From: an uncultured Candidatus Saccharibacteria bacterium
GTDB lineage: Bacteria; Patescibacteriota; Minisyncoccia; Minisyncoccales; JAGLUP01
NCBI GenBank assembly: GCA_964400775.1
Contig: CAYNVZ010000001.1
Span: 1 to 36,980, forward strand
Direction: 5' to 3'
Length of the DNA: 36,980 nt
In this document: positions 1 through 36,980 of the stretch, one piece after another
Layout of the letters: the number at the start of each line of letters is the position of its first letter
Position numbering within the stretch: position 1 is the stretch's first letter
Notes under the pieces: model-generated
What the model was told of the DNA's origin: nothing
The model's input: the letters and a program-made list of their open reading frames with translations, nothing else
Database searches by the model: none
Position numbers and translations under genes: made by a program

Positions 1-153
1 GCCCAAGCTTGCTCTCACAGTATGGGCAAACTCCATTGCCTTTTTTTGTTCAGCTTTTTCTTTAGCGTTCTTTAGGTTAATAATAATCAAGCTAGACAAT
101 ACTCCAATGATAGCGATAACCACCAAAAGCTCTATGATGGTGAACCCCCACAC
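1..153 (-). CDS. Type IV pilin-like protein, N-terminal part only (gene runs off the left edge)
   Basis: My own translation of the minus strand gives ..LVWG|FTIIELLVVIAIIGVLSSLIIINLKNAKEKAEQKKAMEFAHTVRASLG. This is a prepilin cleavage/methylation motif G|FT(L/I)IE followed by a hydrophobic helix, the same style as the 15164..15940 pilin. It is absent from the ORF track because it is truncated. The start is ambiguous: GTG 153, TTG 156 or in-frame ATG 228. Confidence 0.75.
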   Translation of the reverse strand, partial: MWGFTIIELLVVIAIIGVLSSLIIINLKNAKEKAEQKKAMEFAHTVRASLG

Positions 154-290
154 CAAACAAGGATAAATTTCATTTTTTTTGCGCGTAGCGCAATCCTTGA
201 TATGGTGTGGGGGTAAACCCCACACCATATCAAGCACTGGTCGCCTTTGGCGACAATTAAGCAAAGCTTTGTGCTTGATTGGTGTGGGGG
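145..290. repeat. Four alternately oriented copies of an ~18-nt G-rich unit (CTTG-WTW-TGGTGTGGGG) plus two 6-bp GC mini-hairpins, overlapping the pilin start
   Basis: Units lie at 145..162 (reverse), 195..213 (forward), 218..235 (reverse) and 273..290 (forward). There is a perfect 17-bp hairpin at 196..212/218..234 with loop GTAAA. Mini-hairpins lie at 179..193 (TTGCGC-GTA-GCGCAA) and 240..254 (GTCGCC-TTT-GGCGAC). Confidence 0.7.
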
Positions 291-333
291 TGAACCCTTT
301 TCTCATATATATTAATAATAAATCTCCTGTACC

Positions 334-813
334 TTATCCAGCTATTTGTATTGAATCTATATAATATCTATCTAAAATTTTAGTTAGGGTGATTATCTCT
401 ATAAAATAGTTCACTTGGTCTTTTGTGTTAATTTTGACTGTAAATCTGAATTTTGTCTGTTCCAGTTTTTCTGCTTTTAAAATCTCAAAGCTCTCAAAAT
501 TATCTATTAAAACAAATTTATTCTGAGAATACTGTTGCATTGCTCCTTCAGTAAAATAGAGTGTGGCTTGATTTTCATTTTTTCCTAACCGGGCATTCAT
601 AAACTTCTCCAGCACATCTTTTGCCAACTGCTGTTCTACAGTTCCTTTAAGTGAAGCGATTTCCTGCTCAGTTTTTCTGGTCTTTTCTTCTAATTTATTA
701 TACTGCCAAGCCAACGCACCAATAACCAAAAGAGTAGCTACAATAGTGACCATTGTTGTCACCCAAGGAGAGGTTTTCTGAGTTGGTCCTAAATTAAGAT
801 TTTGCTCTTCCAT
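334..813 (-). CDS. Hypothetical membrane-anchored protein (N-terminal TM helix, coiled-coil-like linker, small C-terminal domain)
   Basis: 159-aa ORF with a hydrophobic stretch WVTTMVTIVATLLVIGALAW near the N-terminus. I recognise no family. Confidence 0.55.
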   Translation of the reverse strand: MEEQNLNLGPTQKTSPWVTTMVTIVATLLVIGALAWQYNKLEEKTRKTEQEIASLKGTVEQQLAKDVLEKFMNARLGKNENQATLYFTEGAMQQYSQNKFVLIDNFESFEILKAEKLEQTKFRFTVKINTKDQVNYFIEIITLTKILDRYYIDSIQIAG

Positions 814-822
814 ATTTTTAGT

Positions 823-2646
823 TTAGTATAATAGTTTTTTTGCTTCTTGCCAAACTTGGGGCTGACCCTTTTTGGTTTTTAACCAATACCACCATTCAGT
901 TCCCCAGAGATAAAAGGTATCCAGCCCTGTCTTTTTAGCAAAAGCAATGTTTCTTTTAAATTGCTCTATATCCATTGTTTTTTTCTGTTCTTGTAAGCTC
1001 AGATCATAAAGTAAAACCGGACCCCATGGCTCTGCTTGAAGTTCAATACAAATTACTTTTTTATTAAACAATTTTTTAATAATTTGGGACTTTATCCAAT
1101 AAAAAGCTGGTGGAAAAGGATAATTAACATATCTACCAATTTCCTTTGCCCATACTTTTTTATACATTGTAATCCCCACTATATCTCCCAATCGAGCCGC
1201 TTTAAACCAAAAAGAACCCTCACCACTGTCTGAAATTATTATTGGACGCGAAGGGTCAAGTGACTTTACTAAATTAATTTCTTTTTTTACAAATTCCTCA
1301 TTAGTTTCCGGGCACTCACCAAAAGGAAAAAACGGCTCGTTTTCTACCTGCCAAGCCCATATTGTTTTATTATCTCTGTATCTGTTTATAATCTCTTTTA
1401 TGTATTTCAATAACTCTTGATTTTTAATTTTTAATTCTTCATTCTTAAGCCAGTTTGGCTCATGACACTCTGGCCATCGGCCGGTTTTTCTTCCAATAAC
1501 CAAAATCAGTTGAGCTCCTTTTTCCCCTGCTGTTTTTATTTGCCAATCTAAATCTTTAAAATTGTATTTTCCTTTTTCTATTTCAATTATATCCCAGTGG
1601 GTAAGCAATTTTATGTTTTTCACTTTTAAATCATCTAATAAAGCTAAATAGCATTCTTGCCAATTTAACCCTAAATTCTGCGCATGTTTTTGGGAAAAAT
1701 TAACTCCCCACATAATCTCTTCTGCCTCTGGAGGCGTCCCTCCAAAAGCTAAAATAAAAAGACCTAGCCAGATTAACAAAACAGCTATAATTTTTTGGAG
1801 AATAACCTTCCTGGAAATTTCTTCCTTTAAAATCCGGGGAAATTTAAAAGATAAGAAAACAGCAAAAACCAATAAAAAAACATATTGAACGCCTTCTAAG
1901 GCGTTAATAAAAGCTAAAAAGCCCAACGGCGCTAAAGCAATTGCCCAGCTTTCTAAAACAAAGGCAGTGCCTCCTATTGCCTGATTAAAAATAAAAATAC
2001 CTGCTGTTCTCTTCTGGAAGCTAATTCTTTTTTTAAAAATCTCCTGTCTTACCTCTGGTGTAAAAAGAAAACAAACTCCAGCTAAAAAAGCACCGAACCG
2101 CATCCAAATAAAACCAGACCAAAATGGCTGAGCCATATAAACAAACTTAGATAAGATAAATGTTAAAGAAAACAAAAAAGCAGATAAAACTGAAAGTTGA
2201 AAACTTTTAAAGGTAATAGATTTTTCTTTTTTAAAGGTAATTAAAATAGTCCCGGAGATTAAAAAAATAAAAGCTAAAATTTCAAAAAATCCCAGAGATT
2301 CCTTACCGCCAGAAAAAATATAAACAAGCCCTAAAGTAAACAAAGGTAAAGTCCCTCCAATAGCTGGAACCACCCGAGAAACCTCAAATTTTTGCAAGGC
2401 GCTATAAAAAACAAAAAGTGCAAGAATAGAAACAGCGCCAGCAATAAGGGCTAAAACTATCTGTTCTAATCCAGGAACTGACAAAAATCCAAAAGGAACA
2501 AGAACCAAAGCAAAAATTCCAAGTATGCCTACATAAAAAGAATAGGTATGAGGATTAGGAATAGAACCCTTCAAAAGATATTTATCAATTATAGAAACTA
2601 CTGCAAAAAGGAAATAAGAAATGATTGTAATTATCAGCCACAACAT
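823..2646 (-). CDS. Fusion protein: N-terminal polytopic EamA/DMT-like membrane domain (~300 aa) plus C-terminal clan GH-A (TIM-barrel, GH5/GH42-like) glycoside hydrolase domain
   Basis: 607-aa ORF. The first ~300 aa are about 10 hydrophobic helices. The C-terminal half has WQVENEPF (the NEP acid/base motif of clan GH-A), a possible nucleophile region ICIELQAEPWG, and the motif WDIIEIEKGKYNFKDLDWQI typical of GH-A N-terminal strands. Confidence 0.7.
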   Translation of the reverse strand: MLWLIITIISYFLFAVVSIIDKYLLKGSIPNPHTYSFYVGILGIFALVLVPFGFLSVPGLEQIVLALIAGAVSILALFVFYSALQKFEVSRVVPAIGGTLPLFTLGLVYIFSGGKESLGFFEILAFIFLISGTILITFKKEKSITFKSFQLSVLSAFLFSLTFILSKFVYMAQPFWSGFIWMRFGAFLAGVCFLFTPEVRQEIFKKRISFQKRTAGIFIFNQAIGGTAFVLESWAIALAPLGFLAFINALEGVQYVFLLVFAVFLSFKFPRILKEEISRKVILQKIIAVLLIWLGLFILAFGGTPPEAEEIMWGVNFSQKHAQNLGLNWQECYLALLDDLKVKNIKLLTHWDIIEIEKGKYNFKDLDWQIKTAGEKGAQLILVIGRKTGRWPECHEPNWLKNEELKIKNQELLKYIKEIINRYRDNKTIWAWQVENEPFFPFGECPETNEEFVKKEINLVKSLDPSRPIIISDSGEGSFWFKAARLGDIVGITMYKKVWAKEIGRYVNYPFPPAFYWIKSQIIKKLFNKKVICIELQAEPWGPVLLYDLSLQEQKKTMDIEQFKRNIAFAKKTGLDTFYLWGTEWWYWLKTKKGQPQVWQEAKKLLY

Positions 2647-2669
2647 AACAAGAAATTTACTTCACAAGA

Positions 2670-2699
2670 ATTATAGAAATTTGCTCGTTTAACTCGCAA
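2670..2699 (-). promoter_or_regulatory. Sigma70-like promoter for the 823..2646 gene
   Basis: The minus strand reads TTGCGA, 18 nt, TATAAT, ending about 23 nt upstream of the ATG at 2646. Confidence 0.35.
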
Positions 2700-2735
2700 A
2701 ATTTATTGATAATAAATTTCTCTTTGTTTTAATTT

Positions 2736-3917
2736 CTATATTTCAATAGCACTATATTTGCAAACTTTAGCGTAATAATAGGCGCTTGGCCTTATTTTTC
2801 TTTTCATTGTGTTATAATCAATTTCAACCAAGCCAAACCTTGGCTTAAAGCCGTCAGCCCATTCAAAATTATCCATCAATGACCAATGAAAATAGCCCCG
2901 CACATCTACCCCTTCTTTAATTGCTTTATAAATCCAAAAAAGATGGTTTTTTATAAAGTCCTTTCTTAGTTTGTCTTGCGCATCAGCCAAGCCGTTTTCA
3001 GTAATATAAATTGGCTTTTGATATTTCCTAAGGGTATTTAAAACATGATATATCCCTTTTGGATAAATCTCCCAACCAATATCTGTAGTAGCTTCAGATC
3101 CTTGTATTCCAAAAAATGGAAATAAAATTTTTAATCTGCTGTAATAATTTAGACCGATAAAATCCTGATGATTTTTGATTTTATTTAAAAAATATCTTTC
3201 TCTAAAATAACTAATTAAAAACACAGAGAGCTTATCCAAAGGAGATTTTGAAAAAAAGGGTTCAAAACAAATAATGTTTTTAGCCACACCTACTCTAACA
3301 TCTGGTTTTACTTTATGAAGGGCCTGGTAAATTTTCTTATGAACAGCTATTTGATTTTTAATAGCACGCATTAATAAAATGGGATTTTTCTTTTTCGGCG
3401 GCCACTTGCCTTCCCAAAAACTCATTGAAGCATAAAGTACTGGCTCATTGATAGTTATCCAAAAATCAACTAAGTCCTGATATTCCTTAAAAACTTTTTC
3501 AGCAAATCTGGAAAAATAAAAAACAATCTTGGGGCTTGACCATCCTCCTTTTTTTGCCAGCCATAAAGGAGTAGTAAAGTGGTGCAAGGTAAGCATTACC
3601 TTGATGTTTCTTTGTCTTAAAGCCAAGAGTACCTTTCTATAATGCTCAATTTCTTTTTGATTGAAAACTCCTTCCCTAGGTTCAATCCGCGACCATTCAA
3701 TTGAGAACCGATAAGCATTCTGGTTCAATTTTTTTATCAAATCAAAATCCTGCTCATATTGATTATAATGATCGCAGGCCCTGCCAGATTTATACTTTAT
3801 CTTTCCTGTTTGCTCTGCCTGCCACCAATCATTGTAGATATTATTTCCTTCTACCTGATGAGACGAAGTAGCTGAACCCCATAAAAAATTTTTAGGAAAT
3901 TTTAAAATCTTTGCCAT
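2736..3917 (-). CDS. Glycoside hydrolase family 1 beta-glucosidase (short form, 393 aa)
   Basis: FLWGSATSSHQVEGNN at the N-terminus, TINEP acid/base motif and YITENG nucleophile motif. TAG stop. Confidence 0.9.
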   Translation of the reverse strand: MAKILKFPKNFLWGSATSSHQVEGNNIYNDWWQAEQTGKIKYKSGRACDHYNQYEQDFDLIKKLNQNAYRFSIEWSRIEPREGVFNQKEIEHYRKVLLALRQRNIKVMLTLHHFTTPLWLAKKGGWSSPKIVFYFSRFAEKVFKEYQDLVDFWITINEPVLYASMSFWEGKWPPKKKNPILLMRAIKNQIAVHKKIYQALHKVKPDVRVGVAKNIICFEPFFSKSPLDKLSVFLISYFRERYFLNKIKNHQDFIGLNYYSRLKILFPFFGIQGSEATTDIGWEIYPKGIYHVLNTLRKYQKPIYITENGLADAQDKLRKDFIKNHLFWIYKAIKEGVDVRGYFHWSLMDNFEWADGFKPRFGLVEIDYNTMKRKIRPSAYYYAKVCKYSAIEI

Positions 3918-3944
3918 AAATTCATTTTATCATAAAAATCCCTA

Positions 3945-3973
3945 TTGATAAATTTTATAATTTGTAGTATACT
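3945..3973 (+). promoter_or_regulatory. Sigma70-like promoter for the 4030..4539 gene
   Basis: TTGATA (3945..3950), 17 nt, TATACT (3968..3973). A strong SD AAGGAGGTG lies at 4016..4024. Confidence 0.4.
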
Positions 3974-4029
3974 TCAAAGCAGAAATCAAGAAAATTCTTG
4001 ATTTACCAACTAAATAAGGAGGTGGAAAG

Positions 4030-4539
4030 ATGGAAAAGAAAGTAAAGACGGTTTTGGTTATATCTATTGTAGTTATAGGAATAGCGGTTTTGGGAATTGC
4101 AAGATTTTCTAGTTACACCGCCTTTCAGAAAACAATTATTAAAAGTATGGAAATAAAAGAGCCGATCCAAGTAAAGATCTTGACCCCAATAATAAAGAAC
4201 AAAACAGTTTATCCCGGAGAAATTATCTGGCTGGGAAAAATTAACATAACAAATATAGGTCCTGAAAAGATACCTATAGAGATCCAATTAACAAAAGAAG
4301 GCAAAATTGTTCCTGGTGAGCTTGTAGTGGATGAAGTAGGGCCTAACAGAACTGGATTTTTTGAAAAACCTGGAGAAATAGTGAAAAGAAACAGATTCTG
4401 GCTAGCCGGCAAGGAAACAAAAACAATTGTTTTAACATGGAAGGTTCCATGCGGTTATCCAGTTATGGAAAATTTCACCGCCAATTTAACAGTCCAGAGG
4501 CTTAGTGTCCCGCCTGAATGTAGTATTCATGGTTGTTAA
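4030..4539 (+). CDS. Hypothetical membrane-anchored or secreted protein with an Ig-like/CARDB-like beta domain and C-terminal cysteines
   Basis: 169-aa ORF with a strong SD, an N-terminal TM helix VLVISIVVIGIAVLGIA, a PGEIIWLGKINITNIGPEK segment typical of adhesion-type beta-sandwich domains, and a hairpin terminator downstream. Confidence 0.65.
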   Translation: MEKKVKTVLVISIVVIGIAVLGIARFSSYTAFQKTIIKSMEIKEPIQVKILTPIIKNKTVYPGEIIWLGKINITNIGPEKIPIEIQLTKEGKIVPGELVVDEVGPNRTGFFEKPGEIVKRNRFWLAGKETKTIVLTWKVPCGYPVMENFTANLTVQRLSVPPECSIHGC

Positions 4540-4544
4540 AAATT

Positions 4545-4575
4545 GACCCTTATTTTCAACAGAGGGTCTTTTTTT
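4545..4575. terminator. Hairpin plus T-run between convergent genes (4030..4539 and comEC)
   Basis: GACCCT (4545..4550), 12-nt loop, AGGGTC (4563..4568), then TTTTTTT (4569..4575). Confidence 0.45.
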
Positions 4576-4577
4576 AA

Positions 4578-6173
4578 TTAATAATCTAAAAATTTAAATT
4601 TTTGTCCTTCGGTTAATTGCCAGGTGATATAACCCAAAATTAAATAAGAAATCAAAAGCCAAATCCAGGATATTTTAAAAGCAAAAGAAGCAAAGGGAAC
4701 CTGAGAAAGAAAATCAATTATTTTTATTATATAGGTAAGCAACAACCAGCAAGGCCAGGACAAAATCCAGCCAAGCGATTGACAAAAAATACCAACAAGC
4801 CCAAAAACAAAACCAGAAATCATAACAAATGAAAGTATAGGAACAATTAAAATATTGCTAATTAATGAAACCAAAGATATATATCCAAAATTATAAATTA
4901 AAAGAGGCAAGGTAAAAATTTGGACAGACAGGGTCATAGAGGCAACATCTCTTAAAGAGAAGTATTCCGGATTAGGAATTTTGTTTAAGTAATCCTGAAA
5001 AATCGGCATTAAATAAATAATACCTAAAACAGCTAAAAAAGAGAGTTGAAAACCAATGTCTGATTTTAAAAGCAAAGGATTATTAATTAACATTATTGTG
5101 CCGGCAAAAACTACAGCCCTGGAAGAGGTTGAAAGCCGTCCTAATTTTTGTGCCAAGAGAACAAGCCCGGCCATAATCCCGGCTCTTACTGCTGAAACCG
5201 GAGCGCCAATCATAATAATAAAAAGAAAAAGCAAAATTATGGCAAAATAGAATGCCTGCCCTCGCCATAATCCCAGGGTAGTTCCTAACCACATTAGAAT
5301 TCCAGAAAGAACAACAATATGCATTCCGGATACGCAGGTAATATGACGTACACCAGTGATATTTAACTTATTCTTCCATTGTTTAGAAATTTTTCTTTTT
5401 TCTCCTAAAATTATAGCGGTTAAAATTGAGGATTGAGGCGGAGAAAGGTTTTGTTCAATATTTTTTCTCAACCTTTCTTTAAAACCCAAAATCTTACAAT
5501 AAAAGGTAGAAGTCAGGTCCCTACCCTTTCCTCTGCTTAATAGCTCTATTTTCGGCTTATACATTACTGAATAAATTCCATCTTTAGCCAAATAATCTTT
5601 ATAATTGAAATCTTCAAACCTTGGTGGCGTTTTTAATTTTCCAATAATTTTTAATTCATCTCCATATTGATATTCTGGATACTGCCTGGCTATTACCAAA
5701 ACCTTGCCTTTTAACCTCTTTTCACTTTCATATACCACTTTTTGGTTTTGAATTTTTTTTGGCTTTATCACCAATCTGGTATTGTTTTCTCTAATATCTG
5801 GCTCCTTTACCACTGTCCCTATCAAAACAACCTTCTCGTTTTGGTCATTCATTGCTGATAACTGACTGTTAGTAATTGCCAAATAAGCTATCTGATGCCG
5901 CCACATACCCAGGACAAGAAAAATCAAACAAAAACCAATGATTGGTGCTTTTGGCATCTTCAGATTTGAAAAAGAGGGAGGAAGAGAAATTAATAGAATG
6001 GCTAAAATTAAAACAACCAAGGTTAAAATCAAAGAAAAAACCGGTATTGACCGGGATTGTGCTAGTGTAGAAATAAAAAAAGAATCTATAAAAATTCCTA
6101 AAATAAAAGACAAACAGAAATACAAAAAAATTTTAGACACAGTCATTGGTCTTCTGTAAAATTTATCAAACAA
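4578..6173 (-). CDS. comEC: ComEC/Rec2-family DNA internalisation channel (DUF4131-like N-domain plus competence TM domain; no metallo-beta-lactamase domain)
   Basis: 531 aa. It has N-terminal TM helices, a soluble OB-like segment (KGKVLVIARQYPEYQYGDELKIIGKLKTP) and then a polytopic region with the ITGVRHITCVSGMHI motif typical of the ComEC competence domain. Confidence 0.85.
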   Translation of the reverse strand: MFDKFYRRPMTVSKIFLYFCLSFILGIFIDSFFISTLAQSRSIPVFSLILTLVVLILAILLISLPPSFSNLKMPKAPIIGFCLIFLVLGMWRHQIAYLAITNSQLSAMNDQNEKVVLIGTVVKEPDIRENNTRLVIKPKKIQNQKVVYESEKRLKGKVLVIARQYPEYQYGDELKIIGKLKTPPRFEDFNYKDYLAKDGIYSVMYKPKIELLSRGKGRDLTSTFYCKILGFKERLRKNIEQNLSPPQSSILTAIILGEKRKISKQWKNKLNITGVRHITCVSGMHIVVLSGILMWLGTTLGLWRGQAFYFAIILLFLFIIMIGAPVSAVRAGIMAGLVLLAQKLGRLSTSSRAVVFAGTIMLINNPLLLKSDIGFQLSFLAVLGIIYLMPIFQDYLNKIPNPEYFSLRDVASMTLSVQIFTLPLLIYNFGYISLVSLISNILIVPILSFVMISGFVFGLVGIFCQSLGWILSWPCWLLLTYIIKIIDFLSQVPFASFAFKISWIWLLISYLILGYITWQLTEGQKFKFLDY

Positions 6174-6189
6174 ATTTATTCTAGTTTGT

Positions 6190-6945
6190 TCATCTCAATT
6201 TGCAGATTTGGAATTTTGGTTTTATTTGTTCAATAATTTTTTCAATTTCTTGTTTTTTGAGAGCTGGCAGTTTAAGAATTTCTGGGTTTAAAACTGATTT
6301 TTGGGTATTAAATTCTTGGAAAAAATATTTTGTGTTTTTGCCTTTGATATAATCAGCCATTTCTAAAATATCTTTTTCTGTAAGGCCAGGCGCCACAGTT
6401 GTCCTAAACTCAAATCCAACTTTTCCTTGTTTTAAAATCTCAATACTTTTTTTAATATTTCCCAAATTAACCTTAACCCCAGCCATCTCTTCGTATTTAT
6501 TTTTAAATTTTACATTTTTATTTTGATTTTTGATATTTGATATTTGATTTTTAAGCCCCAACGGGGCTTTTATATCCATTGCCACATAATCAATTAAATG
6601 AGAGTTAATCAGCTTTTCCAGCATCTCTGGATTAGAACCATTTGTATCAAGCTTTACTAAAAATCCTAAATTTTTAATTTTCTTGCAAAACTCTGATAAA
6701 TCTTTGTGAATTGTTGGCTCTCCCCCGCATAAAACAATGCCATCTAACAATCCTTTTCGCTGTTTTAAAAAAGAAAAAAAATCATTTTCCGAAATTCTGG
6801 GTTGCTTTTTTGTTTTTTCTGGTAAAACCAGTTCTGAGGAATAACAAAAGGGACAGCGAAAATTACAGCCAATAGTAAAAACCGTGCAAGCTACCTTGCC
6901 CGGATAATCAATTAGAGTAAGTTTTTGTAAACCACCAATTTCCAT
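6190..6945 (-). CDS. nrdG: Anaerobic ribonucleoside-triphosphate reductase activating protein (radical SAM)
   Basis: CNFRCPFCY (CxxxCxxC) cluster motif and GGEPT, immediately downstream of nrdD. It contains a low-complexity insert LKNQISNIKNQNKNVKFKNK. Confidence 0.9.
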   Translation of the reverse strand: MEIGGLQKLTLIDYPGKVACTVFTIGCNFRCPFCYSSELVLPEKTKKQPRISENDFFSFLKQRKGLLDGIVLCGGEPTIHKDLSEFCKKIKNLGFLVKLDTNGSNPEMLEKLINSHLIDYVAMDIKAPLGLKNQISNIKNQNKNVKFKNKYEEMAGVKVNLGNIKKSIEILKQGKVGFEFRTTVAPGLTEKDILEMADYIKGKNTKYFFQEFNTQKSVLNPEILKLPALKKQEIEKIIEQIKPKFQICKLR

Positions 6946-7011
6946 ATTAACTCGCTACCTCTTTGTACACTTAGTAGGAACTTTTTCTCTCGAAAATGGA
7001 ATCATAATGAG

Positions 7012-10000
7012 TTAAAATTTAGGAATTTTAAACATCTTCCGTTCTCGCACCTCCTGCTGCTTCCCAAGATTAAATTGGCGTTGAGGCCTAAGATATCCAA
7101 CTACCCTCGTGTAAACCTCACAGGGCTGTTTAATTGTACATTTGGGGCAATAAAAATGTTCTCCTGATAAATACCCATGAACAGGACAAATAGAAAAGGT
7201 GGGCGTCAGGGTTATATAAGGCAGATGAAAGTTCTCAAAAATTCTTTTTACTAAATTTTTGACTGTTTGAGTATCAGAAACTCGCTCTCCTAAAAACAAG
7301 TGAAGCACCGTACCGCCAGTATATTTACATTGTATTTCATCTTGAAGCTTTAAGGCCTCAAATAAATCATCTGTATAATTAACCGGCAGTTGGGTAGAGT
7401 TTGTGTAATAGGGTCTTTCTTTGGTGCCAGCAGTGATAATATCAGGATATCTTTCTTTATCCTTTAAACTCAATCTGAAGGCAGTACTCTCAGCCGGAGT
7501 AGCCTCTAAATTATAGATATTATTGGTCTCTTTTTGATATTTTACCAATCTATCTCTCATAAAGTCCATTACTTCCAAGGTAAACTTTATTCCTTCTTTA
7601 GAGGCAATATTTTCACCAAGAAAATTAAGGAGAGCTTCATTCATTCCTACCAAGCCAATAGTTGAAAAATGGTTAGCAAAATAAGTACCTCGGGCCTTCT
7701 TAATCCCTGATAGATAAAATTTTGAATAAGGATATAATCCTTTTTCAGAAAAATCCTCTATTGCCTTTCTTTTTATTTCCAAACTTTCTTTGGCTAAATC
7801 CATTAATCTTCCCAACCGTTCAAAAAATTCTTTTTTGGTTTTTGAAAGATAGCCAATTCTTGGTAAATTAATCGTAACTACCCCCACACTCCCTGTTAAG
7901 CTCCCACTACCGAACAATCCTCCTCCGCCGCGATTATGAAGTTCGTTTAGCTCAAGACGAAGCCTGCAACAATTGAAAGAAATTTGACCTAAAGAATGGA
8001 CAAAAAGATGATTCTTCTCTAATTCAATATCATAAAATTCCTGAGGAGTTTTAAAATTTTTTTCCTCGATTTTAACGATGGCAATAGGAGAAACTTTTTC
8101 TTTTCTTAACCGTTCCTCTATATTTCCTATTTTCTGAAGCTTTTTAATTGAATCTACAACTAGAATTTTTTCTCCAATTTTTATATCCTTTGCAAACTTC
8201 ATTTTGATTCCTTCAGGTGTATAAATAGCCATCGGATGTTTTAAAGAGAAAATGCATTTCTTTCCATCTCTAGTAATAATCTCTAACCCCTTTTTGTCTA
8301 TGATTTTTAAAAACCTTTTTACCGGCGACCATTCCAGTTTCAAATTTTGGGGATTGAGCGATAATATCTCTAAACTTCCTTCTTTTTTACATTCTGCCCA
8401 TCCCTCTTTATCAAAGTCCCCTATTTTATACTTCTCGGCTATTTCTTTAATTGAGGCCCTTTTTATATTTTTAGAATTCCTAATCAATAACTCTTCTTTT
8501 CCATCTATACACATACTTCTCACATCCTCCGGTTTCATATCCGAATTAATGTAATTGCTGAAATAATTTATTCCGTATTTTGCCGAGGCCTCAAAAACTC
8601 CATCAAAAGCTGGCTCATTCCAAGGAAAATCTTTAGTGATGTTTATGGTAGGAATGGGAAAATGAAAGGGCCTACCTGATTTATCTCCTTCTAAATACAC
8701 CTCGTAAAGCGCCTTATCAAATACCTTCATTTCTTCTTCAAATTCTTTGTAGGACTCTTTTTGGGGCTTACCTCCTATAATTACCGGTTGGTTAGCAAAA
8801 ACCGGAGAAGGCTTAAGATCAAGGGTAATATTGCTGAAAGGACTATTGTGAAAAACCAACAGCCCTGCTCCGCCAACAAAATTCTCTTGAGGAACATCAA
8901 CTGAAATATCATACTCAAACTCTCTGTCATAAATAAATTCTTCTTTATTTAAACATACCCGCGCCTCAAAATCGCCAACTCTATATTGTTTTCTGCCGTA
9001 TTGACTATTTTTTTTGAAAGCCCGAACAATATACTGGTCTCTCCACTTCTTATTAACCTTGCTGACCTTCTCAGTATAAACACTAAATCGAATATCATTT
9101 TGAGCTAAAAGTAGACATAAGCTCAAAGAAAGTTTCTTAGAGGTAGTAGAAAAATCATAATATTTATTATACTCGCTAGCATCTCCTTTAAATAAGGTTT
9201 TAATAAAGAGTCGCTGATATTTCTTTGAAAGTTCAAAAATATACCAGGGAATGACCTTATTAAAAGATAACGTGCCACAGCTTAGTCCAATAATCTCAGC
9301 TAATAATCCTTTTCCCGCAACCTTATAAACTTTTTTAGTTTTGTTCTTTTTTTGGGAATAACCTTTATTTTCTTGAATATATCCTAAGGAGTTTAATTCT
9401 TTTAAAACCTCAATTATTTCTTTCTTATTTTTTAAATCTGCCTGAGAGATATAAACAGGCACAGACAATCCCTTGTGCCCTTCACTTAGATACCAGGCAC
9501 AAAGCTTCACAAAATTCTCTAATACCTCTCCTTTCAAAAATCTTTTATGCCAAATATTGCTATTTTTTAATTTAAATTCAGCTCTATGGTCAAGACGAGC
9601 AAACTTTCTCCAAATATCATATCTAATAGTTTTTTTTCGAAGCCAATCCCTCCAAATTCCTTTATCTCTTATGCCAAAATCAATATAAAAAGGATGTATA
9701 GCTTGATATTGGTTTAAAATATTGCTTCTTATGACAGAAAGAGTGTGGGTAGGATTTATTTTTACAAAAACATTTTTTTGAAGTTGAGGAAATGCATCAA
9801 TCAATTCAATTAAATCTATCTCTCCTTTGCCTTTTGGAGCTTCTATCTTAGACAAAGCCAAAAAATGATTTTTTGAATTTAGATGCCTATAATCAGATGC
9901 GGTTTTAACATCTGAAACAGAAACTGCCTGAGGATTAAATTTGCCTTTAAAATCTTTAAATGAAAATAAAGAATGACCTGAAGAAATCTTTGCTTCGCCC

Positions 10001-11088
10001 CTGTTTGTCCTTACTTTTACAAATTTTGAATTTTTAGGAACCCTATGACGAATAAATGCTTTAATCCTTGCCCAAACCGCTTTTCCTTTTGAATTAAAAG
10101 AAAGAGCATAATAATCATCGTAATTTTCTATAGCAAAACTTTGAGGATGTTTCTCAATGATTCGATGCGGGTTTGTTTCAAATTGTTTATCAATTAGTTT
10201 TCCGATTTCAATAAATTTAATCCTTCCTTTATCTTTAATAACCACCAACTCGTCCCAGGCCAAGCTCTGAAATCCTGTTCTTGTGGGCACCGCCATATTG
10301 AATAAAAACTCCTGAAGCGCTTGTTTGACCTGCTGATAATTTAAATTGTCATAACGAATAAAAGGAGCAAGCAGGGTGTCAAAATTAGAAAAAGCGATAG
10401 CACCTGCTGCCTCGCCTTGAAGTGTAAAGATGAAATTAACCACCTGACCCAGAGCAGCTCTAAAGTGTTTAGCCGGTTTTGATTCTACCTTGCCCGGAAC
10501 ACCGCCAAAACCTTTCACCAAAAGGTCGTAAAGATCCCAACCCACGCAGTACGGGCCTAAGGTATCCAGGTTATGAAGGTGAAAATCTCCAGATTCGTTT
10601 GCCTCTCTTATTTCTTTTGGATAAATTTTATTCAGCCAGTATTTTTTAACAATATAGGAAACCCCATAGCGATTCAAACCTTGCAAAGAAAATGCCATAT
10701 TAGCGTTTTCCTGAACCTCCCAATCTAGTTTTTCTAAATACTGATCTATCCTCTCCACTGCCTCTTCAGAAACCACTGTTGATTCTCTTATTTTCCTTCT
10801 CTGTTCCCGGTATAAAATAAAGGCCTTGGCTGTCTCAACCAAGCCCTCTAAAATCAGAATTTCTTCAATAATGTCCTGGATCTGCTCAACACCTGGGACT
10901 TCCTCTTGTTTAAATCTTCTATTTAAAATTTCAACTACCTTATCAGAAATTCTTTTTGCTTTTTGTCCATCGCCTTGATTACAGGCAGTTAATGCCTTAA
11001 AAATTGCTTCAGTAATCTTTGACTGGTTAAAGTCAACAATAGAGCCATCTCTTTTTTTTATCTTAGAAATTTTGTTTTTTATCTCCAT
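7012..11088 (-). CDS. nrdD: Class III (anaerobic) ribonucleoside-triphosphate reductase with ATP-cone, interrupted by two inteins (704 aa after removal)
   Basis: N-terminal ATP-cone (KKRDGSIVDFNQSKITEAI), a C-terminal Zn site (CPVHG..CPKC) and the glycyl-radical motif TRVVGYLRP. At 1358 aa it is about twice the normal length. Two insertions have canonical intein ends (listed as separate features). Confidence 0.95.
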   Translation of the reverse strand: MEIKNKISKIKKRDGSIVDFNQSKITEAIFKALTACNQGDGQKAKRISDKVVEILNRRFKQEEVPGVEQIQDIIEEILILEGLVETAKAFILYREQRRKIRESTVVSEEAVERIDQYLEKLDWEVQENANMAFSLQGLNRYGVSYIVKKYWLNKIYPKEIREANESGDFHLHNLDTLGPYCVGWDLYDLLVKGFGGVPGKVESKPAKHFRAALGQVVNFIFTLQGEAAGAIAFSNFDTLLAPFIRYDNLNYQQVKQALQEFLFNMAVPTRTGFQSLAWDELVVIKDKGRIKFIEIGKLIDKQFETNPHRIIEKHPQSFAIENYDDYYALSFNSKGKAVWARIKAFIRHRVPKNSKFVKVRTNRGEAKISSGHSLFSFKDFKGKFNPQAVSVSDVKTASDYRHLNSKNHFLALSKIEAPKGKGEIDLIELIDAFPQLQKNVFVKINPTHTLSVIRSNILNQYQAIHPFYIDFGIRDKGIWRDWLRKKTIRYDIWRKFARLDHRAEFKLKNSNIWHKRFLKGEVLENFVKLCAWYLSEGHKGLSVPVYISQADLKNKKEIIEVLKELNSLGYIQENKGYSQKKNKTKKVYKVAGKGLLAEIIGLSCGTLSFNKVIPWYIFELSKKYQRLFIKTLFKGDASEYNKYYDFSTTSKKLSLSLCLLLAQNDIRFSVYTEKVSKVNKKWRDQYIVRAFKKNSQYGRKQYRVGDFEARVCLNKEEFIYDREFEYDISVDVPQENFVGGAGLLVFHNSPFSNITLDLKPSPVFANQPVIIGGKPQKESYKEFEEEMKVFDKALYEVYLEGDKSGRPFHFPIPTINITKDFPWNEPAFDGVFEASAKYGINYFSNYINSDMKPEDVRSMCIDGKEELLIRNSKNIKRASIKEIAEKYKIGDFDKEGWAECKKEGSLEILSLNPQNLKLEWSPVKRFLKIIDKKGLEIITRDGKKCIFSLKHPMAIYTPEGIKMKFAKDIKIGEKILVVDSIKKLQKIGNIEERLRKEKVSPIAIVKIEEKNFKTPQEFYDIELEKNHLFVHSLGQISFNCCRLRLELNELHNRGGGGLFGSGSLTGSVGVVTINLPRIGYLSKTKKEFFERLGRLMDLAKESLEIKRKAIEDFSEKGLYPYSKFYLSGIKKARGTYFANHFSTIGLVGMNEALLNFLGENIASKEGIKFTLEVMDFMRDRLVKYQKETNNIYNLEATPAESTAFRLSLKDKERYPDIITAGTKERPYYTNSTQLPVNYTDDLFEALKLQDEIQCKYTGGTVLHLFLGERVSDTQTVKNLVKRIFENFHLPYITLTPTFSICPVHGYLSGEHFYCPKCTIKQPCEVYTRVVGYLRPQRQFNLGKQQEVRERKMFKIPKF
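7972..8511 (-). mobile_element. Intein 2 of NrdD (aa 860-1039, 180 aa), mini-intein without an endonuclease domain
   Basis: The junction VRSM|CIDGKEELLI....HLFVHSLGQISFN|CCRLRL restores RSMCCRLRL. Cys1, terminal Asn and Cys+1 are present, with a block B-like SLKH. The penultimate residue is Phe rather than His. Confidence 0.75.
8845..10266 (-). mobile_element. Intein 1 of NrdD (aa 275-748, 474 aa) with a LAGLIDADG homing-endonuclease domain
   Basis: The extein junction GFQ|SLAWDELVVIKDKG....GAGLLVFHN|SPFSNITLD restores the conserved G.Q.PF.NITLD motif. Ser1, C-terminal HN and Ser+1 are present, as is block B SSGH. The two LAGLIDADG-like motifs are LCAWYLSEGHKG and FIKTLFKGDASE. Confidence 0.85.
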
Positions 11089-11171
11089 AACTATCTATAA
11101 TCAAAACGAAGAAGAAATGAGCATTTGTCCTCATTTCCACTAACTAAGAGGGTATATTAAGCACTTATCAA

Positions 11172-11208
11172 GACAAAAATAAAAGAGGTTATTACAGCTT
11201 ACCTCTTT
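11172..11208 (-). terminator. Rho-independent terminator downstream of ftsZ
   Basis: The minus strand reads AAAGAGGT, 11-nt loop, ACCTCTTT, followed by TATTTTTGTC. Confidence 0.55.
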
Positions 11209-11288
11209 AGTAAATACCTGTCAAATTTAGCAAGATGTGGATAACTAAGGATTTTCAAGCTCAATAGCAGAAATTTGACGGAGTTTCG

Positions 11289-12224
11289 CTATTGGGTAAA
11301 ACCTGTGGCAATAATAGTTACCTTTATTTCTCCTTTTTTTAACTTTTTGTCTTGGACTGCTCCAAAAATTACCTTTGCCTTTGGATGAATATGCTGGGTA
11401 ATTAGTTTGGCTATTTCATTTACTTCTATTAAAGAAAGATCTGCTCCTCCGCTTACGTTAAATAAAACTCCTTTTGCTCCTTGAATAGAAAAATCAACCA
11501 AAGGACAACTGATGGCCTTATTAGCTGCCTCAATTGCTCTTTTTTCTCCTTTGGCTCTTCCCATTCCAAACAATGCCTGACCAGAATTTTTCATAATGGC
11601 TTTAAGGTCAGCAAAATCAACATTAATAATGCCTGGCAAAACAATCAAATCAGAAATTCCCTGAACCGCCTGTCTTAACACTTCGTCACAAATCCAAAAA
11701 CTCTGTAAAAGCGAGGTCTCTTGGTCAATCAAGCCAAGCAATTTATTATTTGGAATAACTAATAAAGTGTCCACTCTATTTTTTAAATTATCTATTCCTT
11801 GCTCAGCAAGCTTCATACGCCACATACCTTCAAAGCTAAACGGCTTGGTAACTACAGCCACAGTTAAAATTCCTAATTTTTTAGCAATCTCAGCCACAAC
11901 AGGCCCGGCTCCTGTGCCTGTCCCTCCACCTGCTCCATAAGTGACAAATATCATATCTGAATCTTTTAAAATATCTTGAATCTCTTTCCTTTGCTCTTCA
12001 GCTGCTCGTCTGCCAATGTCTGGATCCATTCCTGTGCCTAATCCTTTGGTTAGTTCTCTACCAATCTGAAGCCGATAATGCGCGCGGGTATTTTTAAGGT
12101 CTTGGACATCAGTATTCAAGGCAATCAAATCCACGCCCTGAATATGGCATTTCATCATCCGGGTTATAGCATTACAGCCAGAACCACCCACGCCTATTAC
12201 TTTAATTTTTACATTTTTCTTCAT
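11289..12224 (-). CDS. ftsZ: Cell division protein FtsZ, core-only (311 aa, no C-terminal linker or tail)
   Basis: IKVIGVGGSGCNAI, tubulin signature GGGTGTGAGPVVAEIAK, and an end at ..KVTIIATGFTQ-TAG. The ATG overlaps the hepT stop (ATGA at 12221..12224). Confidence 0.95.
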   Translation of the reverse strand: MKKNVKIKVIGVGGSGCNAITRMMKCHIQGVDLIALNTDVQDLKNTRAHYRLQIGRELTKGLGTGMDPDIGRRAAEEQRKEIQDILKDSDMIFVTYGAGGGTGTGAGPVVAEIAKKLGILTVAVVTKPFSFEGMWRMKLAEQGIDNLKNRVDTLLVIPNNKLLGLIDQETSLLQSFWICDEVLRQAVQGISDLIVLPGIINVDFADLKAIMKNSGQALFGMGRAKGEKRAIEAANKAISCPLVDFSIQGAKGVLFNVSGGADLSLIEVNEIAKLITQHIHPKAKVIFGAVQDKKLKKGEIKVTIIATGFTQ

Positions 12225-12646
12225 AAATTTTTTGTGTACTTATTTGCGATTTCTAAAAATTCTTTAAAATCCTCTGTATCATTCTGTAAAATTTCATAAA
12301 CCTGTTTCTCGTCTAAAGAGGGATAATTATGAATAGCTCTATTTCTAAAACCAATCATTTTTTGAATTTTTTCTGAAAATTCTTTATTTATTATCTTTGC
12401 CTCAAATAATTTTACAGGAATTTTTCCATAACTTTCAACTTTTATCCCTTTGTCTGCCAAAATATATTGTCCAATATCTAAAATTGCCTCAATCCCTGCC
12501 ACCAAACCAAATGTTGTCGCCCAGACATTTTCAATATTGTTTTTTAAATCATCTAAGCTAAGCCTTTGGAGTTTTTTCAGTCCTTGGTAGATTTTAAATA
12601 AATTATTTATTTTATCCTGAAGTTGTTCTTTTATTATTTTTGTCAT
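12221..12646 (-). CDS. hepT: HEPN-domain (DUF86/HepT-like) putative RNase toxin
   Basis: 141 aa with an R-x4-H HEPN motif in GFRNRAIHNY. It lies downstream of, and overlaps by 4 nt, a minimal nucleotidyltransferase gene, which is the classic MntA-HepT arrangement. Confidence 0.8.
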   Translation of the reverse strand: MTKIIKEQLQDKINNLFKIYQGLKKLQRLSLDDLKNNIENVWATTFGLVAGIEAILDIGQYILADKGIKVESYGKIPVKLFEAKIINKEFSEKIQKMIGFRNRAIHNYPSLDEKQVYEILQNDTEDFKEFLEIANKYTKNL

Positions 12647-13056
12647 AAGGCCTTTATCCTCAAATCTAAAAATTGATTATAGATATTACTTAAATGCAGA
12701 TATTCTTCATATTCACGAAGGGTTTGGATTTGAAATAAAATTCTATCTGCATTGCTTCTAATAAAAAGTGGTTTTCCTTCTAAAACCACTGTTTGCTTTA
12801 AGAGAGGAGAAGAAACATTCAGGTTAACAATGTTTATTTCTTTTTTAGGATAAATTCCTGAGAAGACCTCAATCAACTTTCCTTCTATTTTTAAATAATC
12901 TTTTTCCTTTACCTTTTTGTCAAACAAAACCGCAATATCAATATCGCTCTCTTTATGAGAGGTCCCTTTTGCCTCAGACCCAAACAAATAAGCCAAAACC
13001 ACTTTGTTTTGTTTAAAAATCTTATTTAATTCTTTTTGATATTTCTTTAATTCCAT
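12643..13056 (-). CDS. mntA: Minimal nucleotidyltransferase (MNT/MntA-like) putative antitoxin
   Basis: 137 aa with the pol-beta-type NTase motif LFGSEAKGTSHKESDIDIAVLF (GS..G..(x)n..DxD). An ATGA overlap joins it to hepT at 12643..12646. Confidence 0.85.
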   Translation of the reverse strand: MELKKYQKELNKIFKQNKVVLAYLFGSEAKGTSHKESDIDIAVLFDKKVKEKDYLKIEGKLIEVFSGIYPKKEINIVNLNVSSPLLKQTVVLEGKPLFIRSNADRILFQIQTLREYEEYLHLSNIYNQFLDLRIKAL

Positions 13057-13065
13057 ATTTACTTC

Positions 13066-13094
13066 ATCCTACCAAATTAAAAACCATAAATCAA
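13066..13094 (-). promoter_or_regulatory. Sigma70-like promoter directly upstream of mntA (near-leaderless geometry)
   Basis: The minus strand reads TTGATT (13094..13089), 17 nt, TAGGAT (13071..13066), then only 9 nt to the ATG at 13056. Confidence 0.35.
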
Positions 13095-13095
13095 C

Positions 13096-13120
13096 AAAAA
13101 AGAGCTTTTCAGCTCTTTTT
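13096..13120 (-). terminator. Rho-independent terminator downstream of the 13150..13800 gene, separating it from mntA-hepT-ftsZ
   Basis: AAAAGAGC, 6-nt loop, GCTCTTTT, with a T-run following on the minus strand (an A-run on the plus strand at 13096..13100). Confidence 0.6.
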
Positions 13121-13149
13121 ACTTATTCCTAAAAATTATTAAAATCACC

Positions 13150-13800
13150 TCACTCCAAAAACCGAAAAGTGGAAAGCATTTGGTTGAAGGCCTTTTCTAA
13201 TTCTTTAAATTTCTCCGTATCCTTCATTCCAAATACACCTAAATAATAAAGATTCTCTTTGTGGTTTATTTTAACTCTTATATATTTTACTACACAATCA
13301 ATTTTTACTCCGTGATAGAACGTCTTTTCTTTTTCTAACTCGCATCTTTCCGCTTCATAGCCAGATAAAAATATTTTTTCACATTTCGCTTCACTTCCTA
13401 ATCCATAATCTTTGTTTATTACCAATTGAACACATTCATCAGTGCCCGCGACAGAATAACCAAATAAATACATCCAATCTACCGGAGAATGCTCAAGAAC
13501 TATCCAGTCCTTTGGATACCTTATCTCAAATCCATACTCCTCATTTCTATAGATTTTCCAATCCTATAAAATCTCATCAGGAAGCAGGTCAGCAGTTTCA
13601 TCTTTGACTGTTGTTTCTGGCTCAATTGTTATTTCTGGTACTGTTTCCAATGTCTTCATTTTTTCTCTTAATAACTGCGCTTGCCAGATTAAAATTCCTG
13701 AATAAATAGAAAACGCGAGCATAATGACTGTAATACCCGCGCGCACAGAAATTTGTTTATTAAAAAATGAAGGTAATTTAGGTTGGGCTTGGTTATTCAT
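13150..13800 (-). pseudogene. Membrane-anchored orphan protein split by one in-frame TAG (13564..13566): TM-anchor ORF 13564..13800 plus globular-domain ORF 13150..13563
   Basis: The two track ORFs (13564..13800 and 13150..13473) are in the same frame. The 90 nt between the TAG and the first ATG translate without stops to DWKIYRNEEYGFEIRYPKDWIVLEHSPVDW, a motif that normally follows an N-terminal TM anchor in CPR surface proteins. Confidence 0.6.
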
Positions 13801-13802
13801 TT

Positions 13803-15020
13803 TCAGGGAATAAAGACCTTAAATATTTTTTTTATTTTAGCTATAATTCCCCTTCCTATATCAGAAAAATATCCACCGTCTTTTGATTCAGCCCCCCTTA
13901 AAACAAGCCCGCAAACCGTGGCTAAAGCTGGATCTTGTTCTATACCAACAATTCCTTTAGGAATTCCAATCTTGGCTGGAAGCTTCAATTCTCTTTTTGC
14001 TAACTCAACAATCTTTGGCAACTTTGCGCCGCCTCCGGTTAAAACCACGCCAGCAGGCAATAATCCCTGACGAGAAATTTTTTTCAATTCTTTGTTTACT
14101 AAGTCAAGAATTTCTTCCACCCTGGCCTCAATAATTTCTGCTAACATCTTTTTAGAAAAAATTAAAGGTTCCTTCAACTGAAAAATTTTTATCTTCTCTT
14201 TCTTATTATTTTTTGGGACCATACAAGAACCAAATTCTCTTTTTATTCTCTCGGCAATATCAATTTCAGTTCTTAAGCAAATAGCAATATCATTTGTAAT
14301 ATTGGCAGAGCCCAAAGGAAACACAGCCGTATGAATTAAATCTCCTTCCTCAAATACCACCAAGCTGGTAGTACCTGCTCCAATATCTATCAAGGCCACT
14401 CCTAACTCTTTTTGTTGAGGACTAAGTACTGCCTCGGCTGCAGCTAAAGATGAAAAAATAATATCATTTATCTGAAGACCAGAATCTAAAACTGCCTGGG
14501 TTAAATTCTTAAGATAAGGCGAAAAAACACAAAGGGTAAGTATCTCCACCTCTAAACGCAGTCCCCTCATATCTAATGGCTCTTTTACCCTGGTCTGGCC
14601 ATCTATAATAAATTCCTTAGGAAAGGTCTCTAAAATTTCGTTATTAAGAGGTTTATTTACTACCGCCTCTGCGGATTGAATTACCCTGTCAATGTCCTCT
14701 TGAGAAATTCTTTGGTCAGCGCGAGAAACAGAGATCAATCCATGGCTAGAAGCAACAAAAAGGTGATTGCCTCCAATATTGACATAAATATCTCTAAGCT
14801 CTTTTTTCAATGGCTCTGCAATCTGAGCTATTAAGCTCTGTAGACTTTCTGAAACCAATTCTGGATTAATAACAACTCCCTTTCTTACGCCTGAAGAAGG
14901 GCCACTGACAATATCTAAAAGCTCAATAACATCTGGCTCTCCTTGATTTTTTTGAGCCACCAATGCCTTAATAGTATCAGTACCTATATCTATGCCAGTA
15001 ATTATATGGCTTTTGGCCAT
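13803..15020 (-). CDS. ftsA: Cell division protein FtsA (actin-like ATPase with C-terminal amphipathic membrane helix)
   Basis: HIITGIDIGTDTIKALVA phosphate-1 motif, ALIDIGAGTTSLVVF and VVLTGGGAKLP, with a C-terminal IIAKIKKIFKVF. The ORF is open to a TTG at 15053, but the ATG at 15020 (MAKSHIITGIDIGT) fits the family N-terminus. Confidence 0.9.
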   Translation of the reverse strand: MAKSHIITGIDIGTDTIKALVAQKNQGEPDVIELLDIVSGPSSGVRKGVVINPELVSESLQSLIAQIAEPLKKELRDIYVNIGGNHLFVASSHGLISVSRADQRISQEDIDRVIQSAEAVVNKPLNNEILETFPKEFIIDGQTRVKEPLDMRGLRLEVEILTLCVFSPYLKNLTQAVLDSGLQINDIIFSSLAAAEAVLSPQQKELGVALIDIGAGTTSLVVFEEGDLIHTAVFPLGSANITNDIAICLRTEIDIAERIKREFGSCMVPKNNKKEKIKIFQLKEPLIFSKKMLAEIIEARVEEILDLVNKELKKISRQGLLPAGVVLTGGGAKLPKIVELAKRELKLPAKIGIPKGIVGIEQDPALATVCGLVLRGAESKDGGYFSDIGRGIIAKIKKIFKVFIP

Positions 15021-15163
15021 TATAGATACCAGGTACCAGGCGCCAAATGACAAACAAATTCAAAGTATCAAACCCAAAAATTCAACCCTGTTTAGAATTT
15101 AGCTATCAGAGTTTAGTCCTGTTTGTCTGTTTGAGAGTTGTAACCTGGAACCTGAGATTTAAT

Positions 15164-15940
15164 TCATCGATGGACTAATTTTCCTTTTAAATAATGTTGT
15201 TGAACTATTTGCTCTGAAAAGCCCTCGTTATAAATTCTGACTTCATCAATAATACCTTCAAAATAATTGCCCTCATATCGACCAATATAAAGGTTTACTC
15301 CTGAACTAAGTGGCGCACTGCAACTGGCCTCATCTGCTTGTTTCTCTCCGTTAATATATAACCTCATTTTATTATCAGAACCCTTTATGGCAGCAATATG
15401 TGTCCAAACATTTAAAGGCACGGTTGAATCAGATTCAATTGTATTACATTGCAATTCAAATTCAATTTTTCCTGTACTAGAATTATATTTAAGAAAATAA
15501 TTAGTACCTCCGGAAGATTTTTGAACTATTCCTTGTTCAGTCCCAGTGCCATCTCCTTTGCGATAAACCCAGGCCTCAATTGTAACCTCGTGAATAGGAT
15601 TTAAACTATCATCGTTCCCGCAGTCAAGATAACCAGTAGAACCATCAAACTCCAAGGCATCTCCTGATACTCCATGCACATAATTAACTCCTCCGTTAAT
15701 TGTACAATTATTTCCATTACCTGAACTATCATCAGTATTCCCATTAAAACTCCAAATTCCTATAGAGCTAGCACCCAACATATGATAAATACTGCTGTTG
15801 GTCCATTGTAAAACCTTAGCAATCCTGGCTTTTTCTTTAGCGTTTTTGAAATTAATTAAAATTAAATTTGCCAATACCCCAATAATAGCAACAACTATTA
15901 ATAGTTCAATTAAAGTAAATCCTTTGTTTTTATTTCTCAT
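15164..15940 (-). CDS. Type IV pilin-like protein with a LamG/concanavalin-A-like (Laminin_G_3) C-terminal domain
   Basis: MRNKNKG|FTLIELLIVVAIIGVLA prepilin motif. LamG_3-like motifs GDALEFDGSTGYLDCG, TIEAWVY and FEGIIDEVRIYN are also present. Confidence 0.85.
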   Translation of the reverse strand: MRNKNKGFTLIELLIVVAIIGVLANLILINFKNAKEKARIAKVLQWTNSSIYHMLGASSIGIWSFNGNTDDSSGNGNNCTINGGVNYVHGVSGDALEFDGSTGYLDCGNDDSLNPIHEVTIEAWVYRKGDGTGTEQGIVQKSSGGTNYFLKYNSSTGKIEFELQCNTIESDSTVPLNVWTHIAAIKGSDNKMRLYINGEKQADEASCSAPLSSGVNLYIGRYEGNYFEGIIDEVRIYNEGFSEQIVQQHYLKGKLVHR

Positions 15941-15974
15941 TATTATCTTAATTTTATTTATCTTAATCTTGATC

Positions 15975-16475
15975 TTATTTGCCCAACATTTTTTTAACTA
16001 TTCTGCTCACTTCACCTCCTGGCGCTTTTCCTTTTATTTCAGGCATCAATTCTTTCATCACTCTTCCAATATCTTTGGGTTCTTTTGCACCGATTCTTTC
16101 AATAACTGCTTTTGCCAATCTCTCAATCTCTTGTTCTGAAAGTTGTTCTGGCAAATAGCTTTCTAAAATTTCTATTTCCTTTCTCTCCTTTTCTACTAAA
16201 TCAACTCTATCTGCCTTCTCAAAGCCCGAAACAGCTTCTTTTCTTTTTTTAATTTCAGATTGTATTAACTGGATTACCTCCTCATCACTTAAGTGGCTTT
16301 TCTCTTCTAACTCTTCTGGCTTTAGGTTCTGTTCTGTCTTGCTCAATTTATATCTTTTTTCTTTTTCTCTATTTGCTATAGATGCAGACAACATCCTTAA
16401 AACAGAACATTCAGTTTCCCGGCCGGCTTTGATGGCTTTATTTATGTCCTCTTGAATTTGTTGCCTCAAGCTCAT
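15975..16475 (-). CDS. yqeY: GatB/YqeY-domain protein
   Basis: MSLRQQIQEDINKAIKAGRETECSVLRMLSASI matches the YqeY N-terminus, and the position next to rpsU is conserved. The track ORF extends to a TTG at 16526, which I consider less likely. Confidence 0.8.
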   Translation of the reverse strand: MSLRQQIQEDINKAIKAGRETECSVLRMLSASIANREKEKRYKLSKTEQNLKPEELEEKSHLSDEEVIQLIQSEIKKRKEAVSGFEKADRVDLVEKERKEIEILESYLPEQLSEQEIERLAKAVIERIGAKEPKDIGRVMKELMPEIKGKAPGGEVSRIVKKMLGK

Positions 16476-16540
16476 AATCTCTTTATATATGTAAAAACCC
16501 AAGCGTTGTTTACACTTTTTTGCCAAAATCTTTTAAGATC

Positions 16541-16580
16541 TCAGCCCCCACCACTTTTCACAGAAAAGTGGTGGGGCTGA
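16541..16580. repeat. GC-rich palindromic element, copy 1 (core CCCCACCACTTTTC-NNN-GAAAAGTGGTGGGG)
   Basis: TCAGCCCCCACCACTTTTC-ACA-GAAAAGTGGTGGGGCTGA, an 18-bp stem with one bulged C, in the rpsU/yqeY intergenic region. Confidence 0.85.
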
Positions 16581-16649
16581 GTAAATAAATACTGTAAATA
16601 ACACGTCTAATTCCTGCAAATTATAAAAATAAAACACCGGAAATGAATT

Positions 16650-16868
16650 TTAGCTGACCTTACCAAGTTTTTTCATTTTTTCGTATTCTTTTCTAAGCTC
16701 TTCTCTTCTCAACGCTGCTCTTTTTTTTAACTGACGACTTAAAGGCCGTTGGTAAAATTTTATTTTTTGCGCCCTATACAAAATCCCGCTTTTTCGTATC
16801 CTTTGTAAAAAGCGGCGAACTAAACTCTGAGAGGTTTCTTTTGGTTTTTTCTTAACTTCTAAAGCCAT
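16650..16868 (-). CDS. rpsU: 30S ribosomal protein bS21
   Basis: 72 aa, very basic, with ..SLVRRFLQRIRKSGILYRAQKIKFYQRPLSRQLKKR, typical of S21. Confidence 0.9.
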   Translation of the reverse strand: MALEVKKKPKETSQSLVRRFLQRIRKSGILYRAQKIKFYQRPLSRQLKKRAALRREELRKEYEKMKKLGKVS

Positions 16869-16869
16869 A

Positions 16870-17199
16870 TTATGGTATTTGAGCTATTTTGCCAGCCAAG
16901 AAATGTAGATGAATATGGTCAATCATTTGTCCTCCTTTTCTGCCTACATTAAAAACCAGCTTATAACCATCAATATGCTTTTCTTTGGCTAGCTTTTTGG
17001 CTGTAAAAATTAAATTACTAATAATCTCTCTATCAGATTCCTGCAAATGATTAATTGATTCAATATGTTTTTTAGGCACAATTAAAAAATGGATTGGCGC
17101 CTTAGGATTTATATCTTTGAATACCAAAACCTTATCGTCTTCATAGACAATATCCGAGGGAAGCTCTTTGTTTATAATTTTGCAAAAAATACAATCCAT
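16870..17199 (-). CDS. HIT-family (histidine triad) nucleotide hydrolase
   Basis: MDCIFCKIINKELP N-terminus and the HIHLHFL histidine triad. The track ORF starts at a TTG at 17220; the ATG at 17199 fits the family start. Confidence 0.85.
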   Translation of the reverse strand: MDCIFCKIINKELPSDIVYEDDKVLVFKDINPKAPIHFLIVPKKHIESINHLQESDREIISNLIFTAKKLAKEKHIDGYKLVFNVGRKGGQMIDHIHLHFLAGKIAQIP

Positions 17200-17324
17200 A
17201 GAATTAAACCCTAAATCCAAATTGAAAAATCCAAAATAATATCAAAATTCAAAACCGCTTTGGCTCTGGGTTTGATGTTTTGGATTTATTTTGAATTTTG
17301 GATTTAGCGCTTTGTATTTAAGAT

Positions 17325-18611
17325 TCAGGATTTTTTGAGCCGTTTTCTTATTTCTGTTATTATCTTATCTAACTTTACTGTCTTTTGCTTTCGGGTTTCC
17401 ATTTCTCTTATAATTACTGATTCCTCAAGCGCTTCTTTCTGCCCCAGAATCAAAGTATATTTTACCTTCAACTTATCAGCTATTCTTAACTGTGCCTTTA
17501 AACTACCTTTGCTTAGAGATTCGGCAACAGGAATTTTGGCTTTCCTGAATCTTTCCAGAAGCTTTAACGATTTTCTTTTGGCTAAACCTCCCAATTGGGC
17601 CAAAAACACTCTTGGCAAAACAGGTTGACTCATTTTTACCTCTTTTCTCTTCATCGCTTCTATAATCCGTTCCACGCCTCCAGCTCCTCCGCATGCAGGA
17701 GTATCTCTGCCTCCTAAAAGTTTGATTAAGGTATCGTATCTGCCTCCTGCTGTCAATGTGCCTTGGTTCTTTTCTTTTTCATTTTCCTCAAGAATTTCAA
17801 AAACTGTTTTTGTGTAATAATCCAGGCCTCGCACTAAAAAGGGATTCAATCGATAGGGCAGCTCAATTTCGTCTAAAATCTCTAAAACCTCTTTAAAATG
17901 ATTATGACATTCTTCGCAGAGATAGTCAATTATCTGAGGCGCTCCGCTTACCACTTCCTTACATTTTTCCTTTTTACAGTCCAAAACCCTTAAAGGATTC
18001 TCTTTTAGCCGTCTCCTACAATCAGCACATAAAGCATTTTGGTGCTTTTTAAGATAGCTTACTAAGGACTTCTTGTAATAAGGCCTGCATTGGTTATCGC
18101 CAATGCTGTTTATCTCTATAATTAAATCCTTAAGGCCAAGTTCTTCCAATATGGTATAAGCTATTTGAATCACCTGAGCGTCAATTATTGGATCTTTCTC
18201 TCCTATAACCTCAAAGCCAAACTGATGAAACTCGCGATACCGACCGGCTTGAGGCCGTTCATAACGGAAAAAGGGAGCAATATTATGACAAAGTTTCACT
18301 GGTTGGGGCTGACTAATCATTCCATGTTGGATATATGCCCGAGCAATAGAAGGTGTAGCTTCTGGCCTTAAACTCACATAATCCCCACCCTTTGTCCTAA
18401 AGCTGTACATTTCTTTCTGAACAATATCAGTGCTTGAACCAGTGCCTTTTGAAAAAAGCTCGGTTTGCTCTAAAATAGGGGTATCAATTCTCTGAAATCC
18501 GTAAAACTCGGCAATATCCTCAACAAGAGTATAGATCTTCTGAAAATATCTTTGGTCATCTCCTAAAATATCGTGCATTCCAGTAAGGGTTTGAAACTTG
18601 GGTTTTTTCAT
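17325..18611 (-). CDS. hisS: Histidine--tRNA ligase
   Basis: Class II aaRS motifs (YVSLRPEATPS, FRYERPQAGRYREFHQ, GGGRYD-like TAGGRYDTL) and a C-terminal anticodon-binding domain. The track start GTG 18623 lies inside palindrome copy 2; the ATG at 18611 (MKKPKFQTLTGMHDIL) is more plausible. Confidence 0.92.
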   Translation of the reverse strand: MKKPKFQTLTGMHDILGDDQRYFQKIYTLVEDIAEFYGFQRIDTPILEQTELFSKGTGSSTDIVQKEMYSFRTKGGDYVSLRPEATPSIARAYIQHGMISQPQPVKLCHNIAPFFRYERPQAGRYREFHQFGFEVIGEKDPIIDAQVIQIAYTILEELGLKDLIIEINSIGDNQCRPYYKKSLVSYLKKHQNALCADCRRRLKENPLRVLDCKKEKCKEVVSGAPQIIDYLCEECHNHFKEVLEILDEIELPYRLNPFLVRGLDYYTKTVFEILEENEKEKNQGTLTAGGRYDTLIKLLGGRDTPACGGAGGVERIIEAMKRKEVKMSQPVLPRVFLAQLGGLAKRKSLKLLERFRKAKIPVAESLSKGSLKAQLRIADKLKVKYTLILGQKEALEESVIIREMETRKQKTVKLDKIITEIRKRLKKS

Positions 18612-18619
18612 TTTTATAT

Positions 18620-18660
18620 TCACCCCCCACCACTTTTCGCAGAAAAGTGGTGGGGGGTGA
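18620..18660. repeat. GC-rich palindromic element, copy 2
   Basis: TCACCCCCCACCACTTTTC-GCA-GAAAAGTGGTGGGGGGTGA, a perfect 19-bp stem, between the lepB stop and the hisS start. Confidence 0.85.
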
Positions 18661-18701
18661 AGGAGAGATTCTTTTAACTTTTAATAATCTAATGCGAGCT
18701 T

Positions 18702-19337
18702 TCAATTATTTATTACTCTTATTAAGGAATAGCGAGGAATTTCAATCTTTGCCAAAGAAGTAAAGGGTAATGCCCTGAAAACTACCCTACCAATAATATA
18801 ATTTCTTGGTAGAGGACCCCAGTCCTCTGAATCAAAAGAGTGGGCTCTATTGTCACCTAAAACAAAATACTCATCTTGTTTTAAAGACAGTTCAAGATTC
18901 TTTAGAGGTAAAAAGGTCTCTGAAAGATAACTTGTTTCGTCTAAAATCCAAGATTGGCCATTTTTAGAAATTAGTATTCTACCTTGATTTATCTTTATTG
19001 TTTCTCCGGGCAAACCAATAATTCTTTTAATAAAACGTTGAGATGGATTTCCGGGATATCTAAAAACTACTACCTCTCCTCTTTCAGGCGGACGAAAACG
19101 ATAAGAGATTTCATCTACAATTAAATAATCGCTATTAAAAAAGTTCGGCTCCATAGAAGCGCCTTTTACCACAAAGGGCTGAAATATAAAATAGCGAATA
19201 GGAATGACTATTGCTACAGCTATAAGAGCTATCTTGAGAACTTCCCAGACAAATAACAATGTCTCTTTTATTATGTTTTTTATTGTCTTCATAATATACT
19301 TGCGTAAAGGAATTTTCTTTAAAGAAAACACAGCCAC
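18702..19337 (-). CDS. lepB: Signal peptidase I
   Basis: GASMEPNF (catalytic Ser box), RGEVVVF and GDNRAHSFDSEDWG boxes. The track start is GTG 19337; an ATG at 19292 (MKTIKNII) is an alternative. Confidence 0.88.
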   Translation of the reverse strand: MAVFSLKKIPLRKYIMKTIKNIIKETLLFVWEVLKIALIAVAIVIPIRYFIFQPFVVKGASMEPNFFNSDYLIVDEISYRFRPPERGEVVVFRYPGNPSQRFIKRIIGLPGETIKINQGRILISKNGQSWILDETSYLSETFLPLKNLELSLKQDEYFVLGDNRAHSFDSEDWGPLPRNYIIGRVVFRALPFTSLAKIEIPRYSLIRVINN

Positions 19338-19449
19338 CTGTCATTTTTCGCTTCCTTCTGTTTTTACCTCCTCCTATTTTTACTCCTTCAAAAAGCAACT
19401 TAAGGAAAGGGGGTCTTTTAATTTTAACAATCTACCAAAGCTTTCCTAA

Positions 19450-19469
19450 TTACGTAATATATTACGTAA
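19450..19469. promoter_or_regulatory. Perfect 20-bp palindrome TTACGTAA-TATA-TTACGTAA in the divergent lepB/pth promoter region (candidate operator)
   Basis: Read directly from the sequence. Each 8-mer is itself palindromic, and the two centres are 12 bp apart. Confidence 0.4.
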
Positions 19470-19657
19470 ATAAATACGCTGTTATATAAGAACTAATACC
19501 TCTTTTTACATTTTTCTGTTAAAATTTCTCTAAAAAGCTGGAAAATATCCTGTTTAAACCGTTTTTTCAGCAACCAAGGATCGTCTTTGGTTCTTACAAG
19601 CTCTTATTATACCAGATTTTTTTTATTTTACAAATAGATTATATTATAATAAAACTA

Positions 19658-20296
19658 ATGGCAAATTCATCAATTTTAATCGTAGGCCTGGGAAATCCAG
19701 GAAAGAAATATCAAAAAACCCGACATAATGTTGGCTTCCAGGTTATTGACAAATTTTCAAAAGAAAATAAATTCCCTAAATTCAAATCATCAAAAAGGTT
19801 TAATGCCCTCATTTCTGAAAAAAAATATTCAGTTGATTTCAACAAGACGCCGATCCCTTCAAGCAGAAGAATTATTTTGGCCAAACCACAGACGTTTATG
19901 AATGAGTCTGGGAAATCAGTAAAGTCCCTGGTTGCTTTTTATAAAATTAGAGGTTCTCGTCTTATAGTGGTGCATGATGATTTAGATCTGGTTTTAGGAA
20001 GAATAAAAATTTCCAAAAACCGCGGCCCTGCAGGCCATAAAGGAGTGCAGTCAATAATTGACAAACTTAACACTCTAAATAACAAATCTTTTCAAGATTA
20101 TAATACAGGCCAGGCAAAAAACTTTATTAGATTTAGAATAGGCATCCAACCAAAAACCGGCAAGCCCAAAGATACTGCCAAATTTGTCTTGGAAAAATTT
20201 ACCAAAGAAGAAGAAAAAATTATCAAGCAGGTTATAAAACAAGCAATTGAAAAGCTTGAAATAGTAATTAAAACCACAATAAATAAAGCCCATTGA
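19658..20296 (+). CDS. pth: Peptidyl-tRNA hydrolase
   Basis: LIVGLGNPGKKYQKTRHNVGF and LIVVHDDLDL motifs. At 212 aa it has two short inserts relative to typical Pth. Confidence 0.9.
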   Translation: MANSSILIVGLGNPGKKYQKTRHNVGFQVIDKFSKENKFPKFKSSKRFNALISEKKYSVDFNKTPIPSSRRIILAKPQTFMNESGKSVKSLVAFYKIRGSRLIVVHDDLDLVLGRIKISKNRGPAGHKGVQSIIDKLNTLNNKSFQDYNTGQAKNFIRFRIGIQPKTGKPKDTAKFVLEKFTKEEEKIIKQVIKQAIEKLEIVIKTTINKAH

Positions 20297-20316
20297 TTTT
20301 TCAACTCCCTACCGAT

Positions 20317-20365
20317 TTTGAGTGTGCTTAACTAAGTTTGAGTGTGCTTAACTAAGTTAAGCACA
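20317..20365. repeat. Tandem 20-bp direct repeat (TTTGAGTGTGCTTAACTAAG x2) followed by an inverted partial copy (TTAAGCACA)
   Basis: Copy 1 is 20317..20336 and copy 2 is 20337..20356. Positions 20343..20365 form a 9-bp stem with a 5-nt loop (TGTGCTTAA-CTAAG-TTAAGCACA). Confidence 0.7.
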
Positions 20366-20401
20366 ATGCCGAGGCGTGTAGATTTTGTCAAGTGGCTTTC
20401 G

Positions 20402-20435
20402 TAAAAATAAAAGACCTAAGATTCACTTTCTTAGG
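20402..20435 (-). terminator. Rho-independent terminator of the 20458..20796 gene
   Basis: The minus strand reads CCTAAGA, 7-nt loop, TCTTAGG, then TCTTTTATTTTTAC. Confidence 0.5.
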
Positions 20436-20457
20436 CCATTTTAAATCCTGATTTACG

Positions 20458-20796
20458 TTAGACCTCCTTCTCTTTCTTGCTTATAACCTCTACTGCTATC
20501 TCTCTGTAAACCTCTGAAAGATACGTCATGCTTTTTAACCACTCCTCTGCCCTTTTTGGGTCTCTTTGTAAATATTCTCTAAGCACTATTTTTCCTACTG
20601 GGGCCTCCACGCCTGCCTGTAAAATCTTCTCCAGAGCTCTATCGCTTGCTTTACTCAGCAGATCCCTTCCCAAGGAAAAATCTATTCTTAATGATTTCAA
20701 TAATTCTCTAGCTTCTCTTTCTTCTTCTTTGTTTTTCAGCTCTTTAGCCGGGCCTACGCCGGGCCCTATTATATGAGGTACACCCATTTTCGTCAC
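20458..20796 (-). CDS. Hypothetical protein (112 aa, helical, charged), no family recognised
   Basis: Clean ORF on the opposite strand to its neighbours, with its own terminator. The N-terminus MTKMGVPHIIGPGVGPAKEL is followed by predicted helices. Confidence 0.55.
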   Translation of the reverse strand: MTKMGVPHIIGPGVGPAKELKNKEEEREARELLKSLRIDFSLGRDLLSKASDRALEKILQAGVEAPVGKIVLREYLQRDPKRAEEWLKSMTYLSEVYREIAVEVISKKEKEV

Positions 20797-20872
20797 CTTC
20801 CTTTATTTTTTTCTGAAAAAGATGGGATATATTTTCTTGCAAAAGAACAATCAAATATAATAATATAAAAAT

Positions 20873-20901
20873 TTGCCAATTTGTCAAGTATAAGGTAAAA
20901 T
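20873..20901 (+). promoter_or_regulatory. Sigma70-like promoter for iorA (near-leaderless geometry)
   Basis: TTGCCA (20873..20878), 17 nt, TAAAAT (20896..20901), then 9 nt to the ATG at 20911. Confidence 0.35.
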
Positions 20902-20910
20902 TAGTATAAC

Positions 20911-22599
20911 ATGCAAGAAATTTTAGAAAACAAGCCAAAAAAGAAAATAATACTTCTGGGCAATGAAGCAGTAGTCAGAGGAGCTTTAGAAGCAGGGGTG
21001 CAGTTTGTTTCTACCTATCCTGGTACTCCTGCTTCAGAAATTGGAAATGTTTTTTATAAAATTGCCAAAAAAGCAGGGGTGATTTTTGAGTTCTCTGTCA
21101 ATGAAAAAACAGCAATGGAGGCAGCAGCTGGCGCTTCTTTCTGCGGTTTAAGGTCTTTAGTGGCAATGAAGCACTTCGGCTTGAATGTGGCCTCTGATTT
21201 TCTGCTTCCTTTGGTTTATTCAGGAATAAAAGGAGGTATGGTAATTTTAGTAGCTGATGACCCTGGCTGTTGGAGTTCAGCTCAATCAGAAGAAAATACC
21301 CGCGGATTTGCTTATTTATCTCACATTCCAATTTTAGAACCTGCTACGCCCCAAGAATGCAAAGAGTTTACCAAGCTTGCTTTTGAATTCTCAGAAAGAT
21401 TTAAAATACCTATTATGATACGAGAAACAACAAGGGTCTCTCATCAAAGCGCTCCGGTAGTTCTGGGAAAAATTACAAAAAGAAAAAACAAAGCCAAATT
21501 TGTCAAAAATGTTCATCAGTTTTCAACAATGCCTCCCAGGGTCTTAGAAATGCACCAAGAACTTTTGGAAAAAATTGAACAAATAAGGAAATTCTCTGAA
21601 AAAAGCCCTCTTAATAAAGTTGTACGAACCCCAACCTCGTCCCAAAGAAAACAGGACCGGGCCCTTCCTGTTTCTAATCTTGGGATAATTACTTCTGGAG
21701 TTTCTTATTTGTATGTAAGAGAGGCCTTAAAAGAATTAGATATATCTTTGCCTGTTTTAAAGCTTGGCTTTTTTCATCCCTTGCCTAATAAAAAAATAAA
21801 GAGATTTATTAAAAACCTAAAAAAGGTTCTCATAGTTGAAGAACTTGATCCATATTTGGAAAGAGAAACCGAAATTCTGGCAAGAGAGGTAAACCCTGGA
21901 TTAAAAATTTTTGGAAAAAATCTCTTGCCAGAAGTCAGAGAATTAAAGCCAGAATATGTAATCTCAGCTGTTTCTCAACTTACAGGTAAAAAAAGCAGAT
22001 TTAATTTTCAAAAACATCTAAAAGAAATTAAAAAAATAAAATGGGCAAAACGCTTTCCTGTACTTTGTCCTGGTTGTCCTTATTGGTTTGTATTCTCAGC
22101 TGTAAAAAGGGCAGCTCCGAAAGGAACAATCTTTGGCGGAGGAATTGGTTGTTATATGTTAGCAGCATTTCCTCCCCACCACCTCCAGGACTATCTTTAT
22201 TGTATGGGTTCCTCTGCTGGAATCGCTCATGGAATTAAAAAAGCAAGTAAACAAAAACTCATTACCTTTGTTGGTGACTCATCTTTTTTCCACGCCGGCA
22301 TTCCTGCTTTAATTAACACTGTTTTTAATAAATCAAATCCTTTAATAATTATTATGAACAATAGCACTACAGCAATGACAGGACACCAGCCCCACCCTGG
22401 AAGCAAAAGACCTAAACAAGAAAACCACGCACAGCTAATAAAAATTGAAGATATTGTTCGCGCCTGCGGAGTGAAAAACCTAAAAGTTATTGACCCGATA
22501 AACATAAAAGAAATGGAAAAAACAATCAAAGAATTTTTAAACAAAAAAGATGTCTCAGTAATTATTGCTCGACGGTCCTGCGCCCGGCTAAAAAAATAG
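20911..22599 (+). CDS. iorA: Indolepyruvate:ferredoxin oxidoreductase alpha subunit (TPP-binding), without a C-terminal ferredoxin domain
   Basis: LLGNEAVVRGALEAGV..STYPGTPASEI N-terminus, CPGCPYW, and the TPP motif GDSSFFHAG..NN. I see no CxxCxxCxxxCP motif. TAG stop. Confidence 0.85.
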   Translation: MQEILENKPKKKIILLGNEAVVRGALEAGVQFVSTYPGTPASEIGNVFYKIAKKAGVIFEFSVNEKTAMEAAAGASFCGLRSLVAMKHFGLNVASDFLLPLVYSGIKGGMVILVADDPGCWSSAQSEENTRGFAYLSHIPILEPATPQECKEFTKLAFEFSERFKIPIMIRETTRVSHQSAPVVLGKITKRKNKAKFVKNVHQFSTMPPRVLEMHQELLEKIEQIRKFSEKSPLNKVVRTPTSSQRKQDRALPVSNLGIITSGVSYLYVREALKELDISLPVLKLGFFHPLPNKKIKRFIKNLKKVLIVEELDPYLERETEILAREVNPGLKIFGKNLLPEVRELKPEYVISAVSQLTGKKSRFNFQKHLKEIKKIKWAKRFPVLCPGCPYWFVFSAVKRAAPKGTIFGGGIGCYMLAAFPPHHLQDYLYCMGSSAGIAHGIKKASKQKLITFVGDSSFFHAGIPALINTVFNKSNPLIIIMNNSTTAMTGHQPHPGSKRPKQENHAQLIKIEDIVRACGVKNLKVIDPINIKEMEKTIKEFLNKKDVSVIIARRSCARLKK

Positions 22600-22616
22600 C
22601 CATCCTGTATATAAAT

Positions 22617-23216
22617 ATGCTTAATAAAAACAAACAATTTAATATGGTCATCGTAGGAACTGGAGGACAGGGGGTGCTCACCCTGCTTAGAATTATTAGC
22701 TTGTCCGCTTTGTTAGAAGGAAAAGAGGTGAAAACCTCTGAGCTTCACGGATTATCTCAGCGAGGTGGTTCTGTGGAGGTCCACCTGCGACTAGGCAAAA
22801 ACATTTTTTCTCCTTTGGTAAAACAAGGAGGAGCTGATTTAATAATTGCTCTGGAAGCCCAAGAAGCATTAAGGGCCTGCTATTATGCCTCAAAAGAAAC
22901 AAAGACAATATTTTTAATAAACGATTTCTTTGTTCCAATCCCTGGGAAAAGGTTATTGAAAAAGGACAGTATCTTGAAAAATTTGAAAAAATTCTCTCAG
23001 GAAATAATTTTATTCCCGGCCTCAGCTATCTGCAAAAAACAAGTGAGCACTTCTGTAACAGCAGGAGTTTTTCTAATCTCTTTGGCTTGTTTTAAAAATT
23101 TAATTCCCTTAAAACCAAACTCAATTTTACAAGCCCTCAAGCAAATAATTCCTGAAAAATACCTTGAACTAAATGAAAAAACCTGGCTTTTGGCTAAACA
23201 AAACATAAAAAACTAA
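22617..23216 (+). CDS. iorB: Indolepyruvate oxidoreductase beta subunit (2-oxoacid oxidoreductase gamma-type domain)
   Basis: VIVGTGGQGVLTL..ELHGLSQRGGSV motifs, directly downstream of iorA. Confidence 0.85.
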   Translation: MLNKNKQFNMVIVGTGGQGVLTLLRIISLSALLEGKEVKTSELHGLSQRGGSVEVHLRLGKNIFSPLVKQGGADLIIALEAQEALRACYYASKETKTIFLINDFFVPIPGKRLLKKDSILKNLKKFSQEIILFPASAICKKQVSTSVTAGVFLISLACFKNLIPLKPNSILQALKQIIPEKYLELNEKTWLLAKQNIKN

Positions 23217-23290
23217 AAGTATACGTCTAAGCAACTCGGCAGGGAAATAGAAGAATAAAAGGAAATCGTCTTGTTGGATGAAAATTTTCT

Positions 23291-24259
23291 ATGAAGGATA
23301 AAAATATCGTTGTTATTGGAGGGGGGACAGGTATCTTCACGGTTTTGTCCGGCTTAAAAAAATATCCGGTAAAGCTATCGGCAGTTGTTTCTATGGCAGA
23401 TGACGGTGGTTCTACCAAGGTATTACGAGAAGAATTCGGAATCCTTCCTCCTGGAAGTGTAAGGCCAGCGCTGGTTGCTCTTTCTGATTCTGAAGAAAAA
23501 ATTGCTAATTTGTTTAATTATCGCTTTACTCAGGGTAGTCTGAAAAACCATAACTTTGGCAATATCCTTATTACTGCTTTAACTGAAATGTATGGTGATT
23601 TTGAAAAAGCAATCACAGAAGCCGGCAAATTACTTAACATTAAAGGAAGAGTCATTCCTTCAACCCTGGACAACGCTCGTTTATTTGCTCAATTGGAAAA
23701 TGGACAAATTATTAAAGGAGAAACCAATATTGATATTCCTAAACATAACGGCAGATTAAAAATAAAAAAGGTTTATCTTAAACCAAGGTGCAAGGCGAAC
23801 AAACAAGCGCTTAAAGCAATATCAAAAGCAGACCTTATTATTATTGGCCCTGGCGATCTATACACTAGCATTATTCCCAATTTATTAGTTAAAGGGATTC
23901 CCCAAGCAATTCGAAAAAGCAAGGCAAAGAAAATCTATATCTGTAATTTAATGACAAAATTCGGTGAGACCAATAATTTCAAAGGAAAAGATTTTGTAGA
24001 AACAATTGAAAAATACTTAGGGAAAAATGTTTTAAACTATGTTGTCTTCAATAATAAAAAACCCTCTAAGGCACGTATAGCAAAATACGAAAAAGAAAAA
24101 GCTAATTTTGTAGAGTATAATAAAAAGGATTTCTCTAGCCCTCAAAAACAAAACTTTCAGATTATTGAAGGCAACTTTTTAAGGACTAGAGGATTTATCC
24201 GGCATTGTCCTGAAAAATTAGCCAAAACTATAATGAAAATACTATTTGAGCAGAGCTAA
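23291..24259 (+). CDS. YvcK/CofD-family protein (UPF0052, gluconeogenesis factor-like)
   Basis: IVVIGGGTGIFTVLSGLK and SMADDGGSTKVLR motifs, plus IIIGPGDLYTSIIPNLLV. Confidence 0.85.
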   Translation: MKDKNIVVIGGGTGIFTVLSGLKKYPVKLSAVVSMADDGGSTKVLREEFGILPPGSVRPALVALSDSEEKIANLFNYRFTQGSLKNHNFGNILITALTEMYGDFEKAITEAGKLLNIKGRVIPSTLDNARLFAQLENGQIIKGETNIDIPKHNGRLKIKKVYLKPRCKANKQALKAISKADLIIIGPGDLYTSIIPNLLVKGIPQAIRKSKAKKIYICNLMTKFGETNNFKGKDFVETIEKYLGKNVLNYVVFNNKKPSKARIAKYEKEKANFVEYNKKDFSSPQKQNFQIIEGNFLRTRGFIRHCPEKLAKTIMKILFEQS

Positions 24260-24260
24260 A

Positions 24261-25877
24261 ATGAAAATCATTTTTGATTTTGACCATACCCTTTTTAGAA
24301 CAAAAGATTTTTACAGAACGCTTCAGACAGATTTTAAAAAAATAGGCATAGACAAAAAATTATTCCTGCAAACCTATAAAGAAACCAAGATAAGGCATAT
24401 TGTATACAAACCATTCCAGCAATTCCGTCTTATTATTAAAAAAAATCCAGGATTTACACTTAAAGAGCTAAAAAATCTGTTAGAGAATGCCCTAAATCAA
24501 GTAGACCGATTTCTATATCCGGATGTTATACCCTTTTTAAAAAAAATTCATCTGATAAAACCCTCTTTTAAAACAGAAAAAGCAGGGCAGTGTTTTAACT
24601 CAAATAAAAACTTTGACGTTGACCTTTTTATTCTCTCTTTCGGAGGAGACAAATTCCAGAAGCAAAAAATAAAAAAATCTGGAATAGTTGATTATTTTAA
24701 GAAAATAATTCTTACCACTGATATCACAAAAATAGATGGAATGAAAAAAATTCTGAAAAAACAGGAAAGAGCTATATTTATAGATGACAACCTTCACTCC
24801 CTGCTTAAAATTAAAAAATACTTTCCTAACCTAATAATTGTAAGGATAAACCGAACCAAAAGAAAATGCGCCCAAGAACCTTCTAACAAAGAAATTGATT
24901 ATTGTGTAAAAAATTTAAAAGAATTTAATAAAATTTTACAAATAATAAATAAAAATAAAAAAGCCCTTGTGTTGTTCTCTGGCGGGCTGGACTCTATTTT
25001 AGCTGTAAAAATTTTACAAGCCCAGAACATAAAAATAACAGGAATAACCTTTAAAAGTTATTTTTTTAATAGTAACCAAGCAGAAAAAACAGCAAAGAAT
25101 TTGAGGGTAAAATTAAAAATAGTTGATATATCTAAAGAACATTTAAAAATAGTTAAATCGCCAAAATATGGCTATGGAAAGGCAATGAACCCTTGCATTG
25201 ATTGTCGTATTTTAATGTTAAAAAAAGCCAAAGAGTATATGAAAAAAGAAAAATTTGATTTTGTTGCTACAGGTGAGGTTCTGGGTCAAAGACCAATGAC
25301 ACAAAACAAAAAAACCTTGGAACTAATTGAAAAAAAATCAGGCCTAACCGGATATCTTTTACGGCCCCTTTCAGCGAAACTACTTAAACCTACTATTCCT
25401 GAAAAAAAAGGTTTAATAAATAGAAAAGAACTTTTAGATATTTCCGGCCGTTCAAGAAAAAGACAAATCGTCTTGGCTAAAAAATGGAAGATTAAAGAAT
25501 ATCCCAGCCCTGCCGGCGGCTGTCTTTTGACTGACCTTGAATTTGGCAAACGTCTGAAAAAACTATTAAAAATTTATCCCCAATGTCAAGGCAATGATAT
25601 TGAATTATTAAAAACAGGACGGCACTTCTGGGATGGCAAAGCCAAGATAATCGTGGGCCGAGATGACAAAGAAAATAAAAAAATCAAAAAACTGGCAAGA
25701 TCCAAAGATATTTTAATTGAAATGAAAAACTATCCCGGTCCTTTAACATTGGTCAGATATTATGCCAAAACCAAAATTCCTAAAACAACTTTAGAAAAAG
25801 CAAAAAAATTAACCCAGCACTATTCCACTAAAGCCAGAAATAAAAAAAATGTGGAATTCAAAATCTATTCAAAATAA
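24261..25877 (+). CDS. Fusion: N-terminal HAD-like hydrolase domain plus C-terminal PP-loop ATP pyrophosphatase (ThiI/MnmA-like tRNA thiolation family)
   Basis: HAD motif I MKIIFDFDHTLF and motif IV IFIDDN. The PP-loop LVLFSGGLDS, NPCIDCR and ATGEVLGQRPMTQ are as in tRNA sulfurtransferase-type AANH enzymes. The track start 24246 overlaps the yvcK-like gene; the ATG at 24261 is preferred. Confidence 0.7.
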   Translation: MKIIFDFDHTLFRTKDFYRTLQTDFKKIGIDKKLFLQTYKETKIRHIVYKPFQQFRLIIKKNPGFTLKELKNLLENALNQVDRFLYPDVIPFLKKIHLIKPSFKTEKAGQCFNSNKNFDVDLFILSFGGDKFQKQKIKKSGIVDYFKKIILTTDITKIDGMKKILKKQERAIFIDDNLHSLLKIKKYFPNLIIVRINRTKRKCAQEPSNKEIDYCVKNLKEFNKILQIINKNKKALVLFSGGLDSILAVKILQAQNIKITGITFKSYFFNSNQAEKTAKNLRVKLKIVDISKEHLKIVKSPKYGYGKAMNPCIDCRILMLKKAKEYMKKEKFDFVATGEVLGQRPMTQNKKTLELIEKKSGLTGYLLRPLSAKLLKPTIPEKKGLINRKELLDISGRSRKRQIVLAKKWKIKEYPSPAGGCLLTDLEFGKRLKKLLKIYPQCQGNDIELLKTGRHFWDGKAKIIVGRDDKENKKIKKLARSKDILIEMKNYPGPLTLVRYYAKTKIPKTTLEKAKKLTQHYSTKARNKKNVEFKIYSK

Positions 25878-26781
25878 ATATGTAATCGGAATAGATGGCG
25901 GAGGAACAAAAACCTTAACTGCCTTAGCTGACCTAAATGGAAAAATTTTAAGAAAAGCAAAAACAGGGCCTTCTAACCCTAGAAATATAGGAGTAGAAAA
26001 ATCAATCTCTAATGTCATACAAGGAATTGAAAAAGTAATAAAAGGTATTAAAAAACAAAAAATTGTTTCTATTTTTGTTGCTCTACCAGCTATTGAAGAA
26101 GAATATAAATCTAAAAAGAAAGAAATTAAAGTAGAGTTAAGTTCTGCTTTAAAAATTGCTCAAAATAAAATATCAGTAGGCAGTGACCAGCTGGCTGCTT
26201 TTAGGGCAGGCACTGATGAAAAAAATGGCCTGGTCTTAATTGCTGGCACTGGCTGTGTTGCCCATGGCTGGAAAGGAAATAAACAAGCCAAAATAAGTGG
26301 CTGGGGTTATTTGGCTGATGAAGGATCAGCTTTCTGGACAGGCCACAAGGCATATCAAATTATCCTGAAAAATTTAGATGGACGAGGACCAAAAACTCTT
26401 ATTACAAAATGGACCTTTAAAAAATGGAACATTAAAAATAAACAAGGCCTTGTTAAAAAAATATACTCAAACCCAATAAAATTTATTCCCTTACTTTCAA
26501 TTTTCACAGACAAGGCCTGCGCTAAAAAGGACAAACCTGCCTGTTCTATACTAAAGCAGGCAGGTCAAGAGTTAGCTTTAACAGCAAATACAGCTATAAA
26601 AAAACTTAATTTTCAAAAACAATCCTTTCCCTTGGTATTGGTAGGTAGTATGTTTAAATCAAAAATCGTCTTGAATACAGTAAAAAAACAAATCAAAAAA
26701 ACTGCTCCAAAAGTAAAATTTATTAGACCAAAAGCCGAACCAGTTTTAGGAGCAGTAAAATTAGCTATTGAACAAATTTAA
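25849..26781 (+). CDS. BadF/BadG/BcrA/BcrD-type ATPase (N-acetylglucosamine kinase-like)
   Basis: VIGIDGGGTKT, LIAGTGCVA and GWGYLADEGSAFW motifs. Confidence 0.8.
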   Translation: MWNSKSIQNKYVIGIDGGGTKTLTALADLNGKILRKAKTGPSNPRNIGVEKSISNVIQGIEKVIKGIKKQKIVSIFVALPAIEEEYKSKKKEIKVELSSALKIAQNKISVGSDQLAAFRAGTDEKNGLVLIAGTGCVAHGWKGNKQAKISGWGYLADEGSAFWTGHKAYQIILKNLDGRGPKTLITKWTFKKWNIKNKQGLVKKIYSNPIKFIPLLSIFTDKACAKKDKPACSILKQAGQELALTANTAIKKLNFQKQSFPLVLVGSMFKSKIVLNTVKKQIKKTAPKVKFIRPKAEPVLGAVKLAIEQI

Positions 26782-26880
26782 AACAATAAAAAGTAAATGC
26801 CTTACTGACCGCTATCACTAATAGGTTGTAAACTTGAAAAATTAAATTGTATTTTGTAATTGCTAACTTGGTAATGATTT

Positions 26881-26917
26881 ATCCCCCACCACTTTTCTGC
26901 GAAAAGTGGTGGGGGAT
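26881..26917. repeat. GC-rich palindromic element, copy 3
   Basis: ATCCCCCACCACTTTTC-TGC-GAAAAGTGGTGGGGGAT, a perfect 17-bp stem, between the convergent kinase gene and tRNA-Leu. Confidence 0.85.
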
Positions 26918-26952
26918 TTGTTCATTTTGTTACCGAATTAAATCATCTTAAA

Positions 26953-27039
26953 TGGTGCCGCGGGTGGGATTCGAACCCACACGAGGTTGCCCTCATACGA
27001 TTTTGAGTCGTACGCGTAAACCAATTCCGCCACCGCGGC
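26953..27039 (-). tRNA. tRNA-Leu (anticodon CAA), class II with a long variable arm and an encoded CCA
   Basis: The minus strand reads GCCGCGGTGGCGGAATTGGTTTACGCGTACGACTCAAAATCGTATGAGGGCAACCTCGTGTGGGTTCGAATCCCACCCGCGGCACCA. It has a 7-bp acceptor stem, an anticodon stem TACGA/TCGTA with loop CTCAAAA, and a T-arm GGGTTCGAATCCC. Confidence 0.93.
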
Positions 27040-27060
27040 ATTATAACATAATAGCAAAAA

Positions 27061-28842
27061 TTATTGTTTTTTCCAAGAGGCCATTATCACTTTTTGGGGC
27101 CATTTTTTTTGAAGCCGTTTTAAATTTCCACAATCAATTTTATGAACTGAAGCTCCCTGGTTTTTGGTAATATAGGCCTGAATTTTATCTCCTGGTTTAG
27201 GAGAACAACATTTAGCCAAATTTATCAAATATCCAGTTTCTCCTCCAATAAAAACCTTTGCCTGCTTTCTTTCTAAGTGTTTTGGTTTGAGAGATTCCTT
27301 TAATGTTTTAATAAATTTTTTTTGCTTTAATCCCTGAATGGCCTGGTCCAGTATTTGTTTTCCTTTAACCAAGTGATTGGGCTGGGTTTTTTTTCTAAAC
27401 CAACTTTTAATTCGGGAACGGGCCATATTTGTTTTAACAAACTTAAGCCAGTCCTGAGAGGGCTCTCTTTTTTTGTCTGTAATAATTTCTACTAAATCTC
27501 CATTTTTTAATGAATAAGACAAGGCAACCATCTTCTCATTTACCTTGGCGCCAGCACATTTGTTGCCAATTTCAGTGTGAACAGCATAAGCAAAATCAAC
27601 CGGAGTTGCGCCTTCAGGCAGATCAATAACATCTCCTTTAGGAGTGAAAACAAAAATTCTGTCTTTAAAAAAATCAATCTTCAATGATTTTAGATATTCA
27701 TCAGGAGAAAGCTCTTTGGTTTCCCTTTGCCATTCTTGAAGTTGTCTTACCCATTTTAATTTTTTTTCTGGCGGTTTTGTCACAAATCTTTTAATCTGCG
27801 AAACAAGTCCTTTTTGTTCTGTATAATACCAGTGTGCAGCAATTCCAAACTCTGCCTCTTTATGCATCTGAGGAGTTCTAATTTGAAACTCAGTAATCTT
27901 GCCATCTAAGCAAAAAACCGTTGTATGCAAAGAGCGATAATTATTGGGTTTTGGCACAGCAATATAATCCTTAATCCGGCCAGGCAAGGGCTTCCAAAGC
28001 TTATGAATAATACCCAATGCCCTGTAGCAGTCCTTAACATTTTTTACAATAATACGCAGAGCCACTAAATCATAAATTTTATCCAAATTATTGTCATAAC
28101 GTAAAAGCTTTTGATACAAACTATAATACCGCTTGCTCCTAGAATGAATTTCTATTATATCCACACCTGCCTTTTTCAGTTCTTTCTCAATAACCCGTCT
28201 AACCTTTTTTAGGTACTTCTCCCGCTGTTCGTATCGCTCTTTTACTTGATTTATTAATTTCTTGTATTCTTTTGGATAAGCATAAGAAAAGGCAATATCT
28301 TCTAAACGACCCTTTAGGTCTCCTATTCCTAATCTATGACACAAAGGAGCATAAATCTCTAATGTCTCTAAAGCAATTCTCTTTTGCTTTTCTGGCGGTA
28401 GATAGCTTAGTGTCTTAAGATTGTGAAGCCGGTCGCAGAATTTAATTAAAATTACTCTAATATCTTCAGCCATAGCTAAAAATATCTTTCTCAGGTTTTC
28501 TACATAGCGCTGAATTCCGCGATATTTAATCTTGCCTAATTTACTAACCCCTTCAACCAAAAAAGCAATTTCTTTACCAAACTCTTTTTGAATTTCTTCA
28601 TTAGTAACTTCAGTATCATCTACTACATCATGTAAAAGCCCAGCAGCAATGGTTATTGAACCTAATTTCATTTCAGCTAAATAATAGGCCACATATAGAG
28701 GATGAATAATATAATCCTCTCCTGATTTTCTTTTCTGACCGTGATGAGCTTTTTCTGCAAAATAATATGCTTTTTTTATCAATTCAAAATCTGCCTTAGG
28801 ATTATAGCTTTTTATTTTTTTGAGAAGAACATTTATTGTCAT
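27061..28842 (-). CDS. rel: Bifunctional RelA/SpoT-homolog (p)ppGpp synthetase/hydrolase, short form lacking the C-terminal ACT/RRM domain
   Basis: HD hydrolase motifs (HHGQKRKSGEDYIIHP, LLHDVVDDT), synthetase motifs (SRSKRYYSLYQK, NYRSLHTTV, EFQIRT), a TGS domain (IFVFTPKGDVIDLPEGATPVDFAY) and a Cys-rich ZFD (CCSPKPGD..VHKIDC). The protein ends about 25 aa after the ZFD. Confidence 0.9.
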   Translation of the reverse strand: MTINVLLKKIKSYNPKADFELIKKAYYFAEKAHHGQKRKSGEDYIIHPLYVAYYLAEMKLGSITIAAGLLHDVVDDTEVTNEEIQKEFGKEIAFLVEGVSKLGKIKYRGIQRYVENLRKIFLAMAEDIRVILIKFCDRLHNLKTLSYLPPEKQKRIALETLEIYAPLCHRLGIGDLKGRLEDIAFSYAYPKEYKKLINQVKERYEQREKYLKKVRRVIEKELKKAGVDIIEIHSRSKRYYSLYQKLLRYDNNLDKIYDLVALRIIVKNVKDCYRALGIIHKLWKPLPGRIKDYIAVPKPNNYRSLHTTVFCLDGKITEFQIRTPQMHKEAEFGIAAHWYYTEQKGLVSQIKRFVTKPPEKKLKWVRQLQEWQRETKELSPDEYLKSLKIDFFKDRIFVFTPKGDVIDLPEGATPVDFAYAVHTEIGNKCAGAKVNEKMVALSYSLKNGDLVEIITDKKREPSQDWLKFVKTNMARSRIKSWFRKKTQPNHLVKGKQILDQAIQGLKQKKFIKTLKESLKPKHLERKQAKVFIGGETGYLINLAKCCSPKPGDKIQAYITKNQGASVHKIDCGNLKRLQKKWPQKVIMASWKKQ

Positions 28843-28915
28843 AACTATTTGCCCTGTTAGAGGATTGTTCCCTTAATTTATTTTTATAAAATTTTTGAAT
28901 AAAAAACTTTTTTAT

Positions 28916-31000
28916 TTAGAATATCCTGTTATCCTCTAACGAAATCTTGCATTTAGAGCATTTTTTGCCTTTTTTTGTCTCCACTATTAACGAACCGCAT
29001 TTTGGACAGATTTCTCCTGTAGGTTTATCCCACAGAGCAAAATCACACTCAGGAAAGCGACTACAGCCATAAAAGAGTTTTCCATTTTTTGTTCTTTTCT
29101 CAATTATTTCTCCTTTTTGGCATTTAGGACATTTTATTCCCAGGCCTGATTTTTCCAAGGGCTGAGTATATCTACACTGAGGAAACTTAGAACAGGCATA
29201 AAATCTACCATATCTACCTAATCGAATAACAAGAGGTGCTTTACATTTAGGGCATTTTTTATTTGTCTTTTCAACAATAGCTTCTTTGCCAGTTACCTCT
29301 TTATATTTTTGTTGCAGGTTTTTCTCAAATGGCTCGTAAAATTCTTTTATAGTAGAAATCCACTTCTTTTTTCCTTGAGCAATTTTATCCAAGTCCTCTT
29401 CCATCTTGGCTGTAAATTTAATATCTACAATCTGTGAAAAATGCTTCATTAAGATATCATTCACCTTTAGCCCTATTTCTGTTGGCTGAAACCTCCTGTC
29501 CTGATTTTTTTGTACATAATTTCTTTCCTGAATTAGAGAAATAATAGGAGCATAGGTAGAAGGACGCCCAATCCCGTTTTGTTCTAAAACCTTAATCAAA
29601 CTTGCCTCTGTATATCTAGAAGGTGGCTGGGTAAAATGTTGAGAGGGGATTAATTTTATAAGTTTTAAGAGCTCTTTTTCATTTAAATATGGCAGTTCAT
29701 TTTCTTTGTATCCAATAGGATAAACCCTTAAAAAGCCATCAAATTTCAAAATTTGTCCAGTAGCTCTAAAAGTATAATTCTTGGCTTGTATATCAACAGT
29801 AGTTGAATCAAAAACTGCCTGACTCATTTGGCAAGCAATAAACCTCCGCCAAATAAGGTCATAAAGACGATTCTCTTCAGGGTTTAATCTGCTTTTTAAC
29901 AACTCAGGGGTCTTTTCCGGATAGGTGGGTCTGATTGCCTCATGCGCCTCTTGGGCTGTTTTTGCTTTTGTTTTATACCTTCTTAAAAATCCAGGCCAAT
30001 AATTCCTGCCATAATTTGCTATAATAAATTTTTTAGCTGCAAAAAGAGACAAATCGCTAAGATTCAAAGAATCAGTCCTGTGGTAAGTGGTCAAACCCTT
30101 TTCATAAAGCGCTTGGGCAAACATCATTGTCTTTTTTGCTGGCCAATGTAACTTTTTCCATGCCTCTTGCTGTAAAGAACTGGTAGTAAAAGCAGGCAAG
30201 GGATTTCTTTTTATTTCTTTTCTTTCAACAGCTACCACCTTATATTCTGCCTTATCTAATTCTTTAACAATTTTTTCCGCCTCTTTTTTTGTTTTAATTC
30301 CTAATTTAGGAATAGTTTTATTATCCTTTTTTATTAACAGAGCTTCAAATTTTTTAATTTTTGAATTCTGATTTGTGTTTTTGATTTTTGCATTTTGATT
30401 TTTGATCTTGAGGAGCGAAGCGACGATTGTCCAATATTCCTCTGGCTTAAAATTTTTTATTTCTTCTTCTCTTTCACAAACCAACCGTACTGCCACTGAC
30501 TGAACCCTTCCGGCTGAAAGCCCTCCCATTACCTTTTTCCATAAAAATGGAGAAAGCTTATAACCAACCAGCCGATCTAGTATGCGTCTGGCTTGCTGGG
30601 CATTAACCAAATTCATATCTATCTTTCTAGGGTTTTTTAATGCCTGTTCAATTGCTGGCTTGGTAATCTCATGAAAAACAATTCTCTGGTATGGCTTTTT
30701 GCCATTTAAATCTAAAACCTGACTTAAGTGCCAAGCAATAGCTTCTCCTTCTCTATCTTCGTCTGTAGCAAGTATAACCAGGTCTGTTTTTTCTGTTTGT
30801 TTTTTTAAAAAGCTAACTACTTTTTTAGCTCCAGCTGGAATTACATATCTGGGCTTAAAGTCATTGTCAATATCAATCCCTAGTTCAGCTTTAGGCAAAT
30901 CACGAATATGTCCGTAAGAAGATAAAACCTGATAGTTAGGACCTAAAAACTTTAAGATGGTTTTTGCCTTGGTAGGACTTTCTACTATTAATAATCTCAT
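28916..31000 (-). CDS. topA: DNA topoisomerase I (type IA) with C-terminal zinc ribbons
   Basis: Toprim MRLLIVESPTKAK and DEDREGEAI, active-site region GLTTYHRTDS, and three CxxC..CxxC Zn ribbons. It has a low-complexity insert KIKNQNAKIKNTNQNSKIKK. Confidence 0.95.
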   Translation of the reverse strand: MRLLIVESPTKAKTILKFLGPNYQVLSSYGHIRDLPKAELGIDIDNDFKPRYVIPAGAKKVVSFLKKQTEKTDLVILATDEDREGEAIAWHLSQVLDLNGKKPYQRIVFHEITKPAIEQALKNPRKIDMNLVNAQQARRILDRLVGYKLSPFLWKKVMGGLSAGRVQSVAVRLVCEREEEIKNFKPEEYWTIVASLLKIKNQNAKIKNTNQNSKIKKFEALLIKKDNKTIPKLGIKTKKEAEKIVKELDKAEYKVVAVERKEIKRNPLPAFTTSSLQQEAWKKLHWPAKKTMMFAQALYEKGLTTYHRTDSLNLSDLSLFAAKKFIIANYGRNYWPGFLRRYKTKAKTAQEAHEAIRPTYPEKTPELLKSRLNPEENRLYDLIWRRFIACQMSQAVFDSTTVDIQAKNYTFRATGQILKFDGFLRVYPIGYKENELPYLNEKELLKLIKLIPSQHFTQPPSRYTEASLIKVLEQNGIGRPSTYAPIISLIQERNYVQKNQDRRFQPTEIGLKVNDILMKHFSQIVDIKFTAKMEEDLDKIAQGKKKWISTIKEFYEPFEKNLQQKYKEVTGKEAIVEKTNKKCPKCKAPLVIRLGRYGRFYACSKFPQCRYTQPLEKSGLGIKCPKCQKGEIIEKRTKNGKLFYGCSRFPECDFALWDKPTGEICPKCGSLIVETKKGKKCSKCKISLEDNRIF

Positions 31001-31031
31001 AACTTCAATTTAGCATTTTTTTTAAAAATTA

Positions 31032-31068
31032 CAAATAAAAAGAACGCCTGTTTTATCAAAAGGCGTTT
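31032..31068 (-). terminator. Rho-independent terminator downstream of the FIST gene
   Basis: The minus strand reads AACGCCT, 11-nt loop, AGGCGTT, then CTTTTTATTTGT. Confidence 0.5.
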
Positions 31069-31094
31069 CTTTGGCTTTGCGTGAATCTAAAGCT

Positions 31095-32588
31095 CTATCT
31101 GTTTTCTTCTGGATATTCTGCCATTAAAAATCTGTCGCTTGCTCCAAGCATAGTGATAGTAACATTTGAACCGCGGGCAAATCCTGTTTTGAAAAAAGCA
31201 GTTTCGCCTGCTGAACATAATCCAAAAACAGGAACATCTCTTTGGCCTAAGGTATTCTTAATTACTTCTATTTCTTTGGCATATTGTGTGCCTAATATCC
31301 ATCCTCTGGCGCCACAGGAAAAAAACATAACAAAATGGAAAAACTTTTCTCCAGCACTTTCCTGCATCATTTTTACTGCTGTTTGTGTAGCTTTTTGGGC
31401 AGATTCTTTAGTTATCTTTACCACACTTAAACCCATTCCTGTTTTTACCGGATCAAGAACAAATAACTTTTTTTCTGATTCTGAAGCTCCCATAATAGCA
31501 AGGGGCCAGTAAAAGTTTACATTCGGCTCAGAAAGACCTAAATAATATCCTTTTCTTACAATAGCATTTAGAGAATCAACAAAAAATGGCTCTCTTTTTA
31601 CTCCTGCATATTTTTCCATTACTTCTAAAAAAACATCTAGAGCTGGTTTTTGATTTATTTGTTCAATCTCCCAGCCCTGGGTCTTAGTCACAACACCTAC
31701 TGGCGCTACAAGCTCTGCTCCTGTTTCTGTGCCATAGCCAATTTCTAAATCAGAGCTAAAAACAATAGATATCACTGCATTCTGATAGACCTTGTCATTA
31801 AAAAAAATATACGGCTGTTCAATTCCCGCTCCTGTCCGGCTAGAAATAAACCTCCCTGCCAACCCACCTCCAGTAAGCTTAACCCAATCTCTGCTGTATG
31901 AGGTCATTCCTTCAAGGATTTGATTGTCTACATAACCTTGATAAGAATTATTTTTTGCTTCTGCTCCTCCTGGAGTAAGAATTATTCCGCTCAAAGGCCT
32001 TATTTTCCTTATCTCTTGAGGTCCTTTTCTCATTAAACCCATATAGGCAGTCATTGTGGCATAAGGAAGGTCCTTTAAAGCCATTTCAATGCAATCTCTT
32101 CCTGCTTTTACTGGGTCTTTATCTGTTTTAAGACCTATTCCTGTTCCAAATTTTAAAAATGGAGATTGTAAAGCAATTACACAAACCCCAGAAAATTCTA
32201 ATGCCTTTATTACTTTTCCTAATGGCTTGGTTATCTTAGCAGTAATCGCGTTTATTGATTCTATATCAAAAAAGTACTTATCCTGGGCAAAAAAACCTAA
32301 AACAGTTCCTCCTACTAAAGGTATGTTTTTATCTTCAAATACCTCGTATATTTTTTCCAATGCTTTTTTATAATCACCCTTATAGGTATAAACACAATAA
32401 AACATCAACAGCTGGGGCTTTTCTCCTTTTGATTTTTGGAAAAACTCTTGCTTTGCTCTTTGAGCTGCCTCTTCTGCCGCCTTTATCAGGTCTTGAGTTT
32501 TAGACACACCTATCCCTGTTTTAACCAAATATCTTTTTGGTGCTATAGGCATAATAGATTTAAATCCCAAATAAATTGCAAACTTCAA
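31095..32588 (-). CDS. FIST-domain (FIST_N plus FIST_C) putative sensory protein, stand-alone
   Basis: PQLLMFYCVY..IPLVGGTVLGFF (FIST_N-like) and FFSCGARGWILG..DVPVFGLCSAGETA (FIST_C-like). The track start is TTG 32588; the ATG at 32552 is an alternative. TAG stop. Confidence 0.65.
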   Translation of the reverse strand: MKFAIYLGFKSIMPIAPKRYLVKTGIGVSKTQDLIKAAEEAAQRAKQEFFQKSKGEKPQLLMFYCVYTYKGDYKKALEKIYEVFEDKNIPLVGGTVLGFFAQDKYFFDIESINAITAKITKPLGKVIKALEFSGVCVIALQSPFLKFGTGIGLKTDKDPVKAGRDCIEMALKDLPYATMTAYMGLMRKGPQEIRKIRPLSGIILTPGGAEAKNNSYQGYVDNQILEGMTSYSRDWVKLTGGGLAGRFISSRTGAGIEQPYIFFNDKVYQNAVISIVFSSDLEIGYGTETGAELVAPVGVVTKTQGWEIEQINQKPALDVFLEVMEKYAGVKREPFFVDSLNAIVRKGYYLGLSEPNVNFYWPLAIMGASESEKKLFVLDPVKTGMGLSVVKITKESAQKATQTAVKMMQESAGEKFFHFVMFFSCGARGWILGTQYAKEIEVIKNTLGQRDVPVFGLCSAGETAFFKTGFARGSNVTITMLGASDRFLMAEYPEENR

Positions 32589-32709
32589 CTTTCAGAATTC
32601 CAAAAAGGTTTTTCTTATTAGAATTCTGATTTGGGATTTTTCTTTATTATATCACAATATTTGCTGAATTGTTTTCCACAGAAATGGTTTTTGAATTTTT
32701 GCTTACAAT

Positions 32710-33570
32710 TTAGCATAGCCCATATACATTCCCGCCTAAATTTCTTACCTTTCCATCTATTTCCAAAACAGCAAGAGTAGAGTTTACTATAGCCGGAGTT
32801 AATCTTGTTATTTCAATAATTTTATCAATATGGAGTGGTTGTTCTTTTAAACTATTTATAATCAATTGCTCTTCTCTATTTTTCCCAATTATTTGTTTGT
32901 TTTTAGAAACTGGACGAACAATCCCTAACTCTTTTAGTATATCATCAGCTGAATCAGCTAATCGCGCTCCTTTTTTAATTAGATTATGAGGTCCTTTTGA
33001 ATTTGAAGAAAAAATTGAACCAGGGACCGCAAAGACCTTTCTATTCTGTAAAAAAGCATGATCAGCAGTAATTAAAGCGCCTGATTTTTGTTTTGCCTCA
33101 ACAACCAAAACACCTTTTGACATCCCAGAAATAAGCCGATTTCTTTGCGGAAAATTTTGTTTAAAGCCAGGAGTGCCAACCGGATATTCAGAGATTAAAG
33201 CTCCATTTTTAACAATCCTTTTAGCCAATTTTAGATTCTCTTTAGGATAAATACTTTTGTCATCTATTCCAGTGCCTAATACTGCTATGGTCCTGGCACC
33301 TTGTTCTAAAGCAGCCAAGTGAGCAAATGTGTCAATTCCTTGAGCTAAACCGCTGACAATTGTTAATCCTGCTTGAGCCAAATCTCCAGTTATTTTCAAA
33401 GCGGTCTGCTTTCCATAAGGAGAAAACCTCCTGGTTCCTACCACAGCAAAATAAATCTCACTGGGCTGGAGAACTCCTCTAATATAAAGGGTTTTTGGCG
33501 GGTCAGGAATTTTTTTAAGCAAATGGGGATATTCTTTGTCCTTAATGCTAACAGTTCTTATTTCTTCCAC
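32710..33570 (-). CDS. dprA: DNA-processing protein DprA (Smf)
   Basis: VVGTRRFSPYGKQ, TIVSGLAQGIDTFAH and GALITADHA motifs, plus a C-terminal winged-helix-like tail. Confidence 0.9.
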   Translation of the reverse strand: MEEIRTVSIKDKEYPHLLKKIPDPPKTLYIRGVLQPSEIYFAVVGTRRFSPYGKQTALKITGDLAQAGLTIVSGLAQGIDTFAHLAALEQGARTIAVLGTGIDDKSIYPKENLKLAKRIVKNGALISEYPVGTPGFKQNFPQRNRLISGMSKGVLVVEAKQKSGALITADHAFLQNRKVFAVPGSIFSSNSKGPHNLIKKGARLADSADDILKELGIVRPVSKNKQIIGKNREEQLIINSLKEQPLHIDKIIEITRLTPAIVNSTLAVLEIDGKVRNLGGNVYGLC

Positions 33571-33578
33571 AGGTTCTT

Positions 33579-35903
33579 TTAATTTAGCACTATATTTATT
33601 AATTTATTCTTCACAAACACAACTCTCTTGATTTTTTTTCCTTTTATATATTTTCTCACCCTTGCTTGAGACAAAGCCAGCTCTTTTGCCTTATCTTCTG
33701 AAATATCCATTTCTACTTTTACTCTATCCCGCATTTTTCCATTTATCTGGATCACCAACTCAAACACTTTCTCTTTAATAAGCTTAGGATTGTATTCAGG
33801 CCATTTTTGCAAAAAAATACTTTTATCATTGCCAAGCTTATGCCAAATCTCTTCTGAAATATGCGGGGCAAAAGGGGATAAAAGAATAATTAATACCTGA
33901 TAATCATCAACTGACAATTCCTTTTGTTTTTCAAATTCATTAGTCAAAATCATCATCTGTGAGATGGCTGTATTAAACTTGAAACCTTCAATATCCTCTG
34001 TTACCTTTTTAATGGTCTGATGTATTAACCGCTCTAATTTTTTATTTTTTATTTTCATTTCTTTATTTCTTACTCGTTCTTGGAGATGCCAAACCCTTTG
34101 AAGAAATCTTCTAATCCCTACAATTCCTTTTGTGCTCCAGGGCTTTGGCTGATCAAAAGGCCCCATAAACATCTCATACAACCTCATAGCATCAGCTCCA
34201 TATTTATTAACTATCTCAGTAGGATTAATCACATTGCCTAAGGATTTTGACATTTTTCTTCCATCCTCAGCCAAAACAAGGCCCTGGCTCCTTAATTTCA
34301 AAAAGGGCTCTTTTGTGGGAACATATCCTAAATCGTATAAGAACTTGTGCCAAAAGCGCGCATAAAGCAAATGAAGCACAGCATGTTCTGCTCCGCCAAC
34401 ATAAAGATCAACCGGTAGCCAGTATTTTAATTTCTCAAAGCCAGCAAATTCTTTGCTGTTATGAGGGTCAATGTATCTTAAATAATACCAACAGCTCCCT
34501 GCCCATTGAGGCATTGTGTTTGTCTCTCTTTTTGCTTTTCTCCCGCATTTAGGACAAAAGGTATTCACCCATTCAGGAATGTTTGCCAGAGGCGACTCGC
34601 CTGTTCCTGTGGGCTCATATCGTTCTACTTCCGGCAGTTTTAATGGAAGCTCTTCTTCTGGCACTGGTACATTTCCACAATTTTCGCATTTAATAATTGG
34701 TATCGGTTCTCCCCAATATCTCTGGCGAGAAAACACCCAATCCCGCAATTTATAATTTACTGCTCTTTTGCCAATTTTATTTTTTTCCAGCCACTTAATT
34801 ATCTTCTCTTTATCTTCTAAATCAATTTCAATAATAGGCAGTTTAAACTTTTTAGCAAATTCAAAATCTCTTTCATCATGGGAAGGTACTGCCATAATAG
34901 CTCCATATCCATAAGAAATTAACACATAATCAGCAATCCAAATAGGAATTTTTTTATTATTTATAGGATTAATCGCATATGAACCAACAAACACTCCTGT
35001 TTTTTCCTTTGCCAGGTCAGTCCTTTCCAAATCGCTCTTTTTTCGCGCCTCTTGTTGATATTTTTCTACCTCAGACCTTTGGGCATCAGTGGTCAACTCT
35101 TGTACCAAAGGATGCTCAGGTGAAAGAACTAAAAATGTGGCTCCAGGTAGGGTGTCTGGACGAGTAGTATAAACCCTTATTATTTTATCTGAACCTTCTA
35201 CTTTAAAATCAATATCAGTTCCCTCGCTTTTTCCAATCCAGTTTCTCTGCATCTCTTTTATCTTCTCTGGCCAATCTAAATCATCTAAATCTTTTAGAAG
35301 TCGCTCCGCATAAGCAGTAATTTTTAAAAGCCACTGCCTCATATCTTTTCTTACCACCTGGGTTTTACAACGCTCGCAACAGCCATTAACAACCTCTTCA
35401 TTTGCCAAACCGGTCTTGCAAGAAGGACACCAATTTATAGGCACTGTTGCCTCATAAGCCAAGCCCTTTTTAAAAAACTGCAAAAAAATCCACTGAGTGT
35501 ATTTATAATAACCTGGGTCAGTAGTATTTATTTCCCGGGACCAGTCATAAGCAAAGCCCAAGCTCTTAATCTGCTTTCTCATATTATCAATATTTTTCTT
35601 GGTGCTGATTTTAGGATGAATGCCGGTTTTAAGAGCATAATTTTCAGCTGGCAAACCAAAGGCATCCCACCCCATAGGCCGAAGTACATTATACCCTCTC
35701 ATTTTCATATAGCGGGCAACAATATCATTGGCAGTATATCCTGCAGGATGTCCAACATGCAGTCCTTGGGCAGAGGGATAAGGAAACATATCTAAACTAT
35801 AAAACTTGGGCTTTTTGGAAAAATCCTCTGCTTTATAAAGCTCTTGCTCTTCCCATTTTTTCTGCCATTTTTTTTCAATTTTCTGAGGATTATATTCTTC
35901 CAT
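33579..35903 (-). CDS. leuS: Leucine--tRNA ligase
   Basis: Class I HIGH (HVGHPAGY) and KMSKS motifs, a Zn-binding CP1 region (CPSC..CERC), and length and order typical of bacterial LeuRS. Confidence 0.95.
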
Positions 35904-35923
35904 ATGAACATTTGTTAGTAGGC

Positions 35924-36069
35924 GTACAGTTTCACCACTCCCTCCTATATCCTCCCCCTCAAAGAGGGGGAGGATTAAGGTGGGGGTGCTCCACCCCCTC
36001 CCTTTGGGAGGGGGTGGAAAAAGGAAGGGGTGGAGAAAATATTGTTAACACAACCTGGTGAAACTTTAC
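35924..36069. other. GC-rich multi-helix element: 14-bp closing stem enclosing two 12-13-bp C/G hairpins (candidate structured leader, sRNA or MITE-like repeat)
   Basis: 35924..35937 (GTACAGTTTCACCA) pairs with 36056..36069 (TGGTGAAACTTTAC) at 13 of 14 positions. Hairpin A is 35949..35975 (ATCCTCCCCCTC-AAA-GAGGGGGAGGAT). Hairpin B is 35990..36018 (TCCACCCCCTCCC-TTT-GGGAGGGGGTGGA). An alternative partner GGGGTGGAG lies at 36027..36035. Confidence 0.6.
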
Positions 36070-36109
36070 AAAAGAGTAAACAATACCCGAATTTCTCACA
36101 ATTTATTAT

Positions 36110-36148
36110 AGCAGAAAAAAACAAAAAAACCTAACCTTAAGTTAGGTT
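36110..36148 (-). terminator. Rho-independent terminator of the 36154..36606 gene
   Basis: The minus strand reads AACCTAAC, 5-nt loop, GTTAGGTT, then TTTTTTGTTTTTTT. Confidence 0.6.
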
Positions 36149-36153
36149 ACAAG

Positions 36154-36606
36154 TTAATGATACATAACCTCTTTGATTATATCTCTTCCTCTTTTTCTAG
36201 CAAGAGCAGAAAGATTCTTTAAAAACTGCTCTCCTTGTGGCGTAAGTTTATATTCCGTGATTATTGCTTTTTTAATAAACTGCTTTCTCAACAGTTCGTC
36301 TATAGTAAAACATATCTCCTTCTTAGAATATCCCAGCTCCATAAGATTTTGCACAATTCCGCTTTGTTCCTGTTGGAAATAAAAAGATGCCCCGAGAAGC
36401 TTAGCTAAAGCATTCATTCCACCTATCAAGCTCATTACAAAAGAAAAATCATTTTTTTTCTCTTTTAGGAAAGGAAAGAATGTTTCTATATCTTCTTCTT
36501 TGCTGTAAAACAATAAAACAAGCAAAGCAATGTCCGGATATCTAAATCTTCTAATCATTTTCTTTTTTCTTTTCAAAGAACTATTTTTTATATAGTACAG
36601 CACCAA
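36154..36606 (-). CDS. Hypothetical protein, possible winged-helix DNA-binding C-terminus
   Basis: The 150-aa ORF starts at TTG 36606; an ATG at 36558 giving MIRRFRYPD is the likelier start. The C-terminal ICFTIDELLRKQFIKKAIITEYKLTPQGEQFL resembles a wHTH recognition helix plus wing. This assignment is weak. Confidence 0.5.
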   Translation of the reverse strand: MVLYYIKNSSLKRKKKMIRRFRYPDIALLVLLFYSKEEDIETFFPFLKEKKNDFSFVMSLIGGMNALAKLLGASFYFQQEQSGIVQNLMELGYSKKEICFTIDELLRKQFIKKAIITEYKLTPQGEQFLKNLSALARKRGRDIIKEVMYH

Positions 36607-36651
36607 ACAAGAAATTTGTCAATTTTTGCAGTGAATTATACACTTTTTACA

Positions 36652-36980
36652 CTAAAACAGAGATCTATTGAACAAAGAAGTAATGCTTGCTAATAAAAAG
36701 GAAACCAAGGCCAAAATCATTCCTAATTTAATAGTTCTTTGGGCGAATCCCGGATTTTTAAAAGCAATAAACATTGAATAAATAAACATTATGTCAACTG
36801 CTGTTATCATTAAATATGCCTTTCCTAAGACATTCTTTAATAAGGGTAAAAAAGATAAAAAAACCGCTCCTGCTAAACAAAAATCAGCTATAATTACTGA
36901 ATTTTCTTTTCCTATTTTCATTGGTAAGGTACATCTCTGTCTTTTATCTCCTGTTATATCTTCAACATCTTTTATTATTT
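36652..36980 (-). CDS. UbiA-family prenyltransferase, C-terminal part (gene runs off the right edge)
   Basis: The frame stays open upstream of the track ATG (36921) to the window edge. It reads ..IIKDVEDITGDKRQRCTLPMKIGKENS, matching the second Asp-rich motif (D..D..GD....G..T.P) of UbiA prenyltransferases, followed by TM helices. TAG stop. Confidence 0.6.
   Translation of the reverse strand, partial: IIKDVEDITGDKRQRCTLPMKIGKENSVIIADFCLAGAVFLSFLPLLKNVLGKAYLMITAVDIMFIYSMFIAFKNPGFAQRTIKLGMILALVSFLLASITSLFNRSLF

Follow-up and report, generated by a model that had tools for sequence, protein, structure and literature searches.

A probable double in-frame insertion of a palindromic, MITE-like element in the leader of a Saccharibacteria prepilin gene

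Inverted repeats in pilin genes are known from fimS of E. coli and from the R64 shufflon. In these systems, the target is a promoter or C-terminal segments, a dedicated recombinase is encoded next to the switch, and both orientations coexist. REPs are extragenic by definition, carry a GTAG-type 5′ tetranucleotide, and occur in hundreds of copies beside a RAYT gene. Correia elements duplicate TA and are mostly intergenic. For the Rickettsia palindromic elements (RPEs), no cognate transposase is known to us. RPEs are often inserted into unrelated protein-coding genes without breaking the frame and are translated as additional peptide (PMC10969869), and intragenic copies of bacterial MITEs can yield in-frame fusions (PMC10969869).

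The locus described here lies at the left end of a 36,980-nucleotide stretch of DNA (the window) from an uncultured Candidatus Saccharibacteria bacterium. It comprises the 5′ part of a prepilin gene that contains two short palindromic units. The locus is probably the product of a double in-frame insertion of a MITE-like element that resembles the RPEs, with the prepilin peptidase removing the enlarged leader; the insertion would be tolerated because of this removal. The likeness to the RPEs is one of behavior (the element "works like" them) and no membership is claimed, the host here being a member of the Patescibacteria and not Rickettsia.

Two palindromic units in the prepilin leader

The features of the locus are as follows (a slash marks the prepilin cleavage position).

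1..306, minus strand: 5′ part of a LamG-domain prepilin-type gene, open from ATG 306–304 to the window edge
295..306, minus strand: original short leader MRKG (ATG AGA AAA GGG), from translation
291..294, minus strand: TTCA, left copy of the 4-bp target duplication, encoding F-T together with the first CC of the element
218..290, minus strand: unit A, a 73-nt palindromic element, forward on the minus strand, with ends C5ACACCA / TGGTGTG4
259–269: small 4-bp hairpin of unit A, from folding
240–254: GC mini-hairpin of unit A, from folding
214..217, minus strand: TTTA, junction tetranucleotide between units A and B
145..213, plus strand: unit B, a 69-nt palindromic element, forward on the plus strand
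179–193: GC mini-hairpin of unit B
141..144, minus strand: TTCA, right copy of the target duplication, giving Phe+1 of the functional cleavage site
130..147, minus strand: class III signal-peptide cleavage site, GGG/TTC ACC ATC ATA GAG = G(−1)/F T I I E(+5)
334..813, minus strand: upstream gene of 159 aa, ending 28 nt before ATG 306
15164..15940, minus strand: uninterrupted paralogous LamG pilin (P0094), MRNKNKG/FTLIELL with GGATTTACT at the site, an internal "empty site" for comparison

The start at ATG 306 was also chosen by gene callers in four other assemblies of the locus, and the full-length product, which has a Laminin_G_3 match, comprises 319 aa (L001, L002, and L004). Translation of the minus-strand frame gave MRKG/FT, a canonical short leader encoded at 306–289, followed by 50 stop-free inserted codons and then by G/FTIIELLVV, where the second site G/FTIIE continues into LLVVIAIIGVL. 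Because the frame is open to ATG 306 with MRKG/FT, G/FT is encoded twice, 150 nt apart. The direct repeat GGGTTCACC (repeat family D1) was located at 297–289 and 147–139, again exactly 150 nt apart. The second site, G/FTIIELLVVIAIIGVLSSLIIINL, has the features of a type IV pilin-like protein, with Gly at −1, Phe at +1, Glu at +5, and a hydrophobic helix of ~20 aa. The NCBIfam prepilin model TIGR02532 matched residues 54–74, which correspond to this second site, with 21.8 bits (cutoff 16.3). At this functional site, the Gly(−1) codon is supplied by the G-run of the element. The 50 inserted amino acids are basic (9 K/R vs 3 D/E), which is compatible with a cytoplasmic leader.

Short leaders, usually directly before FT(L/I)IELL, were observed in the closest homologues and in most of 120 matches. 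When the empty allele of the gene was sought in JGI metagenomes with ATGAGAAAAGGGTTYACCATHATHGAR, only L131 matched, an unrelated pilin that reads MRKG/FTIIEL without interruption. A Peptidase_A24 (prepilin peptidase) gene was found in the T4P operon of L136, on contigs from the same samples as the window locus. The sequence AGGAG lies 17 nt upstream of ATG 306, which is long for Shine-Dalgarno spacing. The upstream 159-aa gene had no Pfam match and served as the anchor for retrieving related assemblies.

On the minus strand, the order of the insert is TTCA (294–291), unit A (290–218), TTTA (217–214), unit B (213–145), and TTCA (144–141). The units begin with C5ACACCA and end with TGGTGTG(4–5), and their termini are invariant 11-bp inverted repeats, CCCCCACACCA and TGGTGTGGGGG (the CCCCCACACCA family). 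A covariance model (R1), built from other copies of the family, scored unit A with 69.8 bits on the minus and 44.6 bits on the plus strand, and unit B with 68.6 bits on the plus and 54.5 bits on the minus strand. The two units therefore form a head-to-head pair. Scanning of the 37-kb window with R1 revealed no copy besides units A and B. Both units have a long covarying stem around the GC mini-hairpin; in the interior of unit B, this hairpin alone was clear. The individual periods are 77 and 73 nt, and the pair adds exactly 150 nt that are free of stop codons. Because the middle flank is TTTA and not TTCA, the order of insertion can be reconstructed only if one substitution is assumed.

The original prediction for this locus had described four alternately oriented G-rich arms that form mutually exclusive helices over the start codon and cleavage site of the pilin gene. 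In these arms we recognize the terminal inverted repeats of units A and B, palindromic elements of ~70 nt that lie head-to-head. The arms were found where they had been placed, with TGGTGTGGGG occurring exactly four times in alternating orientation, at 146–155 (−), 203–212 (+), 218–227 (−), and 280–289 (+), compared with 0.69 matches at ≤1 mismatch expected from shuffles. The central hairpin is perfect, as its 17-nt arms (196–212 and 218–234) are identical inverted copies, and the GC mini-hairpins at 179–193 and 240–254 were likewise found. The mutually exclusive folds were recovered as well. In the minimum free energy structure of the sense (minus) strand (−86.2 kcal/mol, z = −10.3), each unit is folded on itself, and in that of the plus strand (−90.3 kcal/mol, z = −10.4), arm 1 pairs with arm 4 and arm 2 with arm 3. 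Both strands are far more stable than their dinucleotide shuffles, with z about −10.

ATG 228 and GTG 153 share a frame, as had been proposed. The MVWG that they were thought to encode as a pilin leader did not survive the analysis: VWG is the translated end of the inserted element, and "(M)VWG" is not a leader because the frame is open upstream to ATG 306, the start used by gene callers. Two forms of recoding were also rejected. A programmed frameshift from ATG 172 through the G5 run needs a +1 shift, and the upstream in-frame ATG suffices. Translational bypass between the duplicated copies of GGGTTCACC is unnecessary because the insert is open and in frame.

According to the insertion model, translation would begin at the original ATG 306 and would yield a prepilin whose leader is extended from 4 to 54 aa. 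The prepilin peptidase would then cut at the second, canonical G/FTIIE site, and as this cut would discard the element-encoded peptide, the mature pilin would be unchanged. With a structure of −86 kcal/mol beginning 17 nt past the ATG, translation could be strongly reduced, and weak expression, an internal start, or decay of the gene are possible. Possible internal starts are ATG 228, TTG 156, and GTG 153.

Strain variants of the locus

The insert differed between strains. L003 and L005 carry unit A alone, unit B being absent, and their insert is 78 nt long, with five G instead of four. Compared with the 150-nt insert of the window, this gives a leader of 30 instead of 54 aa; both alleles are in frame. 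The 265 downstream codons are intact and conserved in four assemblies. In L003, 2.2 kb are missing (the body of pilA1 and an AAA_14 gene), with the break exactly at an arm, and the pilA1 leader is joined to a pilA2-type body. A further deletion in L002 fuses the AAA_14 gene to pilA2. The paralogue pilA2 (L001:10889) contains only half of a unit-B-like sequence, with the matching arm TGGTGTGGGGGTTTACC, showing decay or recombination rather than clean transposition. The repeats coincide with break points of pilin gene rearrangements between strains.

A switch at the DNA level had also been suggested for the locus, by deletion or slippage between the direct copies or by inversion between the inverted copies. 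Such a device would delete or invert segments by recombination between arms or paralogues, changing the length of the leader or the body of the pilin, and would serve phase or antigenic variation. The predicted one-unit variant does exist (L003 and L005), and the joint of L003 exactly at an arm, the fusion in L002, and the matching arm in pilA2 all fit this explanation. However, the inverted variant of the segment was absent from the six assemblies, and no recombinase gene was found among the neighbors of the pilin locus, adjacent site-specific recombinases included. Moreover, point substitutions also separate the haplotypes with one unit from those with two, which are thus distinct lineages rather than states of one population, and occasional deletions are expected from any mobile-element repeats without a programmed switch. 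Like fimS and the R64 shufflon, the locus has inverted repeats within a pilin gene or at its 5′ end; in contrast to them, it has neither an adjacent recombinase nor an inverted variant in the six assemblies, and its repeats are the ends of a generic element. We therefore consider a dedicated variation device unlikely. The repeats promote rearrangements, and a programmed switch is not indicated.

The element family and its insertion sites

A second cluster of two units was located 4.5 kb past the window edge (L001:13101–13270), in the intergenic region between an HtrA-like gene and clpB. It has the same ends and architecture, with the unit junction GGGG-TTTG-CCCCC. A protein search with the 51-aa element-encoded peptide returned only three matches and led to a minor pilin gene in a T4P operon (L136), which contains a copy of unit A that differs by two substitutions and one G. 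The insertion site in this gene reads TAT GGG TTTA/element/TTTA GT TTG CTT GAG, a perfect TTTA...TTTA duplication. The three samples that yielded the L136 contigs also yielded L002, L003, and L005; judged only by this co-occurrence, L136 and the window very likely represent the same organism. The copy of unit A in L136 would point to a recent move to a site of this type. In ~68 kb attributed to the organism of the window, three loci with five units in all are known, and two of these units differ by only two substitutions and one G. Similarity of the encoded peptide fails to trace the element family.

The DNA pattern CCCCACACCA-N35-65-TGGTGTGGGG was scanned for in one genome per GTDB species. 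At least 116 loci matched, compared with ~17 chance sites calculated from equal base frequencies and the size of the collection. Among the matches listed (at least 116 loci), 82 were named as CPR lineages, with hosts including Saccharibacteria, Parcubacteria, Moran-, Woese-, Doudna-, Nealson-, and Wolfebacteria. The family is thus dispersed, with most of its loci in Patescibacteria; a few of the matches outside the CPR are due to chance. The same pattern had zero matches in viral contigs. The matches listed contained 123 further copies with the same ends, and 97 of these 123 end in C5...G5; since the pattern itself demanded these termini, part of their apparent conservation stems from ascertainment. 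Exact-pattern copies numbered one to a few per genome among the matches listed, unlike a typical MITE burst.

In 20 hand-picked, oriented copies, the interior formed a covarying three-way junction, with 90.5% of cells paired vs 40–52% in slid controls and with compensatory double changes in 19 of 31 pairs. Across the 123 listed copies, which were not selected, the complementarity of the arms within a copy was 4.03 vs 2.17 ± 0.13 for permuted partners. An Rfam scan of positions 1–700 with E up to 10 gave only spurious miRNA-type hairpin matches. A search of the literature on CPR MITEs, palindromic elements, and the terminal sequence found nothing relevant, and the family is apparently undescribed.

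The outer four bases follow a T-N-N-A pattern; the left and right flanks agree completely in 43 of the 123 listed copies, compared with 6.0 by permutation. The flanks show a mild G-TNNA-C preference. In IscS, the element was found in the same Tyr codon in three distant lineages with flanks TATA, TTTA, and TCTA, each a two-sided match. The matching flanks of each lineage point to independent insertions, each of which duplicated its local target. Judged solely by such flank duplications and by near-identical copies, the family appears to be mobile. An autonomous partner, with arms 0.7–3 kb apart around a transposase, was absent from the 8-kb flanks of the loci, and no transposase with the same ends was found in these flanks or among the neighbors of the window locus. 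In L129, two inverted copies flank 2.8 kb, and the genes between them did not look transposase-like by eye. The elements would spread in trans: a transposase-like activity would recognize their conserved ends and cut at TNNA with a stagger of 4 bp.

Other classes of repeat were tried and rejected. The repeats are far too rare per kb for a DNA uptake sequence. The attC sites of integrons have R″/R′ boxes with the consensus RYYYAAC...GTTRRRY. Here, the right flanks are GTAAAT, GTGAAT, GTTGAC, etc., the left flank is TNNAC, and there is no cassette array or integrase.

Many copies lie within genes. An ORF of ≥80 aa spans 67 of the 123 listed copies, although some of these ORFs are spurious. Clear intragenic hosts are UvrA (two copies), UvrC, GatB, trigger factor, RF1, Fpg, MurD, MurB, IscS, TsaD, RecJ, and LexA, and three translated frames recur: PHTK...GVGV, PPHQ...WCGG, and TPTP...LVWG. 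The inserts align to gaps in the solved structures of RF1 and UvrA, and the insert of the interrupted gene in L091 aligns to a gap in its homologue within the window itself (823–2646). Where the frame was open on both sides, 20 cases were continuous in the host frame and 8 were not. RNA-level excision was rejected after split genes had been sought: among the eight discontinuous cases, the four plausible ones were checked and are gene junctions, and the other four are probably antisense frames of GC-rich DNA. Every copy confirmed as intragenic is continuous with the host frame. The length is divisible by 3 in 25 of 32 mid-gene copies vs 42 of 91 elsewhere. As read from the DNA, frame continuity and these lengths are the signature of translation and purifying selection, not of RNA excision. 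Copies were also found inside a 16S rRNA gene and, twice, inside an RNase P RNA gene.

At pilin cleavage sites, the CCCCCACACCA family was found in the window, in four genes of three other genomes (L066, L070 twice, and L119), and in L136. All six copies have an upstream ATG in frame, with the short leader kept. Sister palindromes with other C-run/G-run ends occupy the site in L007, L010, L012, L132 (twice), L133, L134, and L135 (twice), and a sister palindrome was present in every double-"FT" leader examined. The adjacent pilin paralogues of L012 are empty. Overall, two CPR pilin families had palindromes at the site, at frequencies of about 10 in 120 homologues for one and about 13 in 108 for the other. 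The prepilin codons fit the G-TNNA-C flank preference. When TTCA in GGG-TTC-ACC is the target, the CC of the element completes the Thr codon and its G-run adds Gly(−1), and the G/FT...E5 site is thus regenerated downstream. Because the leader is discarded, we infer target preference combined with tolerance: prepilin sites would be recurrent landing places, where G-TTYA-C fits the target and in-frame insertions are tolerated.

These recurrent insertions bear on the possibility that the gene is inactivated or decaying, i.e., an element-ridden pseudogene in a redundant pilin family, whose open frame is fortuitous. The several pilin paralogues, the degenerate half-element in pilA2, and the truncated fusion in L002 would suit a decaying gene. 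This explanation is nevertheless highly improbable, since neither the 78-nt nor the 150-nt allele disrupts the frame, nor does any of six independent insertions of the family at pilin sites (the chance of keeping the frame was estimated at about 1/3 × 0.5 per event), the codons downstream of the insert are intact and conserved, and the canonical site scores above the TIGR02532 cutoff.

They also bear on the proposal that the locus is an RNA switch or thermometer. Such a cis-acting switch would open or occlude the pilin start or internal starts by means of alternative arm helices and would thereby tune synthesis. It could draw on very stable, mutually exclusive folds on both strands, on a structure that starts 17 nt past ATG 306 and covers ATG 228, TTG 156, and GTG 153, and on the location of three of the five units known from this organism in pilin leaders. 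However, the same element is intergenic at another locus and lies within UvrA, RF1, IscS, MurD, rRNA, and RNase P RNA genes, and it is missing from the paralogues and from most homologues. The alternative folds are impossible for single-unit alleles (L003 and L136). The distance between the ATG and the start of the hairpin is not conserved (17 nt in the window, 53 nt in the L136 minor pilin), and Rfam offered no match. Neither the conserved start distance nor the gene-class specificity of a cis-regulatory RNA was thus observed, and a switch is very unlikely. Such folding is intrinsic to the palindromic element, a generic one found in unrelated contexts, and the alternative hairpins would be a by-product of four similar arms. 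The search for the element in relatives, as originally suggested, did recover it repeatedly at pilin cleavage sites, but also in intergenic DNA and in housekeeping, rRNA, and RNase P RNA genes. The outcome is largely the generic, scattered repeat that the original prediction had named as the finding against itself. The association with pilin sites is best explained by target choice and tolerance, not by regulation.

Relation to described repeats and implications

Double in-frame insertion of a MITE-like element, the reading that we prefer, places the CCCCCACACCA family closest to the RPEs. Like the RPEs, this family consists of small palindromic repeats that are scattered over a reduced genome and that, when inserted in frame in genes, are read through as peptide, and it, too, is without a known cognate transposase. 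In contrast to the RPEs, it is shorter (about 60–90 nt vs about 100–150 nt), has invariant 11-bp termini, a 4-bp TNNA duplication, and a three-way-junction core, extends across a superphylum instead of one genus, and recurs at the prepilin cleavage site.

With MITEs (Correia, Nezha, ERIC, BOX, and QMITE1), the family shares terminal inverted repeats, short target duplications, a non-coding nature, and strong transcribed hairpins. The terminal inverted repeats surround non-coding units of 69–73 nt, and the target is duplicated; an autonomous IS or transposase with the same ends was not found within the 8-kb flanks. Unlike MITEs, the family has no identified parent IS, its copy number per genome is apparently low, and covariation of its interior hairpins extends over distant lineages, something not required of ordinary MITEs. 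Like REP, BIME, and REPIN sequences, it consists of GC-rich imperfect palindromes with inverted doublets that make a larger hairpin, and single-strand structure is probably relevant. In contrast to REP/BIME, it is often intragenic, its termini are C5ACACCA with TNNA flanks, and none of the REP features given above applies to it.

A broader interpretation is possible, although we hold it only tentatively. The palindromes may form an undescribed, superphylum-wide class that invades coding sequences, is mobilized by a mechanism acting on ssDNA or RNA, and prefers the prepilin codons G-TTY-AC as its target, thereby remodeling pilin leaders and possibly their expression. This class would comprise the CCCCCACACCA family and the sister families with other C-run/G-run ends, and the conserved termini and the covarying three-way junction would reflect a dedicated mobilization mechanism.

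For annotation, odd or long prepilin leaders and extra loops of 20–28 aa in CPR housekeeping proteins that carry the motifs PHTK...GVGV, PPHQ...WCGG, or TPTP...LVWG should be read as element-encoded, not as lineage-specific features. The finding raises the question of what mobilizes elements with invariant 11-bp ends, and it provides a natural experiment on how much extra leader a substrate of the prepilin peptidase can carry. It would extend selfish DNA in protein-coding genes from Rickettsia to a whole radiation with reduced genomes. On the broader interpretation, if true, pilin leaders would be systematically remodeled in organisms that need pili for their episymbiotic life.

Element copies in RNA and protein genes

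The element, a MITE-like palindromic family, was located within RNA genes and the IscS gene of other genomes, and as an inverted pair at L129:

L052:7310-7370, copy within a 16S rRNA gene, close to the gene 5' end
L053:2485-2544 and 2854-2915, two copies within one RNase P RNA gene
L057:5791-5862, L071:2108-2170 and L104:6982-7041, copies in the IscS gene
L129:224-283 and 3057-3116, a pair of copies, one the reverse complement of the other

The RNase P RNA gene that carries two copies is 615 nt long, compared to the 367 positions of the Rfam model. In IscS, an identical codon near the N-terminus, (I/V)Y|(L/M)DYA, holds the element in three distant lineages. The 4-bp flanks of each IscS copy match each other and differ by lineage. 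Beside the prepilin sites, this codon is apparently a second hot spot for the element. At L129, the inverted pair flanks a 2.8-kb segment with two genes, a layout that resembles a composite transposon; no transposase was recognised among the genes between the copies when these were inspected by eye.

Sister palindromes and other features of the window

The window contains three perfect intergenic palindromes of the form CCCCCACCACTTTTC-NNN-GAAAAGTGGTGGGGG, together with other inverted repeats and genes:

16546-16576, 18619-18661 and 26881-26917, perfect palindromes
17206-17325, imperfect inverted repeat, long and AT-rich, with 71% complementarity between its 49-nt arms
17325-18623, minus strand, hisS ORF
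35936-36035, intergenic cluster of GC-rich palindromes, CCTCCCCCTC/GAGGGGGAGG and CTCCACCCCCTCCC/...GGGGTGGAG
7012-11088, NrdD, anaerobic ribonucleotide reductase, 1358 aa
12221-13056, HepT-like RNase and nucleotidyltransferase, toxin-antitoxin-type pair

The three perfect palindromes are a short sister family of the element, with C-run/G-run ends alike, and were scored weakly (15-23 bits) by R1, the covariance model built from other element copies. One of them lies directly upstream of hisS. The AT-rich repeat is located directly downstream of the hisS ORF, where it overlaps the hisS stop codon and also the adjacent ORF, 16870-17220, at its start. The palindromes at 35936-36035 are GC-rich and lie in a genome with a GC content of 34%. 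NrdD contains an intein splicing domain (residues 878-1033). On the coding strand, the HepT-like RNase/nucleotidyltransferase pair directly precedes ftsZ, with ftsA farther upstream.

The pilin leaders and their locus

The leaders of the window's pilin and of pilA2, its LamG paralogue, and the locus of the two genes show these features:

172-131 (window), minus strand, short +1-frame ORF from ATG 172, MKFILVWCGGSPS*, spanning the G5 run in unit B, one of the two element copies in the leader
L001:10889-10985, pilA2 leader with partial element, 30 aa, MINKKGAFLAPKKHCASRKINEIYPCLVWG|FT
L001:9649-10899 and L002:5914-7773, region with an AAA_14/DUF4143 ATPase gene between the two LamG pilin paralogues

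In the pilA2 leader, a unit-B-like element is represented by its right half alone (GC hairpin and right arm), without the left arm, and the same +1-frame arrangement across the G5 run is conserved. With a single extra G, the short ORF would be joined to the pilin frame; we judged this ORF to be a by-product of the element sequence. In L002, the ATPase gene is joined in frame to the pilA2 body (619-aa product), and in L003 it is absent. The structure of the LamG pilin locus is unstable from strain to strain.

What the first reader, a model, noticed from the sequence alone, without database searches (positions are those of the whole stretch)
11289..13094. MntA/HepT (NTase/HEPN) toxin-antitoxin pair inserted between ftsA and ftsZ and translationally coupled to ftsZ
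Seen in sequence:
- The order on the minus strand is ftsA (13803..15020), split membrane gene (13150..13800), hairpin terminator (13096..13120), promoter-like TTGATT-17-TAGGAT (13066..13094), mntA, hepT, ftsZ, terminator (11172..11208).
- mntA/hepT overlap by ATGA (12643..12646), and hepT/ftsZ overlap by ATGA (12221..12224).
- I see no room for an independent ftsZ promoter outside hepT coding sequence.

Established knowledge: ftsA and ftsZ are normally adjacent in the dcw cluster. MNT/HEPN pairs are type VII TA or defence modules in which the HEPN RNase is neutralised by the NTase.

Inference: the essential division gene appears to be the third cistron of a TA operon. This would tie FtsZ synthesis to TA autoregulation, or make the TA module unlosable by addiction through genetic linkage. 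I am not aware of a description of a TA pair translationally coupled to ftsZ.
Basis: partly seen in the sequence, partly recalled or inferred. Interest (0 to 1): 0.8.

Follow-up and report, generated by a model that had tools for sequence, protein, structure and literature searches.

The report
Toxin-antitoxin cassette lodged in ftsZ leader
A horizontally acquired MntA/HepT toxin-antitoxin pair sits between the cell-division gene ftsZ and the promoter that serves ftsZ in a related genome, and other relatives carry different toxin-antitoxin pairs at the same spot, so this looks like an undescribed insertion hot spot, not a new kind of system.

Summary
On the minus strand the order is ftsA, a membrane-protein gene broken by a stop codon, a hairpin, a promoter-like site, mntA, hepT and ftsZ. 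Both gene junctions are ATGA overlaps. The two small proteins pass NCBIfam equivalog cut-offs for type VII MntA and HepT, and both catalytic motifs are intact. At least five other metagenome assemblies contain the same arrangement, so it is not a chimera.

The interpretation needs revising. The hairpin and promoter upstream of mntA are orthologous to an element that lies 36 nt upstream of ftsZ in a relative with no toxin-antitoxin (TA) pair. In another relative the same element precedes an unrelated Fic pair. The cassette therefore landed in the ftsZ leader, downstream of a resident promoter; ftsZ did not join a TA operon.

Five of 32 related genomes carry seven TA pairs of six families in the ftsA-ftsZ interval. 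Only one or two modules occur in about 300 flanking gene junctions. Some inserts are flanked by duplications of the target sequence. Contents change quickly between close relatives, which argues against the idea that linkage makes the pair unlosable.

Co-transcription and translational coupling with ftsZ are likely but inferred. The TA pair is an ordinary family member. The recurrent slot at ftsZ appears to be undescribed.

The parts
13803..15020 (-). ftsA, the upstream conserved flank of the variable interval
   Evidence: Pfam FtsA 2.8e-36 and SHS2_FTSA 1.2e-19. The start is set by relatives that begin MAK(S/N)...
13150..13800 (-). Membrane/secreted-protein gene of a family specific to Patescibacteria (the CPR group). 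It has an N-terminal TM helix, a WKxYxNEEYGFEIxYP motif and a C-terminus FNQMLSTFRFLE. An in-frame TAG at 13564..13566 interrupts it, so it is probably a pseudogene.
   Evidence: Intact homologues are L013 4771..5454 (227 aa), L001 2806..4026 and L014 508..2394. The 78-aa plus 107-aa split is the same in L009-L011 and L102. No Pfam or NCBIfam hit.
13097..13120 (-). Intrinsic-terminator-like hairpin (AAAAAGAGCU-GAAA-AGCUCUUUUU followed by U-rich sequence) ending the upstream transcription unit
   Evidence: RNA fold -12.5 kcal/mol, z = -3.8. Structurally conserved in L001 (-11.1) and L014 (-13.2).
13066..13094 (-). Resident promoter-like element: -35 TTGATT, 17-nt spacer, extended -10 TGgTAGGAT. 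It ends 9 nt before the mntA ATG, which implies a leaderless or near-leaderless mRNA.
   Evidence: It matches L001 at 30 of 32 positions (upstream of the Fic pair) and L014 at 28 of 32 (36 nt upstream of ftsZ, no TA pair). Function is inferred.
12643..13056 (-). mntA, the type VII antitoxin (minimal nucleotidyltransferase). The G26-S27-x10-D38-x-D40 motif is intact.
   Evidence: NCBIfam MntA_antitoxin 84.7 bits against a cut-off of 60. Pfam Polbeta and NTP_transf_2. PDB 5YEP_A at 5e-10, with the motif aligned.
12221..12646 (-). hepT, the type VII toxin (HEPN RNase). The R101-N-x3-H106-x-Y108 motif is intact, including the Tyr that MntA AMPylates in characterised systems.
   Evidence: NCBIfam HepT_toxin 92.6 bits against a cut-off of 60. 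Pfam PF01934 5e-23. PDB 5YEP_B at 1e-8, with the motif aligned. Motif definition from PMC13000451.
11289..12224 (-). ftsZ (311 aa). Its start overlaps the hepT stop codon (ATGA), and no Shine-Dalgarno sequence lies upstream.
   Evidence: TIGR00065 407 bits. Pfam Tubulin plus FtsZ_C. Junction sequence.
12409..12438 (-). Candidate internal promoter inside hepT (TTGAAA-18-TAAAAT), about 185 nt upstream of ftsZ. It is unverified.
   Evidence: 10 of 12 matches, but hits in the region are at chance frequency. The full two-hexamer match is present only in the window's copy, not in four homologous hepT genes.
11172..11208 (-). Weak hairpin plus T-run downstream of ftsZ; a possible end of the transcription unit
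   Evidence: Fold -7.8 kcal/mol, z = -1.3, not distinguishable from shuffled sequence.

Best explanation
A mobile MntA/HepT (type VII) toxin-antitoxin cassette has been inserted into the 5' leader of ftsZ in a Parcubacteria (Patescibacteria) genome. It lies downstream of a terminator-promoter unit that belongs to the locus and upstream of the ftsZ start codon.

How it most likely works:
- Transcription starts a few nucleotides before the mntA ATG, which sits at the same resident start position as in relatives, and runs through mntA, hepT and ftsZ as one mRNA.
- Ribosomes finishing mntA re-initiate on hepT, and those finishing hepT re-initiate on ftsZ, through the two ATGA overlaps. This mirrors the ftsA-ftsZ ATGA overlap seen in TA-free relatives.
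- MntA neutralises the HepT RNase by AMPylating Tyr108, next to the R-x4-H active site.

The insertion is one instance of a wider pattern. In this clade the ftsA-ftsZ interval, and above all the position just upstream of ftsZ, is a recombination hot spot. Unrelated TA cassettes are gained, swapped and lost there. Some insertions carry short duplications of the target sequence.

The cassette gains constitutive expression from a division-gene promoter. For the host, ftsZ expression survives because the cassette is co-oriented, has no terminator and ends tightly on the ftsZ start.

Shown here: protein identity, foreign origin, a real and population-wide junction, a resident promoter-like element, and hot-spot enrichment.

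Inferred: promoter activity, a single transcript, re-initiation, toxin activity and any fitness effect.
For: Identity of the pair:
- NCBIfam equivalogs above their cut-offs and Pfam hits.
- The best PDB matches are the characterised S. oneidensis and A. flos-aquae MntA/HepT pairs, with GSx10DxD and RNxxxHxY aligned. Motif definitions come from PMC13000451.

Real junction: the same order occurs in L009-L012 and L102 from five different samples.

Foreign origin:
- GC is 27-30% across the pair, against about 36-44% in ftsZ and 34-40% in ftsA.
- HepT homologues of 74-80% identity lie in unrelated contexts in other Patescibacteria: frr|rseP, DUF4177|LysM-M23, beside HicBA and a transposase, and PolX|TM protein.

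Resident promoter:
- About 95 nt, from the pre-hairpin sequence through hairpin, -35 and extended -10 to the ATG, align between the window, L001 (Fic pair downstream) and L014 (a 5-codon mini-ORF and then ftsZ). Similarity stops right after the ATG.
- The FtsZ identities group the four genomes as (L014,(window,(L013,L001))), so the element predates the cassettes.

Hot spot:
- Of 32 clade loci, 18 have ftsA abutting ftsZ and 5 carry TA pairs in the interval. These are MntA/HepT, HicBA, MazE-like/PIN, DUF4258/DUF2283, a small ORF plus Fic (twice) and HEPN/MNT.
- Only one TA pair, plus one possible AbiEii-type NTase, was found among 69 accessory ORFs in about 297 kb of flanks. Fisher p is about 3e-5 to 1e-3.
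- None of 36 more distant loci has a TA family upstream of ftsZ.
- There is never room for a promoter between the last TA gene and ftsZ; the gaps are -4, 12, 19, 20 and 36 nt.

Insertion signatures:
- L003: a 26-nt direct repeat (25 of 26) of the ftsA 3' end flanks the 986-bp insert.
- L001: duplicated ftsA 3' end, duplicated promoter and three copies of the TM-gene 5' end.
- L093: 171-nt repeats flank a homologous MntA/HepT cassette.

Coupling is ancestral..CC ATGA.. forms the ftsA/ftsZ junction in TA-free relatives.

A -10-like box 6-10 nt before the ATG is common in this window, and Shine-Dalgarno sequences are rare.
Against: - There are no transcript data. Promoter, terminator read-through and re-initiation are all inferred from sequence.
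- Promoter-like matches in this AT-rich DNA occur at chance frequency. The exact motif occurs only twice in the window, against 1.04 expected.
- Only one TA-free genome (L014) shows the promoter directly upstream of ftsZ. Its 5-codon mini-ORF could be the scar of a lost cassette, so the promoter may originally have arrived with a cassette.
- Similar near-consensus promoters precede antitoxin genes elsewhere: L095 matches at 26 of 32, and see L097 and L013.
- A promoter-like site inside hepT (12409..12438) is better in this copy than in homologues. It could supply ftsZ mRNA independently.
- The hot-spot statistics use crude ORF calls, an approximate count of junctions and phylogenetically related genomes. 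The two Fic pairs may not be independent events.
Confidence: 0.7

Rival explanations
1. ftsZ has been recruited as the third cistron of a TA operon, so TA autoregulation sets FtsZ levels, and the TA pair is made unlosable by its linkage to an essential gene.
For: There is no terminator and no free promoter space between mntA, hepT and ftsZ, and both junctions are ATGA overlaps. S. oneidensis MntA binds and represses its own promoter (PMC4621449). [quoted passage not shown]
Against: The promoter is shared with a TA-free relative and with a relative carrying an unrelated cassette, so it is not TA-specific. Repression by MntA in the one studied case was only 1.6-fold. Cassettes at this site turn over between genomes with 83-93% FtsZ identity, empty sites exist (L004, L014), and a 90%-identical hepT is already inactivated by a stop codon. 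That is the opposite of an unlosable module.
Confidence: 0.12
2. The TA pair is only a neighbour. ftsZ is expressed mainly from an internal promoter in hepT, or by read-through from ftsA, and is translated independently on its A-rich, unstructured leader. The overlap then has no regulatory consequence.
For: TTGAAA-18-TAAAAT lies inside hepT and is complete only in this copy. Most genes in the window lack a Shine-Dalgarno sequence, so SD-independent initiation is normal here. The hairpin at 13097..13120 has an AU-rich stem and may leak. In four other genomes the last TA gene ends 12-36 nt before ftsZ without an overlap.
Against: The internal site is statistically indistinguishable from background. 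ATGA overlaps with ftsZ are also the state in TA-free relatives, which suggests that ftsZ translation in this clade habitually depends on the preceding ORF. No cassette at this site brings room for a separate promoter.
Confidence: 0.2
3. The cassettes at ftsZ are domesticated. They link cell division to stress or phage infection, for example by releasing the toxin and shutting off FtsZ synthesis together when transcription of the unit collapses. The site is selected for this function and is not merely permissive.
For: At least six TA families recur at one position and are strongly enriched over the flanks. All are co-oriented and end tightly on ftsZ.
Against: Many close relatives lack any cassette (18 of 32 have ftsA abutting ftsZ). 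The families have unrelated toxin mechanisms. Decay is visible: a decayed RelE-like gene in L013 and a hepT nonsense codon in L103. No conserved regulatory feature was seen beyond the resident promoter.
Confidence: 0.08
4. The junction is an assembly artefact (a chimeric contig).
For: The GC content drops across the pair.
Against: The identical gene order occurs in contigs from at least five other samples, assembled by different pipelines.
Confidence: 0.01

Closest known systems
Type VII MntA/HepT toxin-antitoxin system (S. oneidensis SO_3165/SO_3166, PDB 5YEP/6M6U; A. flos-aquae 7AE2)
   Same: The antitoxin gene comes first, with a 4-nt overlap. The proteins are about 137 and 141 aa. The GSx10DxD and R-polar-x3-H-x-Y motifs are present. 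HMM scores reach equivalog level.
   Different: The relationship to the characterised pairs is distant (E about 1e-8 to 1e-10). There is no private promoter or leader: the pair sits behind a locus-resident promoter and its toxin gene overlaps ftsZ. Activity has not been tested.
S. aureus / B. subtilis / Listeria mazEF upstream of, and co-transcribed with, the sigB operon
   Same: A TA pair forms the promoter-proximal part of a transcription unit that continues into important housekeeping or regulatory genes (PMC3920265).
   Different: That arrangement is conserved across Firmicutes, is separated from sigB by a weak terminator and involves one TA family. Here the downstream gene is ftsZ, the junction is a translational overlap, and the occupant changes between close relatives.
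Integration hot spots and defence islands between conserved core genes (general concept, from my own knowledge)
   Same: Conserved flanks (ftsA and the TM gene on one side, ftsZ on the other) enclose variable, horizontally acquired, conflict-type cargo. Occupied and empty sites occur among relatives.
   Different: The site lies inside the division operon, in the leader of an essential gene. The cargo is restricted to small co-oriented TA pairs. No integrase, tRNA or transposase was seen at the site.
Integron expression platform (a fixed promoter driving swappable promoterless cassettes, often TA cassettes in chromosomal integrons)
   Same: A fixed promoter and start position have different cassettes downstream in different genomes.
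   Different: No integrase was found in the window and attC sites were not examined. The flanking duplications (26-171 nt) point to homologous or Campbell-type recombination instead.

Membership tests
Type VII MntA/HepT TA system | Antitoxin is a minimal nucleotidyltransferase with the GSx10DxD catalytic motif | tested here: met
   G26-S27-x10-D38-I-D40 is read from the translation and aligns to the S. oneidensis MntA motif. NCBIfam NF047752 scores 84.7 bits against a cut-off of 60.
Type VII MntA/HepT TA system | Toxin is a HEPN (DUF86/HepT) protein with an R-polar-x3-H RNase motif and the adjacent target Tyr | tested here: met
   R101-N-R-A-I-H106-N-Y108 aligns to the S. oneidensis HepT motif RNIAVHDY. 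NF047751 scores 92.6 bits against a cut-off of 60. PF01934 scores 5e-23.
Type VII MntA/HepT TA system | Adjacent co-oriented genes, antitoxin first, with overlapping stop and start codons | tested here: met
   The ATGA overlap lies at 12643..12646. All homologous cassettes examined have the same layout.
Type VII MntA/HepT TA system | HepT is growth-inhibitory, and MntA neutralises it by oligo-AMPylation of the Tyr | not testable with these tools
   This needs expression, mutagenesis (Y108F; D38E/D40E) and mass spectrometry.
Single mntA-hepT-ftsZ transcription unit with translational coupling | No terminator and no promoter-sized non-coding gap between the three ORFs; stop and start codons overlap | tested here: met
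   The only terminator-like hits between 11289 and 13056 lie inside coding sequence. One is inside mntA (12767..12790, with three G-C pairs, reported on both strands). The other is a 5-pair stem inside ftsZ (12133..12150).
Single mntA-hepT-ftsZ transcription unit with translational coupling | One mRNA spans the three genes, and ftsZ translation depends on hepT translation | not testable with these tools
   No transcriptome or reporter data are available.
Integration hot spot between core genes | Conserved flanks with variable, unrelated cargo in related genomes, including empty sites | tested here: met
   Six TA families occur in 5 of 32 loci, and 18 loci have ftsA abutting ftsZ.
Integration hot spot between core genes | Cargo enriched at the site relative to other junctions of the same genomes | tested here: met
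   5 of 32 loci against 1-2 in about 300 junctions; Fisher p is 3e-5 to 1e-3. The test is rough and has no phylogenetic correction.
Integron | IntI-type tyrosine recombinase next to the cassette array | tested here: not met
   The 28 window ORFs scanned against Pfam (18 of them of at least 80 aa outside the ftsA-ftsZ region) gave only housekeeping families and no recombinase. The four ORFs of at least 80 aa beyond 32700 were not scanned.
Integron | attC recombination sites flanking each cassette | not tested
   No attC model was run. The flanking repeats that were seen are duplications of the host target, not attC-like.

The most novel reading that the evidence does not exclude
In this Parcubacteria clade the ftsZ leader may be a genuine cassette-exchange platform. 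It would consist of a fixed promoter, a fixed leaderless start codon and an essential downstream gene that guarantees the unit stays switched on. Unrelated TA cassettes would be swapped into it by homology-driven recombination that leaves target duplications, with no integrase involved. FtsZ synthesis would then physically depend on translation through whichever TA pair is resident, so cell division would be wired to the state of the TA module.
Probability: 0.2. Interest if true: 0.7.

Novelty: new variant of a known kind. Interest (0 to 1): 0.5.

Why it matters
FtsZ levels are normally tightly controlled, and ftsA-ftsZ is among the most conserved gene adjacencies in bacteria. Here a toxin gene overlaps the ftsZ start codon, and at least six unrelated TA families have used the same slot in related genomes. 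This shows that the division operon of these reduced-genome Patescibacteria tolerates, and perhaps attracts, selfish or defensive cassettes.

The locus offers a natural system for three questions:
- How do promoterless or leaderless cassettes exploit the promoters of essential genes?
- How is expression of the downstream essential gene preserved: by overlap and re-initiation in the window, or by duplication of the upstream region in L093?
- How do TA cassettes move without dedicated recombinases in organisms that depend on DNA uptake?

If coupling is real, it also predicts that toxin and FtsZ are made at linked rates. That may be tolerable because the antitoxin here is an enzyme.

Tried and rejected
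- **Chimeric assembly.** Rejected. At least five other assemblies from different samples show the same order.
- **TAG recoding as the cause of the split membrane gene.** Rejected. ftsZ ends at a TAG at the C-terminus conserved across the clade, and long ORFs contain no TAG. The split is a nonsense mutation fixed in the population.
- **Promoter brought in by the cassette.** Considered because L095 (26 of 32 matches) and L097 have similar sites upstream of mntA. Rejected for this locus, because the whole 95-nt hairpin-promoter unit is shared with L001 (different cassette) and L014 (no cassette).
- **Generic promoter motif search in the window.** Uninformative: 2 hits against 1.04 expected. The consensus promoter scan was also at chance level.
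- **Direct repeats flanking the window's own cassette.** Only a 27-nt, 85% match was found (12258..12284 and 13199..13225). The hepT copy codes the family's conserved EDFKEF segment, so the match is probably chance.
- **PADLOC.** MntA hits only the candidate NTase models PDC-S09, and HepT hits nothing, so there is no defence-system assignment.
- **Literature.** Searches for TA with ftsZ, dcw or Patescibacteria found no description of a TA pair upstream of ftsZ. The nearest item is the TA-like YlmD/YlmE pair in the ftsZ operon of Streptomyces (PMC5943314), which is unrelated.
- **More distant relatives (FtsZ 47-59% identity).** No TA family lies upstream of ftsZ.
- **Resources.** The single genome-contig scan and the single metagenome-contig scan were both used, so a wider survey was not possible.
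Full report
**1.

- On the minus strand the ORFs are ftsA (13803..15020), one reading frame 13150..13800 broken by an in-frame TAG at 13564..13566, mntA (12643..13056), hepT (12221..12646) and ftsZ (11289..12224).
- Both junctions are ATGA overlaps.
- The hairpin at 13097..13120 folds at -12.5 kcal/mol (z = -3.8) and is followed by a T-run.
- TTGATT-17-TAGGAT lies at 13066..13094 and ends 9 nt before the mntA ATG.
- The hairpin after ftsZ is weak.

**2. The two small proteins are a standard type VII pair**

- Pfam gives Polbeta and NTP_transf_2 for the first protein and HepT-like for the second.
- NCBIfam equivalog models MntA_antitoxin and HepT_toxin score 84.7 and 92.6 bits against cut-offs of 60.
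- The best solved-structure matches are the characterised S. oneidensis and A. flos-aquae pairs.
- The defining motifs described in PMC13000451 are intact. MntA has G26-S27-x10-D38-x-D40. HepT has R101-N-x3-H106-x-Y108, including the Tyr that MntA AMPylates in the studied systems.
- Toxicity and neutralisation remain inferred.

**3. The junction is real and fixed in the population**

Contigs from at least five other samples carry the same order, including the split membrane gene.

**4. The cassette is foreign and mobile**

- GC falls to 27-30% across the pair, against roughly 36-44% in ftsZ and 34-40% in ftsA.
- HepT homologues of 74-80% identity are common in other Patescibacteria. They always follow an NTase gene with a 4-nt overlap, but their contexts are unrelated:
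  - between frr and rseP;
  - between a DUF4177 gene and a LysM/M23 peptidase gene;
  - next to HicBA and a transposase;
  - after PolX.
- A 90%-identical copy on a short contig (L103) is followed after 4 nt by a membrane-protein gene of the same family, not by ftsZ. It carries an in-frame TAG at codon 10.

**5. The promoter belongs to the locus, not to the TA pair**

- About 95 nt align between the window, L001 (FtsZ 86% identical) and L014 (83%). The aligned stretch covers the pre-hairpin sequence, the hairpin, the -35, the extended -10 and the ATG.
- Similarity ends immediately after the ATG.
- Downstream of the ATG, L001 has an unrelated 71-aa ORF plus a Fic gene. L014 has only a 5-codon mini-ORF, and ftsZ starts 36 nt after the -10.
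- FtsZ identities give the grouping (L014,(window,(L013,L001))). The element therefore predates the present cassettes and has survived at least two changes of occupant.
- L013 has HicBA behind a different promoter-like site.
- The cassette thus sits in the ftsZ leader. Whether the promoter originally arrived with an earlier cassette cannot be decided.

**6. The ftsA-ftsZ interval is a hot spot**

Among 32 non-redundant loci with FtsZ at least 62% identical and both genes visible:

| State of the ftsA-ftsZ interval | Loci |
|---|---|
| ftsA abuts ftsZ (often ..CC ATGA..) | 18 |
| Gap of 70-200 nt | 5 |
| Insert larger than 900 bp | 9 |

Five of the nine inserts contain TA modules:

| Locus | TA content of the interval |
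|---|---|
| window | MntA/HepT |
| L013 | HicB/HicA, plus a decayed RelE-like pair (my reading) |
| L001 | DUF4258/DUF2283 (putative; the DUF4258 score is just below its cut-off), MazE-like/PIN, a small ORF plus Fic, and an orphan HicB-like gene |
| L002 | The same Fic pair as L001 |
| L003 | HEPN (PF05168) followed by an MNT gene; the GSx10DxD motif was read from the sequence |

- The two Fic proteins are 85% identical although FtsZ is only about 69% identical between those genomes. This suggests transfer between lineages into the same slot.
- The last TA gene always ends -4 to 36 nt from the ftsZ ATG.

Controls:
- Among 69 accessory small ORFs in about 297 kb of flanks, Pfam found one MntA/HepT pair (L018, just upstream of ftsA) and at most one other NTase-type hit. 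A rough Fisher test gives p between 3e-5 and 1e-3.
- No TA family lies upstream of ftsZ in 36 more distant loci.
- The rest of the 37-kb window is housekeeping.

**7. Traces of the insertion mechanism**

- In L003 the 986-bp insert is flanked by a 26-nt direct repeat (25 of 26) of the ftsA 3' end.
- L001 contains a second copy of the ftsA 3' end, a duplicated promoter and three copies of the membrane-gene 5' end.
- A homologous MntA/HepT cassette in L093 is flanked by 171-nt repeats that duplicate the downstream gene's whole upstream region.
- These duplications fit homologous or Campbell-type integration and serial accretion, not a dedicated recombinase. None was seen in the window.
- The window's own cassette shows no convincing flanking repeat.

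**8. How it probably works**

- Transcription from the resident promoter would give a near-leaderless mntA-hepT-ftsZ mRNA.
- A -10 box 6-10 nt before the ATG is common in this window, and Shine-Dalgarno sites are rare.
- The ATGA overlaps allow termination and re-initiation, which reproduces the ancestral ftsA-ftsZ coupling.
- An enzymatic antitoxin may make high co-expression of the toxin tolerable.
- All of this is inference.
- One promoter-like site inside hepT (12409..12438) is complete only in this copy. It could feed ftsZ independently.

**9.

- The operon layout is as described. However, 'ftsZ joined a TA operon' reverses the likely history.
- 'Unlosable by linkage' conflicts with the fast turnover, the empty sites and the decaying copies.
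- Autoregulation by MntA was weak (1.6-fold) in the one studied case (PMC4621449).

**10. Comparison with known systems, and novelty**

- The pair is an ordinary member of the MntA/HepT family.
- TA pairs co-transcribed with downstream genes are known, for example mazEF-sigB (PMC3920265). Hot spots between core genes are a familiar concept.
- Four literature searches found no description of a TA pair in the ftsZ leader, or of a multi-family TA slot at ftsA-ftsZ.
- I therefore rate it a new variant of a known kind, of moderate interest.

**11. Limits**

- No expression data are available.
- Only four genomes belong to the closest subclade.
- Gene calls for the statistics are crude.

Noticed in passing
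window 13150..13800 (TAG at 13564..13566): The membrane/secreted-protein gene between ftsA and mntA carries one in-frame TAG in a linker region. The same split (78 aa plus 107 aa) appears in five other assemblies. Homologues in L002 (TAA ten codons before the end) and L003 (only a remnant left) are also damaged, whereas L013, L001 and L014 have intact copies.
   Followed up: partly
window 11289..12224, and all clade FtsZ (alignment A1): FtsZ is only 311 aa and ends two residues after the FtsZ_C domain. It has no C-terminal linker or conserved C-terminal peptide, the usual FtsA-binding tail, although FtsA is present. All six clade FtsZ proteins aligned are 311-314 aa.
   Followed up: no
window 7012..11088: The anaerobic ribonucleotide reductase NrdD is 1358 aa, against 719 aa in L001. 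Pfam finds an intein splicing domain at residues 878-1033. A second insertion of about 480 aa follows '..PTRTGFQS'. This suggests two inteins.
   Followed up: no
L093 3431..3601 and 4431..4601: 171-nt direct repeats (94% identical, spaced 1000 nt) flank a 79%-identical MntA/HepT cassette. The repeats duplicate the frr 3' end, the intergenic region and the first codons of the downstream M50 peptidase gene. The cassette therefore sits exactly at that gene's start codon, with the upstream region regenerated.
   Followed up: partly
L003 4991..5016 and 5977..6002: A 26-nt direct repeat (25 of 26) of the ftsA 3' end flanks the 986-bp insert (membrane-gene remnant, HEPN, MNT). This marks an insertion into an ancestral ftsA/ftsZ ATGA junction.
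   Followed up: yes
L001 600..6100: The ftsA-ftsZ interval is 5.2 kb and is built from repeated pieces: a second copy of the ftsA 3' end (1600..1635), a duplicated promoter (1637..1678 and 2285..2326), and three copies of the membrane-gene 5' end (starting at 2175, 2805 and 4832). TA cassettes are interleaved with these pieces.
   Followed up: partly
L103 169..632: A hepT copy 90% identical to the window's has TAG where homologues have CAG (codon 10); the source database translated it as Gln. After 4 nt it is followed by the start of a membrane-family gene (MNNQAKSKIFS..), so the same cassette occupies a different junction in a close relative.
   Followed up: partly
L099/L100, about 100 nt upstream of mntA (near L099 3480..3525): A remnant encoding ..IFNQILFTFRFLE* lies just upstream of a 77%-identical MntA/HepT cassette. 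This is the C-terminus of the same membrane-protein family that precedes mntA in the window, and 36 of 42 nt are identical. A membrane protein gene follows hepT after 23 nt. The cassette may travel with, or target, genes of this family.
   Followed up: no
all loci (833 kb), e.g. L001 1639, L013 4212, L097 40: The pattern TTGA[TC]T-N13-15-TGnTA[AGT][AG]AT gave 16 hits. Eleven of them (five distinct sites once the window's duplicate contigs are removed) lie 7-10 nt before the ATG of the first gene of a TA cassette. Near-consensus promoters with a leaderless start seem typical of TA cassettes in these genomes.
   Followed up: partly
window 16548..16574, 18627..18653, 26886..26912: There are three copies of a GC-rich perfect palindrome, CCACCACTTTTC-NNN-GAAAAGTGGTGG, where none is expected by chance. 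They lie in intergenic positions next to gene ends. This could be a repeated terminator or a REP-like element.
   Followed up: no
window 12258..12284 and 13199..13225: A 27-nt direct repeat (85% identical, spaced 941 nt) lies in the 3' end of hepT and the 3' end of the membrane gene. It brackets the cassette in the way the repeats do in L003 and L093, but it is short and AT-rich and partly explained by a conserved HepT motif, so it may be chance.
   Followed up: partly
L018 3577..4395: A second, distantly related MntA/HepT pair (31% identity to the window's HepT) lies about 390 nt upstream of ftsA in another clade member. It was the only TA pair found in the flanks of the 32 loci.
   Followed up: no
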